Positions 1 through 31,133 of a DNA stretch of 31,133 nucleotides are shown in pieces. The position numbers and the translations under genes were made by a program. Below the pieces are notes generated by a model. It did no database searches and was not told the DNA's origin. It saw only the letters and a program-made list of their open reading frames with translations. The DNA is from a virus: IMG/VR virus record IMGVR_UViG_3300045988_138131. One strand, given 5' to 3'. Position 1 is the stretch's first letter. The number at the start of each line of letters is the position of its first letter.

Positions 1-85
1 ATTTTTTTTTTTTATAAAAGCTTTCATTTAACCACCTCAACACTTAATATTTTTAAAACATAATATAGTTGACCTGGTATTGCTC
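1..85. repeat. Terminal overlap, copy 1 (identical to 31049-31133)
   Basis: Read directly: a + 12 t + ataaaagctttcatttaaccacctcaacac...ggtattgctc occurs at both ends. ORFs run through the junction. Confidence 0.95.
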
Positions 86-320
86 CCCAAGCAGGGTTAC
101 CATAATCTTTTTTTATTACACAACCAACTTTTAGAGTAGGACTATTTTTTGAGTAACCATTTCTTAAAAGAATATAATAACCATAACCTGTACTTTCACA
201 AAAATTTACTTTTTTATTTAAGCGACTATCATAATATGGTTTTATTTCTCGATATTCTTCTTTTTTTTCTCCACTAAGTATCATGTCAAACCATTTCTTT
301 TTTATTGGTAATACAAGCAT
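24..320 (-). CDS. ASCH-domain protein
   Basis: LPIKKKWFDMILSGEKKEEYREIKPYY matches the ASCH N-terminal signature. Start placed at ATG 320 behind GAGGTG; the ORF-track start at 365 has no RBS. Confidence 0.6.
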   Translation of the reverse strand: MLVLPIKKKWFDMILSGEKKEEYREIKPYYDSRLNKKVNFCESTGYGYYILLRNGYSKNSPTLKVGCVIKKDYGNPAWGAIPGQLYYVLKILSVEVVK

Positions 321-502
321 TTCTAGCACCTCATTTCCTATATATTGAATTTTACAAAATGACATAATTCTGTTAAATTCACTAGCTACCCTACAAAAGA
401 GTAGTTTTATCTAGATTTTATAAGCATTTTCCCGACATCAGGAAAGTGCTATTTTTTATATCAATTTACATATTTTCATTATGTAAAATTGATATTTGTT
501 TT

Positions 503-811
503 TTAAAAATACATACCGTTTTTAGTTCTACTAATACTACCAGCGTCTATAGTAGCCAAAGCTTCAAACATTTTGTCAGAGTCTTGTCCTAAATCAATAC
601 CAATAGTAATATTGTCAAGTGTTCCGACAATTACACACTCTTTAGTAATAACATTTTCACAATATATATATTTATCTTTTATATAAAATTTTAAATAGCC
701 TAACTTAACTTGTTCTTGTATACTTACGACATCACAATTTTGTTTTCTATAGTTTTTATAATATTTTCTATGTTCTTCTGGAGTAACTAATTTTAAGTTA
801 TCTAAATTCAT
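503..811 (-). CDS. Hypothetical early protein
   Basis: 102-aa ORF in the tight - strand operon, with an ATGA overlap to the upstream gene. No recognisable domain. Confidence 0.5.
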   Translation of the reverse strand: MNLDNLKLVTPEEHRKYYKNYRKQNCDVVSIQEQVKLGYLKFYIKDKYIYCENVITKECVIVGTLDNITIGIDLGQDSDKMFEALATIDAGSISRTKNGMYF

Positions 812-1188
812 ATTTTTTTTACGTCCTCTGGTAATTTATATATCAAATTATAATTGTTTCCAATAGGTGTAATATTGAATTTACTATCTGATACAATAAA
901 CTTTTCGCCGTTTAAATTATCAAAATAGTTTTTTGCGGCTTCTACATCTTCTAGTCTCATATTACCTTTAGGCGTAAGTAACATTTTTGATTTACTAAAT
1001 AGGTTAATTATTTCTTTTAAAACGTCCTCTGTTTTTTTAGGATCTTCATAAGTTGCTATTGATACACCATTAGGCGCATAATAAGGTCGTATAAATATCT
1101 CATGTATACTGTCGTTTGGTATAAATATACAACATTGTGAAAAGTCCCATATTGATTTTTTATCTTGACTTATAATAATTAAATTCAT
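808..1188 (-). CDS. Hypothetical early protein
   Basis: Start moved to ATG 1188 behind AGGAGG, 3 nt after the recombinase stop. The ORF-track start at 1248 would overlap the recombinase by 58 nt. Confidence 0.55.
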   Translation of the reverse strand: MNLIIISQDKKSIWDFSQCCIFIPNDSIHEIFIRPYYAPNGVSIATYEDPKKTEDVLKEIINLFSKSKMLLTPKGNMRLEDVEAAKNYFDNLNGEKFIVSDSKFNITPIGNNYNLIYKLPEDVKKI

Positions 1189-1190
1189 TT

Positions 1191-1820
1191 TTAACCTCCT
1201 AAATAAAAGTTTTTTCGCTTGATGTTTTTGTCGTCTTCTTCCCAACATATATACCTTAATGTTACTGTTTCGCTAGAGTGATTTAACATTTCTTTTAAAC
1301 CAATTAAATCTCCAGTCTGTTCGTAATACTCTCTAGCAAAATACTTACGTAAGGAGTGGCAGCCTACAACATAAGACACTTTAACTTCGTCTGATAATTC
1401 TTTAATAATCTGCCAAGCTCTTTGACGCGTAATAGGTATATTAGTACCTTTACGACTTTTAAATAAATATTCTCCTTCAACAAGCTTATTTCTATTTATA
1501 TAATCTTCTAAATCTTTTCTTAATGAAGGGTGGAGTTCAAAAGCTTGCTCCTTACCAGTTTTGAACTCTCTTGTATAAATACCTCCATTTTTAAAATTAT
1601 CAGTTTTCAACTGTAATAGATCTTCTATACGAAAAGCTAGATTTCTACCTAGGTGTAGTATCATATAGTTACGATCCCATAAATAAACTTGTTCTTTGTT
1701 TTCTTCTTCTTCGGCTGCGTTTTTATTTTTTTTACAAATTACGATCATACTATTTAGGTCTTGCTTTTTGAAAGGTCTAACAGTTTTACGACCGAACTTG
1801 TTTCTAAACACTCTAGGCAT
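1191..1820 (-). CDS. Minimal tyrosine recombinase (catalytic domain only, 209 aa)
   Basis: AFRIEDLLQLK (Arg I), HSLRKYFA (HxxR) and NHSSETVTLRYI (His plus Tyr nucleophile) are present. No N-terminal core-binding domain. Confidence 0.75.
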   Translation of the reverse strand: MPRVFRNKFGRKTVRPFKKQDLNSMIVICKKNKNAAEEEENKEQVYLWDRNYMILHLGRNLAFRIEDLLQLKTDNFKNGGIYTREFKTGKEQAFELHPSLRKDLEDYINRNKLVEGEYLFKSRKGTNIPITRQRAWQIIKELSDEVKVSYVVGCHSLRKYFAREYYEQTGDLIGLKEMLNHSSETVTLRYICWEEDDKNIKRKNFYLGG

Positions 1821-1831
1821 AACATCACTCC

Positions 1832-2173
1832 TTATTTTTTATTTACTAAGCTTTCGGAGTTCTTTTCTAATTGAATAATAGTTTTTTCTATATCTTTTAA
1901 AGCCATATATCTACCAGCTTGTAAACTAGCTTCGTCTGTAATTTCTTTTACTTTAATAGGTACAGTTTTAAGAATATCTTGTTGTTGTTTTACATAATCT
2001 TTAGTAGACTGATTTATATATATAAGTTTTAATTCTCTTTGGTTATGTAGTTCTATACCTTTTTTATAATCTTCTATAATATCGTCTTTAGCAGTTAAAA
2101 CTTGATTAAAGGCAAGATAACATAAACCAGAGCCTAATATTAAACCTAATAATAAACAAATAATACTACTCAT
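1832..2173 (-). CDS. Membrane-anchored hypothetical protein
   Basis: N-terminal TM segment IICLLLGLILGSGLCYLAF followed by a helical region. Start placed at ATG 2173 behind GAGGGGG. Confidence 0.5.
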   Translation of the reverse strand: MSSIICLLLGLILGSGLCYLAFNQVLTAKDDIIEDYKKGIELHNQRELKLIYINQSTKDYVKQQQDILKTVPIKVKEITDEASLQAGRYMALKDIEKTIIQLEKNSESLVNKK

Positions 2174-2528
2174 AATATTCCCCCTCAATTTCTCCAGTTG
2201 TTGGATCTACATTGTCATAATAAAATTGTTCATACCAAGATGTAGACTCTTGACAAGTAGTAAATAGTTCATAAGTTTCCTCGTAAGCCATTTTCATACG
2301 AGCGTACTCTTGAGATAACTTGTCATATTCTGCTTGAAGTTTTATATTTTCTTCTTTTTGCTCTGTAGCAACTTCTGTAATGTCATTAGTCATTACTGTA
2401 CATATAGCACCCCAGAATAGGGAAACACATAAGAACATAAATAACATAATCATTACTAAAGCTTTAAATTCATTTGTTAGCGTATAATCAATGATGTCTT
2501 TTATTGTGTTTTTGATTTTAGTTTTCAT
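2166..2528 (-). CDS. Membrane protein, hypothetical
   Basis: TM segment ALVMIMLFMFLCVSLFWGAICTV. 4-nt overlap with the upstream gene. Confidence 0.5.
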   Translation of the reverse strand: MKTKIKNTIKDIIDYTLTNEFKALVMIMLFMFLCVSLFWGAICTVMTNDITEVATEQKEENIKLQAEYDKLSQEYARMKMAYEETYELFTTCQESTSWYEQFYYDNVDPTTGEIEGEYYE

Positions 2529-3070
2529 TTCTTTTTTTCCTTTCTTTTTTTATGTTCCCATTTAAACGGCTCTAATACTTCGTCAAAATAATCGTCTTCC
2601 CACATAAGATTAAACATAGGGCTTTCCACCTTATTATTGCAGTAGTCGGAAACGGTCTGATAAGAAATGTATAATTCTTTAGCGGCTTTTCTACTTGAAG
2701 GCCAGTCTCTTATAATCTCGCCGTTTTTAACTTCTACAACTCGTTTAGATTTTGATATATAGCCAGTTCGTTTACCAAGCTCTTTTAAAGATACAACTTC
2801 TAAATTTTTATAGTAATTATCAAATTCTATTTTATTTTTATGATAGACTCTATCATTAGAAGCTAATTGCTTAATAAAAGCATTAGCAACTAATCGAGCA
2901 CAGTTAAAATCTTTATCTTTAATCTTTACTAAAAATAGATTATGTTTTCTAAAAGGTTTTAAATATCTATAACCATTTTTAGGGTTTTTCTTTCTAAATC
3001 GTCCATAGCTTGATACTTGATAACGAGTATCGTATTCTATTGGCTTCCATAATTCATTAGCACTTATCAT
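2525..3070 (-). CDS. HNH homing endonuclease (NUMOD4-like N-terminus, HNH_3-like core, C-terminal HTH)
   Basis: WKPIEYDTRYQVSSYGRFRKKN (NUMOD4-like), VYHKNKIEFDNYYKNLEVVS (HNH_3-like), WPSSRKAAKELYISYQTVSDYCNNK (NUMOD1/HTH-like). Confidence 0.7.
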   Translation of the reverse strand: MISANELWKPIEYDTRYQVSSYGRFRKKNPKNGYRYLKPFRKHNLFLVKIKDKDFNCARLVANAFIKQLASNDRVYHKNKIEFDNYYKNLEVVSLKELGKRTGYISKSKRVVEVKNGEIIRDWPSSRKAAKELYISYQTVSDYCNNKVESPMFNLMWEDDYFDEVLEPFKWEHKKRKEKKK

Positions 3071-3311
3071 ATTCTGCTAAAATAATATCTTCAAATTTTT
3101 TGCGGCACTCAACATTAAGAGGGTGCGCTATATCTGCGTAAGATCCGTCTGGCATTTTTTGACTAGGCATAGCTAGGAATAGACGGTCGTCTCCTTTAAT
3201 AATTTTTATATCTTTGATAATAAATTCTTTATCAACAACTACAGAAGCAGCTCCAACTAAACGAGAGTTTTCTTCATTTATTTTTTTAACTTTAACGCTA
3301 GTTATTTCCAT
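3057..3311 (-). CDS. spoVG: SpoVG-family protein
   Basis: MEITSVKVKKIN...LFLAMPSQKMPDGSYADIAHPLNVECRKK aligns along its whole length with Bacillus SpoVG (MEVTDVRLRRVN...[29 protein letters not shown]). Confidence 0.85.
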   Translation of the reverse strand: MEITSVKVKKINEENSRLVGAASVVVDKEFIIKDIKIIKGDDRLFLAMPSQKMPDGSYADIAHPLNVECRKKFEDIILAEYDKC

Positions 3312-3573
3312 TTTCTGCTACCTCCTTAGTTTGACATTGAAGCTTATAACCTTCAAGCTCCCAAATTTTATTAACTAGCTTGTCCATACATATTTCTTCT
3401 CCAATTTTCATATCGAAGTTTGCAGGATCTACACAGCTAGAACTTTCAACAATTACAAAGTCATTAGGCAACGTAGCTTTTAAAACTGTTGTTTTATCTC
3501 CGTATTGTTCAACTTTAATTAGTGTATCTTTTAAAATGTTATCTATATCTTGTTTTGTTATAGTATTTTTCAT
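3298..3573 (-). CDS. Gp49-like phage protein (N4 gp49 / Sf6 gp66 family)
   Basis: Size and motifs fit: TTVLKATLPNDFVIVESSSCVDPANFDMKIGEEIC...WELEGYKL. Confidence 0.55.
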   Translation of the reverse strand: MKNTITKQDIDNILKDTLIKVEQYGDKTTVLKATLPNDFVIVESSSCVDPANFDMKIGEEICMDKLVNKIWELEGYKLQCQTKEVAENGNN

Positions 3574-3593
3574 AATAATTATTCCTCCATTTT

Positions 3594-4301
3594 CTAATCT
3601 ATATCATTATCTTCATTTAACCAGTCATAGTCGATAAGCTCTATATCTGGATCCTTCCCCCTGGACTTTAAGTCCTCAATAAGTTGTTCCCGATAATCTT
3701 CGTGTCTTTTATTCCACTCGTCGAAAGTTTCGTTTCGGTGGTTTAATCTAAACTCCGTAGACTCCTTATTAGGACATATCTGTTTTTTCATGCAGTAGAA
3801 ACATGACTCCGATTTATAATCACTTCCTAAATGACAATAAAATTCTTTTGCGCGTGCGCTTTTATCACACACACTTTTTTTATTTTTAATATCAATATCA
3901 TTATCAATATCTATATCAATATCATTTTCAATATCAATGTCATTATCAATAGGGTTGTTTTCATAACCGTTCGGTTGTTCTAGGTTGTTTTCATAACCGT
4001 TCGGTTGTTTTTTAGCGGCGTTTTTATTTCCTTTTGGAGCACCGCCTTTTTGTCCATTTCTTTTATTTGTTTTACATTTTTCAATGTAGTTTTTTTTCTC
4101 AATGTCAATAGTTGCTTTCATAAAAGAAAAGGCCATATTGATAACTCTGTCATTATCAGAGTATTGAGGTAAAACACCATTTATTACGTAGTTATTTACG
4201 TCTCTTATAAGTCGCCCCAATTCAGAGTCAGTAAGTAGTTTAAAATGCTCATCATATTTTGCGTGCATTATATAATTGTCTTTTTCTTTAACGGCTTCCA
4301 T
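3594..4301 (-). CDS. Putative replication/origin-associated protein with internal tandem repeats
   Basis: The helical N-terminus followed by the basic KRNGQKGGAPKGNKNAAKK segment resembles firmicute phage replisome-organiser-like proteins (uncertain). It contains the QPNGYENN x2 and DIDI repeats, and the C-terminus is Cys-rich. Confidence 0.4.
   Translation of the reverse strand: MEAVKEKDNYIMHAKYDEHFKLLTDSELGRLIRDVNNYVINGVLPQYSDNDRVINMAFSFMKATIDIEKKNYIEKCKTNKRNGQKGGAPKGNKNAAKKQPNGYENNLEQPNGYENNPIDNDIDIENDIDIDIDNDIDIKNKKSVCDKSARAKEFYCHLGSDYKSESCFYCMKKQICPNKESTEFRLNHRNETFDEWNKRHEDYREQLIEDLKSRGKDPDIELIDYDWLNEDNDID
3953..4009. repeat. Two perfect 27-bp direct repeats (period 30 bp) inside the 235-aa ORF
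   Basis: ggttgttttcataaccgttcggttgtt occurs at 3953-3979 and 3983-4009. It is flanked at 3888-3950 by 6/12-bp periodic atatca(a/t)t repeats. Confidence 0.9.
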
Positions 4302-4325
4302 GTTTTACCTCCAATCGTCCATTTT

Positions 4326-4355
4326 TTGACTTTTACCCCCAAATTATGGTACAAT
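4326..4355 (+). promoter_or_regulatory. Candidate sigma-A promoter facing against the early operon
   Basis: TTGACT (4326-4331), 18-nt spacer, TACAAT (4350-4355). No + strand ORF lies downstream. Confidence 0.3.
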
Positions 4356-4388
4356 TAGAGAGTAAATTATAAGAAAGTTTACAACTTG

Positions 4389-4430
4389 ATTTATGAGTTC
4401 TAGTACAATTCATAAATCTTTTTTTATTTT
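4389..4430 (+). terminator. Intrinsic terminator oriented for the + strand
   Basis: atttatgagtt (4389-4399) pairs with aattcataaat (4407-4417): 11 bp with one G-U and a 7-nt loop. It is followed by ctttttttatttt. Confidence 0.55.
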
Positions 4431-4446
4431 CTTTAACATACATAAT

Positions 4447-4644
4447 TTATTTACCTAAAGAGTATTGTCTAATATCGTAATAAGTACAAGTATAGCCGTA
4501 TTCCTTATCACATTGCTTAGCCAAATCTTCAAAGTCATTAACTCCTTTCTTTACTAATAAAGCAAGTATTATAAATACACTTATTGTGCATAATATATTT
4601 AGGGTTACTTTTACCCATTTTTTAAGTCTGTATTTCTTTTTCAT
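4447..4644 (-). CDS. Small membrane protein
   Basis: TM segment VTLNILCTISVFIILALLV. AAGGAGA RBS upstream. Confidence 0.55.
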   Translation of the reverse strand: MKKKYRLKKWVKVTLNILCTISVFIILALLVKKGVNDFEDLAKQCDKEYGYTCTYYDIRQYSLGK

Positions 4645-4680
4645 AATTGTTTCTCCTTTGTTTTTTTTAAAATTGATTTA

Positions 4681-4923
4681 CTAGATAAATTCATTTATTG
4701 GATCTTGTTTTAAGAGTTTTAATTGTTTTTCTGTATAAAACCATTTAGAAGTATCAACGCCGCGCTTTTCAGCTTTTCTAGCTATATCATTTACGACGTC
4801 ATATATCTTGATTAAATGATTTCTTTTTTCTTCTACTGTTGGAATATTCTCTATACATATCTCAATTTCTGTTTGACCTAGTGTTAAGTTTTTTATTGTG
4901 TGATAGCTTTCGTTTTTTTCCAT
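4681..4923 (-). CDS. Hypothetical early protein
   Basis: 80-aa ORF, GAGGTG RBS, second gene of the leftward early operon. Confidence 0.55.
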   Translation of the reverse strand: MEKNESYHTIKNLTLGQTEIEICIENIPTVEEKRNHLIKIYDVVNDIARKAEKRGVDTSKWFYTEKQLKLLKQDPINEFI

Positions 4924-4947
4924 TTCAACACCTCATTAAATTTTATG

Positions 4948-5178
4948 TTAGTTAGTGTCTGATGTTTCGGTTGTTGATTTCTTAATTGGTAAAATTATTA
5001 AACTAGGCTCTATATTTAAAGCTATAATAATATCTTCCAATTTATCTGCGTCTAATCGACTTTTTCCATTAAGGATCATACTTAAAGTGTTTTCTGGTAT
5101 TCCACTTTTTTCAGCTACATAAGACTGTTTAATACCATTTTCCTTAATGTAATTTGCTAGCCTTTCATAAACTTTCAT
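4948..5178 (-). CDS. XRE-family HTH protein (Cro-like, first early gene)
   Basis: IKQSYVAEKSGIPENTLSMILNGKS is a classic HTH_3 motif. GGAGGTG RBS. Divergent from the CI-like gene. Confidence 0.8.
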   Translation of the reverse strand: MKVYERLANYIKENGIKQSYVAEKSGIPENTLSMILNGKSRLDADKLEDIIIALNIEPSLIILPIKKSTTETSDTN

Positions 5179-5204
5179 ATCGCACCTCCAATTCTTATGA
5201 ATAC

Positions 5205-5291
5205 TTCAAGTATCTTGAATTTATTTTCATTATTCCATAATTCTTGAAGAAAGTCAATACATTTTTTGAATAAAAATTCAAGTTTCTTGAA
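5205..5291. promoter_or_regulatory. Operator set of the lysis/lysogeny switch
   Basis: 15-bp palindromes TTCAAG-N3-CTTGAA at 5205-5219 and 5277-5291. Related sites are ttcttgaagaa (5241-5251) and ttgaa-N6-ttcaa (5266-5281). Confidence 0.6.
5229..5257 (-). promoter_or_regulatory. Leftward early promoter
   Basis: On the - strand: TTGACT (5252-5257), 17 nt, AATAAT (5229-5234) with TG upstream. It overlaps the central operator-like site. Confidence 0.45.
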
Positions 5292-5299
5292 TTTCTGTA

Positions 5300-5328
5300 T
5301 TTACTTGACGTTTTTAAAATGTTATAAT
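5300..5328 (+). promoter_or_regulatory. Rightward (repressor) promoter with extended -10
   Basis: TTTACT (5300-5305), 17 nt, TGtTATAAT (5320-5328). Confidence 0.45.
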
Positions 5329-5354
5329 CTAATTAAAGAGAGGTGGTAAGAACT

Positions 5355-5723
5355 ATGTCATTAGGAGAAAATATTAGAAATGCACGTATAAATAAAAAAT
5401 TAAGCCAACAGCAATTAGCTGAATTGATAAGTACAGACGAAGCGAAATTTGGCAATACGGCTATCTCAAACTGGGAAAAAGGAACAAGTAAGCCAGACGC
5501 CGATACTCTCTGTTTATTATGTGGTGCACTTGATGTTGACGCTAATTATTTATTAGGGTGGGACGAAAGAAAAGCTACAAATAATATTAAAGATAAATTA
5601 AAGGAAACATTAAAAGAAAATGACTTTTTTGAGAACGAAGATTTATCAGAGGAAAATTTTAATAAACTTATGAAGTTTATAGAAAAAAACAAAGAATTTA
5701 TAATAGATAAAGAAGATAAATAA
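5355..5723 (+). CDS. XRE-family HTH repressor (CI-like, no S24 peptidase domain)
   Basis: LSQQQLAELISTDEAKFGNTAISNWEKGTSKP is an HTH_3 motif. Start placed at ATG 5355 behind AGAGGTGG; the track start at 5343 is GTG inside the RBS. Confidence 0.75.
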   Translation: MSLGENIRNARINKKLSQQQLAELISTDEAKFGNTAISNWEKGTSKPDADTLCLLCGALDVDANYLLGWDERKATNNIKDKLKETLKENDFFENEDLSEENFNKLMKFIEKNKEFIIDKEDK

Positions 5724-5726
5724 AAA

Positions 5727-5750
5727 GAGTATATCTTATTTGATATACTC
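5727..5750. terminator. Perfect 9-bp hairpin between convergent genes
   Basis: gagtatatc-ttattt-gatatactc. The T-run follows on the - strand (tttttattt) and an A-run precedes on +. Confidence 0.5.
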
Positions 5751-5828
5751 AAGTAGTTTAATAAATAAACTGATGTTAATATGATCATTAAGTAGTTTTT
5801 CATATAACACATCATATTTAGTTTTCAT
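5736..5828 (-). CDS. Unannotated 30-aa micro-ORF (MKTKYDVLYEKLLNDHINISLFIKLLEYIK)
   Basis: ATG at 5828 is preceded by AAGGAGGGGG. The stop lies in the loop of the 5727-5750 hairpin, which has a T-run on this strand. Absent from the ORF track (too short). Confidence 0.3.
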   Translation of the reverse strand: MKTKYDVLYEKLLNDHINISLFIKLLEYIK

Positions 5829-5967
5829 ACTAACCCCCTCCTTAGGGGTATATTATAAATTTTAATACACCATTTTACCATTTTTTGCCGTTAAATGTGC
5901 TAACTATTGCTTGAAATGTATGTTTTCTTGTTTGAATGGTAAATATTGGAGAAAGGAAAGATTAAAT

Positions 5968-6450
5968 ATGTTTAATTTATTCAAAAAAAGAACATTTCAA
6001 ACAAAAAAGGTTGATATGCAACTAATAAACGTTAAACGTAATAAAAATATATTTAATTGTTTTAAGGGAAAATTTGTAAGTATTGAAGTAGACGAAAAAA
6101 ATAATAGTTATTATTTTAATGCTTATGACAACGAAAATAATAGATATATTAGAATTTCTAATAAAATTGATTTAAAATATTATAATTTATGTAACAATTA
6201 TGATTATGGGCTTATATATAGCTATGATAACGATAGTTATACTATAGCTATTATATGTAAAAAAGGTTATTTAAAAGCATTTGATATAAGTTTAAATCAA
6301 GAACTAGAAAACGGAACATCATTTATTATTAACAATAACGATTTAATAGATAACAATAAAATTGTAGGTACAATTAAGAGAGCTACAAAAGAAACAATAT
6401 CATTGAATTGTTTAGATCATAATAAACTAATTTGTTTTATTGAAAAGTAA
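5968..6450 (+). CDS. Hypothetical lysogeny-module (moron) protein, 160 aa
   Basis: Sits between repressor and integrase on the lysogenic strand. Start placed at ATG 5968 behind GGAGAAAGGAAAG. Very N/K/I/Y-rich with no recognisable domain. Confidence 0.55.
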   Translation: MFNLFKKRTFQTKKVDMQLINVKRNKNIFNCFKGKFVSIEVDEKNNSYYFNAYDNENNRYIRISNKIDLKYYNLCNNYDYGLIYSYDNDSYTIAIICKKGYLKAFDISLNQELENGTSFIINNNDLIDNNKIVGTIKRATKETISLNCLDHNKLICFIEK

Positions 6451-6539
6451 AAAAGACGCCTCGCGCGCGAACACGAAGCGTTGAAATGAAAAACCCTAAA
6501 AGCTATCACACTTAAAACAAAAATAGAAGAAACAACCAA

Positions 6540-6573
6540 CTATAATTGTATAGGTTTTTCTATACGATTATAG
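6540..6573. promoter_or_regulatory. Dyad-symmetric element upstream of int (candidate attP core)
   Basis: ctataattgtatag (6540-6553), gttttt, ctatacgattatag (6560-6573). The arms are inverted copies with one mismatch. Confidence 0.35.
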
Positions 6574-6603
6574 CATAAAATTATAAAGAAAGAAAGTGCT
6601 ATA

Positions 6604-8763
6604 ATGAATTTAGATACATTTTTACAAATAATGAACGTATCTAGGGACCTTACTGTCGACGAGATACTAGATATGTTTATAATATATTTAAGAAAATCAC
6701 GTAAAGATATGGACTATTATAAAGACGAGTCTATAGAAAAAACTTTACAAAGACACGAAAAAGAATTACAAGACTTTATTGTAAGTATTTTCGGTAAACC
6801 AATACCAGAACATAATATTTATAGAGAGGTAGCGTCTGGAGATACTATCGAAGATCGTCCAGTAATTCAAGAAGTATTATCTTTAATAGAAGAAGATCGT
6901 GTAAAAGGAGTTGTATGTATTGAAATAGAACGTCTAGCTCGTGGTAATACTATGGACCAGGGAATAATAGCCCAAGCTTTTCAATATTCCAATACAAAGA
7001 TAATAACTCCTATGAAAATATATAATTTAGATAACGAGGACGATTTATCTTATTTTGAAGACGGTTTATATCAAGCTAGAAAATATTTAAAATATACTAA
7101 ACGTATATTAGCTCGTGGTAGATTAAGAAGTGTTAAAGACGGTAAATACGTTGGTTCTGTATTGCCATACGGTTATAATAAACAGAAAATACCTAACGAG
7201 AAAGGTTATGTTTTAGTAGAAAATGAGTCAGAGTCTAAAGTAGTAAAATTATTAGCTGATTTATTCTTAAATGGACTAAATACTACATACACTGTTAAAG
7301 AAAACGAGATTATATCAGATATAGCTAAATTGTTTGGAGCACATAAGAAAGATATAATCACTTGTAATTTAGATTTAAAAGTAGATCAAGAAATAAGATT
7401 AACTGTTAATAGTAAATCATTACCATATAAAATAAAAGAAAATGATACCTTAGAAAGTATAGCAGCTAACTATAATATAGATATAAACAATATACATATA
7501 CCTCATAACTTTTTTAAACCAGGAGAAAATATTAAGATTATATTAAATGATATGAGAGCTACTAATATAGCACACTATCTTAATTATCTTAAAATAAAAC
7601 CTAGAAAGTCTAAAGAGTGGACCGCTAATATGGTTAGAAATATATTACAGGGTTACACTATATACGGCTATTTGACGTGGGACAGACGTAAAACTACTAA
7701 GACATTAGTAAATGGACATATTGTTAAGAAAAACCCTAATAATGACGATTTTACGCTTGTTAGAGGTAAACACGAAGCAATACTCGGCGAAGATATAAAA
7801 CAACAGATAGAAGCTAAATTTTTATCTAACAGACTTAAAACAGTGCCAGATAATAAAGAAATGAAAAACCCTTTATTAGGTTTGGTTGTATGTGGCTATT
7901 GTGGTAATAATATGACTAGACGTCCATATTATTTAAGAAAAGACGCTAAGCCTACCGCTAAACGTATTTATGATATAGATAAGCCTAAATTACGATTATT
8001 ATTAAGGGAACATAAAGGAAATTATAGTCTTAATGACATAGCTAGAGCTCTACACGTTTCTAAAAACTCTGTGGATCATTGGTTTAGTTCTAACGACGAG
8101 AAATTTTGTATACCACACGCTGATAAATGGGAGGATCTAAAAAAACTATTGAATATAGAAACAAACGAGTTTGATAAAGCAATAACTACAATAGAAGAAA
8201 GCATAACTCCACCACATACAGATACTTTAATGTGTAGTAGACCTAGATGTAAGTGTATATCAAGTGAATTAGAACTTGTAGAAGATAAAATATTAAAATC
8301 TCTTAAAATAATAATGAGTGAATATAAAAACTATGTTAATAATTATGAAGAAGCAGTAAAAAAAGAAATATGTACTAATAAGGAAATGATAGAAGCAATA
8401 GATCACGAAATAGATAAAATAAAAAGCCAAATAGAAAAGGCTTGCGAATTAGTAGAGACTGGAGCATATACTCAAGATTTATTTATTAAAAGAACTAATA
8501 CTTTAAATGAACAATTAGAAACATTATTAAATCAAAAAACAGAACTATCTAAGTCAAAAGATAGAACTAAAGATTTATATAGTAAAAAGAAAGCTATACC
8601 AATTTTAGAAGATGTTATAAGTAAATATTCAAAAGATATGACCGCAGAAGAAAAAAACGCTTTATTATCAACTATAATAAAACAAGTAATTTATAAGAAA
8701 GAAAAAGGCGGTCGATACTTAAAAGAGAATTTTTCTCTCAAGATTATATTGTTGTCTTTTTAA
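6604..8763 (+). CDS. int: Large serine recombinase (integrase)
   Basis: Resolvase-type N-terminus IIYLRKSRKD (catalytic Ser), recombinase domain (YGYNKQ...), zinc ribbon CGYCG...CSRPRCKC, C-terminal coiled coil. 719 aa. Confidence 0.85.
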   Translation: MNLDTFLQIMNVSRDLTVDEILDMFIIYLRKSRKDMDYYKDESIEKTLQRHEKELQDFIVSIFGKPIPEHNIYREVASGDTIEDRPVIQEVLSLIEEDRVKGVVCIEIERLARGNTMDQGIIAQAFQYSNTKIITPMKIYNLDNEDDLSYFEDGLYQARKYLKYTKRILARGRLRSVKDGKYVGSVLPYGYNKQKIPNEKGYVLVENESESKVVKLLADLFLNGLNTTYTVKENEIISDIAKLFGAHKKDIITCNLDLKVDQEIRLTVNSKSLPYKIKENDTLESIAANYNIDINNIHIPHNFFKPGENIKIILNDMRATNIAHYLNYLKIKPRKSKEWTANMVRNILQGYTIYGYLTWDRRKTTKTLVNGHIVKKNPNNDDFTLVRGKHEAILGEDIKQQIEAKFLSNRLKTVPDNKEMKNPLLGLVVCGYCGNNMTRRPYYLRKDAKPTAKRIYDIDKPKLRLLLREHKGNYSLNDIARALHVSKNSVDHWFSSNDEKFCIPHADKWEDLKKLLNIETNEFDKAITTIEESITPPHTDTLMCSRPRCKCISSELELVEDKILKSLKIIMSEYKNYVNNYEEAVKKEICTNKEMIEAIDHEIDKIKSQIEKACELVETGAYTQDLFIKRTNTLNEQLETLLNQKTELSKSKDRTKDLYSKKKAIPILEDVISKYSKDMTAEEKNALLSTIIKQVIYKKEKGGRYLKENFSLKIILLSF

Positions 8764-8835
8764 CTGATAACATACTTGTAAAAATGAATTGACACAATAA
8801 GTTTATCATAAATAAAAGCCACAAGTAAAATAGAG

Positions 8836-8890
8836 CAAAAAAAAAGAAAGGTAACCGACAATTATGTCGGAAACCTTCTTTTTATTTTAT
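8836..8890. terminator. Bidirectional intrinsic terminator between int and endolysin
   Basis: Inner stem ccgaca/tgtcgg with loop atta, outer stem aaggt/acctt. An A-run lies upstream and a T-run downstream. Confidence 0.7.
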
Positions 8891-8893
8891 CAT

Positions 8894-9946
8894 TTATTTT
8901 ATAGTTAATACTTGTCCTGGTTTAATTAAATTAGGGTTACTACCAATAACAGATTTATTATCATTGTAGATTTTTTGCCAAGTAGTACCATATTTAGAAG
9001 CGATACCACTTAATGTATCTCCACTCTTAACAGTATATGTTTTACTATTATTTGTAGTTGTATTAGTAGTTGTTGTTCCATTACCAGGTATTTTAATTTG
9101 TTGACCTACGTATATAAGATTAGGGTTACTTATATTATTGTAAGCAGCTAAAGTTTGATATGTAGTGCCATATTTAGAAGCAATACCACTTAATGTATCT
9201 CCAGCTTTAACTACATAAATTGTATCATTACTAGGAGCTGGTGTTGGTTGTGGTGTTGGTGTTATTGGATCTTGAGGCTTAACATCTGCGTTAGCACTAA
9301 AGCCATTTAAACCTTTTTGTTTCATAATGGCTGGGTAATCATAAAAAGCGTAGTTTTGATCTACAGTCATACCAGCTACTTTATTAGTTCTAATACGGTT
9401 AGTTTCTCCTCCAAATTGCCATAAACCACCAGCTGGGCTACTAGGCCTAGATGTTCCCCAGTTAGCTACCCATTTATCATATTTAGTTAATTGTGATAGG
9501 TCCATATAATTTTTAAACCAATTACTATTAGCATAAATACAAACATAATAACCTTTAGCTTCTAAGTATTCACAAAAACCTTTAATAGCATTTGTTACGG
9601 CTTGTTTTCCAGCTTTAGCTTGATAATAACTATCTTCTACATCAATAGCTATAGGGTACTCAAATTGTTTTCCCTTTAAGCAGTTATTATACATATATTC
9701 AGCTTCTGCTTTTCCGTTTTCGTATGTAGTTGCTCTTGAAAACCAATAAGCACCTACACCTAAGCCATTTGCTTTAGCATTTCTATAATGATTTTCAAAT
9801 TGGTTATCAACAGACTTACTAACTCCGTTACCATAACCAGTAAACCCAGCTCTTAATAAAGCAAATTTAACTCCTTCTGCTTTAGCAGTAGCTAGATTTA
9901 TTCCTCCTTGATATGTACTAATATCAATACCAAAAACTTTGTCCAT
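8894..9946 (-). CDS. Endolysin: GH25 muramidase plus two LysM domains
   Basis: [14 protein letters not shown]...GAYWFS is the GH25 signature. C-terminal [28 protein letters not shown]...GQQIKIP and [23 protein letters not shown]...GQVLTI are LysM repeats. Confidence 0.9.
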
Positions 9947-9958
9947 AATCAGACCTCC

Positions 9959-10207
9959 TTAATTATTAGTTATTTTTTTTAAGTTATTTCCTATGTCGTA
10001 AGCGCCACCAGCTATTAAACCACTCAATGCGATAGCAACGCTAAAATCTTTAGTTATTATGAACTCTATAATTGCTACAATAACGCCGATTAAGATATTT
10101 TGTATAGGTATTAAATGATTATTAAACCAGCTTACTTTTTTAGCAATTAAGCCACATAAAAAGGTTACTACCATAGTAACCAATACAACTATTGTTTCAA
10201 GTTCCAT
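9959..10207 (-). CDS. Holin
   Basis: 82 aa with three hydrophobic segments (VVLVTMVVTFLCGLIA, ILIGVIVAIIEFII, VAIALSGLIAGGAY). Immediately upstream of the endolysin. Confidence 0.65.
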   Translation of the reverse strand: MELETIVVLVTMVVTFLCGLIAKKVSWFNNHLIPIQNILIGVIVAIIEFIITKDFSVAIALSGLIAGGAYDIGNNLKKITNN

Positions 10208-10217
10208 TTCTCACACC

Positions 10218-10526
10218 TCACTTTCTTACAATTTCTTCTAAGTTATCTATTCTATGATGTGCTGATTTAGTAGAAGCCTCAACAGCCGAAAGTCTTTCTC
10301 CGATCTGTTGCATTGACTTTGTAAACTCTTTATTATCAAGTCTTATCTCGTCAATATTCTTACTAATCATATCTAATTTTGTATCTAGTCTAGTAGATGT
10401 AGCCACTTCCTCTTTAGTCTCTTGTTTAGTGTTTTTCTTACTATTCATATAAAAAGTGGCGTAACCAATTAAGCCACCAATTATAGTAAATACTAAACCT
10501 ATAGAAATCATAGTTGAACTTTCCAT
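10218..10526 (-). CDS. Membrane-anchored coiled-coil lysis-accessory protein (XhlA-like)
   Basis: N-terminal TM ISIGLVFTIIGGLIGYATFY followed by a coiled coil (LDTKLDMISKNIDEIRLDNKEF...RIDNLEE). Located in the lysis cassette. Confidence 0.4.
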   Translation of the reverse strand: MESSTMISIGLVFTIIGGLIGYATFYMNSKKNTKQETKEEVATSTRLDTKLDMISKNIDEIRLDNKEFTKSMQQIGERLSAVEASTKSAHHRIDNLEEIVRK

Positions 10527-11056
10527 TATTTAGATCCGTCGTCTTCCTCTGGAATAGTAGGAAATTCTACTTCAAAAGGAAAGTTCTTTTGTTTTGTGAT
10601 GTCTCTTAATTCTTGACGATAAGCAGCCCATTGTCCGTTTAAGACATCTCCTAAAGAAGAAAATAATTCTTTGATAACACTTAATAAAGTTGTGGTCGTA
10701 ATGTTATCTGGTATAGTTATACCTAATCTATCAATGAGTACGTGTTTATCACTTTCTGATAACAATTTATCTCTGATAGCTCTAATTTCAGCAGCCTTAG
10801 AAGCAACAAAACTTTGTTTAGCTAATTCCTTCCAAGTATCTAAGTTGTCGTTTATGTAATCTTCTAAATCGTCTCTACTGATTATTTTTATAGCATACTC
10901 ATAATAAGTATATATTGTTTCTTCTGTACCGTCTGTAGTAGTTCTTTTAACTTCTTCTATGTCGTCAAAAAAAACAACCTCTGTTAGGTTGTCCTTAATG
11001 TCTCCAATTCTAAAGTTACCAGGTCTTATTGTGCTTTCTACTTTTTTTACTTTCAT
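10526..11056 (-). CDS. Acidic protein, tail-fibre assembly chaperone-like
   Basis: IRAIRDKLLSESDKHVLIDRL resembles the R-x-LL-x-SD motif of fibre assembly chaperones. Strong AAGGAGG RBS. Overlaps the RT 3' end by 41 nt. Confidence 0.35.
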   Translation of the reverse strand: MKVKKVESTIRPGNFRIGDIKDNLTEVVFFDDIEEVKRTTTDGTEETIYTYYEYAIKIISRDDLEDYINDNLDTWKELAKQSFVASKAAEIRAIRDKLLSESDKHVLIDRLGITIPDNITTTTLLSVIKELFSSLGDVLNGQWAAYRQELRDITKQKNFPFEVEFPTIPEEDDGSK

Positions 11057-12080
11057 TTCTTATAACCTCCTTACACAATTTATAATTAACGTACGGTTTG
11101 ATATACTTTTGTTGATAATTATACGAGTCGCAGTGTTTAAGCCACCCGCTATAACTAAGCATGGCTGCTGCGTCGTGATAGGTTATATGATCTTTCTTAG
11201 CCATTTTTTTAGCACGCCTCTTAATTCTTAAAAAGTTACTTCTTCTTAAAGTGGTATAACCTCTGTAAAAACGATAACCCAAGAAATCAAGAGGCCTAGA
11301 CTCAGTCTTGAAAAGCTGCCAGTTTTCTTTAATTGTTAGCTTTTCTTTACTCAAGAAATTGTCTATTTCTATTTTGATTTTTCTTAATTCTTTTTTGTTG
11401 TTTGAAAATAATACCATATCGTCCATATAACGTACATAGTATTTTACTTTTAATTGTTCTTTTATAAAATGATCCAAATCTTGTAAATAAAAATTCGCAA
11501 ACCATTGACTGGTAAAATTACCAATAGGAATACCAGACTCGCTACTATCAATAATTAAGTCTATAAGATTTAGTGTGTCTTTATCTTTTATAACTCTACG
11601 AAATTTATTTTTCAATATTTGTTTGTCAATACTCGGGTAAAACTTCTTAACATCAAGTTTTAAGCAATATTTAGTATGTTTTCTATCTTGTACTAATATT
11701 TTTTTAATATGTCTCATACCACGCATAATACCTCTACCTTTTATAGAAGCACAACAGAACTCATACATACCTTTCATAATAATTGGCTCTAATTGAAGCA
11801 TTAAAGCCCAGTGTATTACCTGGTCTGGGTAAAAGCGAGGCTTATAAATAATTCTTTCTTTTTTATTAGCACCGTCTCTTATTTTCATTTCTACATATTT
11901 ATTAGGTACATAAGTTTTATTTATTAAAGCTTGTTGTACTTGCATAGCGTAATATGTAGGAGAGTCGAGTATTTTTTCAACACTTTTACGGTTGCCTTTA
12001 CCTTTACTAGCTCTGTAAATAGCAGTTTCAATATTGTTTAAATCTGTGATTTTTTCATAAATGTTACCTTTTCTTTTCAT
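11016..12080 (-). CDS. DGR reverse transcriptase
   Basis: PIGNFTSQ is the DGR-specific (I/V/L)GxxxSQ motif and YVRYMDDMVLF is the YxDD catalytic box. 354 aa, directly downstream of the TR array. Confidence 0.92.
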   Translation of the reverse strand: MKRKGNIYEKITDLNNIETAIYRASKGKGNRKSVEKILDSPTYYAMQVQQALINKTYVPNKYVEMKIRDGANKKERIIYKPRFYPDQVIHWALMLQLEPIIMKGMYEFCCASIKGRGIMRGMRHIKKILVQDRKHTKYCLKLDVKKFYPSIDKQILKNKFRRVIKDKDTLNLIDLIIDSSESGIPIGNFTSQWFANFYLQDLDHFIKEQLKVKYYVRYMDDMVLFSNNKKELRKIKIEIDNFLSKEKLTIKENWQLFKTESRPLDFLGYRFYRGYTTLRRSNFLRIKRRAKKMAKKDHITYHDAAAMLSYSGWLKHCDSYNYQQKYIKPYVNYKLCKEVIRNESKKSRKHNKTW

Positions 12081-12227
12081 AATTAAATCTAGTCCTTATA
12101 ATTCTTATATTTGCCTACCGCTTTTTCGAGAAATTCTATATTTCAAGAGATAAACCTACTAGAGCAGCCTAGAACGACTAATTTTTAGCAAGCGCTAAGG
12201 AAAATGATGTGTAAGGATCTTTAATGT

Positions 12228-13313
12228 AAGTAGTCGAGCTCCGTTGTTGGTACTCGTAACAGCTGAGTCATTGCTACAGTTCCAATACCACAAACCACAA
12301 CGAGAAAAGTCCCAAAACATACCGCCGACAAGAGCCGAAAGTATGAACAACAGAACTACACACACCAAGTCCCACATAATATAAGTGGTCGAGCTCCGTT
12401 GTTGATGTTCGAATTAGCTGAGTCGTTGTTACAATTCCAACACCACAAACCACAACGAGAAATATCAGGCCAAGCACCGCCGACAAGACTCGAAAGGTAA
12501 ACAACCGAAACACACACACCAAGTCCCAATTATACAAGTGGTCGAGCTCCGATGTTGTCGTTATAATCAGCCGAAGTGTTATTCAACGTCCAACACCACA
12601 AACCACAATAACTACCATTGAGCCAGCGACCGCCGACAAGAGAAGTAGTCAAGAGTAAGGAGCACACACACCAGATCCCTTTATTAAATTAAGTAGTCGA
12701 GCTCCGACTGTGGTAGCAGCCAAACTGGAGTCATTATTACAATTCCAATACCACAAACCACAATAAAGTGCGTCGTTCCATTTACCGCCGACAAGAGCGA
12801 ACTAACAACGCAATAGCCGAAACACACACATCAAGTCCCACAACAATACAAGTGGTCGAGCTCCGATGTCGTCCCACACAATACTAGAGTCGTCGTTGCA
12901 ATGCCAATACCACAAACCAGCACTAGCTGCATTGGCGTAACCACCGCCGACACGAACGACTAAAAGGGAAACATCGAAACGTACACACCAAGTCCCACAA
13001 TAATACAAGTGGTCGAGCTCCGACCGAAGAACTGTAAAACCCAAAGTCTCCAAGACAACGCCAGTCAGAGATACCACAAAAAGAGTGATCACTCCAACTA
13101 CCGCCGACAAGAGCAAGCGAGAAAAGTAAAGGCCGAAACGCACACACCAGATCCCTTATCAAATTAAGTGGTCGAGCTCCGATCTGGTCCCCAGCGTCAG
13201 AAGATAGACTCAAAAAAGCAAAGTCAAACCAACCACACTGAGAAGACTCATACCAGCGACCGCCGACACGAGCGACTAACAAGAGAAAATCGAAGCTTAC
13301 ACATCAAGTCCCA
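12228..13313 (-). repeat. Array of seven tandem TR-like cassettes (U1-U7), period 153-159 bp
   Basis: 101-bp cores at 12233-12333, 12388-12488, 12541-12641, 12696-12796, 12855-12955, 13012-13112 and 13171-13271. All are bounded on the - strand by TGTCGGCGGT...CGGAGCTCGAC and separated by 38-44-nt leaders plus 8-11-nt AT-rich spacers. Confidence 0.9.
12388..12488 (-). other. DGR template repeat (TR; cassette U2)
   Basis: Gap-free 101-bp alignment to VR with 9 mismatches, all at TR adenines on the - strand. In frame it reads NCNNDSANSNINN using AAY codons. Confidence 0.9.
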
Positions 13314-13397
13314 TTTTTTAAATGGCGCGTCGCCGACTTAAAGTCGGTATATAATTTAATTTATTTTATGGGAGGCTGGCCGCCCCCAAACCCCCGC
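13311..13397 (-). promoter_or_regulatory. GC-rich island and three short palindromes downstream of VR (candidate target-recognition hairpin / terminator)
   Basis: gggaggctggccgcccccaaacccccgc (13370-13397), ccgacttaaagtcgg (13333-13347), ggcgcgtcgcc (13324-13334), ccattttttaaatgg (13311-13325). Confidence 0.4.
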
Positions 13398-14515
13398 TAA
13401 CTAGTTTTAAGAAGTCGAGCTCCGATGCCGATGTACGAAACAGCTGAGTCGTTGCCACAATGCCAACACCACAAACCACAACGAGAAATATCAGGCCAAG
13501 CACCGCCGACAAGAGCGATACGTTTCTCATTAGCACACCAGTAATAATCTGTAGTGTATGTGCTACTACTTCCTCCAACATCAGTAGCTAACGCTACAAG
13601 AGGGTGTTTTGGATCATAACCTAAGCCTGTAACATAACTACCACTTGTAGAGTTATTTACATAACCTAGTTTTTGATAATCTCCAGTAAATACATCAGAA
13701 GCATAAGTATTAGGGTTGTAATTTATATAAGCTTGATAATTATTTATATTGATACCGTCAACAAATTGCCATACGTTACCGAATATATCTTCAACACCAC
13801 GATAAATTACAGAACTTGTATCGTTTCCAGCTGCGCTACCAGACTTCATACCTAGTTTATCGCAGCCACCACTTTTAATAGCTCCTGTGTTATTAGCATT
13901 AGTAAACCCAGCTCCTAATTTTGACTGTGCGTTATAGTCTGCATATTCTACTAAATATAACATTTGTAATATAAAGTAGTGCCAGTCTAATTGTTGCCAA
14001 CCAGAGCCTAAGTTTTTAGCATATTGCCTAAAATTAGCTATCGTAGTATTTACAAGTGGAGAGTAACCACTTCTACTAAATACTCCAGAACTAGATCCAG
14101 ACATTGTATAACGTCCTATCATAAATTTATCACTCTTAACAAAGCCGTCTAAATTGTCCTTTGATATTAAGACATATTCGTAGCCGTCAGAGACATATCT
14201 TTTATAATAAAATTCTGGAATAATAGTTAATACTTGTCCATTACTACCAGTAAAGGAGAAATTAGCGTCTCCATAGTAAGCAACTATCTTTTTTGAAGTA
14301 TTATTATAATTACAAGTAATTATATCACTCCATGGGTAAATACTGTCGAAGTTATTAACGACCGCAGTAGTTCCCACTTGAGCATTAGCTACTAAACCTA
14401 CAGAGTCCTTAATTCTTTCCCAAGCAGAAGAAGACGATTTTATATTTCTTCTTACACCATATACTTTACTAATATTTACTGATTTTTTATTACCGACATT
14501 TATCATACCTATCAT
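13397..14515 (-). CDS. DGR target: distal tail-fibre / receptor-binding protein with C-type-lectin (FGE-like) fold tip
   Basis: YRGVEDIFGNVWQFVDGI and the C-terminal LVGGAW...CGLWCW...GARLL are typical of CLec/FGE-like DGR variable proteins. VR occupies the last 35 codons. GAGGAGG RBS. Confidence 0.85.
   Translation of the reverse strand: MIGMINVGNKKSVNISKVYGVRRNIKSSSSAWERIKDSVGLVANAQVGTTAVVNNFDSIYPWSDIITCNYNNTSKKIVAYYGDANFSFTGSNGQVLTIIPEFYYKRYVSDGYEYVLISKDNLDGFVKSDKFMIGRYTMSGSSSGVFSRSGYSPLVNTTIANFRQYAKNLGSGWQQLDWHYFILQMLYLVEYADYNAQSKLGAGFTNANNTGAIKSGGCDKLGMKSGSAAGNDTSSVIYRGVEDIFGNVWQFVDGININNYQAYINYNPNTYASDVFTGDYQKLGYVNNSTSGSYVTGLGYDPKHPLVALATDVGGSSSTYTTDYYWCANEKRIALVGGAWPDISRCGLWCWHCGNDSAVSYIGIGARLLKTS
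13414..13514 (-). other. DGR variable repeat (VR) at the 3' end of the tail-fibre gene
   Basis: Differs from TR at 13425, 13428, 13429, 13435, 13440, 13441, 13455, 13456 and 13462 only. Encodes HCGNDSAVSYIGI. Confidence 0.9.
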
Positions 14516-14516
14516 A

Positions 14517-15437
14517 TTAAGACGCCTCCTCTAAATCATAATTAGATAATTCATAAGTTATAGTTATAGAAATATCTTCAACAGGTTTAACACTTGTTAT
14601 AATTTTATAACCACCATTATATGAACTAATATAAGCGTCATTTAGCTTTATTTGATTATCTAAATCTAAATGTCCAGTAACTAAGGTATCGGTCGTGATA
14701 CCAGCTTTAATTATATCATATTCATACCTATTTGTGGAACTATTTAACAACCAATTACCTGGTGTAAGTGTTTTAACCTCGCTTTTTAAGCTATTACCAA
14801 CTATCTCCATTATCTGGTTAGTTAGATGTCCTGCAGCGTCAGAGTCTAGTTGATTTTTTATTTGATTAAACCAAGTTGTAAAAGAAGCTTCGGTTGCAGT
14901 TATATACTCATTATATTTAGTATATAATTGATCGTATATTTCCTCTGTGTTTAATGTTTCTACAGTAGAAGCAACCACGCCACATACAGACTCCTCAAAT
15001 CTTGTGTCTGTAATATTAGACTGTGTTATAGATGTTACACTAGAACCTACATATATCTCAGCTAATTTAATATCATAAATAGTTGAGGATCTAACTAAAG
15101 CTGGAGCCGAAGGGTTATCAGAGAAAGCCCCTTTGATTATTTGAGCTGATATTAACCTATTAGTTAAATCTAATCGAACAACAACATTATCAATTCTTTT
15201 TAATGTTCCGTCGGCCGTTTCTATTGTTTTAATTAGATCCCCAGTATTAGTATAACGGTAGCCTTCAATATTGGCGTCTCCTTCTTGTATTGTGATAGTC
15301 ATATCATTATTTGATATGACTTTTAACTCATTGTTGAAAATACCATTTGTAAAGTATTTTTTTAAGTGGCGAGCGAAGTCTTCTGCGTAGTAGACTCTGT
15401 CGTCGTTTATGTCGTTAAAAAAACTAAACTTTTCCAT
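14517..15437 (-). CDS. Tail-fibre / upper baseplate-like structural protein
   Basis: The N-terminal DDRVYYAEDFARHLKKYFTNGIF...RIDNVVVRLD pattern recurs in Gram-positive phage fibre/baseplate proteins. Lies between the Gp37-like protein and the DGR target. Confidence 0.45.
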   Translation of the reverse strand: MEKFSFFNDINDDRVYYAEDFARHLKKYFTNGIFNNELKVISNNDMTITIQEGDANIEGYRYTNTGDLIKTIETADGTLKRIDNVVVRLDLTNRLISAQIIKGAFSDNPSAPALVRSSTIYDIKLAEIYVGSSVTSITQSNITDTRFEESVCGVVASTVETLNTEEIYDQLYTKYNEYITATEASFTTWFNQIKNQLDSDAAGHLTNQIMEIVGNSLKSEVKTLTPGNWLLNSSTNRYEYDIIKAGITTDTLVTGHLDLDNQIKLNDAYISSYNGGYKIITSVKPVEDISITITYELSNYDLEEAS

Positions 15438-15454
15438 AATGTCCTTCCTTTCTT

Positions 15455-16510
15455 TTAATCTTCATTTTCGAACGTTTCTGCAATAGGTGTACCATAGACT
15501 GGTGTTACGTTGTGTTTTCCTTTTTCGATAACTTCTTCAACTTCTGTAATTCTTTGTTTTTGTGCTATTTCCCAAGTTTCTTTTTTGATATTAACAATAT
15601 CTCCTAAGTCCCAGTATTTTCTATAATGTGTAGCGTGTACAGTGGCCTCGAAGTTCTCGGTAGGAACTGTTATTTTTTCTTGTCCTAAATTATCTAATAT
15701 AGCGTTATATTCAGTAGTAGATAAATCTTTATTACTTTGACTTTTTGCGTCTACAAAAGCCTCTCTAATATCAAAGTCGTGTGTATCTGTTGTAACCTTC
15801 GTTACAGTTCTTAATATTCTAGCTGAGTCTTCGCCAGTTCCACCAACTAAAACATCAGTAATCATATTTTTACGACTATATGTATATTCTGCTGCGTCTA
15901 AGTTTGATTTATCTTCGCTAAATTCATATCTAGTATTAACTTTCTGTTCTTCTGTTCGGTCTTTACCGACATAATTAACATATTTATACTTTCTATTTTT
16001 TAAATCTAAGACAATTTTAGCTCCAATATTTGAAGCTCTTGATAGTTTTTCGTGATAATCATACACATTTTTATATGTACATTGAAAATCTACTTTATCG
16101 CTAGTAATATCACTGTCTGTAATTTCTAATAAAGAAAAAGCTCTCATTGTAGTTAAGAGCTTTCTAAATGCGCCTATATAGTTACCACTATAATTTATAC
16201 GTGTCTTTATTATTCTTCTTTTTAATAACGATAAACCAAAACTACCATATACAGTTATAGTAACTTTGTCTCCGTCGTCCTTAAACTTCCAAGACTCTAT
16301 AATTCCGAACTCGTCATTTTCTGTTAAATCACTTCTAACTATGATATTATCATAATTTAAAAGTTTAAAATTGTTTTTAGTAAGGTTTAAACTAAGTTCG
16401 AACTCGCCAGCTTCAAAATATTTACGACGCCAGCGTAGAGAACTATAACTGTCTATAACACCAAGCGGCTTTAAATCACGATCATATACATTTAATGATA
16501 TAGCTTCCAT
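15455..16510 (-). CDS. Siphovirus Gp37-like tail protein (Tal-position)
   Basis: The N-terminus LNVYDRDLKPLGVIDSYSSLRWRRKYFEAGEFELSL resembles the ReqiPepy6 Gp37-like family. Follows Dit. Confidence 0.55.
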   Translation of the reverse strand: MEAISLNVYDRDLKPLGVIDSYSSLRWRRKYFEAGEFELSLNLTKNNFKLLNYDNIIVRSDLTENDEFGIIESWKFKDDGDKVTITVYGSFGLSLLKRRIIKTRINYSGNYIGAFRKLLTTMRAFSLLEITDSDITSDKVDFQCTYKNVYDYHEKLSRASNIGAKIVLDLKNRKYKYVNYVGKDRTEEQKVNTRYEFSEDKSNLDAAEYTYSRKNMITDVLVGGTGEDSARILRTVTKVTTDTHDFDIREAFVDAKSQSNKDLSTTEYNAILDNLGQEKITVPTENFEATVHATHYRKYWDLGDIVNIKKETWEIAQKQRITEVEEVIEKGKHNVTPVYGTPIAETFENED

Positions 16511-16512
16511 AA

Positions 16513-17376
16513 TTACACCGCCTCATATTCTGGTAAAAACTTTATTGTAGTCTCTAAATTGTCCTCTCCAGAGTCTGCACCACTTCTAAATGTATTAGTT
16601 CCGCTAGGTACTTGTAAATATTTACTACCATACATTATTAGATAGTTTATGTTTTCTTCCTCGCCAGTAACGGCATTTTTATAAATAACGTTCTTATTAT
16701 CTATGTGAGTAGTGATTATTATTTGATCACCAGCAGACATAGTTTTTTCTATCTGTATAATATCACGTGTAGTAACATTAAATAGATATGGGTTTTTAAC
16801 AGTATCATTAGCTTTAAATTTGATAGTCATACCGTAATCAATTTCGGTAGTATTTTCTGTTGTTCCCATAGATGTAGTATTTTTAGTACCAAACTTGATA
16901 CCTTTATTTTTTGGTATAACAAGTTTAAATTTAAAAGCTGGTGTCCAGGTAGCCATAGATAAGATAGTTGCAGCCAAAGCGGAAAATCTAGGGTTAGGAC
17001 ATACTAAAGATATAGAAAAGTCTCTTGTAAAACCTTTCTTTTCTGGAATAGATACTTTTTCAACAAGACAAGTTATTTTTCTCTCAATATCTCCTTCATA
17101 ATAGTAAAGAGTACCTTCACTATTAAGAGGAAACATATCATATAATAATAATCTATTTTCTTGTATATTATCTGTTATAGTACCTTTAATAGTTAAATCT
17201 CTTTGACCTATACTTGTACCGTTCCAAGTAGTACCAACGCCATACGCAGAACTTACACTATTAACAGTACCAACTGTTTCGTGAAAGCCGTCGCAGATAC
17301 TAAGAAGAAAAGGCGGTTTATATGTAAAAGTAATCATATCTCCTTTATGGTTTTTATATATTAAAGTTCTTTCCAT
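16513..17376 (-). CDS. Distal tail protein (Dit)
   Basis: 287 aa, immediately after the tape measure gene, with a phage-tail-family-like N-terminus. Confidence 0.6.
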   Translation of the reverse strand: MERTLIYKNHKGDMITFTYKPPFLLSICDGFHETVGTVNSVSSAYGVGTTWNGTSIGQRDLTIKGTITDNIQENRLLLYDMFPLNSEGTLYYYEGDIERKITCLVEKVSIPEKKGFTRDFSISLVCPNPRFSALAATILSMATWTPAFKFKLVIPKNKGIKFGTKNTTSMGTTENTTEIDYGMTIKFKANDTVKNPYLFNVTTRDIIQIEKTMSAGDQIIITTHIDNKNVIYKNAVTGEEENINYLIMYGSKYLQVPSGTNTFRSGADSGEDNLETTIKFLPEYEAV

Positions 17377-17380
17377 TTAA

Positions 17381-19543
17381 TCACGCCCTTCCATGTCTTA
17401 GATTATATTCTTGTAAAGCTTTACGAGTTTGTCTAGCAGTTTCTGCTGGAGATAGTGGCTCTGTTGAGTTTATAGTTAAGTTAAAGTTATTTGTTTCATT
17501 ATTATTAACGATAGAGTTCTTATTTTCTCTATAATCTTTAGCTTCGTCAGCAGTTAAGACTTGTTCTCCTTTATGTAGTAGTGCTGGCATATCGTCGTAA
17601 GGTACATATTCCATACCTACACGAAGTTTTTTAATTAAAGGTATATTAAGACCTTTACCACCAACACCAGGCACCCAGTCTGGAATTTTTAATTTATTAA
17701 GACCTTTAATAAATGCGTTCATACCGTCAATTATGAAGTTAATAGGTAACTTAAAGATATTACCTATACCACTAATTATATTACTAAATATATTTTTAAC
17801 ATTTTGCCAAGCAGCTTTCCAATTACCAGTAAATACATTTTTAATAAAGTCTATAATATTCATAAATATATTTTTAGCAACTTGTATTTGTGATGTTATA
17901 TAACTAATAGCAGTACCAAAGACACTACCAATAATATTAGCTACATAAGTAAACTGTGCTGATAACATTGGAATAATACTTTGTATAATTACATTTAATA
18001 TACTTACTAAAGGTGGAAGTATTAAGTTAAGTAATTCTGTTAAAGGTTGTAATATTAACATCAATAAATCAATAAAAGGTTGTAATAATTGAAGTATAGG
18101 AGATAGTAAAGGCAATAGTGGTTGAATTAAGTTAAGTAATAAAGGCAGGATCATTTGAACTATTTGTAATATAGGTGGTAATAACATATTTATAAGTTCT
18201 ATAAAGACTGGAAGTAAAGCCTCCACTATTTGCATAATAGGAGGTAGTAAAGTGCTTAATAAACTAATAAATATAGGTAAAATTGTCTCTATCAGAGTGG
18301 CGAGCATTGGTAAAGCAGTCTCTATAATAGTCTGTACCGACGGAATAATTGCATTAAATAGTTGAGTAATGACTGGCGTTAACTGATTTATCAAGCCTTC
18401 TATTAAAGGCATATTATTCATAATTAAATTCATAATAGATACAATTAAAGGCATTAAAGCATTACCTAAAGGAAGTAGTAGCATTTGTACATTACGTTTT
18501 AACCCTTCAAACATACTTCCTATATCGTCGTATTTTACTTCTTTAATCTGGTTCATAGAGTCTACTGTACCGTCGTACATTTCTCTAATTGATCCTAATT
18601 GAGTTACAACTTCTGGTCCTAAATCTTCCCACATAGTACCAAATAAATCAACACCAACAATAGACTGTTGTACTGGATCGTCCATTGCTTTAATCGCGTC
18701 TATAGTTTGATAAAAAGCCTCTTTAGCAGTATCTCCGCCAGCAGCAAACTTTTTAGCCATTGTATCAGCATTTAAGCCAAGTTTCGTAAAACCTTCTACA
18801 GTTGTTTTAGAGCCGTCTATTGCTCTTATGGAGAACTCTTTAACGGCGTCGCCGATTTTGTCCAAGTTCCAAGCTCCAGCGTCTGCACCACTTTGAAATA
18901 TATTAAACATATCTTCTGCAGATAAACCTAATTTGCCAAACTGTACAGAATATTCGTTAATATTGTCGACTAATTCTCCAGAGAAATCAAGACCAGCTTG
19001 TGCACCCTGGGCCATTAAGTTATACGCTTCGTCTGCTGATATTCCGAATTGTGTCATTAAAGCTTTTGTTGCTCTTATAGACTCATTTACTTCAACACCG
19101 AAAGCGTCTCGTAACGCGAGAGCATTTTCTGTAACCGCTTTTATTTGCGAAGGATCAAACTCGTATAATTCTTGAGAAGCTAAAGCCATAGAGTTGGCTA
19201 TATCTTCGAAGCTCTCTCCATAATTATTTTTGTATATATCTTCTAAGGCTTTCTGCCACTCGCCAGACTCATTTTTTGCAATACCAGTTTGTACAATAAA
19301 TGAGTTCATAGCTTGATCTACATCTTTTGATGTATTTATAGCTAAACCACCGATAGCAGTAGCAGCGGTAGTCAAAGTACCACCTAAAGCAAGAGCACCT
19401 TTACCAACTTTAGAAAAAACTCCGCCTAATTTAGAGGCGAAGTTTTCTCCTTTTTTAGTAGTGCCGTCTATAGCTTTATTAGCTTTCTCATTATCTATAA
19501 AAATAGATCCATATAAACTAAATATGTTAGCCAAGTTTAACAC
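17381..19543 (-). CDS. Tape measure protein
   Basis: 720 aa, follows the G/GT chaperone, with a long hydrophobic LLPPI/LQP-repeat core. Confidence 0.85.
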   Translation of the reverse strand: MLNLANIFSLYGSIFIDNEKANKAIDGTTKKGENFASKLGGVFSKVGKGALALGGTLTTAATAIGGLAINTSKDVDQAMNSFIVQTGIAKNESGEWQKALEDIYKNNYGESFEDIANSMALASQELYEFDPSQIKAVTENALALRDAFGVEVNESIRATKALMTQFGISADEAYNLMAQGAQAGLDFSGELVDNINEYSVQFGKLGLSAEDMFNIFQSGADAGAWNLDKIGDAVKEFSIRAIDGSKTTVEGFTKLGLNADTMAKKFAAGGDTAKEAFYQTIDAIKAMDDPVQQSIVGVDLFGTMWEDLGPEVVTQLGSIREMYDGTVDSMNQIKEVKYDDIGSMFEGLKRNVQMLLLPLGNALMPLIVSIMNLIMNNMPLIEGLINQLTPVITQLFNAIIPSVQTIIETALPMLATLIETILPIFISLLSTLLPPIMQIVEALLPVFIELINMLLPPILQIVQMILPLLLNLIQPLLPLLSPILQLLQPFIDLLMLILQPLTELLNLILPPLVSILNVIIQSIIPMLSAQFTYVANIIGSVFGTAISYITSQIQVAKNIFMNIIDFIKNVFTGNWKAAWQNVKNIFSNIISGIGNIFKLPINFIIDGMNAFIKGLNKLKIPDWVPGVGGKGLNIPLIKKLRVGMEYVPYDDMPALLHKGEQVLTADEAKDYRENKNSIVNNNETNNFNLTINSTEPLSPAETARQTRKALQEYNLRHGRA

Positions 19544-20182
19544 CTCCCAAACCGTAATCTTTCATAATGTCTTCTGCGCTTCGCATTTTCTTTTTTGGCT
19601 TTTGCTCTAGTTGTGGAACAAAAGTTTTTTCGTGCGATAATTTCTTAACAATTTCGTTAATTAGTTTAGGTAATTCGGTTTCTTTTTTAATACCATTATC
19701 TAAACACTCGCCCAATAAAAAAGACGGCTTGTCCTCAAACCATTCAATACCGCCATAATGCTTATATAATATTCGTAAGACCTCCGCAGTGCCGATACTT
19801 ACGCTATAGATAAAAAACTCGCAACACCTGGTAATTTACTTATTTCCTTAAATAATGCGATTATATCTTCATTTTCTGCTTTTTCTAAAGCAAGTTTTAA
19901 ATCTTCTTCATATTTTTTATTTTTTTCTGTTTTAATATCTTCTGTATCTTCATCAGTAAATACTGGTTTAGAAGGGTAATAACCTCTATAATTAGCTACA
20001 AAAGTATAAACTTCTTTTTCGCATTTATAAATTCTAGTAATAATCAAAGTTATAAGAGCAGCTCCTAATTTTTCTCGATCTTCTTTTTCGTCTCCAGTAT
20101 TAAAATCTAAATTTTGCAATTCTTCTTTAATGTCCATTTTATCTATAATTTCACTTAATAATAATAAATATTTTGTTTTCAT
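19527..20182 (-). CDS. Tail assembly chaperone G-T fusion via -1 programmed frameshift
   Basis: The -1 frame is open from 19835 to 19527. The heptamer T TTT TTA (19811-19817, - strand) lies in the zero frame 4 codons before the G stop. Confidence 0.6.
19799..20182 (-). CDS. Tail assembly chaperone (G-like)
   Basis: 127-aa acidic protein between the major tail and tape measure genes. A slippery site lies at its 3' end. Confidence 0.7.
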   Translation of the reverse strand: MKTKYLLLLSEIIDKMDIKEELQNLDFNTGDEKEDREKLGAALITLIITRIYKCEKEVYTFVANYRGYYPSKPVFTDEDTEDIKTEKNKKYEEDLKLALEKAENEDIIALFKEISKLPGVASFLSIA

Positions 20183-20205
20183 TTCTTTTTTTCCTTTCTT
20201 TTTTT

Positions 20206-20250
20206 ATTCTCCCTTTTGTTATCGCTCAAATAGAAAACAAAAAGGAGAAT
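20206..20250 (-). promoter_or_regulatory. 15-bp-arm inverted repeat after the major tail gene
   Basis: attctcccttttgtt (20206-20220) and aacaaaaaggagaat (20236-20250), with one mismatch and a 15-nt loop. Confidence 0.5.
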
Positions 20251-20262
20251 AATATTTTAAAT

Positions 20263-20817
20263 TTATTCTCCAACTGTTATAGGGCAAGTTTCACTATCTT
20301 TAATTTGATATAGTCTTGAACTATCGTCTATAGTATAGTGAGGTATAATTTCAAGATTATGTTCATTTTCTGCTTTAGGAGCAGCCTTATAAGTAAATGC
20401 TCCTTCGTGTAAGCCATAATTAAATGTAAGGATCTTGTAAGTCTTATCTAGCATTTGTGTAATTACATCAATAGTATCAATATATTTACTTTTATCAATA
20501 GGACCGAAATCTCCTTGTTTAATTACTTTGTTTGTATCAAGTGTCGCATTAGGTAAACCTTTTAACAATACATCTTGACTACAACATAATGACACAACCT
20601 TAATAGTAGCGTCTTCGCCGTCGATAACTTGCATACCAGCAGTTTTACCACGCTTACCGTCAAACTCTATATCTCTTATTTCTGGTGTAATAGTCATTTC
20701 AACACCACCACGAGTAGGTCCAAGTATTAACTCGTTAGGCTTTCCTAAGTTTAATACAACGATACCTTCGTCAATTTGAATTTTTTTAGTGTCATTTTCA
20801 GTAAATACTTTTAACAT
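20263..20817 (-). CDS. Major tail (tube) protein
   Basis: 184 aa, positioned before the chaperone pair. LGPTRGGVEMTITPEIRDIEFDGKRG is tube-like. Confidence 0.6.
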   Translation of the reverse strand: MLKVFTENDTKKIQIDEGIVVLNLGKPNELILGPTRGGVEMTITPEIRDIEFDGKRGKTAGMQVIDGEDATIKVVSLCCSQDVLLKGLPNATLDTNKVIKQGDFGPIDKSKYIDTIDVITQMLDKTYKILTFNYGLHEGAFTYKAAPKAENEHNLEIIPHYTIDDSSRLYQIKDSETCPITVGE

Positions 20818-20831
20818 TAGTTTTCCCTCCT

Positions 20832-21185
20832 TTAAAATAATCTAATACTAAATGTTATTTGTTTTTTTATTAAGGTATATTCTGGATCAGATATTGGTCT
20901 TTGTTCTTCAAAGTATATAACGCCTCTTTCTTCCGAGAAGATTTTACCGTCAAGAAGTTTGATAAGTTCTTGTAACTTCTTTTCTAATTCAATACCAGTA
21001 TTAGGCTCTGTAGTCCATATAAATATGTCGAAGTATACTAATTCGCCATAACGTAGGCAAGTTTTAATAGGATCACTAATTACACCATAAGGAAAATTAG
21101 CTTTTTTCGAAGCTTCTTCATAATATAGTGGAATTATTTTTTGTTCATTAACAAACTTTTGTAATGCAATAAAGAAATTATACAT
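20832..21185 (-). CDS. Tail-completion / tail-terminator-position protein
   Basis: Start placed at ATG 21185 behind GAGGAG, with an 8-nt overlap to the upstream stop. Called by position only. Confidence 0.4.
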   Translation of the reverse strand: MYNFFIALQKFVNEQKIIPLYYEEASKKANFPYGVISDPIKTCLRYGELVYFDIFIWTTEPNTGIELEKKLQELIKLLDGKIFSEERGVIYFEEQRPISDPEYTLIKKQITFSIRLF

Positions 21186-21702
21186 CTTCGATCTCCTCAC
21201 TTTCTTTAATCTTTCCTCCAGCTGCTTCAATAGTTTTATTAAGTGCTGCTAAGTATTCAGCTTGTGCCTCTCTAATAGCGTCTATATTATTAAAGACACT
21301 ATTACGTAAGATACTTTGTCCTCTAAGCCCTGGGTGGCTAACTGATTTACCATAGTTAATATTACCGTCGCTTAGAGTATTAGCTTTTTTAATACTAATA
21401 GTATGTGATTTAACACCGAACTCAGCCCAAGCAGGGTTAGCGTGTGATACTTGTTTACCTTTCTTTTTTGCTTGCGCTTTAGAATAGTAACCAATTTGTA
21501 ACTCTGGTTGTCCAGTATCACGATTTATTTTAGCCCAATAACCAACTTGTTTAGATAATCGGCCTGTACGTTTTTGAGTTTCAGCTTTAATAGCTTTACC
21601 AGCTACTTTAGCAGAAGCACAAAGGGCGGACTTTGAAAGCTTAACCATAGTGTTTTTAACTTCTTTTGATGTGTCTATAAATTCTATTTTATTGTTGCTC
21701 AC
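21178..21702 (-). CDS. HK97 gp10-like head-tail joining protein
   Basis: GTG start, position after the head-closure protein. KRTGRLSKQVGYW is gp10-like. Confidence 0.45.
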   Translation of the reverse strand: MSNNKIEFIDTSKEVKNTMVKLSKSALCASAKVAGKAIKAETQKRTGRLSKQVGYWAKINRDTGQPELQIGYYSKAQAKKKGKQVSHANPAWAEFGVKSHTISIKKANTLSDGNINYGKSVSHPGLRGQSILRNSVFNNIDAIREAQAEYLAALNKTIEAAGGKIKESEEIEDV

Positions 21703-22006
21703 GATTATTATTAAGCCCCGTTAATACAATTTCTGTTATCTCACTATTTACCTCGTAAGAACGTAGTATTTTGTATGTAACATCTTTGTACTTAACTTTT
21801 GTGTGCTTATCTTCGTCAAATTCTATGGTCCTTATTTCAAAACTTTTTTCTGGTTTAAAGCCAGCAGCTTGCGCCTGGTAAAATTCACTTCTTTTAACTG
21901 ATATTTTATTAGCATATACTTTAGTTTCTTTATAAGAGTAGTGAGGACGATTTAACTCGTCCAAACTCTCAATTTCTTCTAAAAGATATAAGACATCACT
22001 CCACAT
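21689..22006 (-). CDS. Head-closure / head-tail adaptor protein
   Basis: KVYANKISVKRSEFYQAQAAGFKPEKSFEIRTIEF...YKILRSYE fits the Phage_H_T_join pattern. Confidence 0.6.
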   Translation of the reverse strand: MWSDVLYLLEEIESLDELNRPHYSYKETKVYANKISVKRSEFYQAQAAGFKPEKSFEIRTIEFDEDKHTKVKYKDVTYKILRSYEVNSEITEIVLTGLNNNREQQ

Positions 22007-22328
22007 TTTTTACCACCTCGTTTACATAGTCGCTCGTTAGTGATAATTCTGTTCGTAGAGTCTCATAAGAATTACGATATTTTTCATAATTTTTATTATC
22101 TAACCCAAATTCAGCTTTTAAGTAAAGAAGTATAGCCGTTTCTATTAGACTATCTTCTTCACTTTCAGCTTTTGTAGAAGTGATACCGTTTCTTATTAAA
22201 TCTTGTCTACAAGCTTTAATAAGAGTAGTAATTTCAGTATTTATAACTTCGTCGTTTTCAATAGTTATTCTAAGAAAACCACGTGCTTTTTTCATTAGCT
22301 CGTCGCTAATAGATTTATTATTTGCCAT
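21996..22328 (-). CDS. gp6-like head-tail connector protein
   Basis: ELMKKARGFLRITIENDEVINTEITTLIKACRQDLIRNGI is the typical gp6-like connector N-terminus. Confidence 0.6.
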   Translation of the reverse strand: MANNKSISDELMKKARGFLRITIENDEVINTEITTLIKACRQDLIRNGITSTKAESEEDSLIETAILLYLKAEFGLDNKNYEKYRNSYETLRTELSLTSDYVNEVVKNVE

Positions 22329-22350
22329 AATATCACTCCTTATTTTTTAT

Positions 22351-22683
22351 TTATTTATTTTTTTTTGATGTATCTTCTGTTTTGCCAGAAGTATCATCTT
22401 TGTTATTTTCTAATTGTAATTTTAACTTGTCATATTCTTCAGTTAAATTTTCAAGATCTTTCTTTAAAGTATCATTTTCTGTTTTTAGTGCGTCTTTTTC
22501 AGAAATAATACTAGCTATATCTGTATCGTCTTCGTGTGATACATATTTAACTAAATGATAAGGAGAAGAAAAAAGCTCTAAAGCTCTTTCTTCGCTTACA
22601 TTTAATTCTTGTCCAGCTTTATATTTTTCGTCAGTATGTACATCAGTAAAATTAATAGCTGCAACTAATTTGTAAGTTCTCAT
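22351..22683 (-). CDS. Hypothetical head-module protein with C-terminal coiled coil
   Basis: Start overlaps the capsid gene stop. No recognisable domain. Confidence 0.45.
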   Translation of the reverse strand: MRTYKLVAAINFTDVHTDEKYKAGQELNVSEERALELFSSPYHLVKYVSHEDDTDIASIISEKDALKTENDTLKKDLENLTEEYDKLKLQLENNKDDTSGKTEDTSKKNK

Positions 22684-23861
22684 TAACCTTTTACCTCAGT
22701 ATTACTAGACGCACTATCAGCAGTTATTTCAAGGATAGCAAAAGCTTTACTGTCCATAACATGACCGTCTCCAAATGCTAAAGCTCTATGAACGATCATA
22801 CCTTCACTAAATTTTTCATGTTCAGAACTTGCAACTTGTGGAGCCATATTATAGTTATACCAATATCTTTTACCATAACCGAATAATATTTTATTCTTAG
22901 GTGCTTCGTCAGATATAATAACTGGTTTCTTTAATAACATTTCTGTACTTTCATTATAAATAGGGTGTCCGTCTGTTCCAACCATACCTTCTATTAAATC
23001 GTGGAAAGTTTCAGTATTAACAACATAACTAGCACGCTTACCATAAGCTCTACGAATTTTACCTTTAATACTTGATAAAGCTTTATGTCCGAATTCAGAA
23101 AGTTTAACTGACACTTTTTGTGCTGCTGGTAACTCTGCAACAAATAAACCTTCTGCTTCATTTGTTCCTGTTCCAGTCATAACTTCTGACTCTAATTCTA
23201 TAGCTAAAGCAAGTGCTAATTCAGAAACAACAATTTCTTTAAATGCGTCTAAACTTTCAGTATCTAAACCAACACCTAATTCAATTTTTGCACTAGTTCT
23301 ATAAGAACCAAATGTTACATCTCCAGTAACTCCTCCGTTGGCAGTAATTGCGTCGCCGTCTTTATCTTTATTAGCTCCAATAGCTGATAAATTACCAACA
23401 CGTAAAGTTCCTCTAACATTTTTTAAATTAATGAAATTAATTACATCTGATACTTCACGCATTTCTGTAATAATTTCGTCGTCTAATTCTTCTGGTACTA
23501 CCGCTTGACCGTTTGTTAGAGTAACACCTCTTGTTTCTCTACCTCCAGTAATCATGTACTTTAAGAATGATCTAACTTCTTTAGACATTTTTGTTTTTCT
23601 TTCTTCTGTATTCATTTCTTTTCCTCCTTCTTCCTCATCGTCATCAAGACCAGGGGCTTTTTCTGCATTATCTGGTTCTAATTCGCCAGTTTCTAATTTT
23701 TGAGCAATTTCAGCTCTTTTTTCTAGTGTTCTTTGTTCTTTATCTAAGTTGTCTAATTCACTGTTAATTTCTTCTAAATTAACGTCCTTTGATGTATCTT
23801 CTAAAAGTGTTCTAATTTCTGCTTTTCTAGCTTTAATTTCGTTTAATCTTTTTTCGTTCAT
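22683..23861 (-). CDS. Major capsid protein (HK97 fold) with N-terminal coiled-coil delta domain
   Basis: 392 aa, follows the protease. The N-terminal coiled coil (RLNEIKARKAEIRTLLED...) is typical of HK97-type capsid precursors. Confidence 0.8.
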   Translation of the reverse strand: MNEKRLNEIKARKAEIRTLLEDTSKDVNLEEINSELDNLDKEQRTLEKRAEIAQKLETGELEPDNAEKAPGLDDDEEEGGKEMNTEERKTKMSKEVRSFLKYMITGGRETRGVTLTNGQAVVPEELDDEIITEMREVSDVINFINLKNVRGTLRVGNLSAIGANKDKDGDAITANGGVTGDVTFGSYRTSAKIELGVGLDTESLDAFKEIVVSELALALAIELESEVMTGTGTNEAEGLFVAELPAAQKVSVKLSEFGHKALSSIKGKIRRAYGKRASYVVNTETFHDLIEGMVGTDGHPIYNESTEMLLKKPVIISDEAPKNKILFGYGKRYWYNYNMAPQVASSEHEKFSEGMIVHRALAFGDGHVMDSKAFAILEITADSASSNTEVKG

Positions 23862-23887
23862 TTTCTTTTCCTCCTTATCGAACTAAT

Positions 23888-24511
23888 TTAGATTTTTGTT
23901 TTTGCTATACATATTTCTCTAAGTCTGGCTTGCTCCAAAGCTCTTTTTTCTTTTTCGTACTCCACCTCAAAGAAAGACCTAGCCGAAATACTTGTTTGAT
24001 CGTAGGCTGGAATATCAACCACCGATACATCGTATAGCTTTTTAATTCGAGTTATTGTTCTTGTATGTGTAGCTGGATCGTATTCGTCGTCTGCTACAAC
24101 AAAAGCAAAACTCATTTTATCTATGTAGCCACCTCTAATTTCCTCTAAGAGATTTCTACCATATTCAGTACCCCCAAGAAATGCGTCCATTTCCATACAG
24201 ACATCATTTAATGATAATTTTAATGTGTTATTTCTAATTCTTGCGGCAACACGTCCACCATGATTATAATTAAAAATAACATCAGACATATCACAATTAT
24301 CAAACGCATGGCGGTCTATTTGTTCATAGAACTTTACTCCCTCAAATTCATAAAGACAAGTGGGGGTGTTAAAAACTACTGGGACACCATGCACATAATC
24401 TTGTCTTTCGCTTCCGTCTTCGCTTCTTTGTTCTTTTAATTTAAAATCAGAGAAGACTCTAATTTCACGTCCAGTTTTATTTACTAGACTTTGATTGTTC
24501 TTTTTTGTCAT
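23888..24511 (-). CDS. HK97-family prohead protease
   Basis: HGVPVVFNTPT...FYEQIDRHAF...FNYNHGG...DVSVVDIPAY matches the S78 protease layout. Lies between portal and capsid. Confidence 0.75.
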   Translation of the reverse strand: MTKKNNQSLVNKTGREIRVFSDFKLKEQRSEDGSERQDYVHGVPVVFNTPTCLYEFEGVKFYEQIDRHAFDNCDMSDVIFNYNHGGRVAARIRNNTLKLSLNDVCMEMDAFLGGTEYGRNLLEEIRGGYIDKMSFAFVVADDEYDPATHTRTITRIKKLYDVSVVDIPAYDQTSISARSFFEVEYEKEKRALEQARLREICIAKTKI

Positions 24512-24662
24512 TTAAAATTGCCTCCTTTCCATTAGGTAAAATAAATTTAGTATCTGGTTCTTTTTCCTTCATTTTTCTTAGTAATTCAAAACTAATAAAA
24601 TTATTTAACTTTGTAATTTTAATTTTTTTACTTTCTGTATTATTTATCTCCACTTTCAACAC
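24477..24662 (-). CDS. Small hypothetical protein
   Basis: 61-aa ORF bridging portal and protease. No domain. Confidence 0.35.
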   Translation of the reverse strand: MLKVEINNTESKKIKITKLNNFISFELLRKMKEKEPDTKFILPNGKEAILNDKKEQSKSSK

Positions 24663-25929
24663 CTCCTTCTTGTTCTAACTCCTCATTGTTCTTTGCTGGT
24701 TCTTCTTTTGGCGGTGGAGCAGTGTCTTTGTCTTTTGACTGATAAGAGTCTGCTATATTAGAATTTATATAATTTAATGACTGTAATACTTTTTGACCTT
24801 CGCCATTAGGTAAAGGCGCTAAATTAAACATCTCTCTAACGTCGTCTATCATTAAGACCGCGATAGGAGCTAATTCTTTTACAACATTAACTTTAGTAGC
24901 GTTAGACGCATATTGTAATCTGTTTGCTTCAAAAGTAATTTCGTTGCCAAAGTTACGTTCATTATCTGTAAATAAAGCATTAGTAAAACATTGCGACATT
25001 TGTATAGCTACTGGTTCAATAGCACCTTCGTAAAAAGCGTTCCACTGTTCCTCAGTAAATTTATTTTGCACAATATTTTCATTTACACCGAAATAATCAT
25101 ATATAGCATTTTTTGTATAACTTAGTTGTTCGGAAGAAATTGGTGTTGATTTTTCATTTATAGGTGTATAGTCCATTTTTGTATCTGTAACAATAACACC
25201 ACTTCCGTTAGATGACATTTTGAAGTTATTTTCTACAAATTTATCTCTTGCTTTTGCTAAATCTTCGTCTTTAGACGATACTTTAGCTGATAATATACCT
25301 CTAATACTATTAATCAATTTAGCCGAATTAGAAACACCTTGATTTATTGCTATTGCAGTATCAAGAGCAGGACGTAACGCATGATTTTTACTTCCGAATA
25401 TATCATTGTCAAAAAACTGTCCTCTCATGTGAATAATATTGTCATACGCAACAACCTTTATCTTTCCAGTTTTAAAAACAAATTTTAAATATAATTGTCC
25501 ATTTTTCTCTAATAATTCTATTTGATTAGACATTAAAGGAAAGAACGAAACTATCTCGCCAGAAGTAGAGAATTCAGGGTAAATAAAAGCATTATTAGTT
25601 AATTTTAAATTAGCAGCTATTTTATAATAAAAACTGTAAGCTTCCATTAAAGAATTAGGTTGATAATTTAATAATCTTTCTATTTTAGATTTACCAGCTT
25701 TACCAATACGAGTATGTTTTGCTTTTAATTTAGCAAAGTTTCTACAATATGCGTCAACGGCACTACGTACAATGTCCATGTCCCAAGCGTTACCCGTATT
25801 AACTTGATAAGTTGAATTAAAGGTATTTAATAGACTATACATATTAAAACTTGTTGCTGCACTATTGTTATTATTCGGTTGTTCTTTATTTCCACCGAAT
25901 ATAGTTTTAAATAAGCCTCTATGTTTCAT
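24640..25929 (-). CDS. Portal protein (HK97 family)
   Basis: 429 aa, directly after TerL. Confidence 0.8.
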   Translation of the reverse strand: MKHRGLFKTIFGGNKEQPNNNNSAATSFNMYSLLNTFNSTYQVNTGNAWDMDIVRSAVDAYCRNFAKLKAKHTRIGKAGKSKIERLLNYQPNSLMEAYSFYYKIAANLKLTNNAFIYPEFSTSGEIVSFFPLMSNQIELLEKNGQLYLKFVFKTGKIKVVAYDNIIHMRGQFFDNDIFGSKNHALRPALDTAIAINQGVSNSAKLINSIRGILSAKVSSKDEDLAKARDKFVENNFKMSSNGSGVIVTDTKMDYTPINEKSTPISSEQLSYTKNAIYDYFGVNENIVQNKFTEEQWNAFYEGAIEPVAIQMSQCFTNALFTDNERNFGNEITFEANRLQYASNATKVNVVKELAPIAVLMIDDVREMFNLAPLPNGEGQKVLQSLNYINSNIADSYQSKDKDTAPPPKEEPAKNNEELEQEGGVESGDK

Positions 25930-25933
25930 TTAA

Positions 25934-27580
25934 TCACCCCACACTATACATAAAATCTTCATAATACTTAACGTATAAAACCCAAGCATTAAGTAAAGAT
26001 ACGGCTCCGTCAATTCTTCGACGTTCGTTTATTTTTACTGGTTGTATATTATTTAAACCACTTTTTTTAACCGCAGTATTAGTTAAACACCACTTTAAAA
26101 TAGGGTTGTTATTATAATTAACTTTTTTATCTGCAAAAGCAGCGCCCATTTCACGCATTGGTTGACTCCAAGTATAAGGTCCTTGTGCTACGGCTTCCAT
26201 TTGAAAACCATTTGATGTCATTTCGTCCACCCAATAACCAGCTAAAGCTCTATCATAACCAACGTATATAGGATCAATTTTAAATTCTTGTTGCATTTGT
26301 ACAAACCAGTCCGTTACTTGCGAATAGTCAACACGATTTCCTTCACATACAGTAAGTAAACCTTTATCACGCCATATTTTGTATGGCGCTTCTTGTGTAT
26401 TCTTTTCGTCTAATCTATCAAGCTTTACTTGCGGTAGAAAGTAGTGTTGTATCACATATACTTTTTCGTCGTTAGGCTTTCTGATAAGTAATGTAGAACA
26501 AGTTAAGTCAGTAGTAGCTGATAAATCACAACCACCGATAGCGTAAGTATTCTCAATATCTTCCATATTAAAAGTCTCTGTGTTGTTAATTTCCTCAAAA
26601 CTTAACCAAGCGTTACTATCGTTTTCACGAATATTAAAATCTTTACACAATAAACCTGGTAATTTTTTAGGATCATTTTTAGCACGTTCAACTTCAATAG
26701 ATAGATTATGATAACTTTTAATTGTTCCTAGTCCTGGGTTAGCTTTTAACCAACACGTTGGATCTGTCCACTCGTTACGATTATCTAGTTCATAAAGAAT
26801 AGGTAAAAAGTGATCGTCTTTTATTTCTTCGTCTGCTACTTTACAGGCATAATCGTAAGTATCGTCATAGATACACTCTCTAACTGTTCCAGCAGTAGTT
26901 ATCATAACTAATAACGGCTGGCGTCGAGCAGTCATAGACTGTTTCATAACTTCGTATAAATTTCTATCTTTGATAGCGTGTAATTCGTCTATAATAACGC
27001 CGTGGCTATTTAAACCGTCAAGCGTATTAGAGTCTGACGCTAAAGCTTCAAAGATAGAAGATGTAGCATTGAAGTAAAGATCATTTCTTCTTTTTTTCAA
27101 AACGGATCTTAATTCTGGACTTTGTTTAACCATATTACAAGCTTCGGTTAAAACCTTTTTTGCTTGTTCTTTCTTTGTTGCTACTGAGTATACTTCGGCT
27201 GCACCTTCATAGTCAGCCATTAACATATACAACGCGATAGGAGATAAAAGAGTTGTTTTACCATTTTTACGTCCTACCAAAAACATTGTTTCGTTAAATC
27301 TTCTGTACCCAGTTTCTTTATCTAAAAAACCAAATAGAGCTTGTACATAAGCTTTCTGGAACAATTCCAGTTTTAGGTCTGCGCCTAATTCTCCCTGGGA
27401 CTGTTTGCAAAAAGTTTCTGTAAACTCTATAGGTCTATTAGCTATTTTTTCATCAAAATAAAAAGGACAATTAGGATCGTCCATTTCTTTTACTAAGCGA
27501 GCATAAACCTTTTTGACTCTGCGGCTAGTTATTATTTCGCCAGACTGTATTTTTTCGTTATACTCTCTGATGTAATTCAT
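25934..27580 (-). CDS. terL: Terminase large subunit
   Basis: Walker A motif FLVGRKNGKTT. 548 aa with a C-terminal nuclease region. Confidence 0.9.
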   Translation of the reverse strand: MNYIREYNEKIQSGEIITSRRVKKVYARLVKEMDDPNCPFYFDEKIANRPIEFTETFCKQSQGELGADLKLELFQKAYVQALFGFLDKETGYRRFNETMFLVGRKNGKTTLLSPIALYMLMADYEGAAEVYSVATKKEQAKKVLTEACNMVKQSPELRSVLKKRRNDLYFNATSSIFEALASDSNTLDGLNSHGVIIDELHAIKDRNLYEVMKQSMTARRQPLLVMITTAGTVRECIYDDTYDYACKVADEEIKDDHFLPILYELDNRNEWTDPTCWLKANPGLGTIKSYHNLSIEVERAKNDPKKLPGLLCKDFNIRENDSNAWLSFEEINNTETFNMEDIENTYAIGGCDLSATTDLTCSTLLIRKPNDEKVYVIQHYFLPQVKLDRLDEKNTQEAPYKIWRDKGLLTVCEGNRVDYSQVTDWFVQMQQEFKIDPIYVGYDRALAGYWVDEMTSNGFQMEAVAQGPYTWSQPMREMGAAFADKKVNYNNNPILKWCLTNTAVKKSGLNNIQPVKINERRRIDGAVSLLNAWVLYVKYYEDFMYSVG

Positions 27581-27966
27581 TATTTACCCTTAGGCTTAGT
27601 AACGAAATTCATTAAAGCGTTACCTTCCTTTGTTGCTGGTAAACCTTCTGGCAATAACTCACATAATTGTTTTATGATCGACGTATAATTTTTAATCATA
27701 GTGTTGTACACACTGGCTTCTGTACTGGTTTTTGTTCCGTACTGGTTTTCTCCGTTTTGGTATGTTTCTGATACACCATTTACACTGATGTAATTTTCTA
27801 ATTTAGTTAACTCAACGGACATAAAAGCAGCACTTTCGATAAGCTTTTGTACCAAATTCTTTTTATCTTTTGGTATGTTTTTGAATATTTTTTTAAGTTT
27901 TTTAAGCTCTGTCGAAAAGTCTGGAACTTCTTTTAATTCTTTAGAATTAAGATTTTCATTTTCCAT
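27580..27966 (-). CDS. terS: Terminase small subunit (P27-like)
   Basis: 128 aa with an ATGA-type junction to TerL, downstream of an HNH gene as in cos/HNH packaging modules. Confidence 0.65.
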   Translation of the reverse strand: MENENLNSKELKEVPDFSTELKKLKKIFKNIPKDKKNLVQKLIESAAFMSVELTKLENYISVNGVSETYQNGENQYGTKTSTEASVYNTMIKNYTSIIKQLCELLPEGLPATKEGNALMNFVTKPKGK

Positions 27967-27970
27967 TTTT

Positions 27971-28075
27971 CCAACACCTTTGACTACACCCCCCTCACAC
28001 GACCGAAGCAGTCCGAAAAAGGACTCAAGCGCGGTTCACTGTGAAGCATATCTTTTTTAAGAAAGGGGGGAGTCT
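27971..28075. other. GC-rich intergenic segment, candidate cos region
   Basis: ccccccT (27989-27995) and Agggggg (28064-28070) form an inverted repeat. Hairpin agtcc-gaaaaa-ggact lies at 28010-28025. Located between the HNH side and terS. Confidence 0.35.
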
Positions 28076-28251
28076 TTTATTTCTATCAGTGCAGCGTTAA
28101 TCGGATTAACAAAGACTGACGCTCCTTCCTTTGTACTCAGAAAGACTGGTCCTTCGTCTAGTGCTTTAGCGAGCTCCTCTTTGGTACCACTAAAGACTAT
28201 GTCATAAGTCATAATGAGATAGTTAGTATAGACGGTTAATATCATAATCAA
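28057..28251 (-). CDS. Small hypothetical protein
   Basis: 64-aa ORF with an uncertain start and no clear RBS. Confidence 0.3.
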   Translation of the reverse strand: MIMILTVYTNYLIMTYDIVFSGTKEELAKALDEGPVFLSTKEGASVFVNPINAALIEIKDSPLS

Positions 28252-28552
28252 CGCTCCTTTCTATTAGATTACCTTCGTCGTCGAACATAAGACTCTTATC
28301 TGTTGGCAGCTCTGACTCATGCTCTATAGCATGGCATACTCTACACAATAGCTCTAGGTTGTCCTCTCCCAGTGTAATAGCTGGGTTATGAATATTATAA
28401 GGAGTTAGATATATTTTATGGTGTACTATTTCGCCAGGTCCATACTCGCCGTGGCAACGTTCACATATTCCGTGTTGCTTATTGTATATATAAGTTCTAG
28501 TCTTGCGCCATGCAGTAGAACGATAGAACTCTTTAGCAAAGTCTTTAGCCAT
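28223..28552 (-). CDS. HNH endonuclease (terminase-associated)
   Basis: CERCHG...IVHHKIYL...NLELLCRVCHAIEH is an HNH/zinc motif. Located upstream of terS/terL. Confidence 0.85.
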   Translation of the reverse strand: MAKDFAKEFYRSTAWRKTRTYIYNKQHGICERCHGEYGPGEIVHHKIYLTPYNIHNPAITLGEDNLELLCRVCHAIEHESELPTDKSLMFDDEGNLIERSVDYDINRLY

Positions 28553-28574
28553 AATACCACCTCAAATAAGCATT

Positions 28575-28608
28575 AAAAAAACACGCCTATAAAACAGACG
28601 TGTTTCTC
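28575..28608 (-). terminator. Strong intrinsic terminator in the leader of the late operon
   Basis: - strand AAACACGTCT-gttttat-AGGCGTGTTT: 10 bp with one G-U, followed by TTTT. It ends about 22 nt before the HNH start. Confidence 0.65.
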
Positions 28609-28649
28609 AATTCCTAATAATTTCATTGTACCAATTATATTATATAAAA

Positions 28650-28689
28650 ATTGCTATGTCAATTGCGGGGTTATTGCGTGGGTTATTGC
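28650..28689 (-). promoter_or_regulatory. Four helically phased ATTGC (GCAAT) repeats, including a 10-bp direct repeat
   Basis: attgc at 28650, 28662, 28673 and 28685, spaced 12/11/12 bp. gggttattgc at 28668-28677 and 28680-28689. - strand TATAAT/TACAAT boxes follow. Confidence 0.45.
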
Positions 28690-28695
28690 ATTTTG

Positions 28696-29244
28696 TCAAT
28701 AGTTAAGTTCTTTAATAACATCATTAGGGAATAGATAAACCTTTATTTCATTGATTAAACGCTTGTTATTTCTCCATATTGTAGTAGTATCTTTTTCGAA
28801 ATAATCAGCTATATCTTGCTGCGTTTTATTTTCAAAGTATTTTAATTTAATTATGTCGATATATTTATCGGACTTAAATTTCTTTAATATTCTGTCTATG
28901 CGGTTAATAATTAACTGTGTCTTTTTGATGTCAGATATTAAGCCATTTATTATATCTTCTTCGATAGTATCATAATCGCTATGACTTCCTTCTGGTATTT
29001 TAAATATGCTCTTTGATTTTCCACGTAGTCCAGTTGTTTTAATTTCCTCGATTTCTTCTTCACGGTCTTCAACTGATTTTTTCAAGTCGTTATATTTGTA
29101 TAAAAGAGACTCCGTATTTTGATAAGTAGTAGCTCCTTTACGTAGTAGATTTCTCTTTGATAATTCTTCGACGATAAAACTTGTTATTTCTTTGAAGTCT
29201 ATTTGTGATTTTTCTCCGTTGGCTGTTTCTGTAATTCCAGCCAT
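28696..29244 (-). CDS. Late-gene regulator (sigma-70 region-4 / ArpU-RinA-like HTH)
   Basis: The C-terminal KYFENKTQQDIADYFEKDTTTIWRNNKRLINEIK is region-4-like. It is the last early gene, before the packaging module. Confidence 0.55.
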   Translation of the reverse strand: MAGITETANGEKSQIDFKEITSFIVEELSKRNLLRKGATTYQNTESLLYKYNDLKKSVEDREEEIEEIKTTGLRGKSKSIFKIPEGSHSDYDTIEEDIINGLISDIKKTQLIINRIDRILKKFKSDKYIDIIKLKYFENKTQQDIADYFEKDTTTIWRNNKRLINEIKVYLFPNDVIKELNY

Positions 29245-29263
29245 AAATTAGATCCTTCCTTTC

Positions 29264-29350
29264 TTACTTTTTATTTTTTTCTATTGCTTCGGCAATTCTA
29301 TATAAACCAGCACATACAATTAGTGCTCCTATGAGTATACTAAGCCACAT
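29264..29350 (-). CDS. Unannotated 28-aa hydrophobic micro-ORF (MWLSILIGALIVCAGLYRIAEAIEKNKK)
   Basis: ATG at 29350 lies 8 nt after GGAGG and fills the gap between two genes of the operon. Below the ORF-track size cutoff. Confidence 0.45.
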   Translation of the reverse strand: MWLSILIGALIVCAGLYRIAEAIEKNKK

Positions 29351-29353
29351 TGA

Positions 29354-29677
29354 TTATACCTCCTTCTTGTTACTTTCAATGATAAAATCTAAAAATGTAT
29401 ATTTTCCTTTTTCTTCGTGATAACGCCAAGCAATTTTATTGGCTTCGTTTCTTTGATAACCAATACTCATTAAAAGTTTAACAAAACGCTTTCGTGAAAT
29501 TTTCATTTTTTCAAAGTCGGGCATTTTTTCCTTAATGCTTTCCCAAATATCAATAAATGTATGACAAAGTGTAGCTGATATATTTTTTATAGCTTCTGCA
29601 ACTGGCATAAATGCTTTTATAAAAGCGTCTGATAATTCTTTTATTGCTTGTTCTGCTTTTTCTGTATCAATTTCCAC
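29354..29677 (-). CDS. Hypothetical early protein
   Basis: 107-aa helical ORF within the operon. Confidence 0.5.
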   Translation of the reverse strand: MEIDTEKAEQAIKELSDAFIKAFMPVAEAIKNISATLCHTFIDIWESIKEKMPDFEKMKISRKRFVKLLMSIGYQRNEANKIAWRYHEEKGKYTFLDFIIESNKKEV

Positions 29678-29858
29678 GAGACATTACCTCCAAATCAAAT
29701 ATACTTAATTGTTTTTCGTTTTTTCGAGGGAGTGGAGAACAATTTTCTTGTGGTCCTTTTTCGATACATTTAGGACAAAGGCATTTACCATTATAACCTT
29801 TTAAAATATCAAATTTACCACATAAATCGCATTTATCTTTAAATTTTTTCTCCGTCAT
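29667..29858 (-). CDS. Small zinc-ribbon protein
   Basis: CDLCGK...CLCPKC. Confidence 0.5.
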   Translation of the reverse strand: MTEKKFKDKCDLCGKFDILKGYNGKCLCPKCIEKGPQENCSPLPRKNEKQLSIFDLEVMSRGN

Positions 29859-30063
29859 TTTCTTCGTTAACTTCTAACTGTTCTAATTCCATATATTTAC
29901 AAAAGCACTCCTCAGAACAAAAGCAATTTTCTTCTTCTGTATCAAAGAAATTAACTTGTAAACAATTATCTAAACATTTGTAATATGTATCTTCAATAAC
30001 GGCTCCACAATTAGAGCAATTCATTTTTTTATTTTCCATAAATATTGATGTTCCTTTCTTCAA
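29839..30063 (-). CDS. Small Cys-rich zinc-binding protein (start uncertain)
   Basis: CSNCG...CLDNC...CFCSEECFC. The track start is TTG; ATG 30039 is an alternative. Confidence 0.45.
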   Translation of the reverse strand: MKKGTSIFMENKKMNCSNCGAVIEDTYYKCLDNCLQVNFFDTEEENCFCSEECFCKYMELEQLEVNEENDGEKI

Positions 30064-30349
30064 AATATTGTTTTATTAAATCTTCGTGAGTAGTATATAA
30101 AACTTCGTTTTCGTTTTGATATTCAACTATAACACTACCACCGTAAGCGTTATATACTTCGAAAGTTCTTATTCCCTTAGTAATTAAATTAGGCCCTTTA
30201 AATTTTGCTTTAGATCTTGTTACTAAAGTTGTACCGTCCCAGAATAATTTACTTCTAATAAAAGCTCCGAAGTCTTGTCTCCATTGTTTTTGATTAAAAT
30301 TAACTGTAAGTGGTGTAACTTTCCACTTGCTATTATAAGCTTTACCCAT
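30029..30349 (-). CDS. Hypothetical early protein
   Basis: AAGGAGG RBS before ATG 30349. 106 aa. Confidence 0.55.
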   Translation of the reverse strand: MGKAYNSKWKVTPLTVNFNQKQWRQDFGAFIRSKLFWDGTTLVTRSKAKFKGPNLITKGIRTFEVYNAYGGSVIVEYQNENEVLYTTHEDLIKQYFEERNINIYGK

Positions 30350-30563
30350 TTTGTACCTCCTTTACTTTAATACATTTAGATAATATTTCTTTAAATTTTA
30401 TACGATCATTTCTATAGACTTTATGGCCACAATGTGAACAAATCTGCACATCTGGACCATAAGCTGGAAAATATAAAGTATGACTACAATTACATTTAAC
30501 TCTAATTTCAGATAACTCATTAGCATATTTCTGCATTTCTTTTAAGTTCACAACTAGCACCAC
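30342..30563 (-). CDS. Small zinc-ribbon protein (start uncertain)
   Basis: CNCSH...CSHCGH. Confidence 0.45.
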   Translation of the reverse strand: MVLVVNLKEMQKYANELSEIRVKCNCSHTLYFPAYGPDVQICSHCGHKVYRNDRIKFKEILSKCIKVKEVQNG

Positions 30564-30571
30564 CTTTTTAA

Positions 30572-30797
30572 TTAACTATTTTTAATTATTTCTTTTAAAG
30601 ACTTATTTTGTTGTCTTAATCTTTTATTGTCTTTTTTTAGACGTTTCATTTCTGCTGGTTCTCCCAGCTTTTCGATAAATAGATTATATAATTCGTCTTT
30701 TATTACTCCTTCAAGAGTAGAGACTTTATTTTCTAGTGTATTTATTTTTCTTTGTTTAGGAGAAATATAACCAACTATTTTATCTTTTAATTTAGCC
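30572..30797 (-). CDS. Small coiled-coil protein
   Basis: Start moved to ATG 30797 behind AAGGAAGGTG. The C-terminus is basic and heptad-like: KRLKKDNKRLRQQNKSLKEIIK. Confidence 0.5.
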
Positions 30798-30812
30798 ATT
30801 TCGACACCTTCC

Positions 30813-31091
30813 TTAATCAAATATACCTTTTTTATATTCAACAAAATTATTAGTTATTAGATCTTCAAAATAATTTCCTTGAACTTCCATAAATGGACTC
30901 TCTCCGTATGGTGTTATAAGTTTAATTTCTCTAGTTTTTCGGCTTATAAGTATTGCTAAAAATCTATCTATTGGTTTTGTATAAAATTTATCTGGGAAAA
31001 CAGCAAACGAGAAACCATATTTTACATAATCTTTTTTAAATTCTTCCCATTTTTTTTTTTTATAAAAGCTTTCATTTAACCACCTCAACAC
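30813..31091 (-). CDS. Hypothetical early protein (spans the contig junction region)
   Basis: 92-aa ORF. Its start (31091, equivalent to position 43) overlaps the ASCH gene stop (24, equivalent to 31072) by 20 nt in the circular map. Confidence 0.5.
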   Translation of the reverse strand: MLRWLNESFYKKKKWEEFKKDYVKYGFSFAVFPDKFYTKPIDRFLAILISRKTREIKLITPYGESPFMEVQGNYFEDLITNNFVEYKKGIFD

Positions 31092-31133
31092 TTAATATTT
31101 TTAAAACATAATATAGTTGACCTGGTATTGCTC
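31049..31133. repeat. Terminal overlap, copy 2 (identical to 1-85)
   Basis: Direct comparison of both contig ends. Confidence 0.95.

What the first reader, a model, noticed from the sequence alone, without database searches (positions are those of the whole stretch)
12228..13514. Seven tandem, length-locked TR-like cassettes between the DGR target and its RT: possible multi-template DGR / silent-cassette archive
On the - strand, seven direct units of 153-159 bp lie between the VR at the end of the tail-fibre gene and the RT start. Each has a 101-bp core: U1 12233-12333, U2 12388-12488, U3 12541-12641, U4 12696-12796, U5 12855-12955, U6 13012-13112, U7 13171-13271. Every core is exactly the length of VR (13414-13514) and is bounded by the same invariant ends as VR (TGTCGGCGGT ... 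CGGAGCTCGAC). All seven are stop-free in the VR frame and encode paralogous versions of the last 35 residues of the lectin-fold tip. VR: LVGGAWPDISRCGLWCWHCGNDSAVSYIGIGARLL. U2: LVGGAWPDISRCGLWCWNCNNDSANSNINNGARPL. U1: LVGGMFWDFSRCGLWYWNCSNDSAVTSTNNGARLL. U3: LVGGRWLNGSYCGLWCWTLNNTSADYNDNIGARPL. U4: LVGGKWNDALYCGLWYWNCNNDSSLAATTVGARLL. U5: RVGGGYANAASAGLWYWHCNDDSSIVWDDIGARPL. U6: LVGGSWSDHSFCGISDWRCLGDFGFYSSSVGARPL. U7: RVGGRWYESSQCGWFDFAFLSLSSDAGDQIGARPL. Only U2 is the template of the present VR. The other six differ from it at many non-adenine (framework) positions, so they are not just mutagenised copies. Canonical DGRs carry one TR. Here the sequences that delimit TR-to-VR transfer are kept in every cassette and no core has an indel, while the linkers between cores drift in length (38-44 nt). 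That pattern fits a library of alternative templates or donors. Cassette choice would swap the VR scaffold, and adenine mutagenesis would then diversify it, like vls/pilS silent cassettes coupled to a retroelement. The region is also compositionally distinct, about 48% G+C in the TR core by hand count and strongly G+T-rich on the coding strand, in an AT-rich genome. I know of no described DGR with this layout, but I cannot search databases here. The null alternative is that these are decaying relics of duplication, since U6 and U7 have lost the CGLW motif.
Basis: partly seen in the sequence, partly recalled or inferred. Interest (0 to 1): 0.93.

Follow-up and report, generated by a model that had tools for sequence, protein, structure and literature searches.

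The report
Retroelement with a library of templates
A gut prophage carries a mutagenic retroelement (DGR) with seven tandem templates instead of the usual one, and related phages show that different templates, and halves of two templates, have rewritten the same tail-fibre tip.

Summary
Seven 101-nt TR-like cassettes lie between the VR (13414-13514) and the RT gene, all with the VR's exact end motifs. The present VR differs from U2 at 9 positions, all U2 adenines.

The multi-template reading is supported by comparison. Arrays of 2-10 cassettes occur in 42 distinct related loci. In 36 of these the VR matches its own cassettes, with 254 adenine-site mismatches against 16 others. The matching cassette ranks from T1 to T8. 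Eight VRs are two-cassette chimeras joined at the conserved CGLW motif.

I examined 54 alleles of this same target gene. They sit on U1, U2, U4, U5 or 'ab' scaffolds, or on chimeras that also use U3. None sits on U6 or U7.

None of 243 distinct cassettes has an in-frame stop, and lengths are 98, 101 or 104 nt. Some cassettes are adenine-mutagenised copies of others.

Each cassette has its own upstream RNA strand. Only one complementary strand and one Sp RNA (Rfam RT-18) follow U1. This suggests that alternative pairing selects the template, which is inferred, not shown.

I found no published description of this layout. I class it as a new variant of a known kind.

The parts
13397..14515 (-). 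Target gene, 372 aa: tail / receptor-binding protein whose C-terminal tip is diversified
   Evidence: ORF. phrog_5302 'tail protein', E 2e-63. The AF2 model built on a 44-sequence alignment has pLDDT 81 and pTM 0.85. Its best PDB matches are the DGR variable proteins TaqVP 5vf4 (E 1e-7) and Mtd 1yu0-4. No Pfam hit.
13414..13514 (-). VR (variable repeat), the last ~33 codons of the target gene
   Evidence: 9 mismatches to U2, all at U2 adenines. It is the only unit followed by the TTCTTAAAAC flank and the GC hairpin.
13370..13413 (-). VR-only 3' flank: TTCTTAAAAC (cassettes have YACTTA here), the stop codon, and a GC-rich hairpin GGGGGC-GGCCA-GCCTCCC
   Evidence: Read directly. The flank is invariant in 52 VRs, whereas cassettes have YACTTA. 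The stem changes on both sides in relatives (GGGGGT/ACCCCC in L024, GGGGGC/GCCCCC in L032). It is analogous to the BPP-1 hairpin/cruciform (PMC3240598).
13331..13350 (-). Second hairpin (CCGACTTTAAGTCGG) between the VR and the array; terminator-like, function not tested
   Evidence: A hairpin at the same place is present in relatives.
13299..13312 (-). 5' element of U7 (GGGACTTGATGTGT), the upstream strand of the TR-bracketing RNA helix
13171..13271 (-). Cassette U7 (12 A, lacks GLW; never seen in a VR)
13142..13155 (-). 5' element of U6
13012..13112 (-). Cassette U6 (12 A, lacks GLW; never seen in a VR)
12983..12996 (-). 5' element of U5
12855..12955 (-). Cassette U5; its scaffold is found in many VR alleles of this gene
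   Evidence: the L171 chimera U2|U5
12826..12839 (-). 5' element of U4
12696..12796 (-). Cassette U4, at the hypervariable middle position of the array. Its scaffold is found in the VRs of L164, P0127 and P0137, and in the 5' half of P0002
12666..12679 (-). 5' element of U3
12541..12641 (-). Cassette U3; its 5' half is found in chimeric VRs (U3|U2, U3|U1, U3|ab)
12514..12527 (-). 5' element of U2
12388..12488 (-). Cassette U2, the template of the present VR
   Evidence: 9 A-site and 0 non-A mismatches
12360..12373 (-). 5' element of U1
12233..12333 (-). Cassette U1; templates the VR in L081/L177 and in several protein alleles
12199..12214 (-). The single 3' element TTACACATCATTTTCC, the downstream strand of the helix (analogue of the BPP-1 avd:Sp 'cPRT Stop' duplex)
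   Evidence: Only one copy in the array region at <=2 mismatches, and none elsewhere in the window. Covariation with 5' elements in single-TR relatives: 99.2% of cells paired, 4 of 12 pairs with compensatory changes, 0 of 500 shuffles as good on three measures. 352 of 376 array 5' elements keep all 8 core pairs.
12104..12197 (-). Sp RNA: Rfam RT-18 motif (RF03021). It opens with a short stem-loop, TAGCGCTTGCTA, followed by AAAA
   Evidence: 51.9 bits against a gathering score of 41.3, E 1e-8. RT motifs were described next to RT genes, and RT-10 lies in the BPP-1 spacer (PMC5737381).
11016..12080 (-). Reverse transcriptase, 354 aa
   Evidence: Pfam RVT_1, E 9e-19. phrog_1423, E 1e-114. IGNFTSQ and YMDD motifs read.
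10526..11056 (-). Tail-fibre assembly chaperone; its ORF overlaps the RT 3' end, so the DGR sits between the fibre gene and its chaperone
   Evidence: Pfam Phage_tail_APC, E 1e-12. phrog_4912.

Best explanation
This is a diversity-generating retroelement of a temperate siphophage of uncultured gut Bacilli. Its single template repeat has been replaced by a tandem array of alternative template cassettes.

Shown: each cassette keeps the two ends it shares with the VR, the reading frame, freedom from stops, and adenines placed at codon positions 1 and 2 (AAY codons). In natural populations the one VR at the tip of the C-type-lectin-fold tail protein has been rewritten, with adenine-specific mutagenesis, from many different cassettes. 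About a fifth to a third of VRs are chimeras of two cassettes joined at the conserved central CGLW motif. So the scaffold is swapped, by whole or half cassettes, and adenine mutagenesis then diversifies it. Arrays gain, lose and fuse cassettes quickly. Occasionally a cassette is an adenine-mutagenised copy of another.

Inferred (about 40% confidence): the whole array is transcribed as one RNA. Every cassette carries its own upstream 'Stop' strand 24-29 nt before it and the conserved YACTTA 3' flank. Only one downstream strand and one Sp RNA (RT-18) follow the last cassette. Alternative pairing of that single strand with one of the seven upstream strands would set which cassettes are reverse-transcribed. 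Homology at the shared ends and at the central motif would then decide which stretch replaces the VR.

U6 and U7 are probably spent, adenine-depleted relics.
For: - Canonical DGR signature for the window's VR and U2: 9 A-site mismatches, 0 others.
- 42 distinct relatives carry a VR plus 2-10 cassettes. In 36 the VR is explained by the locus's own cassettes, with 254 A-site against 16 non-A mismatches. The templates rank T1 to T8 from the RT. Examples: L022 T6 (12/0), L007 T3 (12/0), L026 T4 (7/0), L016 T7 (2/1).
- Eight chimeric VRs have at most 1 non-A mismatch in either segment (seven have none). Their junctions fall at columns 30-39.
- Within the window's own lineage, the VR sits on U1, U2, aa, ab, en, U3|ab, U2|U5, U5|U3 or a U4 type.
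- 54 protein alleles of the same gene are compatible with U1, U2, U4, U5, ab and many two-cassette chimeras.
- 0 of 243 cassettes has an in-frame stop, against 113 and 233 in the other two frames; 25% of shuffles are stop-free. Lengths are 98, 101 or 104 nt. The A fraction by codon position is 0.23, 0.22 and 0.08. AAY codons number 864 against 37 AAR.
- Adenine-mutagenised cassettes exist inside arrays. L088 T2 derives from T4 with 10 A-site and 0 other changes (P = 4e-7). Three to four such events are seen.
- The helix between the 5' and 3' elements covaries. There is one 3' element and one RT-18 per array.
- BPP-1 needs an upstream:downstream duplex followed by a stem-loop and adenosines for cis-primed reverse transcription and for termination (10.1101/2023.10.23.563531).
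- The target's predicted fold matches TaqVP and Mtd.
Against: - There are no reads, RNA or cDNA data, so template use is inferred from assembled sequences of different samples.
- Six of 42 VRs are not explained by their own arrays. One of them (L197) matches a cassette found only in other phages.
- Some VRs are identical to a cassette (L167, L186). Some contigs fuse the target gene to an unmutated cassette. So some assembly collapse is present in the data.
- No Avd gene was found next to the RT.
- The priming site and the template:primer duplex could not be identified.
- If the single 3' strand pairs with a distant 5' element, the enclosed RNA holds several cassettes. How one cassette is then chosen is open.
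- Single-sequence folds of the Sp and of the VR hairpin are no better than shuffles.
- The conservation of the 5' elements was measured on pattern-selected sites, so it is partly circular.
Confidence: 0.8

Rival explanations
1. One active template slot. Only the cassette at one fixed position next to the Sp is ever reverse-transcribed. The other cassettes are silent DNA donors that recombine into that slot, as in an expression-site model.
For: RT-proximal cassettes are used most: T2 0.33, T4 0.23, T1 and T3 0.15 per available cassette. Arrays do recombine, since hybrid cassettes and copy-number changes are seen.
Against: VRs differ only at adenines from cassettes that today sit at ranks 5-8. 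Examples are L022 and L165 T6, L016 T7, L174 T5, and the T8 segment of L020. L026 T4 is the VR-proximal cassette of its array. Each of these would need a rearrangement right after homing.
Confidence: 0.07
2. RT-independent gene conversion, as in pilS or vls. Cassettes are copied into the VR by homologous recombination, and the DGR only mutagenises afterwards from one TR.
For: Chimeric VRs with junctions in a shared motif look like segmental gene conversion.
Against: After such a conversion, adenine-only differences to the donor scaffold could arise only if that same cassette were then reverse-transcribed. 254 of 270 VR-to-template mismatches are at template adenines. The shared ends are only about 15 nt long, which is short for RecA-type exchange.
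Confidence: 0.05
3. Decaying relics of duplication: only U2 is functional and the rest are drifting.
For: U6 and U7 are A-poor, lack the conserved GLW residues, and never appear in 54 alleles or in the VRs of the window's lineage.
Against: No in-frame stop in 243 cassettes; only in-frame length changes; AAY codon design is kept. Most cassette types are seen in VRs.
Confidence: 0.03
4. Extra cassettes are templates for other VRs located elsewhere in the phage or host genome (a multi-target DGR).
For: DGRs with remote targets are known (PMC5758913). L197's VR uses a cassette that is not in its own array.
Against: The window has no ninth copy of either end motif. The single VR itself uses the various cassettes.
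Confidence: 0.04
5. Assembly artefact: a short-read assembler expanded or scrambled one TR/VR pair.
For: Some contigs clearly collapse the VR onto a cassette. One short contig (L191) is scrambled.
Against: The same cassette order was assembled independently in at least 9 contigs from different projects. Cassettes are only 53-81% identical to each other, so they are not confusable at k >= 21.
Confidence: 0.01

Closest known systems
Canonical diversity-generating retroelement (Bordetella phage BPP-1 mtd-avd-TR-brt; Thermus TaqVP DGR)
   Same: - An RT with the IGxxxSQ and YMDD motifs.
- TR-to-VR transfer with adenine-only changes.
- The VR lies at the 3' end of a C-type-lectin-fold receptor-binding protein.
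- A VR-only 3' flank plus a GC hairpin.
- A structured spacer RNA before the RT.
- An upstream:downstream RNA duplex bracketing the template, followed by a stem-loop and adenosines.
   Different: - Seven (2-10 in relatives) tandem templates for one VR instead of one.
- Each template has its own upstream duplex strand, but all share one downstream strand and one Sp.
- VRs are often chimeras of two templates.
- Templates themselves are sometimes adenine-mutagenised.
- No Avd gene was found beside the RT.
Multi-TR entries in DGR catalogues
   Same: More than one TR is annotated at one RT locus. [quoted passage not shown]
   Different: In those reports the TRs are listed, or paired with separate VRs, or removed as problem cases. 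In the texts I searched I found no tandem array, no alternative use for one VR, and no chimeras.
Silent-cassette antigenic variation (Neisseria pilE/pilS, Borrelia vlsE/vls)
   Same: A tandem, untranslated archive of in-frame partial gene copies lies next to one expression site. Conversions are segmental (mosaic), and conserved flanks and internal motifs guide the junctions.
   Different: Transfer here carries the signature of an RNA intermediate and an error-prone RT (adenine-only changes). It adds point diversification on top of scaffold choice. This comparison rests on general knowledge of those systems, not on a test made here.
Phage tail-fibre switching by DNA inversion (Mu Gin, P1 Cin; plasmid shufflons)
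   Same: The phage or plasmid swaps alternative C-terminal receptor-binding segments from a stored set.
   Different: Those systems use a site-specific recombinase and inverted repeats. Here the repeats are direct, no invertase is implicated, and the copy is non-reciprocal (the cassette is retained). No recombinase search was made.

Membership tests
Diversity-generating retroelement (DGR) | Reverse transcriptase of the DGR type (RT domain with the [ILV]GxxxSQ motif and YxDD) | tested here: met
   Pfam RVT_1, E 9e-19. phrog_1423, E 1e-114. IGNFTSQ and YMDD read in the translation of 11016-12080. That these motifs mark the DGR clade is from my own knowledge. No RT phylogeny was made.
Diversity-generating retroelement (DGR) | A TR/VR repeat pair whose differences fall at TR adenines | tested here: met
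   VR against U2: 9 A-site and 0 non-A mismatches. Across 36 related loci: 254 A-site against 16 non-A.
Diversity-generating retroelement (DGR) | The VR lies at the 3' end of a target gene encoding a variation-tolerant ligand-binding fold (usually C-type lectin) | tested here: met
   The VR covers the last ~33 codons of ORF 13397-14515. The AF2 model (pLDDT 81) best matches TaqVP 5vf4 (E 1e-7, probability 1.0), then Mtd 1yu0-4. Sequence-only searches were negative or non-significant.
Diversity-generating retroelement (DGR) | A target-site marker at the VR 3' end (IMH differing from the TR's IMH*) followed by a GC-rich hairpin | tested here: met
   The VR has GCTCGAC-TTCTTA (TT invariant in 52 VRs). 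Cassettes have GCTCGAC-YACTTA. The hairpin GGGGGC/GCCTCCC follows only the VR, and its stem changes on both sides in relatives. The loop is 5 nt (GGCCA), not the 4-nt GRNA consensus of PMC3240598. The single-sequence fold is not significant.
Diversity-generating retroelement (DGR) | A structured RNA around the TR: an upstream:downstream duplex plus a spacer RNA before the RT | tested here: met
   A 12-bp helix: 99.2% of cells paired, 4 pairs with compensatory changes, and 0 of 500 shuffles as good on three measures. Rfam RT-18 scores above its gathering score. The BPP-1 counterpart is described in 10.1101/2023.10.23.563531.
Diversity-generating retroelement (DGR) | An accessory gene (Avd or HRDC) next to the TR or RT | tested here: not met
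   No ORF lies between the VR and the RT. The neighbouring ORFs (8894-11056, 14517-16510) gave no Avd (23S_rRNA_IVP) or HRDC hit in Pfam, NCBIfam or PHROGs. DGRs without an identified accessory gene exist, so I do not treat this as excluding membership. The rest of the window was not scanned for Avd.
Diversity-generating retroelement (DGR) | One TR serving the VR(s) (canonical architecture) | tested here: not met
   Seven cassettes here and 2-10 in 42 relatives, with several of them used for the one VR. This is the point of departure from the known kind.
Silent-cassette gene conversion (pilS/vls type) | An untranslated array of partial gene copies beside a single expression site, with segmental conversion | tested here: met
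   Array anatomy. The array region holds 9-18 stops in every frame when read through the linkers. Chimeric VRs.
Silent-cassette gene conversion (pilS/vls type) | Transfer by DNA homologous recombination, without an RNA or RT step | tested here: not met
   VR-to-donor differences are adenine-specific (254 of 270), which is the signature of DGR reverse transcription. A direct test needs an RT mutant.

The most novel reading that the evidence does not exclude
The array is a self-renewing, two-way library. Any cassette, or half cassette, can be written into the VR. In addition, mutagenised cDNA or VR sequence is occasionally written back into cassettes. Variants that worked would thus be stored and could later be recombined with other halves. 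Adenine-depleted cassettes would act as fixed 'memories' that restore a given tip without mutagenesis. Template choice would be made at the RNA level, by competition of the n upstream strands for the single Sp-linked strand. Compatible cassettes might also be exchanged or used in trans between co-resident phages.
Probability: 0.3. Interest if true: 0.92.

Novelty: new variant of a known kind. Interest (0 to 1): 0.88.

Why it matters
DGRs are understood as one invariant template diversifying a fixed scaffold at its adenine-encoded positions. Here the scaffold itself is selectable from a stored set and can be shuffled by halves. That multiplies the reachable sequence space and lets framework positions change.

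The usual rule that the template is protected from mutagenesis also seems to leak, because some cassettes are adenine-mutagenised copies of others.

The layout also gives a handle on open mechanistic questions. One Sp with many upstream strands is a natural experiment on how the upstream:downstream duplex defines where reverse transcription starts and stops. It also bears on how short end homologies direct cDNA integration.

The family is abundant in human-gut metagenomes; single 90%-identity clusters of the target protein hold 700-1300 distinct sequences. It therefore matters for phage-host dynamics of uncultured gut Bacilli.

For engineering, a multi-template DGR suggests a way to diversify one site from several programmable templates.

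Tried and rejected
- Megablast of 11000-14600 against INPHARED phages gave no match, so no annotated relative was available.
- Pfam, NCBIfam and PDB sequence searches of the target protein gave nothing significant. A profile of 16 C-termini hit only 5vf4 at E 0.59.
- Single-sequence AF2 was useless (pLDDT 30). The alignment-based model worked.
- Single-sequence folding of the Sp RNA and of the VR-flank DNA was no better than shuffles. I relied on covariation instead.
- I looked by eye for a BPP-1-like template:primer duplex between the 10 nt before the 3' element and the cassette 3' ends. I found no convincing or covarying pairing, so the priming site is left open.
- I tested whether cassette divergence in general is adenine-biased. 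It is not: in 368 close pairs, 47% of differences in the cores involve an A, against 57% in the linkers. Only a distinct tail of pairs is A-specific.
- I checked whether chimera polarity follows array order, as processive template jumping would predict. Both orders occur, so sequential partial homing is at least as likely.
- The promoter/terminator scan of the array gave only weak consensus hits.
- Literature searches found no description of tandem alternative templates.
Full report
**1. The observation**

On the - strand, the 372-aa ORF 13397-14515 ends with a 101-nt unit at 13414-13514.

The end motifs TGTCGGCGGT and GGAGCTCGAC each occur exactly 8 times in the 31-kb window, only at these units. 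Chance would give 0.25 and 0.43. Tandem Repeats Finder reports the array with periods of 153-159.

The units are 53-81% identical to one another. The VR is 92% identical to U2. All 9 VR/U2 differences lie at U2 adenines, with none elsewhere. U1, the next best, has 14 non-A mismatches.

G+C is 46.9% in the array against 31.3% for the window.

Two corrections are needed:
- The gaps between cores are 52-58 nt, not 38-44.
- In relatives the core length is 98, 101 or 104 nt, so it is locked to the frame rather than to an absolute length.

**2. Context**

The window is a siphovirus-type prophage. It encodes a tape-measure protein, Dit, a Gp37-like protein, a holin, and a GH25-LysM endolysin.

The RT has an RVT_1 domain (E 9e-19). 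It matches PHROG 1423 'reverse transcriptase' (E 1e-114) and carries IGNFTSQ and YMDD.

The target matches PHROG 5302 'tail protein'. Sequence searches gave no fold assignment. An AlphaFold2 model built on 44 homologues (pLDDT 81, pTM 0.85) best matches two DGR variable proteins. These are TaqVP (5vf4; E 1e-7, probability 1.0) and then BPP-1 Mtd (1yu0-4). Homologues at 55-60% identity carry Mtd_N, tail-collar, BppU_N or prepilin N-termini.

The closest genomic relatives are prophages in MAGs labelled uncultured Bacilli, Bacillales, Tenericutes, Mollicutes or 'Mycoplasma sp.' from gut samples. No Avd or HRDC gene was found near the RT. The ORF overlapping the RT's 3' end is a tail-fibre assembly chaperone.

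**3. The array is real and widespread**

I collected about 200 related loci in four ways:
- the RT protein against viral contigs;
- the RT protein against genomes;
- a VR-flank pattern against viral contigs;
- a VR-specific pattern against metagenomes.

Arrays of 2-10 cassettes occur in 42 distinct loci that also hold the VR. All have an RT at least about 74% identical to the window's. More distant relatives, and some close ones, have the canonical VR plus one TR.

In the window's own lineage the order VR-U7-U6-U5-[1-2 variable cassettes]-U3-U2-U1 was assembled independently in L198, L174, L081/L177, L178, L205, L171, L194, L003 and L002. L004 has only U3-U2-U1. This rules out an assembly artefact for the array itself and shows rapid gain and loss of cassettes.

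**4. Which cassette templates the VR?**

For each locus I compared the VR with every cassette of the same array. I counted mismatches at cassette adenines separately from other mismatches, and allowed a mosaic of cassettes with a switch penalty.

In 36 of 42 loci the VR is explained with at most 2 non-A mismatches per segment. The total is 254 adenine-site mismatches against 16 others.

The template's rank, counted from the RT, varies:

| Rank | Loci |
|---|---|
| T1 | L081, L097, L188, L189 |
| T2 | window, L004, L008, L009, L084, L090, L180, L193, L198, L202 |
| T3 | L007, L013, L186, L192 |
| T4 | L026, L095, L167, L172, L178, L205 |
| T5 | L174 |
| T6 | L022, L165 |
| T7 | L016 |

Clean examples (A-site/non-A mismatches) are L022 T6 (12/0), L007 T3 (12/0), L026 T4 (7/0) and L188 T1 (13/0).

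Eight VRs are two-cassette chimeras with at most 1 non-A mismatch in either segment; seven of them have none. All junctions fall at alignment columns 30-39, inside the conserved TGTGGYTTGTGGT (CGLW) motif. They are L003 T3|T4, L020 T1|T8, L087 T1|T2, L088 T1|T4, L171 T2|T4, L183 T6|T2, L194 T5|T2 and L175 T3|T6.

Use per available cassette falls with distance from the RT: T2 0.33, T4 0.23, T1 and T3 0.15, T5-T8 0.05-0.12.

**5. Population test in the window's own gene**

The target protein falls in 90%-identity clusters with 707 and 1127 distinct member sequences. I read 60 members of four such clusters. For the 54 that cover the VR, all with the flank NEKRIA or a close variant, I asked which cassette each is compatible with. 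A codon may vary only if the cassette codon contains an adenine.

With 0 incompatible codons:
- several alleles sit on U1;
- four on U2;
- two on U4;
- about a dozen on U5;
- two on the 'ab' cassette.

About twenty are half-and-half chimeras: U3|U2 (5), U3|U1 (2), U4|U2, U2|U1, U5|U1, U1|U2, aa|U5, ab|U5, ab|U2, U2|ab, ej|U1 and dz|U5.

None is compatible with U6 or U7.

L164, which shares the window's 25-nt VR 5' flank, has a U4-scaffold VR with adenine changes.

**6. Constraint on cassettes**

Among 243 distinct non-VR cassettes, none has a stop in the VR frame. In the other two frames 113 and 233 do, and only 25% of composition-matched shuffles are stop-free. 240 of the 243 are 98, 101 or 104 nt long.

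Adenines make up 23%, 22% and 8% of codon positions 1, 2 and 3. AAY codons outnumber AAR by 864 to 37.

The cassettes are never translated in place; read through the linkers, the array has 9-18 stops in every frame. These features therefore mean the cassettes are selected through what they write into the VR.

U6 and U7 are the exception. They have 12 A each. The near-invariant Leu and Trp residues of the family's GLW motif are only partly kept in U6 and lost in U7. Neither is ever used. They are probably spent relics.

**7. Cassettes are also rewritten**

Divergence between orthologous cassettes is not adenine-biased in general. In 368 close pairs, 47% of differences in the cores involve an A, against 57% in the linkers.

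However, I examined 190 ordered pairs of cassettes in verified array context that differ at 5-16 sites. Nine of these have at least 80% of their differences at the 'parent' adenines, with fewer adenines in the 'child'. The examples are:
- L088 T4 to T2, in one array: 10 A-site, 0 other, P = 4e-7;
- the window-type U2 to T2 of L026 and L197: 8-9 A-site, 1 other;
- L021 T6 to the orthologue in L166, L180 and L185: 8 A-site, 1 other;
- L191 T3 to T1: 5 A-site, 1 other.

Half-cassette cases also exist. The 3' half of 'ej' in L194 is a mostly adenine-mutagenised copy of the 3' half of U1. L171 'dz' is a fusion of a 'ci'-type 5' half with the 3' half of U3.

So mutagenised cDNA, or the VR itself, is occasionally copied into cassettes. 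Unequal exchange at the central motif also fuses neighbouring cassettes.

**8. RNA anatomy**

In single-TR relatives, a 14-nt element (GGGAYTTGRTGTGT) lies 29-36 nt upstream of the TR. A 16-nt element (TTACACATCATTTTCC) lies 13-28 nt downstream. They form a 12-bp helix with 99.2% of cells paired. Four pairs show compensatory double changes, for example GATATGT/ACATATC, GACATGT/ACATGTC and AATGTGT/ACACATT. None of 500 shuffles reached the observed score on three measures, and slid controls collapse.

The downstream strand is followed at once by a short stem-loop and AAAA. This opens a match to Rfam RT-18 (12104-12197; 51.9 bits against a gathering score of 41.3). RT-18 is one of the motifs found next to RT genes. 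A sister motif, RT-10, lies in the BPP-1 spacer (PMC5737381).

This mirrors the BPP-1 'cPRT Stop'. That is an avd:Sp duplex, then a stem-loop, then A-minor adenosines. It is required for cis-primed reverse transcription and marks where the cDNA ends (10.1101/2023.10.23.563531).

In the arrays, every cassette has its own upstream strand. The window copies are at 13299, 13142, 12983, 12826, 12666, 12514 and 12360, each 24-29 nt before its cassette. There is only one downstream strand (12199-12214) and one RT-18, both after U1. 352 of 376 upstream strands keep all 8 core pairs with the single downstream strand, whatever their rank.

All cassettes also keep a conserved 3' flank, YACTTA. The VR has TTCTTA there (TT invariant), followed by a GC hairpin whose stem changes on both sides in relatives. 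This recalls the IMH/IMH* difference and the hairpin/cruciform of BPP-1 (PMC3240598).

**9. Mechanism**

Shown by sequence: one VR is rewritten, with adenine mutagenesis, from many cassettes and from pairs of cassettes.

Inferred: the array is one transcript. The single Sp-linked strand pairs with one of the alternative upstream strands, which sets how far reverse transcription runs. The shared ends (about 15 nt at each side) and the central 13-17-nt motif then guide integration.

The chimeras fit what is known for BPP-1, where 5' integration needs only TR/VR homology and may involve template switching (PMC3240598). A cDNA from one cassette could replace only the 3' part of a VR that was previously written from another cassette. 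Both polarities of chimera occur, so sequential partial homing is at least as likely as a jump by the RT.

I could not locate the priming site.

**10. Rivals**

- A single active slot fed by DNA shuffling is contradicted by clean adenine-only templates at ranks 5-8.
- RT-independent gene conversion cannot give adenine-only differences to the donor.
- Relics of duplication are contradicted by the frame, stop and codon constraints and by observed use, except for U6 and U7.
- Remote extra targets are not needed, and none is in the window.
- An assembly artefact is excluded for the array. However, collapsed contigs do exist: L161, and proteins reading into a cassette linker.

**11. Comparison and novelty**

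The element meets the tested DGR criteria, except for an adjacent accessory gene and the single-TR architecture.

DGR surveys mention loci with two or more TRs. They do so as catalogue entries, as TRs paired with separate VRs, or as cases set aside (PMC11661182, PMC6642488, PMC12386605). The two largest surveys do not discuss them in the text I could search.

I found no description of any of the following:
- a tandem array of alternative templates for one VR;
- half-template chimeras;
- mutagenised templates;
- many upstream strands sharing one Sp.

The literature tool covers only open-access papers and bioRxiv, so prior description elsewhere cannot be excluded.

**12. Verdict**

This is a new variant of a known kind, with high interest. 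The template-choice mechanism and the write-back of variants into the array remain to be shown experimentally.

Noticed in passing
L191 (OFGJ01009686.1), whole 1825-nt contig: A unit with the VR-type 3' flank and GC hairpin sits inside an array. GGAGCTCGAC-type cassettes lie upstream of it and GGTGCTCGAC-type cassettes downstream. It is either a chimeric assembly or a recombinant between two phage lineages.
   Followed up: no
L161/L001 contig; proteins P0003, P0142, P0143, P0154, P0158: The target gene reads straight into an unmutated cassette and its linker. P0143, for example, is U4 plus the U4 linker. This is either assembly collapse of the VR onto its template or a real VR-cassette deletion.
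   Followed up: partly
L197 compared with L026 (identical 4-cassette arrays): The L197 VR sits on an L004-type U3 scaffold that is absent from its own array. Possible causes are loss of the cassette after use, recombination, or templating in trans by a co-resident phage with the same end motifs.
   Followed up: partly
L027/L187, between the VR and the single TR: A 5' element is followed by TGTCGG|AGCTCGAC, an internally deleted cassette. This 'single-TR' relative therefore once had at least two cassettes.
   Followed up: no
L008, L020, L022, L088: the linker after T2: The linker holds a degenerate copy of the 3' element (ATACACATTA or TTACACATCA) directly before T1's 5' element. This looks like the footprint of a whole-unit duplication that included the downstream strand.
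   Followed up: no
window 12104-12197 (-): The Rfam motif RT-18 (RF03021), described only as lying near RT genes, is here the spacer RNA of a DGR. It starts right after the strand that pairs with the element upstream of the template.
   Followed up: partly
Homologues of the target protein: The same C-terminal domain (55-60% identity) is joined to prepilin-type N-termini (PF07963) in some hits. In others it is joined to Mtd_N, tail-collar or BppU_N. Single 90%-identity clusters hold 700-1300 distinct sequences.
   Followed up: no
window 2519-2551 and 20173-20205 (- strand; approximate bounds): An identical 33-nt stretch, ATAAAAAAAGAAAGGAAAAAAAGAAATGAAAAC, spans the start codons of two unrelated ORFs (2166-2528 and 19799-20182).
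   Followed up: no
window 3888-4009: AATATC repeated about 10.7 times, directly followed by a perfect 30-nt direct repeat. It lies inside or at the edge of ORF 3594-4301 (-). It could be an iteron-like or origin region.
   Followed up: no
window 10526-11056 against 11016-12080: The RT ORF overlaps the start of a tail-fibre assembly chaperone gene by 41 nt. The whole DGR (array plus RT) is therefore inserted between the fibre gene and its chaperone.
   Followed up: no
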